Below are positions 1 to 64,000 of a stretch of 64,000 bases of DNA, in pieces (position 1 is the first letter of the stretch; each line of letters starts with the position of its first letter). The DNA lies in the NCBI GenBank assembly GCA_022450395.1, contig JAKUQE010000015.1, forward strand, positions 377 to 64,376, given 5' to 3'. This DNA is from Dehalococcoidia bacterium. GTDB lineage: Bacteria > Chloroflexota > Dehalococcoidia > Lucifugimonadales > UBA3495. Made by a program: the position numbers and the translations under genes. Below the pieces are notes generated by a model, which did not search any database, was not told the origin of the DNA, and was given only the letters and a program-made list of their open reading frames with translations.

Positions 1-277
1 AATGGGCCAAGTGCACCGGGTGACGCAGCGCGTTCAGCATGACGGCCGTGCCGATCTTTACCCGGCTGGTGCGCGCGCCCAGGGCCGCCATGATGGTTAG
101 AGGCTCCAGTCTGGGCTTGGAAGTGATGCTGTCTCCTACCCACACGGAGTCGTAGCCGAGCCTTTCGGCAGTCTCCGCCATCTGCCAGTTAAGCTCAACC
201 CGCGGCCCGGCGCTCTGAGCGTGTACCAGAACACCCCTGGTGGGCAACAGGACGCCGATGTTGTCTAGAGATGCCAA
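1..277 (-). CDS. LLM-class flavin/F420-dependent oxidoreductase, N-terminal part (runs off window)
   Basis: Manual translation from TTG at 277 (GCAGGTG RBS upstream): MASLDNIGVLLPTRG...AERLGYDSVWVGDS...LEPLTIMAALGARTSRVKIGTAV, a typical LLM N-terminus. Absent from the ORF track. Confidence 0.85.
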   Translation of the reverse strand, partial: MASLDNIGVLLPTRGVLVHAQSAGPRVELNWQMAETAERLGYDSVWVGDSITSKPRLEPLTIMAALGARTSRVKIGTAVMLNALRHPVHLAH

Positions 278-332
278 TCTATTCACCTGCCGAATTTGTT
301 GTTTGGGTTAATGTTTTGGATGCACAGGGAAC

Positions 333-413
333 CACCCCCTCTCTAACTCTCCCCCATCAAGGGGAGAGGACAAGCTCCTTCCCCCTTTACGGGGGAAGGT
401 TGGGATGGGGGTG
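333..413. repeat. REP-like palindromic element, family A (CACCCCCTCTCTAACTCTCCCCC...GGGGGAAGGTTGGGATGGGGGTG)
   Basis: Nested inverted repeats; near-identical copy at 1527-1607, related copies at 5853-5970 and 58257-58338. Confidence 0.85.
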
Positions 414-425
414 CCCCTGCTAAAT

Positions 426-1466
426 TTAGCTATCATCCTGGCTAATCACGGGCTGTTGGATGCAGGTGCCCGGCAACTGCTCAGCTACCAGCACCCGCAT
501 TACCTCATCGCCCGAATTGTGGAGACCGTGGGGAACACCCGCCGGGATGAAAACCAGGTCTCCGCTGGACACCTGGATGTCTTCTTTCCCCACCGTCTGC
601 CGCCCCGACGCGGCAAGGAAATAGTGTACTGCTTCACCATGGCTGTGGAATGTGGTGTCTTCGTATCCGGGCGGCACCAGGCGTATAGATAATTGCAGGG
701 TATGGATGTTGAACCCCAACTCGGGAGCTATCAAGGGAACCGTTTGGTTATCCGCCGGCAACTCCCAGGGGACCTCGTTTTTGCGGACCAGCCAGCGTTT
801 GGCCTGCCGGCGCCGGTCCATCTCCTCGTCCAGGACACCAAGCTCATGAAGAAAGTGTTGCCGGCGGGAGTATAGAGCGGCCGAACCCATGGATGGTGGG
901 TCCTCTTTTTGGGTCGAGTTGACTAGATCGTCCAGATCGTCCAATCCCTCCATGTCGGACATTGGGTACTGCCAAGACGCCGGGACCGGAAGCTGCGTGC
1001 CGGGGATCTGATGGAAGGCGATGAAAACCATGGGCTCGTCCCCGGTGTTCTCAGTGCCATGCCATACATTCCCCGGGATGAAGGCCATGTCGCCCGGCTC
1101 AACCACTACCTCTTCCTTGTCGATGATCTCCTTCCCTTTCCCTTCTAGATAGAACTTAACCGCGTCGCCATGGGTGTGAAAAGCGCCATCGGTCTCCTTG
1201 CCGGCGATGGAACGTTTGAACACCCGAAAGGTATGGATGTTGAAGCCAAGTTCAGGAGAAATGATCCTGGCTAGGAGATGGCCCTCTTGCGTGGTGGGGT
1301 GGACCCGGGACGCGGACTCCCACTCGATGTCCTCGGCCTTTACCAGCAGCCGGTTTTCGCCCCGTCTACGGTCGAATTCCTTGTCGATGCGGCCGAAACT
1401 GCCGAGGATCAAATTCCGCCTCTCGGCGAGTTGGGAAGGGGTCAGGTCGCTAAGATTGATGGGCAT
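426..1466 (-). CDS. Bicupin (two cupin domains), putative dioxygenase/metalloenzyme
   Basis: Internal duplication: ISPELGFNIHT/IAPELGFNIHT, FHTHGDAV/FHSHGEAV, FIPGNVWHG/FIPAGVPHG. Confidence 0.8.
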   Translation of the reverse strand: MPINLSDLTPSQLAERRNLILGSFGRIDKEFDRRRGENRLLVKAEDIEWESASRVHPTTQEGHLLARIISPELGFNIHTFRVFKRSIAGKETDGAFHTHGDAVKFYLEGKGKEIIDKEEVVVEPGDMAFIPGNVWHGTENTGDEPMVFIAFHQIPGTQLPVPASWQYPMSDMEGLDDLDDLVNSTQKEDPPSMGSAALYSRRQHFLHELGVLDEEMDRRRQAKRWLVRKNEVPWELPADNQTVPLIAPELGFNIHTLQLSIRLVPPGYEDTTFHSHGEAVHYFLAASGRQTVGKEDIQVSSGDLVFIPAGVPHGLHNSGDEVMRVLVAEQLPGTCIQQPVISQDDS

Positions 1467-1526
1467 GGTCTATTCTCCGCTAAACGTTTTGTTTACAGAA
1501 TAGGAGCCTGTTGACTGTGAATGTCT

Positions 1527-1607
1527 CACCCCCTCTCTAACTCTCCCCCATAAAAGGGGAGAGAACAAATCCCTTCCCCCTTTACGGGGGAAGGTTAGGA
1601 TGGGGGT
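1527..1607. repeat. REP-like palindromic element, family A
   Basis: Direct copy of 333-413. Confidence 0.85.
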
Positions 1608-1626
1608 CGGTTCAGATTCCCTGACA

Positions 1627-2862
1627 TTAGCCGCTCCGCTTGGCGAATTCCGCCTGGGCTTCTTTTAGCCTGGCTGGGTCTCTTAGGAAGTCGCCGGCCG
1701 TCAGGCTGAGGACCTTCGCGACGTTCAGGGCGCTGGATAACGCTGTCTCGGTGATGGCCGTTTCGGTCATCTGCCTGGAATGGGAAGGCACCGGGGTCTC
1801 GCTGACGGCATAGCGCAGTTCAAGGGACGGCAAGACCTGGCTCACGTTCCCGAAATCGGTGGACGCGCCGCTGCCCCGCCGGCCGCCGGTGGGAGCGTCG
1901 ATACGCATCCCCACGGTTTCGGCGTTGGCGCGGAAGTTTTCGGCCAGTACCCCGTTGGGCAGGACATTCTCGTAGAACGGGTAATACGGCTCGACCTCCA
2001 GGGTGGCTCCAGTGATCAACGCTGCGCCTTCGGCGATCTTCAAAACCTTCCCCACAATGACGTCGCTGAGGTAATTGCGGTCCCGGCACCGGAGCATGAA
2101 GTTGGCGGCGGCGAACTCGGGGACCACGTTGGGAGCCAATCCCCCGTCGGTGATGATTCCGTGGATCCGGGTGTCTTCCCGCAGGTGTTGCCGTAGGGCG
2201 TCGATGCCGGTGAACAGGTGGATCAAGGAATTCAGCGCGTTGATGCCTTCCTCCGGAGCGGCGGCGGCGTGGGCCGCTTTGCCATGGTAGATGTAGCGGA
2301 AGCCGACCATTGCCAGGCTCCAGCTTTCGTCCATGGGGATGTCCTGGGGAATAATCGTGCGATTGGATGAAGGGTGGGAGGACAGGCATATATCCACACC
2401 GTCGAACACGCCGGCATCCAATAATTTGATCTTGCCTCCCCCGCCCTCTTCAGCGGGAGTTCCGATGATCACCAGGCGGCCCGGTAAATTCTTCATGTTG
2501 GCTTGGACTCCCAGCCCCGCGCCCAAGCCTGCCATGGCGATAAGGTTGTGGCCACAGCCATGGCCGATCTCCGGCAAAGCGTCGTACTCGGCCAGAACGG
2601 CCACTGTCGGTCCGTCGCCGGCGCCGCCTTCCAGGGTGGCGCGGAACGCCGTCTCCACGCCGCCTATCCCCCGCTCCACGGCAAAGTCGTGGGCTTCCAG
2701 CGTGTCGGATAAGAGTTTGGCCGCGTAAAACTCCTGGTAGTTCAGTTCCGGGTGGGCATGAATGTCCAGGGCTATTCCGAACAACTCTTCGCGGGCGGCA
2801 TCGATAGCCTTGGTCGCGGTTTCGGTTAGAGCGCTATTTGAACCAGCCTGTTCAGTAGGCAT
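1627..2862 (-). CDS. M20 family amidohydrolase (ACY1L2/AbgB-like)
   Basis: HAHPEL, AEYDALP, GHGCGHN, GTPAEEGGGGK, STDFGNVS motifs. Confidence 0.9.
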   Translation of the reverse strand: MPTEQAGSNSALTETATKAIDAAREELFGIALDIHAHPELNYQEFYAAKLLSDTLEAHDFAVERGIGGVETAFRATLEGGAGDGPTVAVLAEYDALPEIGHGCGHNLIAMAGLGAGLGVQANMKNLPGRLVIIGTPAEEGGGGKIKLLDAGVFDGVDICLSSHPSSNRTIIPQDIPMDESWSLAMVGFRYIYHGKAAHAAAAPEEGINALNSLIHLFTGIDALRQHLREDTRIHGIITDGGLAPNVVPEFAAANFMLRCRDRNYLSDVIVGKVLKIAEGAALITGATLEVEPYYPFYENVLPNGVLAENFRANAETVGMRIDAPTGGRRGSGASTDFGNVSQVLPSLELRYAVSETPVPSHSRQMTETAITETALSSALNVAKVLSLTAGDFLRDPARLKEAQAEFAKRSG

Positions 2863-3028
2863 TGCTTTCTCCTGGTCTGGATTGTTCCGGAGTTGCTCGA
2901 AGAAAATCCTTGGGTGTCCTAGATTCTACACCGGAAATGAGTTTTCGTGCTCGGTGTAGAGTACAATCCCATAGAAATGTCATATATCCGATCCCGTTAG
3001 CCAAATGGACGGTAAAAGGGGACGCGCT

Positions 3029-4543
3029 ATGACTGCGGCACATCAAGAAATCGGCAGATTTTGCCTACAAGAAACAACCATCGCCGGCATCCAGCGAGCT
3101 TTTGCCGATGGTTCACTTACCGCTCGTCAATTGGTCGAACTTTATCTGAACCGAATCGAAGCTTACGACCGTAACGGTCCCGAGATCAATTCGATAATCA
3201 CAGTGAATCCCCAGGCGTTGGAAGACGCCGACCGGTTGGACAGGGATTTCGGGAACAACGGCCTTACCGGCCCCCTCCACGGCGTGCCGGTGATCCTCAA
3301 AGACCAGATGGACGCCCGGGGAATGCCCACTACTCTCGGTTCGGTGGTCTTCCGAGACTATTTCCCGGATAGGGATTGCTTTGTTACCGAGAAGTTGCGA
3401 CAGGCCGGGGCGATTATCCTGGCTAAGGCGACCCTGGGGGAACTGGGGCGCGGCGATACCCACGGGTCTTTGTTCGGGTCGACCAAAAACCCTTATGACC
3501 TGGACCGGACGCCCGGCGGATCTTCGGGAGGTCCCGGAGCCAGCGTATCGGCCAATCTGGGCGCGGTTGCCATCGGCCAGGAGGGTTTCGCTTCCATCCG
3601 GAGACCGGCCGCTTGGAACGGCGTTACCGGCATCAGGCCGACTGCCGGTCTGGTCAGCCGGGGAGGGGTCTACGCCGGCTGGCCGGGGCAGCCAGGGTCC
3701 CTGGGTCCCCTGACCAGATCGGTCACCGACCTGGCAAAGATGTTGGACGTGATGGTCGGATATGACCCGGACGACCCCATGACATCTTTCGGTGTCGGCC
3801 AGGCGCCGGAGACATTCACCGATTCCCTTGATGGTGATGGTCTGCAGGGAGCCCGCATAGGCGTCATGACTCAATCGATGGGCTTTCATTCCGAGCCGGA
3901 CTCCGATGACTTCCGGCTGGTCTCCCAGGTTTTCGACCGGGCTGCCGCCGAGTTGGAAAGCGCCGGCGCTACGGTCATACCGCTGCCCCAGATACCGCGT
4001 CTGACCGAGTTGCTGGCGAAAAGGGCCAGCGACGGCCGAAACGACGAAGCTTGGGACCTATACTACGGACGTAGCGACAACTCTCCCTATGCATCGCCGG
4101 AGGCCATGATGCAATCGCCGGATTATGCCAAGGTTCACCGGTCTAAGTATGCCGGAACCGCGCTGACCGGTCCGGCGGCGTATGCGGAGTATCTGCTGGC
4201 CCGAGAGGAGCTCATGTTCAGCGTCATGAAGATAATGGCGGACGCCCAGTTGGACGCTATCGTCCACAAAACGGTGGAGCATCAACCGACGCTGATCGCC
4301 GAAGGTGTGGGACCGCCTTACTACGACATGAGGGGCACTACCCATATCAATACATACCTGGTGCACGTGCCGTCGATCTCGGTCCCCGCCGGCTTCACGT
4401 CTGCCGGACTTCCCGTGGGGATCACCTTCCTGGGCCGGCCGTTCAGCGACCCAACAATGGTCAAACTGGCCTACGCCTACGAACAAGCCACCGGCCACCG
4501 TAGTCCGCCAGATTCAGCGCCGCCCTTGCCGGGAGAACCCTAG
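3029..4543 (+). CDS. Amidase signature family protein
   Basis: GPLHGVPVILKD, NPYDLDRTPGGSSGG, ASIRRPA, GLPVG. Start may be 3005. Confidence 0.9.
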   Translation: MTAAHQEIGRFCLQETTIAGIQRAFADGSLTARQLVELYLNRIEAYDRNGPEINSIITVNPQALEDADRLDRDFGNNGLTGPLHGVPVILKDQMDARGMPTTLGSVVFRDYFPDRDCFVTEKLRQAGAIILAKATLGELGRGDTHGSLFGSTKNPYDLDRTPGGSSGGPGASVSANLGAVAIGQEGFASIRRPAAWNGVTGIRPTAGLVSRGGVYAGWPGQPGSLGPLTRSVTDLAKMLDVMVGYDPDDPMTSFGVGQAPETFTDSLDGDGLQGARIGVMTQSMGFHSEPDSDDFRLVSQVFDRAAAELESAGATVIPLPQIPRLTELLAKRASDGRNDEAWDLYYGRSDNSPYASPEAMMQSPDYAKVHRSKYAGTALTGPAAYAEYLLAREELMFSVMKIMADAQLDAIVHKTVEHQPTLIAEGVGPPYYDMRGTTHINTYLVHVPSISVPAGFTSAGLPVGITFLGRPFSDPTMVKLAYAYEQATGHRSPPDSAPPLPGEP

Positions 4544-4603
4544 GCGGGAAATCTGCCGGAGATCCGGCCCTCAAACTTTGAATAACGGAGCGGTCCTAAT
4601 AGA

Positions 4604-5263
4604 ATGACGACTTTCGACCTGGTGATTTTCGACTGCGACGGAGTTCTGGTCGACACGGAAACTATTAACAACGAAGTCATATCTCAATTGCTCAACGAAG
4701 CCGGCCTGGAGATGTCGCCGGAGGAAGTTGCCAGAAGGACAACTGGTCTTGCCTACTCGGAGATGTGGGAAATGTTTGAGGATGAAGTGCCGGGCTCATT
4801 GCCTGTAGACATCGAGGAACAACAACTGACCCTGGAATCGGAGAGATTCCGGAAGGAGTTGCTACCCATTCCCGGCGTGGTTGAAACTGTACGTTGCCTG
4901 GGGGCCGCCGGAATACCGATGTGCGTCGCATCGAACGGAACAAGGGAAAAGATGGTGGTCACCCTAGAGGTCACCGGCCTGGCCGGATATTTCGGCGACA
5001 AGTTTTATGGCGTCAATCAAGTCGTCCATGGCAAACCTGCCCCCGACATATATTTGCTGGCGGCCCAGAAAATGGGGGTTCCCCCCAGCCGGTGCGTGGT
5101 GATAGAAGACAGCTATCCGGGCGCTCAAGCAGGTCTTGCGGCGGGCATGACGGTGCTTGGGTATTGCCCTGACAAGGACATCTGGGGGCTGGAAGGCCTG
5201 GGTATCCAGACCTTCAGCGATATGAACGTTCTCCCGGAGTTGTTGGGCGTGAACCGGGGTTAA
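4604..5263 (+). CDS. HAD-superfamily hydrolase (subfamily IA)
   Basis: FDCDGVLVD, ASNG, GKPAPD, IEDS motifs. Confidence 0.9.
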   Translation: MTTFDLVIFDCDGVLVDTETINNEVISQLLNEAGLEMSPEEVARRTTGLAYSEMWEMFEDEVPGSLPVDIEEQQLTLESERFRKELLPIPGVVETVRCLGAAGIPMCVASNGTREKMVVTLEVTGLAGYFGDKFYGVNQVVHGKPAPDIYLLAAQKMGVPPSRCVVIEDSYPGAQAGLAAGMTVLGYCPDKDIWGLEGLGIQTFSDMNVLPELLGVNRG

Positions 5264-5712
5264 CCGGCTCTAACGGCTTCTTCGGAACCCTGGGTCAAAA
5301 GCTCTTTCAACGGCGTGTCTTTGAGGTCTGGGGCGTAAGCGGAAAGCTCGATCTCGATACCGTCCGGGTCCAGGACGTAGAGCCCTTTGCTCTCGCCGTG
5401 GTCGCCGAACCCAGCTATCCGGACGCCCAACTCCTGGGTCAACCGGTAGGCTTCCCGGATCTCGTCGAAGGATTCGAACTCATAGGCGAAGTGGTAAAGA
5501 CCCACACGGTCCTGCTCGGGACCGGGAGCGTCGCCGTCGAGCTTGGCGATGGCCAGGTCGTGGTGCACGCTGTCGTTGCTCCTGAAGAACACCATGGAGT
5601 CGCCGCCTCGTCCACTGACTTCCAACCCCATGAACTTGGTGTAGAACTCCTCGGATATCTTGAGGTCTCTAACTCGTATCACCAGATGTCCTAAATTTCT
5701 CGGCTTTATCAT
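5260..5712 (-). CDS. VOC family protein (glyoxalase/extradiol dioxygenase-like)
   Basis: LGHLVIRVRDL, HHDLA, GLYHFAY, DPDGIEIEL. Confidence 0.9.
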   Translation of the reverse strand: MIKPRNLGHLVIRVRDLKISEEFYTKFMGLEVSGRGGDSMVFFRSNDSVHHDLAIAKLDGDAPGPEQDRVGLYHFAYEFESFDEIREAYRLTQELGVRIAGFGDHGESKGLYVLDPDGIEIELSAYAPDLKDTPLKELLTQGSEEAVRAG

Positions 5713-5852
5713 GGTCCGATACCCTCCCGCCGGTAACTAATTGATTTGGTTTAGATTAATTATATCCTACCGCGCTTTTTTAATCGGACGCTTCGTGGCC
5801 GTCAATTCAGGAAACTGGTCCTCCAACCTGGTGGAAGTGATGGGTACGCTAT

Positions 5853-5970
5853 CACCCCCATCCCTTCGTCCTTCCACCGAAGGATCAGGGCAGGCTCTAA
5901 CCTACCCCAGTAAAGGGGGAAGGGACTAATCTCCTCCCCCCTGGCGGGGGAGGATTAAGGTGGGGGGGTG
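5853..5970. repeat. REP-like palindromic element (family A-related composite)
   Basis: CACCCCCATCC...TAACCTACCCCAGTAAAGGGGGAAGGGA...CTCCCCCCTGGCGGGGGAG...GGGGGGTG. Confidence 0.7.
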
Positions 5971-6004
5971 CGTTGGCATCTCCCAGTTCGATATTGAAGA
6001 CGTA

Positions 6005-6778
6005 CTAGTGGCGGCCGATGAATTCCAGCACAAGGCGGTTCCAGACCTCTGGTTCCTCCCAGAAGGCGGCATGTCCCGCTGCGGGCACCGTCCCCCACTC
6101 GCATCCCGGGATGTGGCCGGCCAGCAACCGCATCATGGCCGGCGGCGACAACAGGTCGGCGTCGCCGGCCAGCATAAGTACGGGGATCTGCATCGTCTCC
6201 AACCGTGCGTAAGTCATCGGGTCCCGCAACGGCTGCGCTCCGGTCGTTCCCTCCTGAAGGCTGTGGTGATCGATCTCCAGCCACCGGGCGGCGCCCTCGG
6301 GATTGATGCCCCGGTAAGATGGTCCCAGTTCCCGCAACTCCACCGGCAACGCCTGAATCTCCTGTGGGCGGAGGCGGTGCTGGACTTCTAGGTAGGACGC
6401 GTCCTGCACCCCGCCGATGGTGTTGGCGGCCACCAGGCTGAGTACTTGCTGGGGGTGTAGCAAAGAGTAGTCCAATGCGCCGATTCCGCCGGCCGCGGTC
6501 GCTATCAGGTGGAAGCGTTCCAAGCCCAGGTGGTTCACCAGGCCTTGTAGATCGTCGCTGGCGTAACCGGGCTGCTCCCCAGACTGATTCAGCCGGGAGC
6601 GGCCCCAATGCCGCCGATCGTAGGCGATGCAGCGATACCCCGCCGACGTGAACACAGGCTCTTGATACACCCAGCAACCGCAGTTGCCCGAGGCGGCGTG
6701 CAGAAAGATAACCGGGGTACCGGCTCCGCCGGTGTCGGTGTACCACAGGTCGATGCCGGGAAGTTCTAAGTAAGGCAT
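6005..6778 (-). CDS. Alpha/beta-fold hydrolase with atypical nucleophile elbow
   Basis: IAYDRRHWGRS, elbow LIATAAGG, GDADL, AGHAAFWEEPE. Confidence 0.85.
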   Translation of the reverse strand: MPYLELPGIDLWYTDTGGAGTPVIFLHAASGNCGCWVYQEPVFTSAGYRCIAYDRRHWGRSRLNQSGEQPGYASDDLQGLVNHLGLERFHLIATAAGGIGALDYSLLHPQQVLSLVAANTIGGVQDASYLEVQHRLRPQEIQALPVELRELGPSYRGINPEGAARWLEIDHHSLQEGTTGAQPLRDPMTYARLETMQIPVLMLAGDADLLSPPAMMRLLAGHIPGCEWGTVPAAGHAAFWEEPEVWNRLVLEFIGRH

Positions 6779-6809
6779 AAAGTCATGTTAGTTGATTGAA
6801 TTTGGGTGG

Positions 6810-7208
6810 CTATGGGGACCCTGAGTAACACCTGAGCTCAATCTTGATGCCCTCAGGGTCCCAGATCTTGAACTGCTGTCCCATGCCTTGGGCGCCCCAA
6901 GCAGGGTGCACGTCCCCATCCATATGGATGCCCTTGGCCTTCAATTCCTCATACAGCTTGTCCATGTCGGTTGGGCCGAGGACCAGGCAGAAGTGGTCCA
7001 TGTTGGGCGTCACCGCGTCTTCAGACTTGGTGGGCCTTATATCGATGATTATCTCCTGGGAAACCCTGGCCGATACGAATCCGACCTTGCCCTCGCGGAA
7101 TTCGTCCAGCCTCAGTATCTCCATGCCCAGCACGTCTCGATAGAAACTGATCGATCTCTCGACGTCTCTGGTGTTGACCACCAAGTGGTCCAATCCAACG
7201 ACAGCCAT
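6810..7208 (-). CDS. VOC family protein
   Basis: GLDHLVVNTRD, MDHFCL, DPEGIKIELR; AGAGGA RBS before MAVV. Confidence 0.88.
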   Translation of the reverse strand: MAVVGLDHLVVNTRDVERSISFYRDVLGMEILRLDEFREGKVGFVSARVSQEIIIDIRPTKSEDAVTPNMDHFCLVLGPTDMDKLYEELKAKGIHMDGDVHPAWGAQGMGQQFKIWDPEGIKIELRCYSGSP

Positions 7209-7387
7209 GACATCCTCTCCTAGTGCCGAGTTTCGTAATAGCCGTAAGAATCTCCCGTTCGCCATGACCTTGTCGAAGGTCCCTTCCGTGGATTAGTGGT
7301 TCGTCTGGCTCACCACGAACGGGGTTGGTAACTCTGATTTCAGCAAGTAACTATTAGCTGTGACTTGCCTGGCGATCCGTGTGAGAC

Positions 7388-8197
7388 CTAAGAAGCGGCC
7401 ACGGCCTCCCGCACCGGGACATACCGGGATAGGAATATCGCGATGGAGTCGGTAGTGGCTTTGGAGAAACGGGGTTCCCGGTCGAAGAAGTGGTCTTCCC
7501 CAGCGAAGAGATGCAGGTCCACGGGGACTCCGGCTTTTTCCAGCGCCTCGTACATCCGCATTGTGGTCGAGTGATGGACCCGGGTGTCGGAAGTGCCGTG
7601 AAAGAATAAAGCCGGCGGATAGTCCTTGTTAACGTAGGTGATAGCATTTGCGGCTTTGACATACTCGGCGGTGGGGTTTTTGCCGAACAGGGCTTCAAAA
7701 TCGGGGTCGACTGCCCGTTCGGAGATATCGGATACTGGAGACATACCCACCACTGCGGCAACTTTGCTGCTCACGCCGGGGTTCCCGCCGTCTCCGTCGA
7801 ATTCTTTGACGTGGCTGCTGCCCGCCGCGACCAACGCCAGTAATCCGCCCGCCGACTTACCGGCGACGACGATGAGGTCCGGGTCAATGCCCAGATCGGC
7901 GCTGTTGGCCCGCATCCAGCGAATCTCGGCTTTGACATCTTGGACTTGGGCCGGCCAGGGTGCCTCGTCCATCACCCGGTACTCGGCGTTGACGCAGACG
8001 TAGCCGTGGTTGGCCAAGGCCAGGCCGTAGCGCTCCGTCAGCGGCGCACGGTCCGCGTTCCGGAAGCCGCCTCCGGGGAGGATCAGAATCCCGGGGGCCG
8101 GACCAGACTGGCTCGCCGGGCGGAGGACGTCCGCCTTGAGGTCCCGGCCGCTCCCTTTGGCAACGACTACACCTTCTTCGATCTTAACGTCGCTCAT
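7388..8197 (-). CDS. Alpha/beta hydrolase (HSL/BD-FAE-like esterase)
   Basis: PGGGF, AEYR, GKSAGG, HGTSD and GEDH catalytic motifs. Confidence 0.88.
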   Translation of the reverse strand: MSDVKIEEGVVVAKGSGRDLKADVLRPASQSGPAPGILILPGGGFRNADRAPLTERYGLALANHGYVCVNAEYRVMDEAPWPAQVQDVKAEIRWMRANSADLGIDPDLIVVAGKSAGGLLALVAAGSSHVKEFDGDGGNPGVSSKVAAVVGMSPVSDISERAVDPDFEALFGKNPTAEYVKAANAITYVNKDYPPALFFHGTSDTRVHHSTTMRMYEALEKAGVPVDLHLFAGEDHFFDREPRFSKATTDSIAIFLSRYVPVREAVAAS

Positions 8198-8301
8198 AGT
8201 AACCTCCGAACGGTGATTTCCTGACTGGGAACGAACTTTGGGGCAGGCTGCTGATTACGCCCCAAGTTACCACATGAAGGCGAATCTTGCACCAAGGGAA
8301 C

Positions 8302-8691
8302 CTATCCCAGTTCGGCGATGGCCTCGATCTCCACGTCCAGACCGGGCTCGGCCAAAGCCCCAATCTCAACTAAGGTGTTCGCCGGGTAAGCGCCCTTGAA
8401 AAATTCCGCGAATAGGTAATCCTGAGCGGCGGTGTTGTCCCGCCACTCTTCGATGCTGGTGACGTAGGTAGTTATCTTGACGATATCCCCCGGAGTGCCC
8501 CCTTCGGCGGCTACGATACGCATGATCCGGTCCAGAGTTACCCTAAGTTGGGTCATCAAGTCTTTCCCTTGAGACGACGTGCCCCGGGCAGTGCAGCCCG
8601 CGATGAAAAGAAGATTTCCGGCGCGCACGGTTCTGCTGTATGAAGTACCAGACGGCGCGATGTCCGGATGGTTATGTCGAATCTTTTCCAT
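8302..8691 (-). CDS. RidA/YjgF family protein
   Basis: YS..VRAGNLLFIAG, DIVKITTYV, PANTLVEI..L, VEIEAIA. Confidence 0.9.
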   Translation of the reverse strand: MEKIRHNHPDIAPSGTSYSRTVRAGNLLFIAGCTARGTSSQGKDLMTQLRVTLDRIMRIVAAEGGTPGDIVKITTYVTSIEEWRDNTAAQDYLFAEFFKGAYPANTLVEIGALAEPGLDVEIEAIAELG

Positions 8692-8752
8692 GATTGCCCT
8701 CCCACAACGATTGGTAGTGATACGTTGGATGATGGAATGATGATCCCGATCG

Positions 8753-9502
8753 CTAAGCCACGTTCCGCAAAAAAGTCAGTAGCATCTCCCGCATCTGAGC
8801 CTCGTGGTAGGGAGCAAACTTGGCGAACTCCCGCAGGTTTCGGGCGGACTCCTCCCTAGCGTCGAACCGGTCCCCCATCAGTTCATAGTCTCCTGGGAAC
8901 TCTTTGTTCCATACTTTCAGCTCTTCCATCGTAAGTTGGGGTTCGAACTGGAAGGCGTAGGATTCATTGTATCGAAAGGCCATGTCGATCCGGCGGTAAG
9001 TGCCATCCCGGCAAAGCATATACCCTTCGGCCAGCTTGACCGCATCCTTGGGGGTGCTAAAACAGTCGCCGTGCAGGGTGGGCGCCAGGGGCACTTCGAT
9101 CTTACCGAACACCGGATCAGCGGCGCCTTTCTCGGTGATTAACAGCCTGCTCAGTCCAAACTGGTATCCGCCCGTTGGCTCTACCTTGCTACCCAGCGCT
9201 TGGGCCATGATCTGGGCGCTGAGACAGATGCCCATCACCGGCTTTCCCACGGCCATCGCGTTTCCTAAATACTCACGTTCTTCGCGCAGCGCCGGGTAGT
9301 CGTGGTTGGCCGACATGGGACCGCCCAGAGCGATGATAAGGCTGATGTCCTCCAAGGGAGGAGCTTGGAACGATCGGTAGTCGGGAGCATCGTCGAAGAT
9401 GTTTAGCGGCTCCAGTTCAAAGTTCTCAGATCGCAGCACCGATGTAAAATTACCGGCCAGAGTTTCGGCCCGCGCGTGTCGGATCACCAGCGCCCGTTTC
9501 AT
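8753..9502 (-). CDS. Type 1 glutamine amidotransferase-like protein
   Basis: LGGPMSA, GICLSAQ, LHGD; FQFEPQ in place of QFHPE. Confidence 0.85.
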   Translation of the reverse strand: MKRALVIRHARAETLAGNFTSVLRSENFELEPLNIFDDAPDYRSFQAPPLEDISLIIALGGPMSANHDYPALREEREYLGNAMAVGKPVMGICLSAQIMAQALGSKVEPTGGYQFGLSRLLITEKGAADPVFGKIEVPLAPTLHGDCFSTPKDAVKLAEGYMLCRDGTYRRIDMAFRYNESYAFQFEPQLTMEELKVWNKEFPGDYELMGDRFDAREESARNLREFAKFAPYHEAQMREMLLTFLRNVA

Positions 9503-9547
9503 CGGATTATCACCTGAGTGATTCCGGCAGGGAGTTGCGCCAACGCC

Positions 9548-10381
9548 CTAACCCCCCTTGAATCGACGCCCGAAGCTTCCGGCCAGTTCCGAGTCGCCTT
9601 GGAAGGTCAATCGGCCCTGAGCCATGGCATCTTCAGGGCTGAGCCTGCCGTACATAACCAACACGTAGGTCTCACCGTCGCATCGAAAGGTCACGTCAAC
9701 TGTGCCTGCACTGGCAGGCTCAACGTGGGTGCCCTGGGCGGCGACAACAATATCCTCGGTAGCCGTGATTGGCGTCTTCATTTCGAACCGGTAGCGAATC
9801 TGGCCGTCCACGGAGTCGTCAGGGCGGAAGGCTCGGCGTACGGCCCGGCCGACGGTGTCTATCAGCACGTTGACACTGTCGCGGGACAGGTGGTAATCGC
9901 CGTCGATGGTGGAACGGATATCCCAAACGTGCATCGTTAACTCGCTGATCCGCATATCCAACATTGTTCGCACCGGTTCGGGCCCCGGAGGCCAGTAGCA
10001 AGGCTTATCCCAGTCCTCCGGTCCAACGGTGTTGAACACCTGGACAGACTCGTCGAGTCGTTGAATCAAAGATTCTAGCAAGTTTTCGCCGAATCGTTCC
10101 CGATTCGACAAAGCCCGTTGGAAGATGTTTTCGGCGAAGCGGTCTTCGTCGTGGTCTTCCACCGGTGGGGCGCCTTCCGGTGGCGAGGCATCGCCTCCCA
10201 ATCCCCTGGTAACTCGAGACGCAAAGTCCTGCCCGTTCAAGTGGGCAACCACGTCGGCCACCGTCCAACCCACGCAGGCGCTGGGCTGGTTCCAGGCTTC
10301 GGCGGGGAGGGAGCTCAAGTAGGTCTTGAACGCTTCCACTTCCGCCTGAAGAACGACGACCCGTTGCTCCGGTGTGACCAT
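9548..10381 (-). CDS. MDMPI/DinB-family (maleylpyruvate isomerase-like) protein with SCP2-like C-terminus
   Basis: PSACVGWTVADVVAHL, ELTMHVWDI, YGRL...GRLTFQGD. Confidence 0.85.
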   Translation of the reverse strand: MVTPEQRVVVLQAEVEAFKTYLSSLPAEAWNQPSACVGWTVADVVAHLNGQDFASRVTRGLGGDASPPEGAPPVEDHDEDRFAENIFQRALSNRERFGENLLESLIQRLDESVQVFNTVGPEDWDKPCYWPPGPEPVRTMLDMRISELTMHVWDIRSTIDGDYHLSRDSVNVLIDTVGRAVRRAFRPDDSVDGQIRYRFEMKTPITATEDIVVAAQGTHVEPASAGTVDVTFRCDGETYVLVMYGRLSPEDAMAQGRLTFQGDSELAGSFGRRFKGG

Positions 10382-10427
10382 TGCTCCTCCTTGAATATTT
10401 GAATGGGTCGAGGCCCGAAAGGCTGCT

Positions 10428-11654
10428 CTAAATCACGCCGATTTCCTTTAGGCCGGCCAGATCTGATTCGTCCAGCCCCAGAAGCTTGGAGAAGATTTCC
10501 CCGTTGTGCATCCCCAAGGTTGGCGCGCCTGCCATCTCCGGTAGAGGTCCTCCCGAAAAGATCACCGGAAAGCCTGAAGCAACGCCCTTTACCGGTTCGG
10601 GCAATCCGGCGTGGCGCAAGGGGACCAGGCTGCCCCGGTCCCAGAAGTGCGGATCGTTCATCACTTGTTCAGCGGTGCGCACTTGGGCGCAGGGCACATC
10701 ATGGCTCTCAAGGCGATTCAGGGCTTCTTCCAGCGTAAACTCGCCGATGATTGCCTGGATCTGCTGCCGGGCTTCCTCCACGTTGGCCGTGCGGGTTACG
10801 AAACTTTCAAAGCGGGGGTCCTCCAAGAATTGGGGGGCGTCCAACGCCCGGGCCAGTCTGGCCCATTGATCGTCGCTGGTGACGGTCAGGGAAACGTCCC
10901 CGTCGCTGGCGTGATATAGACCGGTGGGGCCGTTGCGACTGATGTTGCCGGTGCGCAGCGGCTGGCCGTACTCGATGTTTTCCTCCAGATTCTCCATGAA
11001 CATGAGAGACACCAGGGTATCCATCATGGAAACGTCCAGGTACTGGCCTTGGCCGGTACGGTCTTTTTCCCGGAGGGCGGCCAGGATGGAGTAGCAGGCA
11101 AACAGGGGAGTGACCAGGTCGCCGATGTAAAATCCGACTCTGGTGGGCGGTCCATCAGCGTCTCCGTTGATGTCCATGAGGCCGCTCATCCCTTGAATCT
11201 GGGGGTCGTGAGCCGGTTTGGCGGAGTAAGGACCGGTTTGTCCGTAACCGGATATGGAGGCGTAGACGATGCCTGGGTTAACCTGGGAAAGCTCTTCATA
11301 GCCCAGTCCCAAGCGCCGCATCGAGCCTGGAGCCAGGTTTTCTAGGACCACGTCGCAAGACTTGGCGAGTTCAAGAAACATGTCCTTGCCCTGGGGATGC
11401 TTCAGGTCCAAGGTCACGCTCTTAACTCCCTGAGCCCGCTTGAGAAAACGAGTCGAAAGGTCATTGCTGTTCTGGGGCTCGTCGTGCCAGCCGTCGGCCC
11501 CGGCAAAGGGACCGTTTCCCCGCACCGGGTCGCCCCTCCCGGGAATCTCCACCCTGATGACTTCCGCGCCCAAACGGGCCAGGTTCATGGCGCAGAACGG
11601 CCCCGCCAGGTAAACGGTGACGCTAAGGACCCTGATGCCTTTTAAAGGCTGCAT
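10428..11654 (-). CDS. Class III CoA-transferase (CaiB/BaiF)
   Basis: PLKGIRVL, AGPF, GAEVIRVE, SVTLDLK, ISGYGQTGP, APTLGMHN. Confidence 0.92.
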   Translation of the reverse strand: MQPLKGIRVLSVTVYLAGPFCAMNLARLGAEVIRVEIPGRGDPVRGNGPFAGADGWHDEPQNSNDLSTRFLKRAQGVKSVTLDLKHPQGKDMFLELAKSCDVVLENLAPGSMRRLGLGYEELSQVNPGIVYASISGYGQTGPYSAKPAHDPQIQGMSGLMDINGDADGPPTRVGFYIGDLVTPLFACYSILAALREKDRTGQGQYLDVSMMDTLVSLMFMENLEENIEYGQPLRTGNISRNGPTGLYHASDGDVSLTVTSDDQWARLARALDAPQFLEDPRFESFVTRTANVEEARQQIQAIIGEFTLEEALNRLESHDVPCAQVRTAEQVMNDPHFWDRGSLVPLRHAGLPEPVKGVASGFPVIFSGGPLPEMAGAPTLGMHNGEIFSKLLGLDESDLAGLKEIGVI

Positions 11655-11882
11655 ATTTCTTCCTCGAGAACAGTGTGACGGCGGTTGACCTGAACCCATG
11701 TGGGTGTAAACTAGGGCCGTGCAGGAGACTGGCTGGATTTCAGGAGAGCCGGTATCTCCTACGAGCCCACGGTATCACGTTGAGTCACCGGCACACAATT
11801 TCCTGACCGTGGGCCAGATTTACCGCTATACAAGGAAAGACACAAGCGTCGTACCTTTTGCGGCCGGCTTATGGGGCCCATC

Positions 11883-11982
11883 CGTCGTTCCCGCGCAGGC
11901 GGGAATCCAGAGGACACTGAAGAAAGACCGCATCGACCGGAATAGCGGACATTACTGGATTCCGGCCTTCGCCGGAATGACG
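11883..11982. repeat. REP-like inverted pair (GTCGTTCCCGCGCAGGCGGGAATCCAG...CTGGATTCCGGCCTTCGCCGGAATGAC)
   Basis: Inverted arms with ATTCC-N-GGAAT cores in the spacer between divergent genes. Confidence 0.75.
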
Positions 11983-12044
11983 AAAGCCTGTTCGATATGC
12001 GATCTGGTTCATAGATTGAAAGTCTCATACAGGAGTTCAGCGCT

Positions 12045-12251
12045 ATGGCAACTTCACCAGGAGACATGGTAACGCCCGAAGAGTTCAAGCTCATGAGCGA
12101 CCGGGCCGGGCTTGGCATGAGCCAGCAAGAGTTGGACGAGTTGAAGCCTTTGTACGACATGTACTCCCAGTACATTCAGCAACTGCACTCCATCGATTTG
12201 CAAGCCGAAGAGATCGGCTTGAACTTCCACCCCGAATGGCCGTCTGCTTGA
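12045..12251 (+). CDS. Small GatC/AtzG-like protein
   Basis: 68 aa acidic helical ORF with AGGAG RBS directly upstream of an amidase; RAGLGMSQQELDEL resembles the GatC-like pattern. Confidence 0.65.
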   Translation: MATSPGDMVTPEEFKLMSDRAGLGMSQQELDELKPLYDMYSQYIQQLHSIDLQAEEIGLNFHPEWPSA

Positions 12252-12301
12252 TTCGCCGGTTGGCTACTTGAACCCATATTGAATGCCGAATATACCGAGG
12301 G

Positions 12302-13717
12302 GTGGCAAAAATGACGACCTCCCAAACTAACCTTTATCATCTCACCATCAGAGAGGCGGCCGGGTTACTGAAAAGCGGACAACTGTCTCCGGTGGAATTG
12401 ACCCAAGCGTTCCTAGACCGCATCGCGGCCACCGACGACCGGCTGCACTCCTACATCATCGTATTGAAAGAACAGGCTCTAGACGACGCCCGGCTTGCCG
12501 AAGCGGAGATACGCCGTGGCGACTACAAGGGACCGTTGCACGGGATCCCCTTCGCCCTGAAAGACCTCTACGACACCGCCGGGGTTACGACCACGGCCGG
12601 ATCAAAGGTGTATATCGACCGGGTCCCCACGGAGGATGCCACCACCACGGCGCGGCTGAAATCCGCCGGAGGCATTCTCTTAGGCAAGCTGGCGATGCAC
12701 GAGTTCGCTCTGGGCGGGCCCGACTTCACCACGCCCTTCCCTCCGGCCCGCAACCCCTGGAACCTGGACCATATCACTGGAGGCTCCAGTAGCGGCTCTG
12801 GGTCTGCCGTGGCTTCGGGCCAGGCGATGGCCGCGCTGGGGTCATGCACCGGCGGGTCGATCCGCGGGCCGGCTTCCCTGTGTGGCATCGTTGGGTTGAA
12901 GGCAACCTATGGCAGGGTCAGCCGGGCGGGGGTGGTGACTCTAAGTTGGTCCCAGGACCATTGCGGTCCCATGACCTGGACGGTGGAAGATACGGCATAC
13001 ATGATGCAGGCGCTGGCCGGGTACGACCCCAAAGACCCCACCACCAGCACCGCCCCGGTGCCGGACTATTCGCTATCGCTAAGGGAAGACATCAAGGGGC
13101 TGACTATCGGCGTACCCCGCCACTTCTTCTTCGCTCCCCACGAGAACGTGAACCCGGAGGTCGTCGCCACGGTGGAAAAGGGTCTGAAGGTGCTGGAAGG
13201 TCTGGGGGCTAACCTCCAGGAAGTGACCATACCCAGCCTGGAATACGTGCGGGCGGCTAACTCAATCATCATGCTCAGCGAAGCCTTCGCCTTTCACGAG
13301 AAAAATCTGCGGACACGGCCACAGGACTTCGGCGAGATGGTGCGCGCCCGATTCCGTATCGGCGGAATGTTCAGCGCCAGCGACTACGTACAGTCCCAGC
13401 GGGTCAGAAAGCTGGTCAACCGGGAGTTCGCCGCAGTTCTACGAAAAGTAGATGTTCTAGTTACGCCAACCATGACCCAACCGGCGGCGGCTTTCGAGGG
13501 CTACGATGCTACCAGCACGGTCAGGGGTCCCAGCTTTACCGCTCCCTTCAACCTGACGGGTCTCCCAGCCATCTCCGTCCCCTGCGGCTTCACGGCGTCC
13601 GGCCTGCCCGTTGGGATGCAGATCGCCGGCAAACCCTTCGACGAGCCCGGAGTCATCCGCGCCGCCTACGCCTACCAGCAAGAAGCCCGTTGGTTTGAGC
13701 AGCGCCCGTCGATCTAA
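12302..13717 (+). CDS. Amidase (GatA/AtzE-like)
   Basis: GPLHGIPFALKD, GKLAMHEFA, GGSSSGS, GSCTGGSIRGPA. Confidence 0.92.
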   Translation: MAKMTTSQTNLYHLTIREAAGLLKSGQLSPVELTQAFLDRIAATDDRLHSYIIVLKEQALDDARLAEAEIRRGDYKGPLHGIPFALKDLYDTAGVTTTAGSKVYIDRVPTEDATTTARLKSAGGILLGKLAMHEFALGGPDFTTPFPPARNPWNLDHITGGSSSGSGSAVASGQAMAALGSCTGGSIRGPASLCGIVGLKATYGRVSRAGVVTLSWSQDHCGPMTWTVEDTAYMMQALAGYDPKDPTTSTAPVPDYSLSLREDIKGLTIGVPRHFFFAPHENVNPEVVATVEKGLKVLEGLGANLQEVTIPSLEYVRAANSIIMLSEAFAFHEKNLRTRPQDFGEMVRARFRIGGMFSASDYVQSQRVRKLVNREFAAVLRKVDVLVTPTMTQPAAAFEGYDATSTVRGPSFTAPFNLTGLPAISVPCGFTASGLPVGMQIAGKPFDEPGVIRAAYAYQQEARWFEQRPSI

Positions 13718-13734
13718 GTTTGAGCCATCTAGAT

Positions 13735-13791
13735 AGCCACAGAGACACAGAGAGCACGGAGAAAATAAAAAAGCCTCTGTGCTCTCTGTGG
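13735..13791. repeat. Palindromic REP-like element (GCCACAGAG...CTCTGTGGC), possibly also a terminator between convergent genes
   Basis: Inverted repeat; related copy at 17228-17307. Confidence 0.7.
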
Positions 13792-13812
13792 CGCGTCTAC
13801 CGGTATGCCGGT

Positions 13813-15000
13813 CTAGAAGCTGGGCAGTGGTGGCGTGGGTTGTTTTAGGACCCGGGGGACCTTGGCGGGTGGCGGTGTGTTGCGGCTGCGGACCACTCTG
13901 ATCTCGCCGTCTATGATCACAACTCCGATTCCGGGAACGTCGCCGTTCTCCATGGCGGAAAACAGGTCGTTCCGGGTCGAGCCGTTGGGAGCGTCGGCGA
14001 TGAGCAAGTCGGCGTCTTTGCCTGGAGCGATGATTCCCGAGTTCAATCCCCAGGCCTTCGAGTTGTTGCCGGTGGCCAAACACAATGCCGTGGCGGCCGG
14101 GATGCCTCCCAAAGAAGACAGCTCGGTGACCGTTTTGATCACCCCAAGTGGCATCATGCCCGTGCCTGTTGGAGTGTCGCTACCGACTACTACCCGTTCC
14201 ATCGCTTCGTGTTCTTGAGCCAAGCCCAAGATGAAGAGGGATGAGCGAAGGTTTCCCGCCTGTACCAGTTGCAGATATAGGCCGGTCTCCGCCACCAAGC
14301 TGCGCAGTCCGTCATTGTCCAGAGAAGTCGGCCCTCCATTGACGTGGCCGCAGATGTCGGGTTTGAGGCGTAGCAGATGCTCCGCCGAGATGGCGGTGCT
14401 GCCGGGGATGGATGCGCCGCCGCTGTGGCACATGACTTTAAGACCGTGCTTCTGGGCCCACCTGATCTGGGGTTCGCCGTCGTAGGGGTCCCGGTAGTTA
14501 CCGAAACCGAATTTGGCCAGCCAGATACCTTCCGCCGCTAACTCTTCAAAGTCTTTCTCTTCCAATGTGGGCTCAAGCACCACGGCTCCGGCGTGGACCT
14601 TAGCCCCGTCGGGATGCAAGACGGAATAGGATCGCTGGGCGATGATTGCCAGGGCTTTTACTCCGGCGGCGTCGTTGGGCCGTCCTGGTGTGTGTATCTC
14701 CCCTGCCGAGATCATGCTGGTGACGCCGCCATGAACATAGCTGCCGATGAAGTCCACCACTTTCTGCCGAGGCTGATAATCGCCGATGGCGACGTGGAAA
14801 TGGGAGTCGATCAGGCCGGGCAGGACGGTGGCGCCGGAAGCGTCGATAACGGTGTCGGCGTTGTTGGCGTTCAACTGGTCCGATCCGCCGATGGCGCTGA
14901 TCTTCCCATCCTCCACCAGCACGCAATCACCGTCGAGGACCGGTTGGGCCAGATCTCCCGACGCTATGGCGCCGATGTTGATGACGGCCAAACTGGCCAT
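13813..15000 (-). CDS. Enamidase-like metal-dependent amidohydrolase
   Basis: PGLIDSHFH, GVTSMISAGEIHTPGRP, HSGGASIPGS, HVNGGPT, GSDTPTGTG, resembling the enamidase family. Confidence 0.8.
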   Translation of the reverse strand: MASLAVINIGAIASGDLAQPVLDGDCVLVEDGKISAIGGSDQLNANNADTVIDASGATVLPGLIDSHFHVAIGDYQPRQKVVDFIGSYVHGGVTSMISAGEIHTPGRPNDAAGVKALAIIAQRSYSVLHPDGAKVHAGAVVLEPTLEEKDFEELAAEGIWLAKFGFGNYRDPYDGEPQIRWAQKHGLKVMCHSGGASIPGSTAISAEHLLRLKPDICGHVNGGPTSLDNDGLRSLVAETGLYLQLVQAGNLRSSLFILGLAQEHEAMERVVVGSDTPTGTGMMPLGVIKTVTELSSLGGIPAATALCLATGNNSKAWGLNSGIIAPGKDADLLIADAPNGSTRNDLFSAMENGDVPGIGVVIIDGEIRVVRSRNTPPPAKVPRVLKQPTPPLPSF

Positions 15001-15024
15001 AGGGTGAACCTCCGGTGGATTGGG

Positions 15025-15378
15025 CTACTTGCGATAATAGCGGACTTCAAAAGTGGTGCAGCCAATGGGAGAGATGTAGGGGCCGTGGGGCATTCCGGGA
15101 GGGCGGCAAGCGTACATCCCGGCGGTGAAGGTGGTACTGATTGATTTATCGTGCAGTTCGCCCTCTAGGATGAACACCTCTTCCCAGAAATCGTGGAAGA
15201 TCACTTCGGAGGTCTCGACGCCAGGGGGGAACTTCAGCATTCTGGTGGAGACTCCGGCTTCTTCGTCCCAGTTGAGGATCTTCTCCACCATTCCCTCGGC
15301 GGCCGCACCTGAGCCGGCTTCCACGGGGGTCCACGAGACGGCTTCGTGGTTGAAAAACTCGTACTCGGCTTTAGGCAC
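15025..15378 (-). CDS. Cupin (ChrR-like) protein
   Basis: HDFWEEVFILEG, GMYACRPPGMPHGP; GTG start with AGGAGG RBS. Confidence 0.85.
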   Translation of the reverse strand: MPKAEYEFFNHEAVSWTPVEAGSGAAAEGMVEKILNWDEEAGVSTRMLKFPPGVETSEVIFHDFWEEVFILEGELHDKSISTTFTAGMYACRPPGMPHGPYISPIGCTTFEVRYYRK

Positions 15379-15436
15379 CCTAGGTCCTCCTTGTCTTATT
15401 ACTGCGTCAAGTTGATTTTGTTGGATACTCGGGAAA

Positions 15437-15715
15437 TGTCATGTTGAGCCAGCCACAGCGGCGAAGCATCTGGGGTGGGCGTCCCCTCCTCCTCCCCAGA
15501 TTCCTCCCTACGGTCGGAATTATTCACGCTGGTTGGCACCAGCACCACCGCCCACGAAAAGGGGCGAATCGTGTCACTCCGATCCTAGCGAGGAGTCTCA
15601 TGCCTGGTTGTAGAGGTCACCTGAGAGCCCTCGCCGCCCTTCCGCCGAAGGGCTGGTGTCGGAATGACGAAGTGTGCGGCCGAAGGTTGGCAATTCTATT
15701 TTCGGAGCAATGACA
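15437..15715 (+). repeat. ~280 bp composite palindromic element (MITE/BIME-like), copy 1
   Basis: TGTCAT...ATGACA ends; ~15500-15715 matches 25245-25498 in reverse orientation. Confidence 0.8.
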
Positions 15716-15741
15716 TTAGTCCCTTTTAGCTGCCTCGAGGC

Positions 15742-17145
15742 CTAGCCGATCGGCGGACGCCGGTTGTGCCAATCGGTGTTTTGCTCGTAAGCGTAGGCCA
15801 CGTTGAGGACGGTCTGTTCCGCGAAGGGTTTGCCGCCGATCTGCAGGCCGATGGGCAGATTATCCGAGGTGAAGCCGCAGTTGATACTCACCGCCGGGGA
15901 ACTGGCCAGGCTGAAAGTCGTGGTCATGCCGGCACGGTTCCGGGTGGTTTTCTCCATGGAATCGATGACCGGGTCCGGTTCGACCTTGGGCGCGGCGACA
16001 CCCATCGTCGGCATCAGCAGTACGTCCACTCCGTTCAGCGCTTCCAGTACATGCTGGCGCAGCAACGCCCGTAGCTTCAACCCTTTATAGTAGGCCAGCG
16101 CCGGCGTGATACTCCATGTGAGGTAGGCGATGCGGTTGTCGTGTTCGATCTCTTGTAAACGGTTCCGGATCAGGTCCCGGTAGTTGGTCGGGGCCTCCAC
16201 CCTTAAGATCGTGGAGATGGTGTTGGAGTGGCTGGCTAGAGGTATGGATACCTCTTCCACGTCCGCGCCCAACTCCGCCAGAGAATTGGCGGCGCGGGAC
16301 ACGGCGTCCCGGATCTCGGGGTCCACTAGGTCAGTGTGCAGCAACTCTTTCAGTATGCCTATCTTGGTGCCCCGAACGTCGGGGTTCAACGCGCCACGGT
16401 AATCGGGCACGGGCACGTCCCAGGTGTAGGAGTCGTTGGGATCGCGGCCGGCGATGGCCTGCAGGGTCAAGGCGCAGTCTTCCACGGTCCGTGAGATGGG
16501 GCCCACGGTATCCATGGACCACATTCCCGGCCTCAACCCATACCGGCTGACCCTGCCCCAGGTGGGGCGGAGGCCGACTAAGCCGCACCAGGCGGCGGGG
16601 CCACGCACCGACCCCCCGGTGTCTTCGCCCAGGGACGTGGCGCACATGAAGGCGGCAGTGGCGCCCCCGGAACCGCTGCTGGAGCCGCCGGTAAACCGGC
16701 TTGGGTCCCAGGGATTGCGGGCCGTGTCGAAGGCGTGGGACAGGCTGGTGGTGCCGAATTCGGTCATGTTGAGCTTGCCCAGCAGGATCGCGCCCGCGGA
16801 TTTCAGGTTGGCCATCACCGTGGCGTCTTCGTCGGGTACAAAGTCCTTGAAGATTGGCGTGCCGGTGGTAGTGCGGATCCCCGCGGTGTTGATCTGGTCC
16901 TTGACCGCCACCGGAATGCCGTGCATGGGGCCCTTATACTCGCCCCGGTCCAAAGCCTGCTCCGATTCCCGGGCTGCCTGCAACGCTTCGTCGCGGCAGA
17001 CGGTTAAATAGGCATACAATGTACCGTTCAGGCTATCGATGCGGTCCAGGTAGGCTTCCACCGCCTCCACTGGTGATACCGTCCGATTCTTGATAAGCTC
17101 GGACAGTTGAACCACGGTTAGAAATGGAATATCCGCTTTATCCAT
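15742..17145 (-). CDS. Amidase signature family protein
   Basis: GPMHGIPVAVKD, GGSSSGSG, GEDTGGSVRGPA. Confidence 0.92.
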   Translation of the reverse strand: MDKADIPFLTVVQLSELIKNRTVSPVEAVEAYLDRIDSLNGTLYAYLTVCRDEALQAARESEQALDRGEYKGPMHGIPVAVKDQINTAGIRTTTGTPIFKDFVPDEDATVMANLKSAGAILLGKLNMTEFGTTSLSHAFDTARNPWDPSRFTGGSSSGSGGATAAFMCATSLGEDTGGSVRGPAAWCGLVGLRPTWGRVSRYGLRPGMWSMDTVGPISRTVEDCALTLQAIAGRDPNDSYTWDVPVPDYRGALNPDVRGTKIGILKELLHTDLVDPEIRDAVSRAANSLAELGADVEEVSIPLASHSNTISTILRVEAPTNYRDLIRNRLQEIEHDNRIAYLTWSITPALAYYKGLKLRALLRQHVLEALNGVDVLLMPTMGVAAPKVEPDPVIDSMEKTTRNRAGMTTTFSLASSPAVSINCGFTSDNLPIGLQIGGKPFAEQTVLNVAYAYEQNTDWHNRRPPIG

Positions 17146-17227
17146 GGAAAGCCTCTCGACGAAGAGTTTCGGAACATCGCCCAGTATGCGCCTGGGAATC
17201 TGTCGGCGCAAGACGGTGGTCAAGACC

Positions 17228-17307
17228 TCACCACAGAGCCCGCAGAGAACACGGAGCTAAAAGTTTTTCGGCCTAGTTTCTCTGTTATCTCTGTGCCCTC
17301 TGTGGTG
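17228..17307. repeat. Palindromic REP-like element (CACCACAGAG...CTCTGTGGTG)
   Basis: Inverted arms; same family as 13735-13791. Confidence 0.7.
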
Positions 17308-17338
17308 AAATTAAGATTTGCACTACAAGGAATTTGAA

Positions 17339-18256
17339 ATGAAAGTCGGCGTGAACCTTATTAACTTTGGACCGGGCGCCAGCCCCGATTCCATCAAGCG
17401 CTGGGCGCAGCTCACCGAGTCCCTGGGCTATCATCTGCTGATGACTTCCGACCATATCGGTATCACGCCGGATGTCCAGGGTCGCTATCCGGCCCCATTT
17501 TACGAACCGGTGTCCACCCTGGCCTGGCTTGCCGGTATCACGTCTACCATTGAGATCGGGACGACGGTCTTGATCGTGCCATACCGCAGCGCGTTGGAGA
17601 TCGCCAAGTCTTTCGCCAACATCGATCAGTTCAGCGGCGGGCGGGTTATCCTGGGCGTCGGTATCGGCTGGGCACAAGAGGAGTTTGCCGGGTTGGGGGT
17701 GGAATACAAGAGAAGAGGGGCCATCACCAACGAATACCTGGAAGCCATCAAACTTCTGTGGACTCAAGACCGGGCCTCCTACGAAGGCCGGTATGTGTCG
17801 TTCAAGGACGTGGACACTGCGCCCCGGCCCTTCCGCTCGCCCCATATCCCGATCTGGGTGGGCGGTCCCAGCGACGCCGCCCTGCGCCGCGCCGTCCGCT
17901 ACGGCGATGCCTGGCATCCGATCCGGATGCGCATGGACTGGTTGAAGAACACCGGCATCCCCCGGCTCAATGAGATCGCCCAGGAGGAGAAACTTCCGGT
18001 ACCCGCGCTGTGCCCCAGAGTCAAACTGCACGTAACCGGTTCACCGATGCCTGAAGAGGAACGGGTGGTGGGCGAGGGCACCCTTGACCAGATACACCGC
18101 GACATGGCGGAGCTTGAAGCCTTGGGCTGCGACTACGTTCTGTTGGACACCTATCTGGACGACCCCGAGGCCCTAAGACATCCCGAAGATTCATGGAGAG
18201 TCTATGCGGAGATGGCAGAAAAGGTCCTGGACCTAGGAAACCAGACCGTCCGCTGA
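17339..18256 (+). CDS. LLM-class (probably F420-dependent) oxidoreductase
   Basis: SDHI, FYEP, GRVILGVGIGW..EEF, PIWVGG, RRAVRYGDAW. Confidence 0.88.
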   Translation: MKVGVNLINFGPGASPDSIKRWAQLTESLGYHLLMTSDHIGITPDVQGRYPAPFYEPVSTLAWLAGITSTIEIGTTVLIVPYRSALEIAKSFANIDQFSGGRVILGVGIGWAQEEFAGLGVEYKRRGAITNEYLEAIKLLWTQDRASYEGRYVSFKDVDTAPRPFRSPHIPIWVGGPSDAALRRAVRYGDAWHPIRMRMDWLKNTGIPRLNEIAQEEKLPVPALCPRVKLHVTGSPMPEEERVVGEGTLDQIHRDMAELEALGCDYVLLDTYLDDPEALRHPEDSWRVYAEMAEKVLDLGNQTVR

Positions 18257-18287
18257 CGGTTGGTTGGGCTTGTGGCTTTTCTGAACT

Positions 18288-19232
18288 TTATTCCGTGGAG
18301 AGAATATAAGGATTGCCCTGTGGCGGGCCGGTGACAACCTCTCCTACAACCCAATAAGGTCCCGGACAACTGGGAGGCAGGTGCCGAAGCACGTACTCTC
18401 CCAATTGTGAGGGATACGTTATTATGCCCCCGCCCATATGGACCTTTTCACCGACGCGAGCCACGATCACACCGGCCTCATTGAGAATCTGTACCCCATC
18501 GTCTTCGGTTGTCAGACTGAACCCTGGCGGCCATATGATCAAGTCACCGTCGGCAGACCCCGTGCGAAGACAGCCTTCGTCAAGCACCAACTCACCGTTG
18601 CCTCCTGCCAACATGTTCACCCTATCCCCTACGGTCGGCGGCTGTAGGATCAAGTAAATCTTGGAACCAAAGACCTGTAAAGACTTAGCTGAACTGACGA
18701 CGTCCCCGACGATCCAGTAAGGCCCGGTACAACCGGGAGGCAGTTGCCGAACCACGTATTCGTCAAGCCGATGCACGTACCCTATTTTACCCCCGCCCAT
18801 GTATACCTCTTCTCCCACCCGTGCTGCCACCTGACCGTCTCCGTTGAGGACCTGGATCCCATCGCCTTCGGTGTTCAACCTGAAATCAGGCGGCCACACG
18901 AGCAAATAGTCGGTGTTAGATCCACTAAAGCTGGCAATGCGAAGACAGCCCTCGATCACGGCCAATTCGCCGATGAGTTCTGCCGTCATGACCTCCCTTT
19001 CACCTTCCACGGGCTTTTGTTTGGGAAAGAAAATAGTGGGGCCGGATTCCGAGCCGGAGATTGGCTCGCCATCTGGCCCCTGTTGGGGGACTAAATCCGT
19101 AGGGCCTGGTTCCGCAATCGTCGTGGGCTTGCCGCCACAGGCTGCCACGGCGAGAGACACGCCGATGAATACCAGCCACACTTGCCATCTAGCCCTTGCG
19201 TGCCTATCGCGTCTAAATTTCAAATGTCGCAA
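18288..19232 (-). CDS. Putative lipoprotein with two tandem copies of a ~110 aa Cys-pair domain
   Basis: Hydrophobic stretch plus lipobox-like VAAC; repeated GCLR...WPP.F...ARVGE.V.MGGG...LPP.C.GPYW.VG.VV. Start codon uncertain. Confidence 0.75.
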   Translation of the reverse strand: MRHLKFRRDRHARARWQVWLVFIGVSLAVAACGGKPTTIAEPGPTDLVPQQGPDGEPISGSESGPTIFFPKQKPVEGEREVMTAELIGELAVIEGCLRIASFSGSNTDYLLVWPPDFRLNTEGDGIQVLNGDGQVAARVGEEVYMGGGKIGYVHRLDEYVVRQLPPGCTGPYWIVGDVVSSAKSLQVFGSKIYLILQPPTVGDRVNMLAGGNGELVLDEGCLRTGSADGDLIIWPPGFSLTTEDDGVQILNEAGVIVARVGEKVHMGGGIITYPSQLGEYVLRHLPPSCPGPYWVVGEVVTGPPQGNPYILSTE

Positions 19233-19696
19233 ACCGGATGGACCGCCTCAAGGTAATAGTTCGGCCGACATGGCATGTCTCCCACCCTTTGCCATATAGG
19301 GATCCTCCGAGACTTTAAGCCACATCCGCGGTTCAGGAAACGCCCGATATTAGCCACCCCGGAACCGTGTGTCTGCCAATGCGCGCATGTCGTTGATCCG
19401 TCATTGTTGTGACGCCGATAATGTCTACGCACAGGACCAATATGTATACGTTATGCTCACTTACTTTAGACTTCATTGCCCCATAAGCGGTTTTTCCATA
19501 AGGCCGTGGCCCACAGCGGCTTTGAAGTCTTTACGAGGCACGAAGACATCGCCCGCTTCATGGGACATCGGCGGTTTGATAAACCTGCCTGGGACCGAAT
19601 TCCCGTGGCACTATTGCCTCGCCTCAAGCGAGAGACGACACTGTGGACAACTGGGTCAATGATGATTTGACCCACTCTTATGAATCGTTAGGAACT

Positions 19697-19938
19697 ATGA
19701 TTTACGATGTTATCGTGGTTGGAGTTGGGCCGGCCGATTGTCCTTTGGCTTCCCGGCTGTCTGGAGACCCCACCGGTCGGTGTTGCTGCTAGAGGCGGGA
19801 CCGGAATATGCGGACCTGCAGATTCTGGCCGATGACCTGAAGCATTGGACGCTTGTCTCATGCGCACTGTGGGGACATTCCGGCACATATCCTGCACCTG
19901 CCGCATCGGGCCGGACTCGGACCGCATGGCAGTGGTAG
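19697..19938 (+). pseudogene. GMC oxidoreductase N-terminal relic
   Basis: MIYDVIVVGVGPADCPLASRLSGDP, then a frameshift to HRSVLLLEAGP; degenerate GxGxxG; truncated. Confidence 0.7.
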
Positions 19939-20097
19939 GTCAGTATTGCGGGGCGCGCGGGATGGAAGGTCTTCGGGTGGCGGACTGGATTTAGTGAGGT
20001 GGCTGGTGACTTGGGATAGGGTTTAACGTTACTTGGGTCTGATTTACTGTTGATCAAGCTTGGCAAACAGTTTTGTAACGAAGCCAATCAATCCCAT

Positions 20098-20262
20098 CCC
20101 TTCGGCTGCGATCAGGGCAGGCTCTCACCTTCCCCCATGGAGGGGAAAGGGATTGGTTCTCTCCACCTTTATGACGGAGAGTTAGAGAGGGGGTGGTTCG
20201 ACAGGCTCACCACGAACGGATGGAACGGTCCCATCCCGTTCGTTCTGAGCTTGTCGAAGGAC
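20098..20262. repeat. Composite REP-like cluster including family B (GTGGTTCGACAGGCTCACCACGAACGG...CCGTTCGTTCTGAGCTTGTCGAAGG)
   Basis: Family B also at ~7272-7322, 27411-27483, 35692-35760 and 41749-41777. Confidence 0.8.
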
Positions 20263-20297
20263 CATGCTCCTTGCGGATGCGGGTTTGAGTTCGGCGC

Positions 20298-20666
20298 CTA
20301 GCTCGGCGTTACGAAAGGAAGGTTTTCCTCTTTCCAGGAATTGAACCCAGGAGCCATGTAGACCACGTTGGTGTAGCCCATCGCCTTCATTGTCTGTCCT
20401 GACAGGGCAGCTCGCGCGGTGCCCATTCAATGGGTTACGATCATAGCGTCCTTGTCTGGGACCAGTTCTTCCAATCTGCTTTCTATGCGCCCTCTGGATA
20501 ACAGTACCGCGCCTTCGATAACTCCTTGTTCCCATTCGTCCGGCTCCCGGACGTCCAAGATCACGATGGGCTCTCCGGCTTCCTGCTTTTCGTGGACCTC
20601 CTTGGCCGACATGGACCCTACGGTTGCCTCGGCGATCTCCACCATTCTGCGTCCAATGTTATCCAT
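20298..20666 (-). CDS. Rhodanese-like sulfurtransferase, probable selenoprotein (in-frame UGA at active site; 122 aa with readthrough)
   Basis: ILDVREPDEWEQGVIEGA...IVTH-TGA(20427-20429)-MGTARAALSGQTMKAMGYTNVVYMAPGFNSWKEENLPFVTPS-TAG. The TGA sits at the catalytic Cys position and a hairpin follows. Confidence 0.85.
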
Positions 20667-20839
20667 CTACATTCTCCCTTGGTGAGTTTTTGGCGTTTGG
20701 CTTATCTGAAAAAATCCAATCTTGTTGACGCGATTCCGCTTTGGGACAGGCAAGAGAATATGGCCCTCGACCCCGGCTTGTCAATCGTGGAGCGCGGGCC
20801 GGTCTTGGGGTATCGATAGGCCGACCGGGATAGCGAAGT

Positions 20840-22153
20840 TCACTCGGCGTAAGCCAACTGCAGCTCCGCCGGCATCTGGGCCCGCAGTCCACGCAGATTG
20901 GAGCTGTATACGAGGATGGATATCGCCACCAAGATGATGATCGCGGCCCCCACGGCCACCGCTACCGGCGCTCCGAAATACTGGGCAATGAATCCGCCCT
21001 GGACCATGCCAAAAGGACCCAAGCTCCAGGTTATGGCATAGACACCCATCACCCGGCCTCTTAGCCGGTCGGGCACCAGGTGTTGGATGGTGCTCATCCC
21101 GCCTACCAAGTAGATTGAGTTGGTGATTCCCACGATGAATAGCATGCCCATGCTTATCAAATACCAACCCTGGGAGGCGGCCGCGGCGAACAACAATAAC
21201 GCCAGTCCGTACGCCATGGCCCCGCCTAGTATCGCCAGTCCTTTGGGGTGGTGCCCTCGAAGGTTGGCGACGGCGATCGTGCCCAGGATCGCCCCTACGC
21301 CCGAAGCGCCCAGTAATATGCCGATCTTGTCGGCCCCCACTCCCAGCACCTCCTTGGCAAAAGACGGCATGAGGTGAATGAAGGTCATGCCGAACATGCT
21401 GTTGCAGAAGGTGAGGAGCATGATGAGGGCAAAAATCTCGTGCTTTCTCACGTAGCGCAAACCCTCGAACACCTGTTGCAATACACGTCCCGTTGCTGGC
21501 GGCCGGGGCCTAAGTCTGAGGAATGCCGTCACCGTCCCCATGATGTAAAAAGTCCCGGCGCTGAACAACATGGAGGCCCCGATACTCAATTGCTCTATCA
21601 GGACCCCTGCCAGGGTGGGCCCCAACACCCGAACGCCGTTCCAAACCAACTCGGACATAGTCACGGCACTGACGATGTGTTCCCGTTCCACCAGTCTGGG
21701 AAATACGGCGGCCAGGCTTGGTTGATCGAAGGCTTGCAATGCGCCGATGGTAACGGCAGCCGCCAGCAGGTGCCACACCTCGACCCGTTCCGTCATTACC
21801 AACAGAGCCAGGCCCACCACCACCGTTGCCGAGATGGACTGGGCCATGGCTACCAAAAACTTGGGTTCCAGACGGTCGGCCAGGGTACCGCCGACCACGT
21901 TGAGGGTCATGGCGGGGACGGCGATGGCGATCCCCAAGAACGCCAGGTCCCGCTCCTCCCCGGTCAGTTGGAACATCAGCCAACCCAGGGTGAAGCTGAG
22001 TAACATCTGGTGTCCCGTCACTCCGGCTAGGAGGCCTAACCAGTAGAACCGGAAATGGCCGTACCTCATCGAAGAGGGCAGGATGCGGTTTATACCTCGA
22101 ACTGCCGGTGTGTTTAAGTCCGGTGTGTTTAACTCCGGTGCGTTTGATGCCAT
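20840..22153 (-). CDS. MFS transporter
   Basis: About 12 hydrophobic segments, GGTLADR, VPDRLRGRVMG. Confidence 0.92.
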   Translation of the reverse strand: MASNAPELNTPDLNTPAVRGINRILPSSMRYGHFRFYWLGLLAGVTGHQMLLSFTLGWLMFQLTGEERDLAFLGIAIAVPAMTLNVVGGTLADRLEPKFLVAMAQSISATVVVGLALLVMTERVEVWHLLAAAVTIGALQAFDQPSLAAVFPRLVEREHIVSAVTMSELVWNGVRVLGPTLAGVLIEQLSIGASMLFSAGTFYIMGTVTAFLRLRPRPPATGRVLQQVFEGLRYVRKHEIFALIMLLTFCNSMFGMTFIHLMPSFAKEVLGVGADKIGILLGASGVGAILGTIAVANLRGHHPKGLAILGGAMAYGLALLLFAAAASQGWYLISMGMLFIVGITNSIYLVGGMSTIQHLVPDRLRGRVMGVYAITWSLGPFGMVQGGFIAQYFGAPVAVAVGAAIIILVAISILVYSSNLRGLRAQMPAELQLAYAE

Positions 22154-22291
22154 GGGGCTAGTCTCTCACCCACATCGGCTTTCCGGCAACCCGGCCCAGC
22201 CGGATTTCCTTGACCCCGCAGTGGCCCTATGCTTTATACTGAGGCCATCGCGGGGCGACTCCCCCATCTCGTCTGGACCAGGAGACGTTTT

Positions 22292-23569
22292 ATGCTGAGT
22301 AGAGAGCAGAACGACCTATTGACCGGCATCGGCCCGGGTACACCCATGGGCGACACCCTGAGACGATACTGGATCCCGGCATTGTTGTCCTTCGAGATTC
22401 CGGAACCTGATTGCCCGCCGGTCAGGGTCAAGCTCATGGGCGAAGAACTGCTAGCCTTCCGGGACACCAACGGCCGCATCGGCCTCATCGCCGAATTCTG
22501 CGCCCACCGGCTTGCCTCTTTGTGGTTCGGACGTAATGAGGAGTGCGGGCTGCGCTGCGTATATCACGGCTGGAAATACGACGTCGATGGAAATTGTGTC
22601 GACCAGATGAACGAGCCGAACCAGTTCGCGGATAAAGTCAAGCTCACCGCCTATCCGACGGTGGAGATGGGCGACATGATCTGGGCTTACATGGGGCCGG
22701 TGGAGAAGATGCCGGCGCCGCCTAAGTTCGAGTGGACTCAGGTACCCGAGAGCCACCGCTACATGACCAAGGTGGTAGAAGAGTGCAACTGGCTACAAGC
22801 ACTGGAAGGGGGTATCGACACATCACACGCCCCGATACTGCACCGAAGGACTACCACTGAAACCAACGAGCCGGGGATACCATTCGATTCCCCCTTCGTC
22901 CAGGGCGCGGCTCCTGCCTTGGAGGTGGACGTTACCGACTACGGCTACCGGTACTACGGCATCCGGCCCCTGGGTGACGAGGGCAATTACGTGCGGGCCT
23001 ATCACTTCGTGATGCCCTTCACCCAGATCCGCCCCACCGGCAGCCAAAAGCCGTTGGTCGACGGCCATTTCTGGATCCCCATCGACGACCATAACGTCAT
23101 GGTTTACAACTGGGGCTATAGCTGGGGCGAAGACCCGCTGCTGCCCGAAGAAGGTATCAGCCGGGGTTCAGGCAACAACTTCGGGACCGACATCGACGTT
23201 GAAAACGGCTTCCGCTCCGTCAAAAACCGTTCCAACGACTACATGATCGACCGCCAGATCCAGAAGAACGAGACCTTCACCGGCATAACCGGCGTCAATA
23301 TACAGGACCGCGCCATCCAAGAAAGCATGGGCCGTATCGTGGACCGTTCCAAGGAATTTCTTGGGCCTTCCGACATGGCCATCGTTGCCACCCGAAAAAT
23401 GCTGGAAGAAGCGATGAACACTGTGATGGACGGGGGCGACCCTCCGGGTGTGGCGCCGACCTACTACAACATCCGGTCGGCCGAGGATGTGATTCCTTTC
23501 GACCTGGACTGGCGCGAAGCCTTGATGGGCCGCATGTACCCGGAGACCCCGGCGGCAACGATCAAATAA
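22292..23569 (+). CDS. Rieske non-heme iron oxygenase alpha subunit (phthalate 4,5-dioxygenase/LigXa-like)
   Basis: CAHR...CVYHGW Rieske motif; EGGIDTSH..LH and QD iron ligands. Confidence 0.92.
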   Translation: MLSREQNDLLTGIGPGTPMGDTLRRYWIPALLSFEIPEPDCPPVRVKLMGEELLAFRDTNGRIGLIAEFCAHRLASLWFGRNEECGLRCVYHGWKYDVDGNCVDQMNEPNQFADKVKLTAYPTVEMGDMIWAYMGPVEKMPAPPKFEWTQVPESHRYMTKVVEECNWLQALEGGIDTSHAPILHRRTTTETNEPGIPFDSPFVQGAAPALEVDVTDYGYRYYGIRPLGDEGNYVRAYHFVMPFTQIRPTGSQKPLVDGHFWIPIDDHNVMVYNWGYSWGEDPLLPEEGISRGSGNNFGTDIDVENGFRSVKNRSNDYMIDRQIQKNETFTGITGVNIQDRAIQESMGRIVDRSKEFLGPSDMAIVATRKMLEEAMNTVMDGGDPPGVAPTYYNIRSAEDVIPFDLDWREALMGRMYPETPAATIK

Positions 23570-23600
23570 ATCTACGATTCCGCCAAAATCCGGAGGCCCC

Positions 23601-24644
23601 ATGGAGTTCGGACTTTTCCTTGAGTTCCCAACGCCTGACGGCTACACCGATCAAGAGGCGTTTGCCCAAGGCTTTACCATGGTGGACGAGGCGGAGAGCA
23701 TGGGCGTGGACTCGGTTTGGCTGGCCGAATACCATTTCTCCCCGTTCAGCGTCCTGTCCGCTCCCCTCACCGTAGCCACCGCCGTTGCCTCGCGCACCAA
23801 GCGGATCAGGCTGGGTTTCGGCGTGCTGCTTCTTCCGCTGAACAATCCGATCAGGATCGCCGAGGAGACAGCTACCCTGGACCACATCAGCCAAGGTAGG
23901 CTGGAATTGGGGATAGGCCGGGGCACTTTCCCCGACCATCATGACGCGTTCAACTCGCCTTTCGCCGAAAGCCGGGGCAGGTTCGAAGAGTATCTGGAGA
24001 TCATCCTGAAGGCCTGGACCACCGAGGAGTTCTCCTTCGAAGGAGAACACTACCAGTGTCACAATCTGAAGGTTCGCCCCAAACCGTTTCAAAACCCCCA
24101 TCCCCCCATAAGAGTGGGGATCACTTCGGCGGAGACCTTTCCCATCATCGGGCGTATGGGATATCCGATCTTCATCAACCCCTCCCGGGTCTTTTCCCTG
24201 GCTGAATTGGCGCCCAACATACAGAACTACCGGAAAGCCTGGAAGCAAGCGGGACATCCAGGGGAAGGCAACGTGGGGTTAAGGGTGCCGGTCTACGCGG
24301 CGGAGAAGGCCGGCGACGCATATAACGAGCCCATGGAGAGCACGATGGCTTCGGTGTTTAACCTGGGCCAGCGTGTAGCCGGCAGCGCCTCAAGGGAGGG
24401 CACCAGCGGGAACTGGGAGGCGCAGGCGGAACATATCCAGGGAATGACTTACGACGACTGGTTGCGGGACAAGGTGGTGTACGGCACTCCCGAGGCTATC
24501 GTCGACCGGTTGGGGCAACTGATTGAAGATCTCCAGTTGGACCAGATAATCTACGAGATCAATTTCGGCCGCCGCATACCCTACGAGCTGCAGATGACCA
24601 ACCTGCGGCTGATGAACGATCGGGTGATTCCCCATCTGAGGTAG
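23601..24644 (+). CDS. LLM-class flavin-dependent monooxygenase
   Basis: WLAEYHF, ATLDHISQGRLELGIGRG, PKPFQNPHPPI. Confidence 0.9.
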   Translation: MEFGLFLEFPTPDGYTDQEAFAQGFTMVDEAESMGVDSVWLAEYHFSPFSVLSAPLTVATAVASRTKRIRLGFGVLLLPLNNPIRIAEETATLDHISQGRLELGIGRGTFPDHHDAFNSPFAESRGRFEEYLEIILKAWTTEEFSFEGEHYQCHNLKVRPKPFQNPHPPIRVGITSAETFPIIGRMGYPIFINPSRVFSLAELAPNIQNYRKAWKQAGHPGEGNVGLRVPVYAAEKAGDAYNEPMESTMASVFNLGQRVAGSASREGTSGNWEAQAEHIQGMTYDDWLRDKVVYGTPEAIVDRLGQLIEDLQLDQIIYEINFGRRIPYELQMTNLRLMNDRVIPHLR

Positions 24645-24747
24645 GGACGCTGGCGCCGACTGTCATTGGGCCGCCCGTCATTGGATGGAAGGCTGCCCGC
24701 CGGCCGTGATACCATTGGCGGACTCAGATAGTCATAAGGGGGCTAAC

Positions 24748-25185
24748 ATGGGAGTGATAAAGATCGAAGGGGTTACCCATTGGTCCATTCCCGTCAACGA
24801 TCTGGCGGAGTCGGAACAGTTCTACGGCGATCTACTTGGCTTGACCGCCAAAGGACGGTTGGGCAATTCGATGATGTCCTGCTTCAACGTTGGCGACCAT
24901 AATATCCTGTTGTGTGAGCGTGACGAGCCGGTGCACGACATGGCGGAAACTGAGAAAAAGGTGCACCACTCGTTCACGGTGAGTCCGGAGACGCTGGACG
25001 CGGCCTTCAAGGTATTTCAAGAAAATCGGGTCCAGGTGGCCTACCTGACCTACCGTGCCGAGGGTGTCTTTACCGGCAGAGAGTTGTACTTCTTCGATCC
25101 CAGCGGTAATAGGCTTGAACTGCGGGACCCCACGTGGAAAAAGGGGATGCCTGAGCCCACGTACGAGGAAATCATCAATTCGTAA
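24748..25185 (+). CDS. VOC family protein
   Basis: THWSIPVNDL, HHSFTV, YFFDPSGNRLEL. Confidence 0.88.
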   Translation: MGVIKIEGVTHWSIPVNDLAESEQFYGDLLGLTAKGRLGNSMMSCFNVGDHNILLCERDEPVHDMAETEKKVHHSFTVSPETLDAAFKVFQENRVQVAYLTYRAEGVFTGRELYFFDPSGNRLELRDPTWKKGMPEPTYEEIINS

Positions 25186-25244
25186 GAGCCGTGGCCTCCG
25201 GGATTCTTACGAGTAGGCACTGCGAGGGCCTCTCGCGCCACTTC

Positions 25245-25530
25245 TGTCATTGATCTGAAAATAGAATTGCCAATCTTCAGCCGCACACTTGGTCATTCCG
25301 GCACCAGCCCTTCGGCGGAAGGGCGGCGAGGCTCCGGCTTCGTCGCGAGTCCCTGGCGGAGTCGGGAAATCTCAGGTGACCGTTACAACCAGGCATGAGA
25401 CTCCTCGCTAGGATCGGAGTGACACGAATCGCCCATTTTCGTGGGCTGTGGTGCTGGCGCCAACCAGCATGAATGATTCCGAGCGAAGCGAAGAATCTGC
25501 CTCCCGCATTGAGATTCTTCGTCGCTACGC
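25245..25530 (-). repeat. Composite palindromic element, copy 2 (inverted relative to 15437-15715)
   Basis: Shares long near-identical blocks, e.g. GTGTCACTCCGATCCTAGCGAGGAGTCTCATGCCTGGTTGTA; carries an extra ~38 nt insertion. Confidence 0.8.
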
Positions 25531-25546
25531 CCTTGCTCTGAAAATA

Positions 25547-25607
25547 ACCCCTCACCCCCGGCCCCTCTCCCGCCGGGAAAGGGGTGGCCGCAGGCCGGGG
25601 TGAGGGC
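25547..25607. repeat. REP-like palindrome family C (CCCTCACCCC...CCCTCTCCC...GGGGTGAGGG)
   Basis: Similar copies at 42674-42741 and 45059-45109. Confidence 0.75.
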
Positions 25608-25662
25608 CAAATTCAGAATGACGTTGTATATTGATAGACAATCAACCCGCTCTAAGGAGGCG

Positions 25663-26094
25663 ATGCCAATGTCCTCGGAAGCCTTGCGCCACGTGTGGCT
25701 CTTGGAAGGTTTGGACGATGACCAACTCGATGCCCTTTCGGCGTTCACGTTCAACAAGACCTTCAGATCCGGCGAACTGATCGTGGAGGAAGGCCATACG
25801 GACAATGGGCTATACGTCGTCGTCTCCGGCGAAGTTGAGGTGATAAAGGGCCTGGAAACAGACCGGCCCCAGGTTCTTAACCGTTTGGGGGCGGGGGACG
25901 TCTTCGGTGAGATGGCCCTTTTAGGCGAGTGGCCCAGGACGGCGACCGTACGGGCGGTGGACGATGTCGAGTGCCTGGGTATCGACCGGTGGGTGTTTCT
26001 GGCTCAACTGGAAAGGCAGCCCCAGGTGGGGATCAAGATGCTCCACATCTTGGCCCAGAAGCTTAGAGACAGCGACGCCCGCCTGATGGAGTAA
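25663..26094 (+). CDS. Stand-alone cyclic nucleotide-binding domain protein
   Basis: LYVVVSGEVEV and FGEMALL...PRTATVRA phosphate-binding cassette; no HTH; AAGGAGG RBS. Confidence 0.9.
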   Translation: MPMSSEALRHVWLLEGLDDDQLDALSAFTFNKTFRSGELIVEEGHTDNGLYVVVSGEVEVIKGLETDRPQVLNRLGAGDVFGEMALLGEWPRTATVRAVDDVECLGIDRWVFLAQLERQPQVGIKMLHILAQKLRDSDARLME

Positions 26095-26113
26095 CGCCGG
26101 GCGGCGGCGTTAA

Positions 26114-27373
26114 TTATCCATCGCTGAGTTGTCGCGCGTATTGGGCCAGGGATTGCCTGACCTTGATCAACACGGGCGACAAAGCCGCTGGAGTCTGGAG
26201 AAACCCGCAATACGCCGAAAGCTCCCTTAAGCGTTCGGCGAAATATGACCAAGCGGCGGCCTGATGGGGAAGGGCGTGCATCTCCCGCGAGGCCCGGAAG
26301 CTTGGACCAGCGGTTAGTCCCTTGTGGGAAGGTCCGGCAGGCAACGTAGTCAGCGCCACCCCCAATGGTGAGATCACGTCCATCATCATAGCCACCGTGA
26401 TGTCCGAAAGTTGAATCAGTTGTTCCTCGGACTCCTCCGTGTGTAGCAGCAGACGTCCCATAATCTGCATCATCAATTCGTAACAGCCGTCGAAAAGATT
26501 GCAAACGTCGGCGCTCAGTGGGTCTTCTATGAGATTCGCTTCTTCACGATCGACGATGTCGGTGGGAATAATGGCGTAAGGGTTCCGCAGTACCGGGCGT
26601 CCCGGCTCGAATTGCGGGTCGTCCTTTAGCAGTTGGTCGTATTCCTCCAGCATCGCAACGAACCGGCCGTGATGAGAATCCTTGGTATCGCCCCTGGCGC
26701 CCTCTCCCTGCTCGACGATACCCTCTATGGCGGCGATATCCGATTCCAGGCCGGTGACGGGAAACAGACCCGGCAGGCTGAAGTAGGCGTCTGCTATCTG
26801 CGCTTGGGGCGGACCCAGGAAAAGTTGCTCTTCGCCCAGCTTTTGAGATAGATATCTCAGACCGTCTTCGATGCCCTTGTATAGGTGGCCCACCGTCTGA
26901 TATTGCCTCTCGCTGGAGAATATATCGCTGAGCTTATTTTGGGGCAAGAAGGCCGAACCCAGCGGGCCGCCGCTGGTTCCATCATCTTCGTCTTGGGGGC
27001 GCTCAACAAATACGAAACTCTCCAAGGTTTCGCGGCAAAAGGGGGCCAGCTCCAGCCGGAAGGACGGAGGATAAGCCTTGAGGCTGGAAGGCATGTTTGG
27101 CCGGTGCAAGTGAGGCGCGCCTCCAACGGCGGTGAGCAGGTTGCAAGCCAGAGAAAGATGCACCATCTCCTGGATGGCGATCTGGATTATAGTGCCGCGC
27201 CACCGCCGGATTATCGCTAATTGCTCTTCAGTGACGCCTTCATTTACGTCGCTCTTGATGCCGAAGGCGGCGAACATATAACAGCACGAAATACCGTGCT
27301 CTAATTCCGCGGCTTCGGTGAGCAGGTAGATCAACTGTGCCCTGTTTTCGATTCTGATTGGCGCGTCAACCAT
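26114..27373 (-). CDS. Ferritin-like domain protein (VioB/iminophenyl-pyruvate dimer synthase-like domain)
   Basis: AAELEH...Y, IQEMVHL...NLLTAVGG, IVEQGEG, SH..RF. Confidence 0.8.
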   Translation of the reverse strand: MVDAPIRIENRAQLIYLLTEAAELEHGISCCYMFAAFGIKSDVNEGVTEEQLAIIRRWRGTIIQIAIQEMVHLSLACNLLTAVGGAPHLHRPNMPSSLKAYPPSFRLELAPFCRETLESFVFVERPQDEDDGTSGGPLGSAFLPQNKLSDIFSSERQYQTVGHLYKGIEDGLRYLSQKLGEEQLFLGPPQAQIADAYFSLPGLFPVTGLESDIAAIEGIVEQGEGARGDTKDSHHGRFVAMLEEYDQLLKDDPQFEPGRPVLRNPYAIIPTDIVDREEANLIEDPLSADVCNLFDGCYELMMQIMGRLLLHTEESEEQLIQLSDITVAMMMDVISPLGVALTTLPAGPSHKGLTAGPSFRASREMHALPHQAAAWSYFAERLRELSAYCGFLQTPAALSPVLIKVRQSLAQYARQLSDG

Positions 27374-27410
27374 GGCTATTATATTGATCCTGTAGAAGCT
27401 GTGGTGAAGA

Positions 27411-27483
27411 GTGGTTCGACAAGCTGACCAGGAACGGGAAAGCGAATTCCCACCGTTTGTCCTGAGCCTGTCGAAGGACCCGT
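27411..27483. repeat. REP-like palindrome family B
   Basis: GTGGTTCGACAAGCTGACCAGGAACGG...CCGTTTGTCCTGAGCCTGTCGAAGG. Confidence 0.75.
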
Positions 27484-27560
27484 TAGCCCGATTACAGAGT
27501 GGCTTTTCCTATTCGAATTCAAAAGGTACCCATCAGGTTCGCGACTTTCGGCGAGTTCAT

Positions 27561-27953
27561 TTAGGCAGCTGTTGCTTCGGGTGAGCCAGCCCGGTCCCCG
27601 ATGTATCGGACCACATCTCGAGCTCTCGAGCGCAGACGCTCCGCCGCCGTCGAACCGGTAACGTCGCAGAACAGCATGGTGACCACGCGGCGTTCACCCT
27701 GAGGCTCGCCGCTGGTGCGGGCTGTCTCCAGCTTAGTCAGCAATTCCCGGGGGATGTACTGCTCCAGCCGGGCCCTCGCGGGGTCGGCCTGAGCTTGGCC
27801 AAGCTGATGGCCGCAATTCAAGCAGAAACGCGCCTCGGCGGGTAACTCGGTAGCGCATTCCGGGCAGGTGGCGGACATCGACTTCCCGCAAGACATGCAG
27901 AATCGGGCGCCGCCGGGGTTCTCTCCCCGACAGCTGGGACATTCCATCTTCAA
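27561..27953 (-). pseudogene. Internally deleted paralog of the adenylate/guanylate cyclase gene
   Basis: Double zinc ribbon plus GERRVVTMLFCDVTGST as in the neighbouring gene, then an abrupt switch to a short tail (ERLRSRARDVVRYIGDRAGSPE). Confidence 0.75.
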
Positions 27954-28029
27954 ATCTCCAGTAGTTGTCCGGAACCAGGTTATCCAGTCTGACCTACCGG
28001 CACATCCCGGATTCCTGGAAGATCCAGGG

Positions 28030-31000
28030 TTAGCCTAGCGTTTTGGTTGCGTCCTCTAGGAACATCGACCTCATTTCCTGGTCCTCGAATAGCCCGGCCA
28101 TCTCGTTCAACGTGGCCATGGCCCCGCTGCGTTTGGCGTCCGATTCTCCCTGCCTGCCCATGCCTGCCAAAACTTGAGCTGCTCCGGCTTGGGCTTTCCA
28201 CGTCCAGGGCCGCATGGTCATCTGTGAAGCCAGCTCCTCTGCCTGGTTGAAGTTTTCCAGCGCTCCGCTGGGATCTCCTGAAGCCAGACTTACTTGCGCG
28301 TTGGCTAGAGACATCAGGGGGTATAGATGCCGCATAGACCTGGACTCGGTGAATTCCCGAGCCTCCTGAACCAGGCTTCGGGCACCCTCGATGTCCCCGC
28401 CCCCCAAGGCCACGAATGCCGACCCTACCAGGAGCAGAGGACGGGCCAGATACATGTAGGCGGTAGGAGTGGTGAGGCCTTTTTGAAAGAACTCGTTCGC
28501 CTGCTGCGCGTCCCCAGACGCCAGGACGCAAAATCCCAGATCGGCCCAGGCTAATCCGCCTGTCACCGGCCCCAAGGGCGTTTCGAGGAGGTCCAGGGCC
28601 TCAGCGTGGTACTTGGAGGTTTCGCTACTCATTCGCGGGCTGACGTCCAGGTGGGCGGTGCCCAAGCCGCAGAGGGCCAATACCTGAATGAACGGTAGGC
28701 CGGAGGTGCGTCCCCCCTCCAAACCCTTCCTGTAGTGTCCGATTGCCTGCTCGTATTCTCCCCTGAACCAGGCGATCTGACCCAAGACGACCTGAGCGTA
28801 TCCTTCCTGTTCCGCCGCTCCGATCCGGCCGGCAATCTCCGCCCCAGATTCAGCGGATTCCCTGGCAGCGTCCAGGTCTCCGTCCCTCAGCTTTAGGATC
28901 GCCCCCGAATATCCCAGCAGTTCTGCCTGCCATTTCTGGTTTCCCAGTTCTTGCGCCAGAGCTAAGGCCTCCTTGCTCTTCTGGGCGGCGTCGTCGAAAT
29001 GTGTCATGTACATTAGGGTATTGGCCGTATGGGTCATCCCAAACAGCCTGGGCTCCTCCTGACCGATGTCCTGGCCGATCTTGGCCACTTCGCCCAGATG
29101 TTCGACGGCGTCGTCGAATTTTCCGAAGGGCACCCTCAGGTAGCAATAGGTCATGTGAAGCTCGGCCATTCCGGCAAGGTCGCCGCATTGGTTCGCCAAG
29201 GATTCGGCCTCTATCAGGTGCTGTTCCGCCTCGGGGAATTGTCCCTGCATCAGTGCGGCGACGAAACCCAGTTTGTTTAGCGCCGAAACCTGCATGGGCA
29301 AGTCTTCATAATCCTGGGCGGCGTGGAACATCTTGTGGTAGTTGTCCACTGCCGCTGGTACGTCGTTGCCGAAGGCCAAGGCCCCGCCCAGGCCCTCGTA
29401 AGCCCGGCGGGCAAGGTGGGCGTCCTGCTCGGCTTCTAATATTTGCAGGGCGCTATTGTAATAACCGATGGCTTCGGCCGTGGAATACTCCCTGGCTGCC
29501 CGGTCGCCCGAGTCCACCAGATAGGGGACCGCCCTGGCGGGCTCATTGGCGCTCTGGAAGTGGCGGGCGATCTCGTGCACCTGGTCCGGGTTGTCCCTTT
29601 CCAAACAATTCCCTATCCGAAGATGGATCTCCCGCCGCCTGCTGAGAAGTAACGATGCATAAGCCGCTTCTTGGATGAGTATGTGTTTGTACATGTATTG
29701 GAGATGGGGGGTGCGGCTTTTTTCCCGGATTAACTCACGCCTTTGCAGATCGGTGATGGACTCGTCCAAGGACCCTGGATTCTCGTAGATCTCGGCCAAC
29801 GTGGCCGCCCCGAACTCGCGCCCGATAACCGAGGCCGTTTGGGCCACACGTTTCGACTCTTCGCCCAGCCGGTCTAGCCGGGCAGTGATTACACCCGCCA
29901 GGGTATCCGGCAGGACTATGTTGGCGATCTCCCTGGTCGCCCGCCAGTGGTCGTCCTCCCGTATCACCAATCTGGAGTCGAGCAACGAGCGAATCACTTC
30001 TTCTACGAAGAATGGGTTGCCCTCTGCCTTGGCTAATATCAATGATCTGACTTGCTGGGGAAGATCTTCGATCTCCAATAGGTTGGCCACCAGGGTCCGG
30101 GCGTCATCTTCATCTAATGGCTGCAGGGTAACCGTGGTGTATCGATGCACGTAGTCACGGGACGCGACCTCATGGAATCTCCAGCCGGGGTCTTGCCGCA
30201 CCGGACGGAACACCCCCAGTATCAGTAAAGGGAGCCGGTCCACCAGCGGCATGAGGGTTTCCATCAGGTCCAGAGAAGTGGGGTCGCTCCAGTGCACGTC
30301 CTCGAAGACCAAAAGAAGGGGATGGCGCTGCGCTTCACGCTCGAAGATTTCCCGGGTTGCCGCGAATATCTTCTCCCGGATCTGGGGAGGCTGAAGGTAC
30401 GGGATATGCTCAGCGTCTTCCTCGGGTACTGCAACTTCCAGCATGGTGGCCATGAACGGCGCTGACGTACCTGGGCCGTCAGGCATTAACCCGGCGAGCT
30501 TCCTGGTTATCTTGGCGTATTTCTCCTGGTCGGTATCATCGAGACCCAACCCGAAATAGCCACCGAACAGGCTGACGAAAGGGCTGAAGGGCGTAGCGGT
30601 CTCCTAGGAACGAGAACGGCCTTCGTACCATTGGAGTTGGGAGTTTGCCTCCGTGCCATTGCCGGAGCCGCCCTCGACCTCGGTCGCCGCTGCATTACGT
30701 AGCTCGGCGACCAGCCGGGATTTTCCGAGGCCGGCCTCACCCATCACCGATACGATTTGGCCGCTGCCCTGGGAAAGGCCGTCAACCAGTTCCCGCAACA
30801 CATCGATCTCCCGGTCCCGGCCCACCATCGGGCTGTCCAGGCCTTCGATGCCTCGTTCCCGTTCCGGCTGTGCCTTTCGAGCCAGAACTCTAAACGTGCC
30901 CACCGGTTCGCTCTTCCCTCTTACTTCGAGAGGTCCTAGGTCCTCGAAGTCGAAGAGGGGCGCGATCAATCGGTGGGTGTCGGCAGCAATCAAGACGGTG

Positions 31001-31686
31001 CCGGGAGACGCTGCCGACTCCATCCGGGCGGCAACGTTGATGGCGTCGCCCAGGGCGGTGTACTCTACTCTTAGGTCGGAACCAACTTCGCCCATGACCA
31101 CCAAGCCGGTGTTGATGCCCACCCGTACTTGAAAGTCCACCCCCCATTTGCGCTGGACCTCATCCCGGTAGGGCCCTATAGACTGGATGATTTCCAAACC
31201 CGCCAAAACGGCCCTGTGGGGGTCATCCTCGTGGGCGATGGGGGCGCCGAAGAAGGCCAGAATCGCGTCGCCCATCAACCGGGCCAGTGTGCCCTCGTAA
31301 CGGTATACCGGTGCTATTAGGTGCTCAAAGGCCCCGTTCATGATCTGGGCCCACTCTTCCGGGTCCAATTGTTCGGCTGCGGCGGTGGAGCCGGTTACGT
31401 CGCAGAACAGCATCGTGACCAACCTGCGTTCGCCCTGGATACCACCACTGGTCCGAGCCGACTCCAGCTTTTGCAGCAATTCTCTTGGAATATACTGTTC
31501 CAGTTGGGCGCGGACTGACGCAGCCTCGGAAGCTTGGCCCAACTGATGGCCGCAGTTTAGACAGAATCGCGCTTCGGTTGGCAGTTCGGTACCGCATTCG
31601 GGACACGATGCGGACAACGGACTCCCGCAGGACATGCAGAACTTGGCGCCCTCGGGATTAGTGGTTTCGCATTGAGAGCAGTTCAT
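28030..31686 (-). pseudogene. Class III adenylate/guanylate cyclase with double zinc ribbon, AAA ATPase and TPR regions, interrupted by in-frame TAG at 30604-30606
   Basis: Four CxxC, FCDVTGST, GDAILAFFG, GDAINVAARM, GEAGLGKSRL, VFEDVHW, GNPFFVEE; the two track ORFs are in the same frame across EGRSRS*ETATPF. Confidence 0.8.
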
Positions 31687-31892
31687 GCCCCTCTCCTCGC
31701 AACGGCCAGACGGCGATTCGTCATAGGATAGCAGAAATTGAGCGCAAAACAACCGGTTTACCGTTTAGTCGTTAAACACCGCCCCAGTTTTGGAACGCCG
31801 GTGCGCTGGAGGTCTAGCCGGTGTAAAATCATGGGCTAATAGGACTTCTGAATCACCATGTCGATGAGAAAGTATATAGGGGAAACACCGGT

Positions 31893-32900
31893 TTGAAGCT
31901 GAGCATCCTGGATCAAAGCCCGATGAACGGGGCCGAAACCGCCACCGAAGCCTTTCAACACACCATCGAGCTGGCTCAGAAGGCGGAGGAGTGGGGGTAT
32001 CATCGCTTCTGGGTCGCCGAGCACCACGGTTCCAGCCGGGTGATGGGGTCTTCCCCTGAAGTGCTGATCTCCCACCTGTTAGCCAAGACCTCGCGTATCA
32101 AGGTTGGTTCCGGCGGGGTGATGTTACAGCATTACAGCCCGTATAAAGTGGCGGAAAACTTCAACGTTCTGGCATCCCTCGCGCCTGGCAGAGTGGACCT
32201 GGGGGTCGGCGGGGGGCCGGGTGGAATGCCGCGGTCGACCCAGGCTTTGGGGCAGGACGCTGCGCCGGAATCAACACCGGTGGCGGAAAAATTAGCCGAG
32301 CTGATTCAATTTCTCCACAACCGATTGGAGGAGAGCAACCCTCTTTACGGTTTGCGCGCCAGCCCGGCGCCGTCGCAACCTGCCGATGTCTATCTTCTTG
32401 GCACAACCCCTTCCAGTGCGGAAACCGCGGCAAAGCTGGGTTTGCCTTACGTGTATGCGTTGTTCCTTAACAACGATGAAGTCATGATGACCGAGGCTGT
32501 TGAAACGTACCGGAATCAGTTCGACATCACCAACGGCGCCCGGCCACAGATTATGCTGGCGTTACCGGTGATCGCGGCCGACTCTGATGACGAAGCCCAA
32601 GAGTACGCCTCGCAGATAAAGCTGGTCCGGATCTACGTGGAAAATGGCAGGACGCTGACCGTCTTTTCCCTGGATGCGGCCGAAGAGTACCGCAGGCAGT
32701 CCGAGGAACGGTGCACCTTCGAGGTTCAAGAGGCCAACGTGATATACGGTTCTCGAGACACCGTCGGAGAGAAATTGGCCGATATTCAGCGTCGATACCA
32801 AGTTGACGAATTAATCATCCAAACGGTCATCCCCGACTTTAAGAAAAGACTCCACTCCTATGAATTGCTGAGCGAACTATTCAAGCAGGCCCCAGTTTGA
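31893..32900 (+). CDS. LLM monooxygenase, MsnO8/CmoO(YtmO)-like
   Basis: LSILDQSP, FWVAEHH, GSGGVMLQHYSPYKVAE, PGRVDLGVG. Confidence 0.85.
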   Translation: MKLSILDQSPMNGAETATEAFQHTIELAQKAEEWGYHRFWVAEHHGSSRVMGSSPEVLISHLLAKTSRIKVGSGGVMLQHYSPYKVAENFNVLASLAPGRVDLGVGGGPGGMPRSTQALGQDAAPESTPVAEKLAELIQFLHNRLEESNPLYGLRASPAPSQPADVYLLGTTPSSAETAAKLGLPYVYALFLNNDEVMMTEAVETYRNQFDITNGARPQIMLALPVIAADSDDEAQEYASQIKLVRIYVENGRTLTVFSLDAAEEYRRQSEERCTFEVQEANVIYGSRDTVGEKLADIQRRYQVDELIIQTVIPDFKKRLHSYELLSELFKQAPV

Positions 32901-32975
32901 TCTAACATCAAATCATCACGTCGATAGGTTCGTTAATCACCGTTCGTTGATTGAGAAGAGAGGGCAGGTTACAAC

Positions 32976-34307
32976 ATGACGAATGAGCGGAAGATGCGTC
33001 TGGGCGCGTTTCTAGCCGGAACCGGAAACAACATGGCCTCCTGGCGGCATCCCAAAGCCGTGACCGACGCGGCAATCAATCTGGACTACTACCGGCAACT
33101 GACTCGAAAAGCCGAAACGGCCAAGCTGGACTTCGTGTTTTTTGGCGACGGTTTGTACATCAGCGAAAAGTCTCATCCCAACTTTCTCAATCGGTTCGAG
33201 CCCCTGACATTGCTGGCGGCTTTGGCCATGGACACGACCCACATCGGCTTGGCTGCCACCCTGTCCACCAGCTACAGCGAGCCCTTCACCGTGGCTCGGC
33301 AGTTTGCGTCCATCGACCACATCAGCGGCGGCCGGGCGGGTTGGAACATCGTCACATCCCCGCTGGAGGGGTCAGCCCTAAATTACAGCAAAACAGAACA
33401 TCCGGAGCACGACCTACGGTACCGCATGGCCGCTGAATATATAGAAGTGACCAAGGGCCTATGGGATTCGTGGGAGGACGATGCCTTCGTCCGCAACAAG
33501 GAAACCGGGCAATTTTTCGATCCGGAAAAGCTGCACCGGGTGAACCACAAGGGGGAATTTTTCTCCGTCCAAGGGCCGTTGACCATATCCCGGTCTAAAC
33601 AAGGGAGACCGATTCTTATCCAGGCTGGTTCGTCGGAAGCGGGAAAGGACTTCGCCTCCCAGGTGGCCGACGCCGTGTTTACGGGACAGGCCAACATCGA
33701 CGACGCCCGGGATTTCTATCAAGACGTGAAAGGCCGGGCCGCCAAGCACGGCAGGCGCCCCGAGGAGATTCTGATGCTTCCGGGTTGCAACCCCATCGTG
33801 GGGTCAACGCCCGAGGAAGCGGAGGAGAAATATCAAGAGATCGCCAACTTAGTGGTTATCGGCGATGCCCTAAATTACCTGGGCCGGTATTTCAACGACA
33901 TCGACTTTACCCAGTACGACTTGGACGAACAGTTCCCCGACCTTGGGGATTTCGCCCGTAACGGTTGGGAAAGCGCCACGGATAAGATAAAGAAGGTATC
34001 CAGAGAAGAGGGCTTGACTCTGCGTCAGATGGCCCTCCGGTCAACCACGCCGAAGGGCCCATTCATCGGAACAGCGGAGCACGTCGCCGACACCATGCAG
34101 GCCTGGTTCGAGGCCGGGGCGGCGGACGGTTTCATGATGAACGCCTCCGTTTTGCCCCAGGGGTTCGACGATTTTATCGACCACGTCCTGCCAATCTTGA
34201 AAGACCGCGGGCTCTTCCGGACCGAGTACGAGCACGACACCCTGCGGGGGAACCTGGGCCTGGTCATACCGGCTAACCGCTACGCTAAAACGGGCGTGGC
34301 CCAGTAA
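32976..34307 (+). CDS. NtaA/DszA/SnaA-family FMN monooxygenase, CmoJ(YtnJ)-like
   Basis: [45 protein letters not shown]. Confidence 0.88.
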
Positions 34308-34330
34308 GGAATGTTTAGGCGCCCCGAAGG

Positions 34331-34861
34331 TTACGCTCCCGGAATCGCTCCCAATTGTACGAGCAGACTGAGAAGGTCGACTTCGGACCACATCTCGGCG
34401 ATCTTGTCGTTCTCCATCCGGTAGATGTGGATCTCGGTCCAGGCTACCTTATTGCCGGTTGCCGGTATGCCATTGAAATCCCCGGTGTGGGTTGCCGCCG
34501 CCGAGGTCCGTTCGATCACTTTGTCTCCAATGGCGAGCAATTCATCCACGGTCGCTTGTACGTCTGGAAATCCGCCTGCGACGACCTGGCCTAACAGTTT
34601 CATGCCCGCCCGGCCCGCCGGTAGCCGCGGGTCCTTGAGATGGTGAATGAAGCCGGGAGTCATGAGTTCGTCGACGATATCGTGCTTGGCTTTGTTCTTA
34701 AACTCCTCGATGAACCTGGCGACAACCTGCTTGTTGTCCTCCTCTTGTGAGGAAACTGAAGCACCACAACCGATCAAGGCCAGCATGCATAAGACCACCA
34801 TCACGGTCAACCAGGGTGCTAGACGGCTGCCAAAAAATCTCTGATTTGTTCTTGCCTCCAT
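34331..34861 (-). CDS. Ester cyclase (SnoaL-like) with N-terminal signal/lipoprotein-like segment
   Basis: NKQVVARF, GFPD, THTGDFNGIPATG, KIAEMW. Confidence 0.85.
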   Translation of the reverse strand: MEARTNQRFFGSRLAPWLTVMVVLCMLALIGCGASVSSQEEDNKQVVARFIEEFKNKAKHDIVDELMTPGFIHHLKDPRLPAGRAGMKLLGQVVAGGFPDVQATVDELLAIGDKVIERTSAAATHTGDFNGIPATGNKVAWTEIHIYRMENDKIAEMWSEVDLLSLLVQLGAIPGA

Positions 34862-35063
34862 AGTGCGCTCCTGTAGGTAACAAAGGCGGGGCTAAGTGTG
34901 CTGCTTGGTTCTGCCGGGTCGCCTGTCACCTCGTTAGATTGCGCCTATCGTATACCCCGTATGTTGCAAAAACTTTGGCACTCATAGGGCATGGCAGTTT
35001 CCAAATCACCAGGTCACCCTGTTATCCTAGCTGGGAAATACGGCTGCGCTTGGAGGTACGAGG

Positions 35064-35642
35064 TTGCCCACGCTGCTTGGAATCCACGGGTCGGTGACCA
35101 GACCCGGCAGGTTGTATCAGGCCCTGGAGTTGGCGTTGCAGGCGGTTAGGAATGGAGAGAATTCCGTAAAGACGAGCTTGCTCCACTTGGGCGAGCACCG
35201 TATATCCTTCGCCGATGGACGCCCGTTACCGGACTTCTCCGACGACACCGAAGCCGTGGTGGATCGGGTGATGGCGGCAGATATGTACATCATCGCCACG
35301 CCCATCTTCCGGGCGTCGTTCACCGGCGCGTTGAAGAACCTGTTGGATCTGGTCCCGGTGGAAGGCCTTATGGGCAAGGCCTGCGGCTTACTGGCCATGG
35401 GCGCCACGGACCATCATTACCTGACAGTGGACACCCAGCTGAGGCCGGTGCTTGCCTGGTTCGGCGCGCACCTTGTTCCCGGCGCGGTTTACCTACAGTC
35501 GCGCCACTTCCAAGACGGCCAACTTGCCGACTCCCAGGCAATCTCCGATCTCCAGAGACTAGCCAACGGCGTGGTGGCGATGCATCGAGCAACCGCGGAC
35601 AACGGCGAAATGATTGGGCCACCACCCCTGGCCGCCGGTTAG
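35064..35642 (+). CDS. NAD(P)H-dependent FMN reductase (SsuE/MsuE-like)
   Basis: GS, ATPIFRASFTGALKNLLD, HYL..DTQLRP. Confidence 0.88.
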   Translation: MPTLLGIHGSVTRPGRLYQALELALQAVRNGENSVKTSLLHLGEHRISFADGRPLPDFSDDTEAVVDRVMAADMYIIATPIFRASFTGALKNLLDLVPVEGLMGKACGLLAMGATDHHYLTVDTQLRPVLAWFGAHLVPGAVYLQSRHFQDGQLADSQAISDLQRLANGVVAMHRATADNGEMIGPPPLAAG

Positions 35643-35691
35643 CGGGCCCGGCGGCTAGAGGCTCTAATGCCGAAGTGGTTCCCAGTGGTGT

Positions 35692-35760
35692 CCTTCGACA
35701 GGCTCAGGACGAACGGGAGGAGGTCCACCCCATCCGCTCGTCCAGAGCCTGTCGAACCAC
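35692..35760. repeat. REP-like palindrome family B
   Basis: CCTTCGACAGGCTCAGGACGAACGG...CCGCTCGTCCAGAGCCTGTCGAACCAC. Confidence 0.75.
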
Positions 35761-35783
35761 AGTGTTGGCTGTTGGGATCGAGT

Positions 35784-38069
35784 CTACCCCGATCTACCGT
35801 TCCCCTCGATCGCGTCCCTGATCGCGCCCGGCGACAAAGGCAGCTCGTTTATGCGCTTTCCGATGGCGTGGTAGACGGAGTTGGCGACGGCGGCCATGAC
35901 TGGGACGAGGTTGCCCTCGCCGATGCCTCTTACGCCGAAGGGGTGGCCGGGGTTGGCGACCTCGACGACGACTGTGTCAATCATCGGCAGGTCCAGGGAG
36001 GTCATCATCCGGTAGTCAAGGAAACTGGAGTTGAGCATCTGGCCGTCGTCGCTCATGAAGTACTCTTCGTTCAGCGCCCAACCCAAGCCCTGGACGGTGC
36101 CGCCTTGGAGCTGGCCTTCCACGTAGCTGGGGTGGACCGCCTTTCCGGCGTCCTGGAAGGCGGTGCAACGGAGAACTTGGGTCTTGCCGGTTTCCGGGTC
36201 GACTTCCACGTCCACCAGGGTCGCCGCCAGGGAAGCGCCGACGCCCCGGGGGTTAACGTTGCCCCGTCCCACTACCGGCCCGCCGGTCTCGATGAGTCTG
36301 GGCGTGATCTGCTTGAAGGTCAATTTCAGTTCCGGGTCGGACTTGTGTTGCAGCGCGCCGTTGACGTACTCCACGTCATCCGGTGATGCTTCCCATATCA
36401 TCGCCGCCCGTTGAATCAACTGGCGAATGATGTCGTGTGCCGCTTCGTAGACGGCCCACCCGGTTTTGAAAGCGACGCCGCTGCCGGCGGTCAATGACGT
36501 GTAGCCTATCGAGTCGGTATCCCCAACCTCGGGGAATACGTCGGTCACGGGTATACCGAGCACCTCGGCCAGTTGCTGGGCCACCGCCGTACGGCTTCCA
36601 CCGATGTCCACGGAGCCTTCGACCAGCATGATGGTGCCATCGGGATTGACGTTGGCTATCGCGCAAGAGGGTCCGGAGTTGTTGCGCCAGTATCCAAAAG
36701 CCATGCCGCGGCCTTGGTTTTTTCCTGGTAAGGGCGCGTTGTAATGGGGATGGGCTTTCACCGCCTCCAGGATCTCGATACCGCCTACAAGCGGGCTCAG
36801 GGTGCCGTCAGCCCTCCTGGTCCCCTCTTTAGCAGCGTTCAACAGCCGGAACTCGACGGGGTCCATCCCCAGTTTTTCGCTCAACTCGTCTATCAGCGCC
36901 TCGGTTGGGAAGGCGGCGATGGGCGCGCCGGGGGCACGGTAGGCGGCTGTTTTGGGTTTGTTGTTCACCACGTCGTAGCCGTCGATGAGTACGTTGGGAA
37001 TGTCATAGGGAGTGAACATACAGGAGGTGGCGCCGCCGATGGGAGCGCCGGGATAAGCGCCGGCTTCGAAGGCCAGGTAAGCCTGAGCCGCGACGATGCG
37101 GCCGTCCTTGGTCGCACCGATCTTCAGCTTCATGTAGCTGCCACAGGCGGGTCCGGTAGCCTCCATAACCTCGATACGGCTTAGGGAGATAGAAACGGGG
37201 CGTCCGCATTTCTTGGACAGGGCCGCGGCCACACCCTCGATGTAAGTGGAGTTCTTTCCGCCGAAGCCACCGCCGATTTCCAGAGGTATCAGCTTGATCT
37301 GGGAGGACTTTAATCCCAGTATCCGGGCCACGTTGTCTCTGATCCCGAAGGGATTCTGAGAGCTGTTCCAGATGGTCACCCGGCCGTTGTGGTTCCACAT
37401 CGCGGTGGCGCTCTGGGGCTCGATGTACCCCTGGTGCACCGTCTTGGTGCGGAACTCTCCTTCCACCACAAAGTCGGCTTGCTTGAAACCTTCGTCCACA
37501 TCGCCCAGCTTGAGTTGCTGGTATCCGGCGATATTGGTCTGCTTGGGGAAGTTGTCGTCGAAGCTGGCCGTGGTCATGTGCTCGTGAAGGATCGCGGCAT
37601 CCGGTTTCATCGCGTCTTCCACGGTCACCACCGTTGGCAACACCTCGTAGTCGACCTTGATCAGCTTCAACGCCGCTTCGGCTTCGTGGGGGTTCTCGGC
37701 GGCCACCGCGGCTACCGGATGTCCTTTGTACAGGACCTTGTCCCCGGCCAGAATGTTGTTGCTGAGGTATTTGAGGCTCAGTACCGCGTCCTCACCGATC
37801 TCGGCCAAGATGTCGGGTACTTCAGCCAGGTCTTTGGAGGTGACCACGGCCAACACGCCCGGATGGGCCTCGGCGGCGCTGGTGTCGATGGACTTAATCT
37901 TGGCGTGAGCGTAGGGGCTGCGTAGGATCTTGCCACGTACCTGCCCGGGCACTTTGACATCCCCGCCATAGGTGGCCTTACCGGTGACTTTGTCGACACC
38001 GTCGTGTCTGATCGGCCTCTTGCCAACTACGTCGTACTCCACGTTGGAAAGCACTAGATTTGAGGTCAT
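35784..38069 (-). CDS. Xanthine dehydrogenase family molybdopterin-binding subunit
   Basis: KVTGKATY, RSPYAHA, GGGFGGK, AYRAPG, GQLQGG..QGLG, RGIGE. Confidence 0.93.
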   Translation of the reverse strand: MTSNLVLSNVEYDVVGKRPIRHDGVDKVTGKATYGGDVKVPGQVRGKILRSPYAHAKIKSIDTSAAEAHPGVLAVVTSKDLAEVPDILAEIGEDAVLSLKYLSNNILAGDKVLYKGHPVAAVAAENPHEAEAALKLIKVDYEVLPTVVTVEDAMKPDAAILHEHMTTASFDDNFPKQTNIAGYQQLKLGDVDEGFKQADFVVEGEFRTKTVHQGYIEPQSATAMWNHNGRVTIWNSSQNPFGIRDNVARILGLKSSQIKLIPLEIGGGFGGKNSTYIEGVAAALSKKCGRPVSISLSRIEVMEATGPACGSYMKLKIGATKDGRIVAAQAYLAFEAGAYPGAPIGGATSCMFTPYDIPNVLIDGYDVVNNKPKTAAYRAPGAPIAAFPTEALIDELSEKLGMDPVEFRLLNAAKEGTRRADGTLSPLVGGIEILEAVKAHPHYNAPLPGKNQGRGMAFGYWRNNSGPSCAIANVNPDGTIMLVEGSVDIGGSRTAVAQQLAEVLGIPVTDVFPEVGDTDSIGYTSLTAGSGVAFKTGWAVYEAAHDIIRQLIQRAAMIWEASPDDVEYVNGALQHKSDPELKLTFKQITPRLIETGGPVVGRGNVNPRGVGASLAATLVDVEVDPETGKTQVLRCTAFQDAGKAVHPSYVEGQLQGGTVQGLGWALNEEYFMSDDGQMLNSSFLDYRMMTSLDLPMIDTVVVEVANPGHPFGVRGIGEGNLVPVMAAVANSVYHAIGKRINELPLSPGAIRDAIEGNGRSG

Positions 38070-38397
38070 GAAATTGGTTTCCTCCTATAAGTCCAGCTAG
38101 GTTTGTTCAGTTTAGTGATCGGTTGGGGTGATTTACTACTTGGTCCATCTTACAACTGATGGCGGGAGCATTCCAGATGCCACAGAACTCCCGAATGCTT
38201 ACAGTTCGTTGATGGTTGCTGCCGCAGCAGGTCTTTCCCGCAATTGTTGCCGTTGGGAATTCCGGCCAGCGTCACCTTGCCTGTTAATCAGGGCCATAGA
38301 CACAGAGCGACCCCCACAGCCTCCGGGACGGCGCGATTCCGGTGCGCTCCAGAGGTAATGGGGGTGTCTGCCAGAGGCAATCTTGCCCGGACCGCCG

Positions 38398-38850
38398 CTA
38401 TCCGGCGGTGATCTGGGCGACCAACTCCTCGGCGCTCTTTTCCAGGTCGATGGGTCCGCTGTAGCCGCGGCCTCCCTCAACCTCAATGTCGGCGAATACC
38501 TCTAGGCGATTGCCTTCGGGATCGTAGAAGTAGCAGGAAGCCCCGGCCCCGTGGCTCACCGTCTGCTGAATCTCGACACCCATCTGCTGGAAGGTCTGAT
38601 AGAAAGCCCTGACGTCTTCGATGGTCCCCACGCGGAACGACAGTTGCTGAATGATCTTGGCGTCGCCGTCCCGGCCACGGACCAAGACTACTTCATGGTC
38701 CTCTTTCTCGACATCCGCAGTCAGGAAAACCATCCGGTCTCCGTTGCGGTGCGACTCGGTGAGGCCCAAGGTCTCGCAATAGAACTGGGTCATCGTATCC
38801 AAGTCTTTGACGAACACTCCGACGTGACTGAGACCACTGATTTTGCCCAT
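38398..38850 (-). CDS. VOC family protein
   Basis: LSHVGVFVKDL, EDHE, VSHG, YFYDPEGNRLEV. Confidence 0.88.
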   Translation of the reverse strand: MGKISGLSHVGVFVKDLDTMTQFYCETLGLTESHRNGDRMVFLTADVEKEDHEVVLVRGRDGDAKIIQQLSFRVGTIEDVRAFYQTFQQMGVEIQQTVSHGAGASCYFYDPEGNRLEVFADIEVEGGRGYSGPIDLEKSAEELVAQITAG

Positions 38851-38950
38851 TAAGAACCCTCCTTCCGTGTTTTGCAATTATGTTCGGCGGCATCAGGAGA
38901 TGTTGCGAGAATTGTAGCCGTCTGTCCACTAGGGGTCAAACGGCACTTGG

Positions 38951-40723
38951 TTACAAGCTCATTTCCTCCACCAGAGTGGGTAGCATCACCGCTAGGACCG
39001 CGGGAGTGCCGTTGCGGACGTGCTCCAATCCCCGGCGCATCGCCGGGCCTACGTCCTCGGGCTCGGTGACCGTTTCGCCGTAGCTATTTGCGGATTCGGC
39101 CATCTTGGCGAAGTCCGGCGGTGGATCGAAAAGGCCGCCGTCGTAGTTGCCGGCGCTGACCGCCGACCCATCGGGGTAGGTGCCGATAAGGCCGCGGGTG
39201 CCGGTGCTGTAGGAGCGATTCACGAAGACGATGGAGAGGAAAGGGGCGCCATGGTGCGCCGCGGCCCAAAGGGCGGCCATGGGCGTGCCAAACATGAAAT
39301 AGCCGTCGCCCGTGGCCAGGATAACGTCGCTTTGGGGCCGGGCCAATTTAGCCCCAAAGGCGGCGCCGCTGCCCCAACCGCCGCTGCTGCCGCCGCTTTT
39401 GAAGTAGGTGCTGGGCTGAGTCCGGCCACGGTAGGTCTGAACCAAGGGAGCGCTGCTCAGGGCGTCGTCCAGCAAGATGGTATCCGGCTCCAGGATCTGC
39501 CCGAGTTGGTACGCCACCCAACGGGGGTGGATGGGGCGGCGCTGGCCGGCCTTAAGCGCCGCTTCCTCGGCGGCGGCTACCTGCTCGCGTTTTCGTTCCT
39601 CCAGCCGTGCCCGCCGGTCGGCGATGCGGGAGATGTCGCCGGTGGTTAGCAAGCTGGTAGCTGCTTCGTAGATGGCCTGGGCAGCTCCCACTGTCGAAAC
39701 CGGCAGCCACAGGTCGGCGCGGTGCTCCATGGTCTTGTACCGGGAAAAGACCGGGTCCACGTCCACCCAAATCACTTTGGTGCTGGACTGGGGCGAGTCG
39801 ATGCCAGGGCTGTACGGTATGGGCGACTCCATGACCAGCAAGGCATCGGCATCCTTGGGAGCCGGGCCGGTCCCGAACAGCGGATGGGTCGTGGGAAAGT
39901 TGAGCCGGTCGGTGTGGCCCTCGGCCACCGGCAAGGCCAGCAGTTCCGCCAGCCGCACGACGTGCTCCACCGACTCAGGGTTGCGCCCGGACTTGGCCAG
40001 GCACAACAGCGGATTGTCGGCTTTGATCAGCCACTCCGCGGCCCGGCGGGCGTCGGCGGGGTCGGGCCAGGCCGGGCGCGCCAACCCCATCTCGTCGCGG
40101 GTGGGGAAGCGGGTGACGCCGGGCAGACGCTGCATGGCGGTCTCTCGGGGCACCGTGAGGTAAACCGGGCCCTTGGGTTCACTCATCGCTACCTGAAGCA
40201 AGCGGCTGATCATCATGCCAGGATTATCCTGATGCTCCAGCCGGTGGTCCACCTTGGTGTATTGGCGCACGATCTCGCCCTGGTCCCTGGGCTCCTGTAC
40301 CCACTGGACCGGGCTATCTCTTCCCCCGGTCATGGAGCCGGGAAATCCTCGAGGACCGGTTCCAGCGGTCATGAGCACTGGATAAGAGCCCCGCCAGACG
40401 GTGTGGATGGCGGCGCCGCAGTTCAGAGTTCCCACGTCCACGTGGACGGCAGTGGCCGAGGGTTTTCCCGACACCATGGCGTCGCCCGCGGCGGCGTTAA
40501 GGGCTACACCCTCATGGGTTACCGTAACCAGGCGAGGGGCCGGCCACTCCCGCTCCTTGGCCTTGGCGATAGACTCCTGCCAGAAAGCGATCTCCGAGCC
40601 GGAAACGAAGAACAGGTTGTCCACCCCACCCAGCTTCATGGAGGCTATCATGGCGTCGGACCACTCGTCGGCCCCATATTGGCCCCAGCTTGCCTCGTAG
40701 TTTCCCAGACTTGTTTGAGTCAT
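38951..40723 (-). CDS. Thiamine pyrophosphate-dependent enzyme (benzoylformate decarboxylase/AHAS-like)
   Basis: HE, HVDVGT, GPVYL, GDG...N TPP motif. Confidence 0.88.
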   Translation of the reverse strand: MTQTSLGNYEASWGQYGADEWSDAMIASMKLGGVDNLFFVSGSEIAFWQESIAKAKEREWPAPRLVTVTHEGVALNAAAGDAMVSGKPSATAVHVDVGTLNCGAAIHTVWRGSYPVLMTAGTGPRGFPGSMTGGRDSPVQWVQEPRDQGEIVRQYTKVDHRLEHQDNPGMMISRLLQVAMSEPKGPVYLTVPRETAMQRLPGVTRFPTRDEMGLARPAWPDPADARRAAEWLIKADNPLLCLAKSGRNPESVEHVVRLAELLALPVAEGHTDRLNFPTTHPLFGTGPAPKDADALLVMESPIPYSPGIDSPQSSTKVIWVDVDPVFSRYKTMEHRADLWLPVSTVGAAQAIYEAATSLLTTGDISRIADRRARLEERKREQVAAAEEAALKAGQRRPIHPRWVAYQLGQILEPDTILLDDALSSAPLVQTYRGRTQPSTYFKSGGSSGGWGSGAAFGAKLARPQSDVILATGDGYFMFGTPMAALWAAAHHGAPFLSIVFVNRSYSTGTRGLIGTYPDGSAVSAGNYDGGLFDPPPDFAKMAESANSYGETVTEPEDVGPAMRRGLEHVRNGTPAVLAVMLPTLVEEMSL

Positions 40724-40738
40724 AGGTCCTCCGCTCTC

Positions 40739-41725
40739 TTAAATGTTTACCCGGGCAAGTTGGGCGTCGTTCAGCCGCATACCGGCGGCGGCGCCCGGGG
40801 GCATGATCTTGTCCAGTCGGGCGAGGTCGTCCTTGGTTAGTTGAATGTCGATGGCTTTGACGTTCTCCTCCAAGTGCTTGCGGCTCTTGGCCCCTGGAAT
40901 CGGGATGATGTCGTTGCCTTGAGCCATCAGCCACGCCAGGGCCAATTGGGCCAAGGTGGCGGACTTCTCTTGGGCCAGGGATTCCAATTTGGCTAGGAGT
41001 TGCAGGTTCTGCTGGAAGTTTTCCGGTTGGAAGCGGGGAGAATCCAGCCTGGCGTCGCCCTCCTCGAGTTCATCAAGGGCGCGGAACTGTCCCGCCAAGA
41101 ATCCACGGCCCAGGGGAGAGTAGGCCATGAACCCCATGCCGTGGTCCCGGCAAGCCTGGATGTTGCCACTCTCGGGGTCCCTGGACCAGAGGGAGTATTC
41201 CATCTGTAGGGAGACGATGGGATGAACCTTGTTGGCCCGTTGGATCGACCCCGCGCCGGCTTCCGACAGGGAGATGTAGCGGGTCTTGCCCTGCTCGACC
41301 AGCCGGGCCATGGCTCCCACCGACTCCTCGATGGGCACGTTTGGGTCTACTCTGGACATGCAAAATATGTCCAGGGTCTCGATCTCGAGACGCCGTAGAC
41401 TTTCTTCGCATACGCGGGTGAGGTAATCGGGAGAACTGCCGCTTCGCGAACCAGAGGCATCCGGCGTTCGGGGGCTGCCCGACTTGGTGTGAACGATCAC
41501 ATCTTCCCGCCTACCCTTCAGGGCGCGGGCTATTAGCTCATGATTGTGGCCTTGTCCATAATTGGCTGATGTGTCCAGGAAATTGATGCCCAGGTCGAAG
41601 GCCATGTGCATGGTGGCGATGGACTCGTCGTCGTCCGCTCCTTCTCTGGGCTCGGACATCCGCAAGCAACCCAGGCCCATGGGCGAAACCTGGAAATCGG
41701 TGGTCCCGAAGGTGCGGTACTCCAT
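40739..41725 (-). CDS. Aldo/keto reductase
   Basis: [36 protein letters not shown]. Confidence 0.92.
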
Positions 41726-41929
41726 CCAGTTCTCCTCGCTGCTGGGGTTGTGGTTCGACGAGCTCACCACGAACGGGCTATGGTCCTTGGCGATTAGTAG
41801 CTGCTGGGCTTCAGTGTACGACAAGGCCAACCGTCCCACAATTCCCCGTGTCCGCATTCAGCGATTGGGGTAAAATACGGCAGTTGGCCGTCGGTGTACG
41901 AGATACCCGGCCAAGGGAGAGGTGATGCC

Positions 41930-42673
41930 ATGGCCGCTCAGAAGTATCCAAGCTATTGTTGGGGCGTCATTGCCCCGGCCAGAGGCGACGAAACCGGGGA
42001 TGCCAGTCCCCAGTCGGAGTCCTTGTTGCCTCCGGAGGTGGTGACTCTATCCAACGTCTTGGGTATCGAAGACTACACCGTTCAGGGCGTGGAAGACGCC
42101 ATGAGCCGCTATGCCGATTGCGTCCAAGACCTGGTGAGCCGTGGCGCTCAGCGTGTTTCCTTGAACGGCATACCCATCTCGGTCCAGTTGGGACGCCAGC
42201 GGGTGCTGGAGTTGATCGAGGATACCAAGAATACCTTGGGAGTCCCCGGAGACACGGCGGGCGAAGCCGTGGTTGCCGCCATGCATCACATGGGAGTTAG
42301 CAAGATCGCTGTGGGCAGCCGCTGGGCCGATCAAGTAAATGAAGCCCTCATACGCTATCTGGACCATGCCGGAATCGAGGTGTTGACCGTTACCAGCAGA
42401 GGCCAGTGGGCCCAGCAGGCGTTCAGCATGAGCATTGAGATGGGGGTCAAGCTGGCGTTTGAGCTGGGCCGTGAGGCCATGAGGCAAGCGCCACAAGCCG
42501 ACGCTCTGTTCCTGCCAGGTGGCGCTTGGCGGCCCCTGCCGGCGGTACCCATCCTGGAGGAGGATTACGGCAAGCCGGTGTTCACCAACGGAAACACCCG
42601 GGCCTGGCGTCTGATCCATGACGGCATCGCCCCGCCGGTTTCCGGTTGGGGCCGGCTTCTGGCGAACCCGTAA
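41930..42673 (+). CDS. Maleate isomerase/arylmalonate decarboxylase (Asp/Glu racemase) superfamily protein lacking canonical Cys
   Basis: AVVAAMHHMGVSKIAV, ADALFL, LEEDYGKPVFT; Gly at both Cys positions. Confidence 0.75.
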   Translation: MAAQKYPSYCWGVIAPARGDETGDASPQSESLLPPEVVTLSNVLGIEDYTVQGVEDAMSRYADCVQDLVSRGAQRVSLNGIPISVQLGRQRVLELIEDTKNTLGVPGDTAGEAVVAAMHHMGVSKIAVGSRWADQVNEALIRYLDHAGIEVLTVTSRGQWAQQAFSMSIEMGVKLAFELGREAMRQAPQADALFLPGGAWRPLPAVPILEEDYGKPVFTNGNTRAWRLIHDGIAPPVSGWGRLLANP

Positions 42674-42741
42674 GCCCTCACCCCGACCCGATTCCAGAGG
42701 CACCCCTCTCCCCCGGGGAGAGGGGACGGGGGGTGAGGGCC
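42674..42741. repeat. REP-like palindrome family C
   Basis: GCCCTCACCCC...CCCCTCTCCCCCGGGGAGAGGGG...GGGGTGAGGGC. Confidence 0.75.
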
Positions 42742-42772
42742 GTACCTAATCTTGGACAGGAAGGAAAGTACG

Positions 42773-43795
42773 ATGGCAGTGATTGACTCCGATGCCCACG
42801 TGGTGGAAACGGAACGCACCTGGGAGTTCATGGAGGACTTTGAATCCTCCTTCAAGCCCGAGGTGGTGGTCCCCAAGGCCGGGGGAGACCGGGAATACTG
42901 GATGGTGGAGGGCAGGACCTTCGCCAAGAACAGCAACATCGGCAAGGATACCCCGGACGAGGCCCGGGAGATGTCCGATATAGACTCCCGGCTCGCCCAC
43001 ATGGATGAGTTGGGTGTTGACGTACACGTGCTGTACCCAACCATCTTCCTCAGGCCGCTCACCCGCCGGCCCGATGCCGAGGTGGCCTTGTGCAAGAGCT
43101 ATAACCGGTGGCTGGCAGACATCTGGCGAAAGGGCGGCGGCAGGTTGCGTTGGGTCGTGCTCCCGCCGGTTATGAGCCTGGATAAAGCCATCGAGGAACT
43201 CAACTTCGGTAAGGAGAACGGCGCCTGCGGTGTCTACATGCGTTCCGCGGACGGGGACCGGCGGCTATCGGATTCCTACTACGCTCCTATGTATCAAGAG
43301 GCTGCCAAGCTGGATCTGCCCATCTGCGTCCACGCCAGCACCGGAAATTTCGGCATGTACGACCTGTTCAGTCAGGACTCCGGGTTCGCCCAGTTCAAAC
43401 TTCCCGTGGTCGGAGCATTCCACGATCTGCTGATGAAAGGGACGCCGGCGAAATACCCCGATCTGCGATGGGCGTTCATCGAAGTGAGTTCCCAGTGGAT
43501 ACCCTATGCGCTCAATGATCTGGAACTGAGGTTCCGCAGGATCGGCAAAGAGTGGCTGGGCAAGGACACCCTCCGGGAAAACCGGATGTACGTGGCCTGC
43601 CAGACTTCCGATGACATCGCCTACGTGGTGGACAGCGTGGGAGACGAGAACATCATCATCGGCACCGATTACGGGCACAACGACACGTCTTCGGAGCTGA
43701 TCGCTTTACGCAAGCTCAGAGAGGACGGCAAGATCGACCCGGCCACGGTGGACAAGTTTTTGGACCGCAACGCCAAGACGCTGTACGCGTTGTAG
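42773..43795 (+). CDS. Amidohydrolase_2 family protein
   Basis: IDSDAHV, YNRWLAD, ICVH, GTDYGH.D. Confidence 0.88.
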   Translation: MAVIDSDAHVVETERTWEFMEDFESSFKPEVVVPKAGGDREYWMVEGRTFAKNSNIGKDTPDEAREMSDIDSRLAHMDELGVDVHVLYPTIFLRPLTRRPDAEVALCKSYNRWLADIWRKGGGRLRWVVLPPVMSLDKAIEELNFGKENGACGVYMRSADGDRRLSDSYYAPMYQEAAKLDLPICVHASTGNFGMYDLFSQDSGFAQFKLPVVGAFHDLLMKGTPAKYPDLRWAFIEVSSQWIPYALNDLELRFRRIGKEWLGKDTLRENRMYVACQTSDDIAYVVDSVGDENIIIGTDYGHNDTSSELIALRKLREDGKIDPATVDKFLDRNAKTLYAL

Positions 43796-43825
43796 CCTCA
43801 GCCAGTCGTCGAAAAGATGTCCCGG

Positions 43826-45034
43826 CTAGACACGGGTCATCATGGCCCGGGAAGGCATGGAGTTGCGCCAGGTTTTGACTTCCGGCGTGGGTATGGAGTT
43901 GAGCAGAGCTTGGTCCGGTCCCTCCAGTTCGAAGGGAAGGTCATAAAGCTCCACCACGTTTTTCACCGTCAACTCATAGCGCTCTTCCGGCGTGCAGTCG
44001 GACAGAATCTCGCTCAGCACCTGTTGGGAATGGGGGAAGATCGAGTCGCCGTGGGGATAGTCGCTGCCCCACATCATGGTGCTGGTGCCGATGAAATCTC
44101 TGGTCATGATTCCCAAGGGGTCGTCCTCGAAGGTTACCCGGAAGTTGCGCTTCCAATATTCGCTGGGCATCATGGGCAGGCCGAAGACCTTTTCCCCGCC
44201 GCCTCTGATGTAGGCCCAGTCCAAGCGCTTCAGCATTATCGCCACCCAACCGGTCTCGAACTCGGTCACGACGAACCGCAGGCCCGGGAACCGTTCGCAT
44301 ACGCCTGACTGGATGATGTCGGCGATGGTGAACATGACGCCGGCGAAGGACAGGGCGCTGCCCGCTTGGCGGAAGGGCAGACCGTGGTTGTCGGTTGCGC
44401 CGGTGAATATATGCCAGTGCATCGGCATACTCATGGCCTGGGCCGCCTCCCAGAACTTGTCGTAGAACGGGTCGGAGTACAGCCGGTCCGGGGGTGCGGT
44501 GGCCGCTATCGAGACGCCCACGTGACTCAGTTTCTTGGATCGTTCCATCTCCTTGATGGCTTCGTCAAGGTCCAAAAGCTGCAGGCTGGCCAAGGGAAAT
44601 AGCCGGTCTGGGGCCTGCTTGCAGTAGTCGCCCACCCAGTCGTTGTACAGCGAGAAAGCCGCTTTCACTATGTCCAGATTCTCGATCTGATAAAGGTTGA
44701 AGATCACGCTGGGGTAAACGATCTCGGCGGCAAGGCCGTCCATTTCCTGGTCTTTGAGTCGCTCCGCCACGTCGTAGCAACCCGGTCGTGCCAGCGCGTA
44801 GCCTAGCTTGCGCATCTCCATGGCTTCCGGCGTGGTGAAGTCCACGTTCTGCATGAAAAAGCCGGATAGGCCGATGCCCAACTTCCCGTTGCGCAGGTCT
44901 AGTTGGGGACCCCGGGCCGCGTCCGCGATCACCATGCGGGGAGCGTCTTCGCCGAAAAGCTTCTCCAGTGGCTCGAAGAACTCGGCCGACTCAACAACAT
45001 GAGAATCCGCTGAGATACAAAGCTTTTGGCCCAT
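43826..45034 (-). CDS. Amidohydrolase_2 family protein
   Basis: SADSHV, YNDW, HWH, MWGSDYPH.D. Confidence 0.88.
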   Translation of the reverse strand: MGQKLCISADSHVVESAEFFEPLEKLFGEDAPRMVIADAARGPQLDLRNGKLGIGLSGFFMQNVDFTTPEAMEMRKLGYALARPGCYDVAERLKDQEMDGLAAEIVYPSVIFNLYQIENLDIVKAAFSLYNDWVGDYCKQAPDRLFPLASLQLLDLDEAIKEMERSKKLSHVGVSIAATAPPDRLYSDPFYDKFWEAAQAMSMPMHWHIFTGATDNHGLPFRQAGSALSFAGVMFTIADIIQSGVCERFPGLRFVVTEFETGWVAIMLKRLDWAYIRGGGEKVFGLPMMPSEYWKRNFRVTFEDDPLGIMTRDFIGTSTMMWGSDYPHGDSIFPHSQQVLSEILSDCTPEERYELTVKNVVELYDLPFELEGPDQALLNSIPTPEVKTWRNSMPSRAMMTRV

Positions 45035-45058
45035 GTGTACATTACTCCTTGTGATTCG

Positions 45059-45109
45059 GCCCTCACCCCCGTCCCCTCTCCCGGCGGGAGAGGGGACGGG
45101 GGTGAGGGG
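45059..45109. repeat. REP-like palindrome family C
   Basis: CCCTCACCCCCGTCCCCTCTCCCG...CGGGAGAGGGGACGGGGGTGAGGG, a near-perfect hairpin. Confidence 0.8.
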
Positions 45110-45252
45110 GCTCTGCCCTAAATTACCGGTGCGATTATATCACCAAGGCGCATCGGGGGCTCTTCAATATTATGCATAGCCGGAAGTAGACAAGCCGTCT
45201 GACGCGACGTACCATTTCCGCGTTACTGAGGCGATCCGGGGAGAAGAGAGCG

Positions 45253-46017
45253 ATGGATAGGCTTAAAGACCAGGTGTTGATCGTTACTGGAGGAGCCCAC
45301 GGCATCGGCCGAGCCTACTGTGAGGGGCTGGCTGCGGAAGGCGCCCGTATTGTGGTGGCCGATATCGACGGCAATGGAGCCGATGCGGTGGCAGCGGCCC
45401 TGGGTGAAGCCGGTCACGACGCGCTGGCCGTGGCTGCCGACGTGTCTCAACCCGAGTCCACGGAGAATATGGCGCGGGCGGCGATGGAGCGGTTCGGCCG
45501 CATCGACGGCCTGGTGAACAACGCCGCGATCTACCAGCGCCCCGCCGTGACCCGAGGACCCTTCGAGGAGATTCCCCTCGATGAATGGGACCGGCTCATG
45601 GCGGTGAACCTTCGTGGGGTTTTCTTGTCCTGCCGGGCGGTCGTCCCTCATATGAAAGAACAGGGTAGCGGCAAGATCGTCAACATCAGCTCAGGAACGG
45701 TTTTCAACGGCTCGGCCCAGATGCTCCACTACGTTACGTCCAAAGCCGGCGTGATCGGTCTTACGAGGGCTTTGGCTAGGGAGCTGGGAGACTATAACAT
45801 CAACGTGAACGCGGTGGCCCCCGGGCTCACCGTTAGCATGGATGAGCACGACGAGGAAAAAGAGATACGGTTCCAGACCCGGATGCAGGCCAGGTCCCTA
45901 AAACGCCTTGAGACTCCCCAAGACTTGGTCGGAGCGGTCTTGTTTCTGTGCTCTTCCGACAGCGACTTTATGACGGGGCAAACCATGGTCGTGGACGGCG
46001 GAGCGCAGATGCACTAA
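45253..46017 (+). CDS. Short-chain dehydrogenase/reductase
   Basis: TGGAHGIG, NNAA, YVTSK, VDGG. Confidence 0.93.
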   Translation: MDRLKDQVLIVTGGAHGIGRAYCEGLAAEGARIVVADIDGNGADAVAAALGEAGHDALAVAADVSQPESTENMARAAMERFGRIDGLVNNAAIYQRPAVTRGPFEEIPLDEWDRLMAVNLRGVFLSCRAVVPHMKEQGSGKIVNISSGTVFNGSAQMLHYVTSKAGVIGLTRALARELGDYNINVNAVAPGLTVSMDEHDEEKEIRFQTRMQARSLKRLETPQDLVGAVLFLCSSDSDFMTGQTMVVDGGAQMH

Positions 46018-46043
46018 CCTTTGGCTCTGGAGTTGTTGAGAAT

Positions 46044-47105
46044 ATGGAATTCGGCCTGCAGTTTTTCCCCGACGTGTCTCCTGAAGAGAAGTCCGCGCAA
46101 CAGTATTGGAACGAGTCTCTGGATCTCACCAGTCTATGCGACGATTTGGGATACACCCATGTCCGCACGGTGGAGCATTATTTTGAGCCTTACGGCGGCT
46201 ACAGTCCGGCGCCCCACATATTTCTAACCGCGGCGTCCCAACGCACCAGCAAGGCCAGGTTGATCACCGGGGCGCTGGTGCCGGCGTTCAACCATCCCCT
46301 CAAAGTGGCCGGGGAGATCGGCATGCTGGACGCTATCTCCAACGGCCGGTTGGACTGCGGGTTCGCCAGGGCCTTCCTGCCCCACGAGTTCCAAAGGCTG
46401 GAACGTTCGATGGACGAAAGCCGGGCACGGTTCGACGAAGGTGTGGCAGCTATCCGCCTGCTTCTGGAGGAGGAAAACGTTACTTTTGAAGGACAGTTTC
46501 ACCGCTTCAAAAACGTCACGTCCCTCCCTCGCCCCACCCAAAAGCCCCGGCCACCCTTCTGGGTAGCGGCCTTGGGAACCCCCCAATCGATACTGGCCGC
46601 GGCGTCAAATGGCTTCAATCTTATGCTTGTTCCCTTCGCCGGACCGCAAACCCGGGAAATAACCAGCATGTACCGGGATGCCTGGAAAGAAGCGGGGCAC
46701 GAAGGCCAAGGAAAGATAGCGCTGGGCTTTCATATGTTTTGCCACCAAGACCGCGAGGAGGCCCGCCGCATCGCCGAGCCCAATCTGAACCGATACCTGC
46801 GGTCGCTGGCCGCGGCGTCGGAGAAGGACGCGGGTTGGGGGGCAGGCGCTTCTTCCAAGGACTATCCCGGCTACGAAGCAAGCTACGAGCGGCGGCAAAC
46901 GGCGACCTTCCAATCGATGGTAGATGCCGGCACGGTTTGGGTGGGCACTCCGGATGATATTAGCCAGCAAATAGCCGGGTACCGGGACCAACTGGATGGC
47001 TTCGATATCGCCTCGTTGCAGGTGAACTTTAACCAGATAACCTACGATGAGGCCCAGGCGTCGGCGACCCTTTTCGCGCGGGAAGTTATCCCCAACTTCC
47101 AGTAA
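46044..47105 (+). CDS. LLM-class flavin-dependent monooxygenase
   Basis: VEHYF, LDAISNGRL, PRPTQKPRPP. Confidence 0.9.
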   Translation: MEFGLQFFPDVSPEEKSAQQYWNESLDLTSLCDDLGYTHVRTVEHYFEPYGGYSPAPHIFLTAASQRTSKARLITGALVPAFNHPLKVAGEIGMLDAISNGRLDCGFARAFLPHEFQRLERSMDESRARFDEGVAAIRLLLEEENVTFEGQFHRFKNVTSLPRPTQKPRPPFWVAALGTPQSILAAASNGFNLMLVPFAGPQTREITSMYRDAWKEAGHEGQGKIALGFHMFCHQDREEARRIAEPNLNRYLRSLAAASEKDAGWGAGASSKDYPGYEASYERRQTATFQSMVDAGTVWVGTPDDISQQIAGYRDQLDGFDIASLQVNFNQITYDEAQASATLFAREVIPNFQ

Positions 47106-47658
47106 TAAGCCGCGCCCGGCCCGTCAATATCTCCAAGCCCTGGGTGATTTTCCGGCCAGTATCGAGTTTCCCCTGACCTCACCGGAATACACTACCGGTC
47201 CGTCTCCGGCGATTCCCCTGCCCGAAATAGGGTTTACCCCTATATTCTGCCCGATCTTCCCTTTGGGGTGATGGGTGTACCTCCTCTTAAGCAAATCCTC
47301 CACCGCTGGTATCTTGCTATAAACGCTAGGCGCGGCGGTAACCTTCGCCGCCGGTTACCCGTGCCGGCAGGGAAGTCTTCCTCGATATTGGAGAGAGATT
47401 CCGTGGATATGGCCGCGCTTAAACGCTCTATGTAAAATTCGCGGTTTTAGTATGGCTGTGGCAGCGTCCTATGCCGGGCAATGGCTTCGGCCTGAAATGA
47501 ATTCCAAGCCGGTGACTGATCGATCGTTCTGGAGAACGACGGGAAAGGGAGCAATAATTGACCGGTCTGAACAACATTGCCGGATGTTATTCCGTTCTCG
47601 ATGGGGTTAAAGCCGTTTCTACGCAGATAGGCCGAAAGATTGGAAAGGCGCGCGAACG

Positions 47659-49671
47659 ATGACGCTGGCATTGACGCTGGACAAACCCATGGAACGGGTC
47701 AGACGGGCGTTGGGTATCTCCTCAATCTTGACGCTCACTCTGGTCTTCTTGATCGCCGTGTTGATGGCCTCGATCACCATGTACGACATACGGCGCGAGC
47801 GCACATCCTTCTATGACAACCTGGAGAAAAGAGGCGATTTCTTAGGTAACGGTCTGACCGAGGTGTTTGCGGATCACCTTTATCACGCCAGAGTCCGCGA
47901 GTTGCAAAGTGCGGCCGACCGAGTTATGGCCAGCCTGCCGGATATCCAGGCCATCCGGATATTCAGAACAGACGGCAGTGTATTAGTGGACCGGCAAGGG
48001 CACGCGGGCAATTCGGCCTACGTCGTTGGAACCGCTAAAGGACCGGTGATCTCGGACACCGTGGATACCGAGAAATTCGCGCACAGTTACACCAGAGATA
48101 GTCTGCTAGTCACCAGCCCCCTAGAGATAAACGGCGAGGTCATCGGCACCGTTCAGTTTGCCTTCGACCAAGTGCCCTTAAACGCGGAGATCACCAAGAT
48201 ACTTTTGGAGCGGGCCTGGCAGAGTTCGGCGCTTATCGCCTTGGGCATCGCCCTGGCCTACTTGATCTCACGTGAGGTGACTCAGCCTCTTAAGACCTTG
48301 GCGGCTTCCGCCGAGAGAATCGGAAACGGCGATCTGGAGGAACCCGTTCCAGCCCAGGGCGCGAAAGAGACCAAAGTGCTGGCCAACGCATTGGAGCGGA
48401 TGAGAGTGGAGCTAAGGGAGCTTTATGGCGGACTAGAGATCAAGGTGGCGGAAAGGACCCAGGAAATTTCCAACATCAACCAAGATCTACAAAGAGAGAT
48501 CGAGGTGCGCAAACTGGCTGAGGGAGCGCTTCGCGACAGCGAAAGCAGGCTGCAATCCATGATCGATTCCGCCGCTGCGGGAATCATCACCATCGATGAT
48601 GAGGGCATCGTCGAGTCCGTTAATTCGGCAGCGGAGAAACTGTTCGGCTATCACCCGGACGAAATCGTCGGGCAGTCGGTTTCGCTTCTGATGCCGGCAC
48701 CCTATCAAGATGCGCACGACGGATATCTGGCAAGCTACAGGGGATCCGGCAGATCCGAGATCGTCGGTACCAATCGTGAATTGCAAGCCCAACGCAGGGA
48801 TGGGACGGTTTTCCCCATCGAGCTGGCGGTGAGTGAATCATGGTCGGGTGGCCGTAGGACCTTCATCGGGATCATCACCGATGAGACGGAACGTAAGCGA
48901 GCCGAAGATGAGCGGGCGCGTCATGCCCTGGCTCTTGAAGCGGCCAACAAAGAGTTGGAAGCGTTCAGCTACTCGGTGTCGCACGACCTACGGGCCCCGT
49001 TGCGGTCTATCAACGGTTTCAGCCAGGCTTTGCTGGACGACTGTGCCGATGAGTTGAGCGAATCCGGGCAGGACTACCTACACCGGGTAAGGGCTTCCAG
49101 CGAGCACATGGCTGAGCTGATCGACGATCTACTCCAGTTGTCGCGCATCACCCGGTCGGAGATGAAGTGGGAACAGGTTGACCTCTCCGCGATCGCCGGG
49201 TCCATCGCCGCGGAGGTCCAAAGGTCCCAACCCGAACGCCAGGTGCGGTTCGATATAGCCGAGGGCCTGGCGGACCAAGGGGATGGAAGGTTGTTGGCGG
49301 TGGTCTTGGAGAACCTGCTGAGTAATTCTTGGAAATTTACCGCCAAGCAACCTGGGGCGCATATTGAGTTTGGCGCGGAACGGTTTGACGGTGTGCCGGC
49401 TTATTTCGTTCGGGACAACGGAGCTGGATTCGACATGGCCTATTCAGGAAAGTTGTTCGAGGCGTTCCAACGGCTACATCCGACATCCGAGTTCGAAGGC
49501 ACGGGGGTGGGCCTCGCCATCGTGCAGCGGGTTATCCACAGACATGGCGGCAATGTGTGGGCGGAAAGCGCTGTAGGTCAAGGCGCGACATTTTATTTCA
49601 CACTTAAAACAGGGGAGGAGAATGGAAGTGGAGGGAAAATTAATCCTGTTGGTGGAAGACAATCCGGATGA
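47659..49671 (+). CDS. Membrane sensor histidine kinase (HAMP, PAS, HisKA, HATPase)
   Basis: Two TM segments, FixL-like PAS, FSYSVSHDLRAPL, NLLSNSWKF, DNGAGF, GTGVGL. Confidence 0.93.
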   Translation: MTLALTLDKPMERVRRALGISSILTLTLVFLIAVLMASITMYDIRRERTSFYDNLEKRGDFLGNGLTEVFADHLYHARVRELQSAADRVMASLPDIQAIRIFRTDGSVLVDRQGHAGNSAYVVGTAKGPVISDTVDTEKFAHSYTRDSLLVTSPLEINGEVIGTVQFAFDQVPLNAEITKILLERAWQSSALIALGIALAYLISREVTQPLKTLAASAERIGNGDLEEPVPAQGAKETKVLANALERMRVELRELYGGLEIKVAERTQEISNINQDLQREIEVRKLAEGALRDSESRLQSMIDSAAAGIITIDDEGIVESVNSAAEKLFGYHPDEIVGQSVSLLMPAPYQDAHDGYLASYRGSGRSEIVGTNRELQAQRRDGTVFPIELAVSESWSGGRRTFIGIITDETERKRAEDERARHALALEAANKELEAFSYSVSHDLRAPLRSINGFSQALLDDCADELSESGQDYLHRVRASSEHMAELIDDLLQLSRITRSEMKWEQVDLSAIAGSIAAEVQRSQPERQVRFDIAEGLADQGDGRLLAVVLENLLSNSWKFTAKQPGAHIEFGAERFDGVPAYFVRDNGAGFDMAYSGKLFEAFQRLHPTSEFEGTGVGLAIVQRVIHRHGGNVWAESAVGQGATFYFTLKTGEENGSGGKINPVGGRQSG

Positions 49672-50065
49672 AGAGGCGCTGACACTACGGGCATTGGATC
49701 GGAGTGGCATCGATAGTCAAGTGGTGGTCGCTCGAGATGGGGCCGAAGCCCTGGATTTCTTATTCGGGACCGGAGTATATGCCGGGCGCGACACGACCAT
49801 CATGCCCACCGTGACCTTCCTCGACTTGAGACTGCCCAAGATAGACGGTCTGGAAGTGTTGCGGCGGATGCGGGCTGATGAGCGCACCAAGTTGCTTCCC
49901 GTGGTGACTCTATCTTCTTCCGACGAGAAACATGACATCACCACTAGCTATGAATCCAAGGCTAACAGCTACATCCGTAAGCCCGTTAGCTTTATCGAGT
50001 TCACCGAGACGGTGCGGCGATTGGGCCAATACTGGATGGAGTTGAATGTGCCGCCTGGGATTTAG
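49622..50065 (+). CDS. Single-domain response regulator (Rcp1-like)
   Basis: LLVEDN, LDLRLPKIDG, ANSYIRKP. Confidence 0.92.
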   Translation: MEVEGKLILLVEDNPDEEALTLRALDRSGIDSQVVVARDGAEALDFLFGTGVYAGRDTTIMPTVTFLDLRLPKIDGLEVLRRMRADERTKLLPVVTLSSSDEKHDITTSYESKANSYIRKPVSFIEFTETVRRLGQYWMELNVPPGI

Positions 50066-50077
50066 AGGAAGGTACGT

Positions 50078-51624
50078 ATGAGCAAACCTATTCGCGTTTG
50101 GATCATCGAGGATTCCGAAGACGACGCATTCTTCCTGCTGCGGGAGATCCGGAGTGGCGGTTACGACACATCTCATATTCGGGTCGATACCCCGGAGGCC
50201 ATGAAGTCGGCGTTGTCTGAAGATAGCTGGGACATCGTCCTGATCGACCACGTTATGCCCCTATTCAGCGGACCGGCCGCGCTGGATTTGCTGAAAGAGA
50301 CGGGGCTGGGCTTGCCCGCGATCATAGTGTCCGGCGTGATCGGAGAGGATGCGGCAGTCGACGCCATGAGGGCCGGCGCTAGAGACTACATCCTCAAGGA
50401 TCGGCTGAACCGCTTGGTGCCGGCCATCGATCGCGAGCTGGGAGAGTCGCGGCGGCGAAAAGATGCCAAGGCGATGCAAGAGCAACTGTTCCAGTCTCAA
50501 AAAATGGAAACCGTTGGACGACTGGCCGGCGGTATAGCCCACGACTTTAACAACATGCTTACGGCAATCTTGGGTTATACCTACTCGGGGATCAGGGACT
50601 TACCTGAAGGGGACCATCGCCGCTTATATTTCGAAGAGATCCAGAAGGCCGCTGAACGGGCTGCCAACCTAACGCAACAACTCCTGGCATTCTCCCGGCG
50701 GCAGATCATAGAGCCTAAGATTGTCGATCTAAACCGGCTCGTGGTAGATACCAGCACGATGATTCGCAGCGTGATCGGTGAAGGGATCGAGTTGGTCACG
50801 TTGCTTGAGCCCGATCTTTACAACGTTAAAGTGGATTCAGGCCAAATGGCAAGGGTGCTGATAAACCTGGCACCAACGCTCGGGACGCTATGCCCCAGGG
50901 CGGCAAGCTCACCGTGGAGACCAACAAAGTGACCGTAGGCCAGGGCGCCAACGAACCCGGCAGCTCGGTTGCCCCCGGAGACTATACCGTGCTCACGATT
51001 TCCGATAACGGAGTGGGCATTTCGCCGGAGGATAAAGAACATCTTTTTGAGCCCTTTTTCACTACCAAGGAAGTTGGGAAGGGGACGGGATTAGGCTTGG
51101 CGACATGCTTCGGCATCGTTGAGCAAAACGGCGGGCGCATCGAGGTTGATAGCGACCTGGACCGGGGCACTACATTTAGGATTCACTTACCCCGGGTGTC
51201 AGATGAAGAGCCGCCTGTTCCCGTCGCGGATGACCCTGTCGACCTCCATCGTGGAACGGAGACGGTATTAATAGTGGAAGATGAGCCCTTGGTGCGCAAC
51301 ATGGTGGTCCGTATCCTGTTCGAGCAGGGATACCGGGTGCTGGAAGCTTCCAATGGAGAAGAGGCGCTAAGGGTGGTCAAAAGCCATGCCGGAGAACATA
51401 TCCATCTGCTGCTCACCGACTTGGTGATGCCCCAGATGGGTGGTAAAGAACTGGCCGAGGAGCTTAAAACCTTGCGGCCCAACACCAAAGTGCTGCTAAC
51501 TTCCGGGTACAGCAACGATCTTGTTTTTCAAAACGGTGAATTGGGCGACAATGTTTCATTCATACAAAAACCGTTCATGCCGGCGGACCTGGTAGCCAAA
51601 GTTCAGGAAGTATTGGGAGCGTGA
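50078..51624 (+). pseudogene. Hybrid REC-histidine kinase-REC with frameshift near 50870
   Basis: GRLAGGIAHDFNN; the N-box INLA(T)NARDAMP is restored by adding one base; FEPFFTTKEVGKGTGLGL; C-terminal REC. Confidence 0.8.
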
Positions 51625-51637
51625 TTCTTCGCGGGGG

Positions 51638-51683
51638 AGACCGCAAACGCCCCGGCAGTACATCGCCGGGGCGTTTGCGGTCT
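51638..51683. terminator. 19-bp perfect hairpin between convergent genes
   Basis: AGACCGCAAACGCCCCGGC-agtacatc-GCCGGGGCGTTTGCGGTCT. Confidence 0.7.
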
Positions 51684-51709
51684 TGTTGGCGGGACTGATG
51701 CCTAGTCAG

Positions 51710-52633
51710 CTATTTGGCATACTTCCCTGAGATCTGCGGCGTGGTTCCTTCCAAGCCTTGATCGGCCCGGTCCAGCCGGGTGTCCCTGGCCCACGTCCGC
51801 TTCAGGTCGTCTTTGACGTTGAAGTGGAGGGTGCCCAGACCCTCAACCTCCAAGTCGATCTTGTCCCCGTCCATAAACGCGCTCAACCCGCGGTGGTTGG
51901 TGCCGGTGGCAACCACGTCACCGGGTTCCAAGGTGTGGATCGACGATACCCACTCCATTATTCTGGGGATCTTGTGGGCCATGTCGCTGGTATTGAAGTT
52001 TTGCTTGAGCTCTTCATTGACCCACAGCCGGATCTGTAGATTGTCTACGTCCGAGATCTCGTCGGCGGTGACGATTACCGGTCCCATGGGGGCGAAGGTT
52101 TCCCGGGATTTCATCTGATAGAAGGTGTTCCCGGGGGGCAGCAGTCCACGAGCCGAACCGTCGATGAAGTTCACGTAGCCGAAGATGTGGTCGAAGGCGT
52201 CTTCGGGCTTCACGTTGGACGCCCTCTTGCCGATCACCAGAGCCATTTCCGCTTCACCCTCGAAGATCGTGGCCGGAACATCCGGTAGGACCATGGTGTC
52301 CCCGGGGCCGATGACGGCGTTGGGAAACTTCTGGAAAGCGTTGATGGGAGCGGGTTCGGCCCTGGTCCCGTCCTCCATATAGTTGACGGCCATGGCTACT
52401 ATGTTGGGGTGGGGCAGTGGCGACCTGATCCTGACCGAATTTAATGGCACCCCACTGCCACTGTTGATGGCCGCTTCCAATCCAGCTTTGTGCTGTGAGA
52501 AGTTCTCAATCACCTTGTTGAGCAGGTCCTGGGGCGAAGTATGCTGGATCCCACTGACGGCCCCGGTCAGATCAACAACCGTGTCGCCCTTGAGAGCGCC
52601 AAATTTAAAGTCGTCGTAAAAAAGCAGTTTCAT
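51710..52633 (-). CDS. Fumarylacetoacetate hydrolase family protein
   Basis: AVNY, EGEAEMA, DGSAR, FAPMGP, LEPGDVVATGT. Confidence 0.9.
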   Translation of the reverse strand: MKLLFYDDFKFGALKGDTVVDLTGAVSGIQHTSPQDLLNKVIENFSQHKAGLEAAINSGSGVPLNSVRIRSPLPHPNIVAMAVNYMEDGTRAEPAPINAFQKFPNAVIGPGDTMVLPDVPATIFEGEAEMALVIGKRASNVKPEDAFDHIFGYVNFIDGSARGLLPPGNTFYQMKSRETFAPMGPVIVTADEISDVDNLQIRLWVNEELKQNFNTSDMAHKIPRIMEWVSSIHTLEPGDVVATGTNHRGLSAFMDGDKIDLEVEGLGTLHFNVKDDLKRTWARDTRLDRADQGLEGTTPQISGKYAK

Positions 52634-52788
52634 GTTTCCTCCAAAAATTATCGATAGCTGGCAATGCCGGAGATGCGCTTCATCGTTGTTTTGAACCAAA
52701 ACATGATAACCACTCCGTTCATGGCTATCAAGTTTTTACAGAAATGCTCGCCCTTATCCTGAACGGATACAGGCGCGATCAGGGACGG

Positions 52789-53676
52789 TTATTCCTCTGG
52801 GGCGCCCCCGGCCAACCGGCGCAATATGTCGAACAGAATAACGAAGTCTTTATCGGCAAGGCCCATGCCTTGAGCGGCGTTGAGAAATTGATCGGTTACG
52901 GCGGTGGTCGGAAGAGGGACGCCCAATTCACCACCGGCTTCCAGGGCCAGCCGCAGGTCTTTTTGTATCATATTGACGTCGAAGAGCGGTTCTTCGGGCA
53001 TGTTAAGCACCATGGGAAAGCGGTACTTCAACGCCGGGGAAGCGACCACGCTGTTCAACAGAACCGTGGTGGCCAACTCCCGGGAGATGCCCATCTTCTC
53101 TGCCAGCAGGAGGCTCTCGCTGAAGGCGAGAATCTGCACCGGCAGGTTCAGGTTGACCGCCACCTTCATCATCGCGGCCAATCCGTTATCGCCGACATAA
53201 TCAACGGTCGGCCCGATGTCCTGCAGTATGGGTTTGATCTCCTCCAAGGCGTCTTGGTCCCCACCGACCATGAAGGAAAGCTGTCCGGCTTTCAAAGTGA
53301 TCAGGCTTCCGGACACGGGGGCGTCGAACATCTTGGCCCCGGCGGCGGCCGCTTGAGCCGCGATCTGCTTGCTGGCGGCGGGACTGACGGTGCTCATGTC
53401 GATGTAGAACTTCCCCGGACCCAAGCCCGCCAGCAGACCGTCTGGGCCGCCGGTCACGGCGCGCAGCGCCTCGGTATCCCTCACCATGCTCAGGATAACG
53501 TCGGACGATTGGGCCACGGCCCGTGGCGTTTCCCCCCAAGCCATCCCCAAGTCCAGCAGCCACTGGGCCCTGGATCTGGTCCGGTTGTAGCCGGTAACCG
53601 AATGCCCGGCTTCCAGCAGCCGCCGGGCCATCTCTCCTCCCATGGAGCCCAGACCGACAAATCCGAGATTAGCCAT
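52789..53676 (-). CDS. NAD(P)-dependent beta-hydroxyacid dehydrogenase
   Basis: GFVGLGSMG, DMST, DAPVSG, K..VN, KDL. Confidence 0.92.
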   Translation of the reverse strand: MANLGFVGLGSMGGEMARRLLEAGHSVTGYNRTRSRAQWLLDLGMAWGETPRAVAQSSDVILSMVRDTEALRAVTGGPDGLLAGLGPGKFYIDMSTVSPAASKQIAAQAAAAGAKMFDAPVSGSLITLKAGQLSFMVGGDQDALEEIKPILQDIGPTVDYVGDNGLAAMMKVAVNLNLPVQILAFSESLLLAEKMGISRELATTVLLNSVVASPALKYRFPMVLNMPEEPLFDVNMIQKDLRLALEAGGELGVPLPTTAVTDQFLNAAQGMGLADKDFVILFDILRRLAGGAPEE

Positions 53677-53701
53677 TTTCTGCCCTCTTGCTAGGGATGC
53701 T

Positions 53702-55033
53702 TTAGGGATGGGCGCCGGCGATACCCGCCGGGATGCCGGAGGATGGCCGGTTCAGGTGGGACTGGGATTCCCGTTCCGTGGGCAACGGTCCCGACGCGGT
53801 GAAATAGCGGAGCCCGGCTACCATCAACTCTTCGGCCGGGAACCGGGTAATGACTTCGACCCCGTCCTTGGTTACAACGACCTCCTCCTCGATGCGGGCC
53901 GCCGACCGGCCATCGGAAGCGGGCCAGAAAGTCTCCAAGGCGATAACCATGCCTTCTTGTATCTCTTGAGGGTGTTCCAAGGAGAATAGCCGGCTGAAGA
54001 TGGGGGTCTCCCAGATGGATAGGCCCACGCCGTGGCCGTATTGAAGGGCGAAGGCCGCCTCCTCGTTGGCGAACCCGAACTCCTCGGCCTTGGGCCAATG
54101 CATGGCGATGTCTCTGGTGGTGACGCCGGGCTTCATCCGGTCTATCGATTGGTCCAGGATCTCCCGGCAACGCTTGTAGGCGTCCTTTTGAGCGCTGGAC
54201 GCGGACCCGATGGCCAGGGTCCGGTAGTAGCAGGTCCGGTAGCCCATGTAGCTGTGCAAGATGTCGAAGTACACCTGGTCACCAGGACGAAGGATTCGGT
54301 CGCTGTAGTTGTGCGGGTGGGGGTTGGTACGTTCTCCGGAGATCGCGTTAACGCCCTCCACATGCTCCGAGCCAAGCTCGTAAAGCACCTTGTTCACCAG
54401 GGCTACCCCGTCGTTCTCCCGGACACCGGCCCGCAGGTACATGTACAGCTCGTCGTAGGCCGCGTCGACCATGGCGCAGGCCGTGTTCAGCAAAACAATC
54501 TCGTCCGGGGTCTTGACCTTGCGGGCCAGGAGCATCAACTGCTGCCCGTCCACCACGTTAAGGCCTTCCCGTTGCAGAGCGAACAGAACCACCGGCTCCA
54601 CCACATCCACCCCGATCGGTTCGTTCTGAAGCCCTCTTTGCTCCAATTCGACCCGCACCTTCTTCGCCACGTCCTCGGCCAGACCGGCTTCGGGAGGCGT
54701 TGCTCCTCGCAAGGTGGAGATGCCGGCCCGGGACCGGTCGCCCAACCAAGGGCAGTAAAGCTGGTGGTGCCGGGCCGCCGAGCCAAAGTCCCATAGGATT
54801 GGTTCGTCGTCCTGGGGCAACAGAGCGAACCGCACCAGTTTGTCCTGGGCCCAGGTGCCGATGATGGTGGCGGTCAGGTACCGTATGTTGTTCATGTCGA
54901 AGGTCAGCAAAGCCCCAAGCTCGGACTCTTTGAGCAAACCTTTTATACGAGACAAACGCTCGGTGCGCAGCCGCTCGAAGTTCACCCGTTCTTCCCAGTC
55001 GACGTTCATGGTGCCAAAGCTCTTTAGCGCCAT
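53702..55033 (-). CDS. M24 family (Xaa-Pro peptidase/creatinase-like) protein
   Basis: NIRYLT, RKVKTPDEI, FDI...GYRTC..RT, GHGVGL, LET, RIEE. Confidence 0.88.
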   Translation of the reverse strand: MALKSFGTMNVDWEERVNFERLRTERLSRIKGLLKESELGALLTFDMNNIRYLTATIIGTWAQDKLVRFALLPQDDEPILWDFGSAARHHQLYCPWLGDRSRAGISTLRGATPPEAGLAEDVAKKVRVELEQRGLQNEPIGVDVVEPVVLFALQREGLNVVDGQQLMLLARKVKTPDEIVLLNTACAMVDAAYDELYMYLRAGVRENDGVALVNKVLYELGSEHVEGVNAISGERTNPHPHNYSDRILRPGDQVYFDILHSYMGYRTCYYRTLAIGSASSAQKDAYKRCREILDQSIDRMKPGVTTRDIAMHWPKAEEFGFANEEAAFALQYGHGVGLSIWETPIFSRLFSLEHPQEIQEGMVIALETFWPASDGRSAARIEEEVVVTKDGVEVITRFPAEELMVAGLRYFTASGPLPTERESQSHLNRPSSGIPAGIAGAHP

Positions 55034-55130
55034 GGGATACCTCCATCGTTGCCGGCCATGCCGATGCCGTCCTTGCCAATGACGGCTGGTCAGGCTCGGC
55101 TTGACCGGCTAGCTAGATCCAGGGTAACCC

Positions 55131-55655
55131 TTACCGGGTTGGGGCCGGGTAGTCGTCCATGTTGAAGGGGCTGCCGTTCAGGTTGACGGTGTCGTGGAAC
55201 AGTTTGGGGTCGGCAATCGTCTGCCTAACGTAGCAGCCGTTCCTAGCGTTTCTTAGAAGACCGGCCACCTCTGCCGGAGTGTTGGAGGACTCTATCTCAT
55301 AGTGGATCTCTATCTTGTCCGCCCGGGCTTGGACCGTTTGGGCCAGCACCGAGCCCTCGGATGCCACGTGCAGAGCGATGGTAGCTGTTACGTTGGTGAC
55401 TTCGACCTTCATCATTTGAGCGTACCGCTCAATCTGGGTCATCTCTCAAAATAAGATGGATGAGGCGAAGTAGGCCAAGGGCGACGGCGCGGAGTTATCC
55501 CCCATGGGCTCCCGTTCGGCGCAGTTGATGGTGAAGCCGCGGATCTCCGCTTGTTTATTTTGGTGCTCCAGGATCCGGGCGCTGCCCTCCATGGAGAAGG
55601 ACCTAGAGATGATGTCCGCGGACGCGGGCTGGGAGGAAGGAGCCGGAGTAGTCAT
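55131..55655 (-). CDS. OsmC/Ohr-family protein, probable selenoprotein (in-frame UGA; 174 aa with readthrough)
   Basis: GDNSAPSPLAYFASSILF-TGA(55446-55448)-EMTQIERYA...ARNGCYVRQT. The two track ORFs are in frame and the TGA sits at the first conserved Cys. Confidence 0.85.
55416..55432 (-). promoter_or_regulatory. Candidate bacterial SECIS hairpin
   Basis: TTGAGC-GGTAC-GCTCAA starting 13 nt after the UGA, with a G-initiated loop and a possible lower GACC/GGTC stem. Confidence 0.65.
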
Positions 55656-55788
55656 GACTGCCTCCAGATAGGATTAGATTTCGGGAAGTATAGCACGGGG
55701 GTTTCCTTGAAATGCGTCTGCCAAAATTGGGTTACGACGCTCTGGTGCCCAGGGAGTCCTGGGTCGAATCCAGCGCGCCTAAAGCTAA

Positions 55789-56835
55789 CTAGACGCCCGG
55801 CATCACTTCGGACATAAAGAGCCCGAGGGAATAGGATGCTTCGTCGTGGCTGAGGTCGCCCCACTGGACTGATGAAACTAAGTAATTGCAATTGCTTTGG
55901 GCGGTGTATCTCTCTACGAATTCTTTGACGGTGGCGGGTGATCCTACGATCAACTGCTCACCAGCGATGGCTTGGTCGAAGTCTGGGTCCCAAGGATAGG
56001 CGCCAACGTGGTGTATCGGTCCGAACGTTTCCGGCCTCCGCCACGCCCCACCTGGTAACGGTTTTCTGAAGTTGGCACGATAGACTTCATACGCCGAACG
56101 TGCTCGCCGCATCGCCTCTTCGTCGGTGTCGGCCAGGTATATCCGCTTGGTGCCGCCGTAAAGGGGTTCAGTTGGCTGGAGCGCGTCGGAGCCATTTTCA
56201 TCGACATACTTTTGATAGTTTTCCTTGAAGGTCTCCACGGTCGCTGGGAGGCTCTCGATGGTGCCAAAGTTGATGAAATTCGCGCCGTATCTGCCGGCGG
56301 TTGCCGGGTTTCCGGCATACCAGAATGGGGGATGCGGTTTCTGCTTGGGCTTGAGTTCCATCCAAAGGTCTTTGAACTGGTAGTACTTGCCCGAAAAGTT
56401 GATGAATTCTTGGGTCAAGCCTTGCTTGAGAATCTCGAAGGTCTCCTCGAAGCGCCCCGTCACCTCGGCGGGGTCACCGCCCCACATGGCGAACTCTTCG
56501 CCGATGGGAGCGCCCTTGCCGATGCCGATCTGATAGCGGCCCCCGCTCAGGTTATCCAGCATGCAGATTTCTTCTATCAGGCGGATGGGGTGATACATGG
56601 GCAATACGTATACGAGAGGGCCGAAGTTGATGCGCTCAGTGCGGGCCGCGACGGCCGATAGGTAGATCCCCTGACTTGGAGTCGCGGAAAGCGGGGAGTG
56701 GTGGTGTTCCGCCACGTGGTAGCCATATATGCCACCCTTATCGGCTTGGACAATCAGTTCAAGACGATCTGCGTATTGCCGGTCTAACGAAACATCTTCA
56801 AGCCGCTCTACGTGATCGAAGATACCGAATTTCAT
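55789..56835 (-). CDS. LLM-class flavin-dependent monooxygenase
   Basis: MKFGIFDH, AEHH, EEICMLDNLSGGR, PKQKPHPP. Confidence 0.9.
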   Translation of the reverse strand: MKFGIFDHVERLEDVSLDRQYADRLELIVQADKGGIYGYHVAEHHHSPLSATPSQGIYLSAVAARTERINFGPLVYVLPMYHPIRLIEEICMLDNLSGGRYQIGIGKGAPIGEEFAMWGGDPAEVTGRFEETFEILKQGLTQEFINFSGKYYQFKDLWMELKPKQKPHPPFWYAGNPATAGRYGANFINFGTIESLPATVETFKENYQKYVDENGSDALQPTEPLYGGTKRIYLADTDEEAMRRARSAYEVYRANFRKPLPGGAWRRPETFGPIHHVGAYPWDPDFDQAIAGEQLIVGSPATVKEFVERYTAQSNCNYLVSSVQWGDLSHDEASYSLGLFMSEVMPGV

Positions 56836-56978
56836 GAACGGCCTCCAAAGGTAGTGGGTTAACCAGGCGTGGTGGAAATAGTTCTAGGATTGTAAACCTA
56901 AATGAGAGGGCGGGGTTAGGAGGGTATTGGATGGGAAGGCGCTTGCCCGGTGGGAACGGGGGCATGGGGAGTGTGGTG

Positions 56979-57012
56979 GAAATCCCCCCAACCCCCCTTT
57001 ACGAAAGGGGGT
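56979..57012. repeat. Short REP-like palindrome (AAATCCCCCCAACCCCCCTTTACGAAAGGGGG)
   Basis: CCCCCTTT-acg-AAAGGGGG hairpin in an intergenic region. Confidence 0.5.
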
Positions 57013-57036
57013 TAGCGGAGGTGCCGTGGTTTATTT

Positions 57037-57567
57037 TTAGCCGGCTTGGCCTACGGGGAGTTTGGCGCCTTGGAAGGGGCCTTCGCTCTCTTCGAATGAC
57101 TTGGAGTAGGCCAGGATCTCTTCGTCGGTTTGGGTGTCTAGCTCGATGGGGCGGCCGAAGCCCTGTTTAACGACATAGCCGGTCTTGTAATAGACCTCGC
57201 CGACGTTGTTTTCCGGGTCGTGGTAATAGATGCTGACCGAGATTCCGTGAGTGACGGTCCGGAGAATCTCAGTGCCCTCGGCCTTGAACCTGCGGTTGAA
57301 CTCCCGCAAGGCGGCCATGTCTTCCACGATGAAGGAAACCTGCCCCACGTTTTGGGTGCGGGGGCGGGCGCCGTCCGGGTGGTCCGGGCCTCTGGATTGA
57401 CCAAGGTTCAACTCGTGATGCTCGGTGTCCGGGTGGGCGCTGAGGAAACAACTGCCCCGCTCCGGGTCTTCATCAGTGACCGTTAGACCAATGACGCGGG
57501 AGTAGAAGTCCCGCATTTTCAAGAAGTCGTCGCAAATTATGCCTAGATGTCCAAGACCTGTGACCAT
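57037..57567 (-). CDS. VOC family protein
   Basis: GLGHLG, EHHEL, VTHG, DPENN. Confidence 0.87.
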   Translation of the reverse strand: MVTGLGHLGIICDDFLKMRDFYSRVIGLTVTDEDPERGSCFLSAHPDTEHHELNLGQSRGPDHPDGARPRTQNVGQVSFIVEDMAALREFNRRFKAEGTEILRTVTHGISVSIYYHDPENNVGEVYYKTGYVVKQGFGRPIELDTQTDEEILAYSKSFEESEGPFQGAKLPVGQAG

Positions 57568-57626
57568 GTTACCTTCCTCCTGCTTGCTCGCTTTTTGAGA
57601 TTGATTGGCGCTACGTGGGCTGATGG

Positions 57627-58205
57627 CTACGAAGACTGCTCCATCGTCCGAACCGTGCCACGGTGGTACCTTTCCGCCGTGGTTTCCGGGTCCCAATCGT
57701 CGGGCACCCCGGTTGCCCAGGGAGGCACCGGGTCGTCAAAGGTGAAGATGAAGTCCCGGTCGCCACGGCCCCGCCTAAACAACTCCCGGGCCGTCGGATA
57801 CTCGTAGTAAATCTCCAGCCGGTTGCCGTCGGGGTCGGCGAAGTAGATGCTCCGCTGATTGGCGTGCTCGATCATTCGGTCGACGGTCACGCTGTGGGAG
57901 ACCAGGTGGTCGTGGGCCGCCTTGAGATCGTCGTGGGTATCGACTTTAATCGCGATGTGGGCGTACCCGACGCCGTTCCGGTCCGGAGGGGGTGAAGCGG
58001 TTTGGGGGTCTTCTACCTGGACCAGGTCAAAGGTATGTCCGTCGTTATGGTCGTCGTGGCCGAGACTCATGAACACGTCGTTGCCGTGTTCGGGGTCTTC
58101 CTCCGCGATTTTGAACCCCATGACCTCGGTATAGAACTTCTTGGCTCGCTGCAAGTCCCGGACCCGGAGCGCCACGTGACCAATCCTGGATAGTCGAATC
58201 GGCAT
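57627..58205 (-). CDS. VOC family protein (catechol 2,3-dioxygenase-like)
   Basis: IGHVALRVRDL, GYAHIA, SIYFADPDGNRLEI. Confidence 0.88.
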   Translation of the reverse strand: MPIRLSRIGHVALRVRDLQRAKKFYTEVMGFKIAEEDPEHGNDVFMSLGHDDHNDGHTFDLVQVEDPQTASPPPDRNGVGYAHIAIKVDTHDDLKAAHDHLVSHSVTVDRMIEHANQRSIYFADPDGNRLEIYYEYPTARELFRRGRGDRDFIFTFDDPVPPWATGVPDDWDPETTAERYHRGTVRTMEQSS

Positions 58206-58256
58206 AAGATCCTCCCCATCTGTGGGAATCGAGAGCATGATTCTTGGTGGACAACG

Positions 58257-58338
58257 CCCCCCCATCCTAACCTTCCCCCGCAAGGGGCGAAGGGACAAGC
58301 TCTCTCCCCCTTTATGGGGGAGAGTTGGAGTGGGGGTG
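58257..58338. repeat. REP-like palindrome family A (reverse orientation)
   Basis: CCCCCATCCTAACCTTCCCCC...GGGGGAGAGTTGGAGTGGGGGTG. Confidence 0.8.
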
Positions 58339-58377
58339 TTCCGTTGCCTGTAGGTTAATCGCGAACCACCAGGCAGA

Positions 58378-59235
58378 CTAGCCGTTGAGGTTGGGGGTAG
58401 GCTCGGCGGGCATGCCTCCAGCCTGCATCTCCAGGGCCCTCTTTTCAATAGCGGGCATCATAGAGTCGAGCAGGTCCTGGTCGAGGTCGGCGGCGACGCC
58501 GGGGTATCCGGCCCGTTCAATCATGGCCGCTAGTTTTCTGCTCTTGAACTGACCCAATGTCCACTTGAGGGAATCAGGAACCAGGGTTTTGTCGAAGAAG
58601 ATCCGGTGATTCTTGTTCCTGGGTCCATAGTGGTAATGGGGAGCGTCGCGGAAGCAGTCAAACGCCAGCAATTCGGTTTCTTCCATGAAATGACGGCCCG
58701 GGGTGCCGGCCAGGTCGGCCAAAACGTGGATCGCCAAACCTCCGTCGCCGCTGGTCTGCCGGCGCATCTCCAGGCCGAATCGAATGTTGCCTACTTCGAA
58801 TATATCGGTGCCGCGGTTGTGCTTAACCGTATTTCTGCCGGTCATGTACAATTCGCGGGCCGTGGATTCAACGTCACCCAGGACTTGTTCCACCTGCTTC
58901 GTGTCCACCTCTTTGGCGATCTCCTCGTATCCGGCCGTCTCCAACATGATGGACAGATTGTTCCGGATCTGCTGGATAGTCCAGTTGATGGGGTTGCCAT
59001 CGGTGGTGTGGTCCATCCGGAACTTTTTATTCTCTTTATCAGGACCGTATATATAGCTCTTTTCAATGTCGAAACAGTTGAACCGCAACAGCGTCGTTTC
59101 GTCGTCCTGTTTCGCTACTAAAACTGCGATTCCTTGGTCCGAGTGATCCTGAACGTTGCCGTCCCACAGCTCGTGCTGAACGATGAACGTCACTGGTCCG
59201 GCTTCAAACTTGACCCTGCCCTTTTGTTGCACCAT
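58378..59235 (-). CDS. Hypothetical protein with two tandem homologous domains
   Basis: LLRFNCF...YIYGP...WT..Q....L..M.E.AGY vs LLAFDCF...HYHYGP...WT..Q...L..M.E.AGY; GGAGG RBS. Confidence 0.8.
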   Translation of the reverse strand: MVQQKGRVKFEAGPVTFIVQHELWDGNVQDHSDQGIAVLVAKQDDETTLLRFNCFDIEKSYIYGPDKENKKFRMDHTTDGNPINWTIQQIRNNLSIMLETAGYEEIAKEVDTKQVEQVLGDVESTARELYMTGRNTVKHNRGTDIFEVGNIRFGLEMRRQTSGDGGLAIHVLADLAGTPGRHFMEETELLAFDCFRDAPHYHYGPRNKNHRIFFDKTLVPDSLKWTLGQFKSRKLAAMIERAGYPGVAADLDQDLLDSMMPAIEKRALEMQAGGMPAEPTPNLNG

Positions 59236-59504
59236 CGCTATACCTCCGGCAAATTTATGTGTTTTGGGGTAATGGTACTTGTCGGTTAAAACGCACCGGC
59301 CGCCCACTCCCGTGCCTGGGAGTACGTGCTTCAGACGGCCCCGGCGAATATTGGACGGATTATATCACGCCGCTCGAACTCACTGAACCCATTTTGTCTC
59401 CCTTGACACCAAAGTTCCGGAGGATTAGGCTCCTGGCATCGGAACCGGCACTACATAATATGTATCCGATCCAGGCGGCAAAATCCCAACTTTGGAGTTG
59501 AACC

Positions 59505-61175
59505 ATGGCCGAAATAAGCGGAGCACAATTGGTGATAGATTCACTGCGGCGAGAGGGTGTAGATACGATTTACGTCTTACCCGGCGACCCAGTGGGAGAC
59601 ATAGTAAATGGATGGGCGGCCGCCGGGCACAAAGCGATCGCCGTTCGTCACGAACAGGTGGCCTGCATGGCGGCTCAGGCCCACTCTTACTTGACCCGGT
59701 CCGTGGGAGTGTGCATCGCCGCTTCCGGCGTGGGCCAAACGAACACGTTGACCGGAATAGCCAATGCCTACAGCAACTGCTGGCCTCTGCTGGTGATCGG
59801 TGGCTCCGCCGAATTGCGGCGGCGCAACATGGGTGATTTCCAGGAGTTGCCCCAGATTGAAACAACCGCCCCTATCTGCAAGTGGACTGCCACGGTGGAC
59901 AGCATCCGCCGCATCCCCAACCTCATCAATCAAGCGATGAAGCAAGCCTTGTCGGGGCGTCCCGGCCCGGTTTACCTGGACCTGCCCGCCGAGATGATTT
60001 CCGGTATTGAGGACGACGCCAACGTTCCCATCCCCCAACCGGCTCCCGAACCGGCCCGGCCCATGGCCGACCCCCAGGAGATCCGCAAAGCGTTGGAAGT
60101 CCTGGCCGAGGCTGAGCGCCCTCTACTCATCGTGGGCAAAGGAGCAGCTTGGTCCTGGGCGGAAGAGGAGCTGTTGCAATTCGTAGACCGCACGCAGATC
60201 CCCTTCTTGACGTCGCCCATGGGCATGGGAATGCTGCCGCCAGAACACCCGATGAACGTTTCCGCCGCCAGGACCCAGGCACTGAAGGGCGCGGATACCA
60301 TATTGATGGTTGGAGCGCGCTTCAACTGGCTTTTCCACTTCGGACAGCCTCCCCGATTCGCTCCCGACTTCAAGCTGGTCCAAGTAGATATCGAAGGCTC
60401 GGAGATCGGGGCCAACGTCCCGGCCACCGTGGGGTTGGTGGGCGACGCGAAGATGGTCCTTGGCCAGATGGTGGACGAATTGGACGAGGTACCCGTCTCC
60501 TACGGAGAAAGCTCCTGGTTGAACGACTTGAAAGCCAAGTGCGCCGAGAACGCCGCGGCTATAGAACCCATGCTTAACAGTGACGCCAGCCAGATCGGCT
60601 ACTACCGGATATTTAAGGAGATCCGCGATTTCCTGCCCAAGGACGCCATCGTGGTAGCCGACGGCGCCAGCACCATGGACATCTCCCGCCAGGTGGTGCC
60701 GGTGTGGTATCCCAGGCACCGATTGGACGCCGGTGTGGCCGGCTGCGTCGGCACCGGAGTGCCCTTTGCCATCGCTTCCCAAGTGGTCCACCCGGACAAG
60801 CCGGTTATCTGCTTGCAGGGTGACTGGGCGTTTGGTTTTAACGGGATGGACATTGAAACCGCTGCCCGGTTCAACCTGCCCATCGTTTGGGTGATCTTCC
60901 AGAACGCCAACATCGACAAGTGGGTCCGAACTCATGTAGATAAAGTCGAAGACCCCAACGACTTCACCCCAAGCCTTCGATTCGACGTGATGATGGAGGC
61001 GCTGGGAGGACATGGAGAGTTTGTGGAACGCCCGGAGCAGATTCGCCCCGCGCTGGAAAGGGCCTTTGGCTCCGGAAAAGCCTCGGTGATCAACGTGATC
61101 ATGGACCCCGGCGCCGGACGGCGTCAGCAGGAGTTTGCCTGGTTGGCCCGGGAAGGGCGCATGGGTTACTCATAG
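59505..61175 (+). CDS. Oxalyl-CoA decarboxylase / 2-hydroxyacyl-CoA lyase-like TPP enzyme
   Basis: RHEQ, GDFQEL, GRPGPVYLD, GKGAA, GARFNWLFHFG, RHRLDAG, GDWAFGFNGMD. Confidence 0.85.
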   Translation: MAEISGAQLVIDSLRREGVDTIYVLPGDPVGDIVNGWAAAGHKAIAVRHEQVACMAAQAHSYLTRSVGVCIAASGVGQTNTLTGIANAYSNCWPLLVIGGSAELRRRNMGDFQELPQIETTAPICKWTATVDSIRRIPNLINQAMKQALSGRPGPVYLDLPAEMISGIEDDANVPIPQPAPEPARPMADPQEIRKALEVLAEAERPLLIVGKGAAWSWAEEELLQFVDRTQIPFLTSPMGMGMLPPEHPMNVSAARTQALKGADTILMVGARFNWLFHFGQPPRFAPDFKLVQVDIEGSEIGANVPATVGLVGDAKMVLGQMVDELDEVPVSYGESSWLNDLKAKCAENAAAIEPMLNSDASQIGYYRIFKEIRDFLPKDAIVVADGASTMDISRQVVPVWYPRHRLDAGVAGCVGTGVPFAIASQVVHPDKPVICLQGDWAFGFNGMDIETAARFNLPIVWVIFQNANIDKWVRTHVDKVEDPNDFTPSLRFDVMMEALGGHGEFVERPEQIRPALERAFGSGKASVINVIMDPGAGRRQQEFAWLAREGRMGYS

Positions 61176-61239
61176 GCGATCACACAGGGCTTGGTGGCGG
61201 GTAGCAAACCTATTACCGATCGGGAAGGAGGCGTGAAAA

Positions 61240-62448
61240 GTGGGTAAAGCGCTAGAGGGGATCCGAATAATCGACCTAACTCAGTTCGAGGCCGGCACCT
61301 CGTGTACCCAGTTGCTGGCCTGGCTGGGAGCGGATGTTATCAAGGTGGAAGAGCCGACCCACGGCGACCCCGGGCGGTACGGCAATACCAACATTCCCGG
61401 CGTTGACAGCGGCTACTTCATCAACCTGAATTCCAACAAGCGCAGCTTGGCCCTGGACCTGAAGCAGCAACGGGGAAAGGACATCTTCTTCGAGTTGGTG
61501 CGGCAAGGCGATATCGTGGCGGAGAACCTGGCTCCCGGCACGCTGGAGAGGCTGGGGTTGGGTTACGACGTGCTCAGCGAGGTTAACCCCAAGATTATTC
61601 TGGCCAGGATCAAGGGATTCGGCACGTACGGACCCTACTCCGATTACAAGAGCTTCGACATGATTGCCCAGGCCACCGGCGGGTCCATGGCCGTGACCGG
61701 CAACGCCGGCGACCCTCCCATCCGTCCCGGTGCGACTATTGGGGATACGGGCACCGGCCTGCATGCCGCTGTGGGTATCATGGCCGCACTTTGGCAGCGC
61801 CAGACTACGGGGAAGGGTCAGGTTGTTGAAGTGGCGATGCAGGACGCCGTGGTTAACCTGACCAGGGTCGCGATGTCCACATTCAACGAAACCGGAAAAT
61901 CCCGGCCTCGTGCCGGCAATAACACCTCAGGCTTGCCGGGCACCCGGACTTACCGTTGTAAACCCGGCGGATCGGACGACTGGGTCTACCTGGCCGCCAT
62001 GCCCCGGCGCTTAGGTCTTTGGTTGGCATTGATCCGGGCTATCGGCGGCGACGAGTTGGCCAACGACCCCAATTATTCGGACATTGACTGGGTTGTTGAA
62101 CACACCGATGAGCTGAATGAAATGATTGAAGCCTGGACCATGGAGCGAACCAAATACGAGGTGTTCCATATCTTGGGTAAAGCCGGCGTACCCTGCGGCC
62201 CCACGCTGAACGCCGAAGACATCTACACCGACCCCCAGTTGCTGGCGCGAGAAATGATCGTGACGCTGGAACACCCCGACCGGGGGGCCTTCATGGTCCC
62301 CGGCTGCCCCGTAAAGATGTCGGACTCGCCAGCCGAACTGCAGATCGCCCCGTCGCTGGGGATGCAGACCGAAGAGGTCCTGAAAGAGTTGCTGCAGATG
62401 ACCGACGGCGACCTGGCCGAGCTAAGGGAGCAGAAGCTGATTCCCTAG
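61240..62448 (+). CDS. frc: Formyl-CoA transferase-like class III CoA-transferase
   Basis: LTQFEAGTSCTQLLAWLGADVIKVE, LNSNKRS, GDTGTG, MQDAV.NL.RV, YRCKPGG; adjacent to an oxc-like gene. Confidence 0.75.
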   Translation: MGKALEGIRIIDLTQFEAGTSCTQLLAWLGADVIKVEEPTHGDPGRYGNTNIPGVDSGYFINLNSNKRSLALDLKQQRGKDIFFELVRQGDIVAENLAPGTLERLGLGYDVLSEVNPKIILARIKGFGTYGPYSDYKSFDMIAQATGGSMAVTGNAGDPPIRPGATIGDTGTGLHAAVGIMAALWQRQTTGKGQVVEVAMQDAVVNLTRVAMSTFNETGKSRPRAGNNTSGLPGTRTYRCKPGGSDDWVYLAAMPRRLGLWLALIRAIGGDELANDPNYSDIDWVVEHTDELNEMIEAWTMERTKYEVFHILGKAGVPCGPTLNAEDIYTDPQLLAREMIVTLEHPDRGAFMVPGCPVKMSDSPAELQIAPSLGMQTEEVLKELLQMTDGDLAELREQKLIP

Positions 62449-63432
62449 TGGAGCTGTGGCTAGAACCGAATCAATCGGAAAGATTTAAGTGGGGGTCTGC
62501 CACCATCCCTTCGGCTGTCCTCTGGGCAGGCCGATTTCTGGTTCCTCTGAGAATATACCTACCGTGTCAACCCTCTTATCGGGGAGAGTTTGAGAGGGGT
62601 TGCCCAACACACTCCCGTCTTGAGTCAACCGGCGGCTCAAATAGAAGTCCTTTCGGTGCGCCTTATTTTTGCACTCTGTTGTAGGTCTACAATTTTGTCA
62701 GTAGCTAACTGGTCAGGGAAAATGTCAGTCCATGGAAGGACCGACGTTAAGTACCAAAGAGCAGAACCGATACATATCTTGAACGGAATATCGGAGCGAC
62801 ACGGGTAGATGAAGGAGGCGGCACCGACCCCAAGAGCGCGGCCAGTCCCAGGAGCAAGGCGGTCTCGGGGGTCATGAAATCCATTCTTCCAATGAAGAGA
62901 TCACGCTGAGGGGTCAAAATAACTGCCGTTAAGTAGGTCGACGCCCCTATAACCAAGAAGTCGGTGTAACGGTCTTAGACGGCGTCGAATATGGCTCCCT
63001 GGATGAGCGGCCTTGCTTCCTGGCCAATTCTCCGTGCGTATAGCCTAGGAAATAGCCCAGCGTGACAAACGCGCCGGCGGTCCACAAAGGCAAGATCAAC
63101 ACGTAAACGGCTGCTGCTGATCTCCCAGCAGTAAACCGGCAAAGGAAATTCCGTTCGGGGTAATCCAGCGGTATAGGGTCAGAAATCCCGCTCACGGCTT
63201 GGTAGCCCGCCGGTATAGCGCGTCAACAGCATTATCCGGTAGGCTTGGGATATGATTCCTCGCTTATCGCGCTTTAGAGTTGGGGATATTCCAGAATGAA
63301 CTGCCTATGCCGGCTTCAGGCCCACACGTACCGCCCTTAGGCGGTGCATGCGTCAATCGCTCAGCCGGCCGCCGCGTATCGCGCCAATATCTGCTTTCAA
63401 ATCCAAAGCCGCTGATCAGGTGAAGAACGATT

Positions 63433-64000
63433 TCACTGGCGGGACAAGACGCTGAGCCGCCCGGAAGCTGACAAGGGATCCGGCGTGTAGACATACGAGC
63501 CACCCGGCTTCATTTGCTCCTCGTAGAGTACCTCCTCGTGGTTACCATAGCGGATAACCACCGCATAGAAGTCAGCACACGGTAGATAGAACCTGGCGTA
63601 GCCCTGCTTGTTGGTTCTGGAACGATTCATACCCGCGATCACGACCTCCGCTGCGGGAACTGGCTTGCTCTCACGGTCTAAAACCCTCAGCCTGGCAGTC
63701 CGGGACTTTAGAATAAGCTTGGTGAGAAACTGATTGAATCTGCCCAGACGGCCAGGTACCGGGTCTCCGGACAGCGGTAGGACTATGTGTTTCGACCACT
63801 CGGTTTTCGATGGGGTCATCCAAGTCGGGCCGTACTTGAAACGGAGATACTCTTCAGGTGGATTTGGCACTAGAAATCGCTCACCGATGAAGTCAATCTC
63901 CTTCAGGTCTTTGAACAGTCTTACCGGTATCCGGACTCCGGGGTAGTGGTATATGCTGTCGCCAAGGATACGATAACAGGCCCAGTCCATCCTTGTTGAC
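63433..64000 (-). CDS. LicD-like nucleotidyltransferase, C-terminal part with a beta-sandwich domain (N-terminus off window)
   Basis: F.G..F.VPNPPEEYLRFKYG..WMTP motif; tail PVPAAEV...TNKQGYA. Confidence 0.6.
   Translation of the reverse strand, partial: STRMDWACYRILGDSIYHYPGVRIPVRLFKDLKEIDFIGERFLVPNPPEEYLRFKYGPTWMTPSKTEWSKHIVLPLSGDPVPGRLGRFNQFLTKLILKSRTARLRVLDRESKPVPAAEVVIAGMNRSRTNKQGYARFYLPCADFYAVVIRYGNHEEVLYEEQMKPGGSYVYTPDPLSASGRLSVLSRQ

Follow-up and report, generated by a model that had tools for sequence, protein, structure and literature searches.

Within the 64,000-nucleotide window (the whole stretch of Dehalococcoidia DNA that was analysed), a 79-aa open reading frame on the minus strand (20666–20427 in the table 11 ORF list) ends at a TGA, in the context IVTH-TGA, and its translation continues in frame for 42 further codons up to a TAG at 20300–20298. 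Does this TGA terminate a short protein, or is it decoded as selenocysteine (Sec) at the catalytic site of a complete rhodanese, as proposed in the initial annotation of the locus? The sequence statements made in that annotation all hold; the strand, left unstated there, is the minus strand, and the plus-strand reading of 20298–20666 contains no gene. When the TGA is read through, the coding sequence (20298–20666, minus strand, ATG to TAG, with this single in-frame TGA) specifies 122 aa that match the Pfam Rhodanese profile along its entire length (positions 1–102 of 102, E = 3e-18; PF00581 score 66.5 bits, cut-off 22.2), while the 79-aa ORF covers positions 1–66 only (E = 2e-8). The AlphaFold model of the read-through product, obtained with 25 orthologs as input, had a pLDDT of 95, and Foldseek returned rhodaneses (TM 0.91 to 6mxv, 0.89 to 2hhg and 0.80 to Sud, 1qxn). 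Alignment with these three proteins places the TGA (codon 80; 20427–20429, minus strand) at their catalytic Cys, as had been claimed, and the residue presumed there is Sec; the sequence 3′ of U80 includes AMGYTNVVYMAPGFNSWK. An RBS-like GGGAG (20674–20678, minus strand) lies 7 nt 5′ of the ATG, and purine-rich stretches likewise precede the start codon in orthologs. About 90 nt upstream there is a sigma-70-like promoter match, TTGACA-16-CATATT (20757–20784, minus strand; a consensus match only); the two overlapping matches found upstream, compared with a shuffle mean of 0.3, suggest that the gene may have its own promoter.

The TGA might be a sequencing error, mark a pseudogene or close a 79-aa fragment that is functional as such. 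Contigs from four public runs (X11, X12, X15 and X16; two DNA and two RNA libraries) span 20427–20429 and none has another letter there; one X12 contig of 717 bases covers the whole gene. The agreement between these independent contigs (contigs, not raw reads) indicates that the TGA did not arise through misassembly. In the two RNA-library runs, related alleles were represented by contigs that span parts or most of the gene; contigs do not prove transcription. As for a functional fragment, the public databases do hold the 79-aa form: 81 of the 120 database matches listed (of 2158) are 79-aa proteins ending in the H that precedes the UGA, some of them labelled ‘hypothetical protein’. This is the truncation by gene callers that had been foreseen, and such a fragment lacks the catalytic loop and one third of the domain; the entries thus amount to a systematic annotation error, which the read-through product corrects. 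A pseudogene would be in keeping with the weakening of the downstream hairpin in the source allele (see below), but the TGA and the frame that follows it are kept in homologs down to ∼50% protein identity. A pseudogene, error or fragment is hardly credible at this locus, and this explanation can be regarded as already largely refuted.

To follow codon 80 across homologs, 101 genomes were searched: the source genome, three of its genus, 57 more of the family and 40 of the order. Close orthologs (E < 1e-35) were present in 11 of them, with TGA in 10 (source genome included) and CGA in one. A total of 121 loci was examined, comprising the 11 close orthologs, 29 GTDB loci, the best 80 of 491 and one from a class-wide search; 19 distant rhodaneses were omitted from the 30 loci fetched among the 101 genomes. 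Codon 80 was TGA in 40, TGC or TGT in 79 and CGA in one of the 120 mapped loci. Some records occur twice in this set, and 29 are distinct when compared over a 228-nt core. The pairing of TGA with Cys codons that the initial annotation had proposed looking for is therefore found. After the UGA the frame remains open for 41–46 codons in 37 of the 40 TGA loci, the remaining three ending at contig ends. The TGA genes stand alone, while the Cys-bearing loci found were mostly rhodanese-MoeB fusions. The class-wide search (401 genomes, E 1e-25) rendered one further match, with Cys, and nothing but multi-domain repeats came back when 1.84 billion representatives were searched. The best three of the 29 GTDB loci come from Dehalococcoidia or Chloroflexota records (95, 90 and 69% identity), the 90% cluster of the fragment includes a protein labelled SAR202, and the runs holding matching DNA are marine. 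Gene neighbours were conserved among near relatives only and indicate no substrate.

In a quick tree the Sec clade had an SH-aLRT value of 89; the lineage with Arg at the catalytic site was nested among Sec genes and one Sec gene grouped with the Cys proteins P0004 and P0005, so that Sec was probably lost at least once. The Arg lineage was read in one locus (L026; G048:C279:7212–7574), in which the catalytic codon is CGA and the hairpin is kept, in a genome that has selA and tRNA-Sec. Since seven full-length Arg proteins exist (P0002 and P0122–P0127), this is not a single error. Natural Sec, Cys and Arg alleles of the catalytic site thus exist, besides the natural stem mismatch described below.

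The source genome has the means to insert Sec. All four genes that the initial annotation had proposed checking are present in the assembly: selA, selB and selD score above their TIGR cut-offs, the SelD gene having an in-frame TGA of its own, and the selC product, tRNA-Sec, reaches 66.4 bits (cut-off 47). Among the 10 other ortholog-bearing genomes, selA was found in all and a tRNA-Sec match (62–70 bits) in nine. Two database proteins (P0003 and P0013) have Trp at the codon-80 site, and it could be asked whether UGA is read as Cys or some other residue, through a special tRNA or under an alternative genetic code. The Trp may reflect a real TGG or a gene caller using code 4, and a special tRNA might have been missed, the assembly being 79% complete. 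However, the only tRNA with a UCA anticodon found in this 79%-complete assembly is the canonical tRNA-Sec, which speaks against the option, left open in the initial annotation, of Cys inserted by a UGA-reading tRNA. Ordinary ORFs in the genome end in TGA, so the genetic code has not been changed globally, and a SECIS-type stem under selection follows the codon. Decoding as a residue other than Sec is very improbable. In turn, selA, selB, selD and tRNA-Sec, together with the conserved TGA/Cys pairing, support Sec at the catalytic position, and insertion of Sec at codon 80 is, on this genomic evidence, very likely. Since selA is present in 91 of the 101 genomes and the rhodanese ortholog in only 11, the gene must be dispensable.

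The hairpin that would direct this insertion differs from those first put forward. RNAalifold, run on 24 distinct TGA-bearing sequences, predicted one hairpin, at columns 23–39 (20410–20394, minus strand): a SECIS-type element with a 7-bp stem and a G(U/G)C loop, here a GUC triloop at 20403–20401, located 23 nt after the UGA. Its conserved stem, CUGCCCU-GUC-AGG(G/A)CAG, was paired in 167 of 168 cells (99.4%) over the 24 sequences, compared with 29–54% for control stems slid along the alignment. Two-sided changes were seen in three of the seven stem pairs, and none of 500 shuffles equalled the stem; among these related sequences, few lineages account for the compensatory changes, so the events are fewer than the cells. 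Four-fold degenerate sites point in the same direction: in the five stem-loop codons the third base was 96–100% fixed, while at 27 other codons the mean was 52% and none reached 90%. The element ranks among the cleaner covariation-supported bacterial SECIS elements. In the part of PMC13188914 that was available, bacterial SECIS elements are modelled with a loop of 3–9 nt, a stem of 4–16 bp, a G among the first two loop nucleotides and a spacing of 16–37 nt from the UGA, which the 3-nt G-first loop, 7-bp stem and 23-nt spacing observed here fit.

The conserved stem overlaps both hairpins named in the initial annotation, each of which is present in the sequence and fails as a SECIS element. The one enclosing the UGA (20429–20400, minus strand) exists exactly as described and gives the source allele its lowest-energy structure (−13.5 kcal/mol), although 21 of 200 shuffles folded equally well (z = −1.38); across orthologs it was 85.4% paired, a value reached by 87–499 of 500 shuffles, and it is best seen as a competing fold that lacks covariation support. 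The CUGU-CAGG-ACAG stem, 21 nt after the UGA, was also 85.4% paired, with no two-sided change and nothing beyond shuffles, and its U-A pair exists only in the source-genome allele.

The sole unpaired cell of the conserved stem is the source-genome allele itself, in which a synonymous GGG-to-GGA change produces a C·A mismatch (20407/20397). When the naked RNA of this allele was folded, the UGA-enclosing hairpin was preferred and the pairing probability of the conserved stem was ∼0, compared with 0.5–0.96 in five relatives. Folding from position +12 gave −6.3 kcal/mol for the source allele, in another fold, and −9.3 to −12.6 kcal/mol for the five relatives; the published SECIS energy limit is −7.5 kcal/mol, for a region that differs from the one folded here. 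Given the weak stem, the C·A allele may, judging from these folds, lower read-through in the source strain. The mismatch allele also occurs in one other metagenome contig, and both letters at 20397 were found in run X11 and the pairing letter in X12, indicating a population variant.

What would a Sec-containing rhodanese of this kind do? The U-MGTAR loop, at first judged atypical, is not so for rhodaneses: UMGTAR aligns without gaps with the loops of 6mxv, Sud and 2hhg (with CKTAARAAL in Sud), forming a six-residue loop with Sec first and Arg last. Six-residue active loops mark sulfurtransferases, and seven-residue loops Cdc25 phosphatases. The loop-final Arg (R85) is invariant among 25 orthologs, as are R40, R58 and R60. 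The best solved match with a specific substrate in its title is Sud of Wolinella succinogenes (1qxn; E = 9e-13, TM 0.80), which shares the N-terminal helix and the SRG motif, its loop being CKTAARAALAGKTL and that of the present protein UMGTARAALSGQTM. Sud is a periplasmic homodimer that uses Cys in polysulfide respiration; the Sec rhodanese, in contrast, is only ∼30% identical to it and has no hydrophobic signal stretch visible at its N-terminus, so it would work inside the cell. The closest structure, the tandem rhodanese-like 6mxv (34% identity), and the closest NCBIfam profile region, the N-terminal rhodanese of PRK08762 MoeB fusions (87.7 bits), both use Cys, in a CxGGxRS loop, and occur as duplicated or fused domains, whereas the Sec rhodanese stands alone.

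According to the consulted part of PMC10925157, the loop cysteine of rhodaneses relays sulfur as a persulfide. As in bacterial Sec biology generally, SelB carrying Sec-tRNA would bind the triloop, which begins with G and lies 23 nt after the UGA, and decode that codon; Sec80 would then attack a sulfane donor (polysulfide, thiosulfate or protein persulfide), in line with rhodanese chemistry. Sulfur would be held as an Se–S intermediate in a U-M-G-T-A-R cradle lined by the invariant R40, R58 and R85, and finally handed from Sec80 to a thiol acceptor. The likeness of the loop to that of Sud favours polysulfide or persulfide handling. Sulfur cycling has been associated with SAR202 (PMC5864207, in the portion available). 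Taken jointly, the data are best explained by a real gene whose product is probably a 122-aa, single-domain Sec rhodanese that shuttles sulfane sulfur in the cytoplasm; the sulfane-carrier role is itself a prediction, held with reasonable though far from full confidence.

Alternatively, Sec could be inserted into a protein that carries selenium, or takes part in general thiol/peroxide redox chemistry, instead of carrying sulfur. Selenium can be bound by rhodaneses as perselenide, and the dozens of candidate selenoprotein genes in the genome imply a high selenium demand. Against these roles, the ortholog alignment has no second conserved Cys, the gene lies on a contig other than those of selA, selB, selC and selD, and most selA-bearing relatives lack it; this explanation is unlikely.

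A different partner is suggested by the PRK08762 match, the best in NCBIfam, and by the predominance of rhodanese-MoeB fusions among the Cys-bearing loci: the Sec rhodanese could be an in-trans sulfur donor for a rhodanese-less MoeB (a split MoeZ), thiocarboxylating carriers of the ThiS/MoaD/CysO type. Indeed, no rhodanese domain is attached to the genome's only ThiF protein, and the genome also has genes of the ThiS family and for JAB proteins. Neither co-occurrence nor linkage bears out the partnership, however: rhodanese-less MoeB occurs in 99 of the 101 relatives and this rhodanese in 11, none of the 24 loci inspected has a MoeB gene next to it, and the quick tree, weakly resolved, puts the Sec proteins among standalone rhodaneses, outside the main fusion clade. 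A split MoeZ is accordingly rated as quite unlikely. The rhodanese-less MoeB gene lies in a row of three (G000:C321:11827–14681, L157), between what we take, from sequence recognition, to be an Rrf2-like regulator gene and a cysteine-synthase-like gene.

Returning to the sulfane-carrying Sec rhodanese, the kind of enzyme is not new, in agreement with the initial annotation: predictions of Sec rhodaneses date from 2005 (PMC1088965), 2007 (PMC1976440) and 2008 (PMC2398784), as far as the accessible parts of these papers go. A 2026 review (PMC13188914) distinguishes five forms, all marked in its Table 1 as predicted and none as experimentally verified; a small soluble protein such as this one is therefore convenient for testing the role of selenium in sulfur transfer. 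The nearest precedent is the ‘Sulfurtransferase COG0607’ of the GOS survey of 2008 (PMC2398784), a prediction in the available text, which is likewise a single PF00581 domain from marine bacteria, whose six-residue loop has Sec where the catalytic Cys would stand and closes with Arg. However, its six sequences in the GOS file at hand have UNGGRR, UGSGGR or URSGRR loops, or a frameshift-like tail, whereas the 29 distinct orthologs have UMGTGR (11), UMGTAR (6), UMGAGR (4), UGGTGR (3), UGGSGR (2) or one of three singletons, the +3 residue after U being T, A, S or E in all 29 and Gly in none. In the same GOS file, HUMG, HUAG, LSGQT, LAGQT and GYTNV had no match, and one match each to HUGG and GRIEG fell in unrelated proteins. 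In the parts consulted, PMC9312934 and PMC13188914 list protein MBM9537886.1 as COG0607 form 1 and as rhodanese-like form 2 (UxxG), respectively. The UxxG motif of forms 2 and 4 is absent from all 29 orthologs, form 4 being also two-domain; at the Ser of the UxxS motif of form 1 this protein has T, and S appears in two of the 29. The remaining forms, LYCAU (NF041203, form 3), COG2897 (form 4) and TsoB (NF045694, form 5), share the rhodanese fold with Sec in or beside the active loop, but differ in architecture and motifs (scores of 46.5 against a cut-off of 115, and of 32.4 against 805); for NF041203 and NF045694 the score is below the NCBIfam cut-off and the CxU or UxxxxU motif is lacking. 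The subfamily reaches none of the NCBIfam cut-offs, and in the known Sec-MoeB the U lies in the MoeB domain, not in a rhodanese.

A search of the literature on selenoproteins of SAR202, Dehalococcoidia and Chloroflexota and on single-domain Sec rhodaneses found no paper on the subfamily, which is apparently an unlisted member of the known Sec rhodanese kind from an abundant deep-ocean lineage. The genome list of BSepDB, in the portion of PMC13326102 available, includes a SAR202 genome with a protein in the same 90% cluster, so this Sec rhodanese may already be held there. An independent Cys-to-Sec switch in a Sud-like SAR202 rhodanese lineage, absent from published lists, with selenium trafficking sulfane sulfur under a minimal G-triloop SECIS that dozens of genes in these genomes would share, is a tentative and rather doubtful extension of this reading, possibly with the protein feeding a rhodanese-less MoeB/thiocarboxylate pathway. 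If true, it would offer a 122-aa model for what selenium adds to rhodanese catalysis.

The same stem was sought across the genome with a strict pattern (a 7-position stem with at least six Watson-Crick pairs and a G-first triloop). It followed 0.64% of 110,037 TGA triplets, and control codons at an equal rate; allowing pentaloops raised the rate to 1.6%. Adding a requirement for coding-like flanks left 51 sites, the rhodanese gene included. Family searches on 21 sites assigned 17 to families of the published selenoprotein table (GrdA, GrdB, PrdB-like, UGSC, DUF3179, deiodinase-like, OsmC-like, SelW, FtrB, BtuF, DsrE and Prx-like), three to families outside it and one to none. Some real cases escape the filter, among them the C110 and C223 rhodaneses. 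On our reading, the assembly contains ∼35 plausible selenoprotein genes, many of them UGSC-family copies, and most have a short G-triloop or pentaloop stem 16–27 nt after the UGA. Selenoprotein richness in Dehalococcoidia is already on record, with 49 and 46 genes in the part of PMC13326102 available.

Five more rhodanese genes of the source genome bear a TGA. Those of C212, C305 and C311 are two-domain, SseA-type and form-4-like; of those in C110 and C223, one has U-HDSA-U and a C-terminal extension resembling CBS domains, and the other is fused to a membrane protein and has an in-frame TAA as well. Within the window, a second selenoprotein gene, for an OsmC-related (seleno)protein (55134–55673, minus strand, TGA near 55448), scores above the NF041052 cut-off and has LF-U-EMT and a GUA-triloop stem. 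A thiolase-like gene (PF22691; G000:C101, TGA 46872, minus strand; L203/L216/L217) has FYD-U-YT and an 11-bp SECIS-type stem, and its TGA recurs in two of five genomes (G001 and G002, 98–99% identical); thiolases are absent from Table 1 of PMC13188914 and from the GOS files, as far as available, and no paper on a selenoprotein thiolase was found, making this gene a candidate new selenoprotein family. An MFS transporter (G000:C4, TGA 2685, minus strand; L214/L218) with YFV-U-GYS and a hairpin is likewise a candidate new selenoprotein: one of five genomes (G064, 57% identity) retains its TGA and the sequence after it, and the published table, in the part of PMC13188914 consulted, has no MFS family. 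A type II haloacid-dehalogenase-like gene (G000:C29, TGA 5296, plus strand; L207) has an in-frame TGA and a triloop stem; as it had no match in five relatives, it could be either a selenoprotein or the result of a recent nonsense change.

Directly downstream of the rhodanese gene lies a palindromic, REP-like interspersed repeat (20181–20265, no strand assigned; fold z ∼ −4), which is not specific to this gene, with 89 blastn matches on 49 contigs of the genome. A second palindromic family (20096–20165) has 30 blastn matches in the genome, and both families carry variable loop inserts in other contigs.
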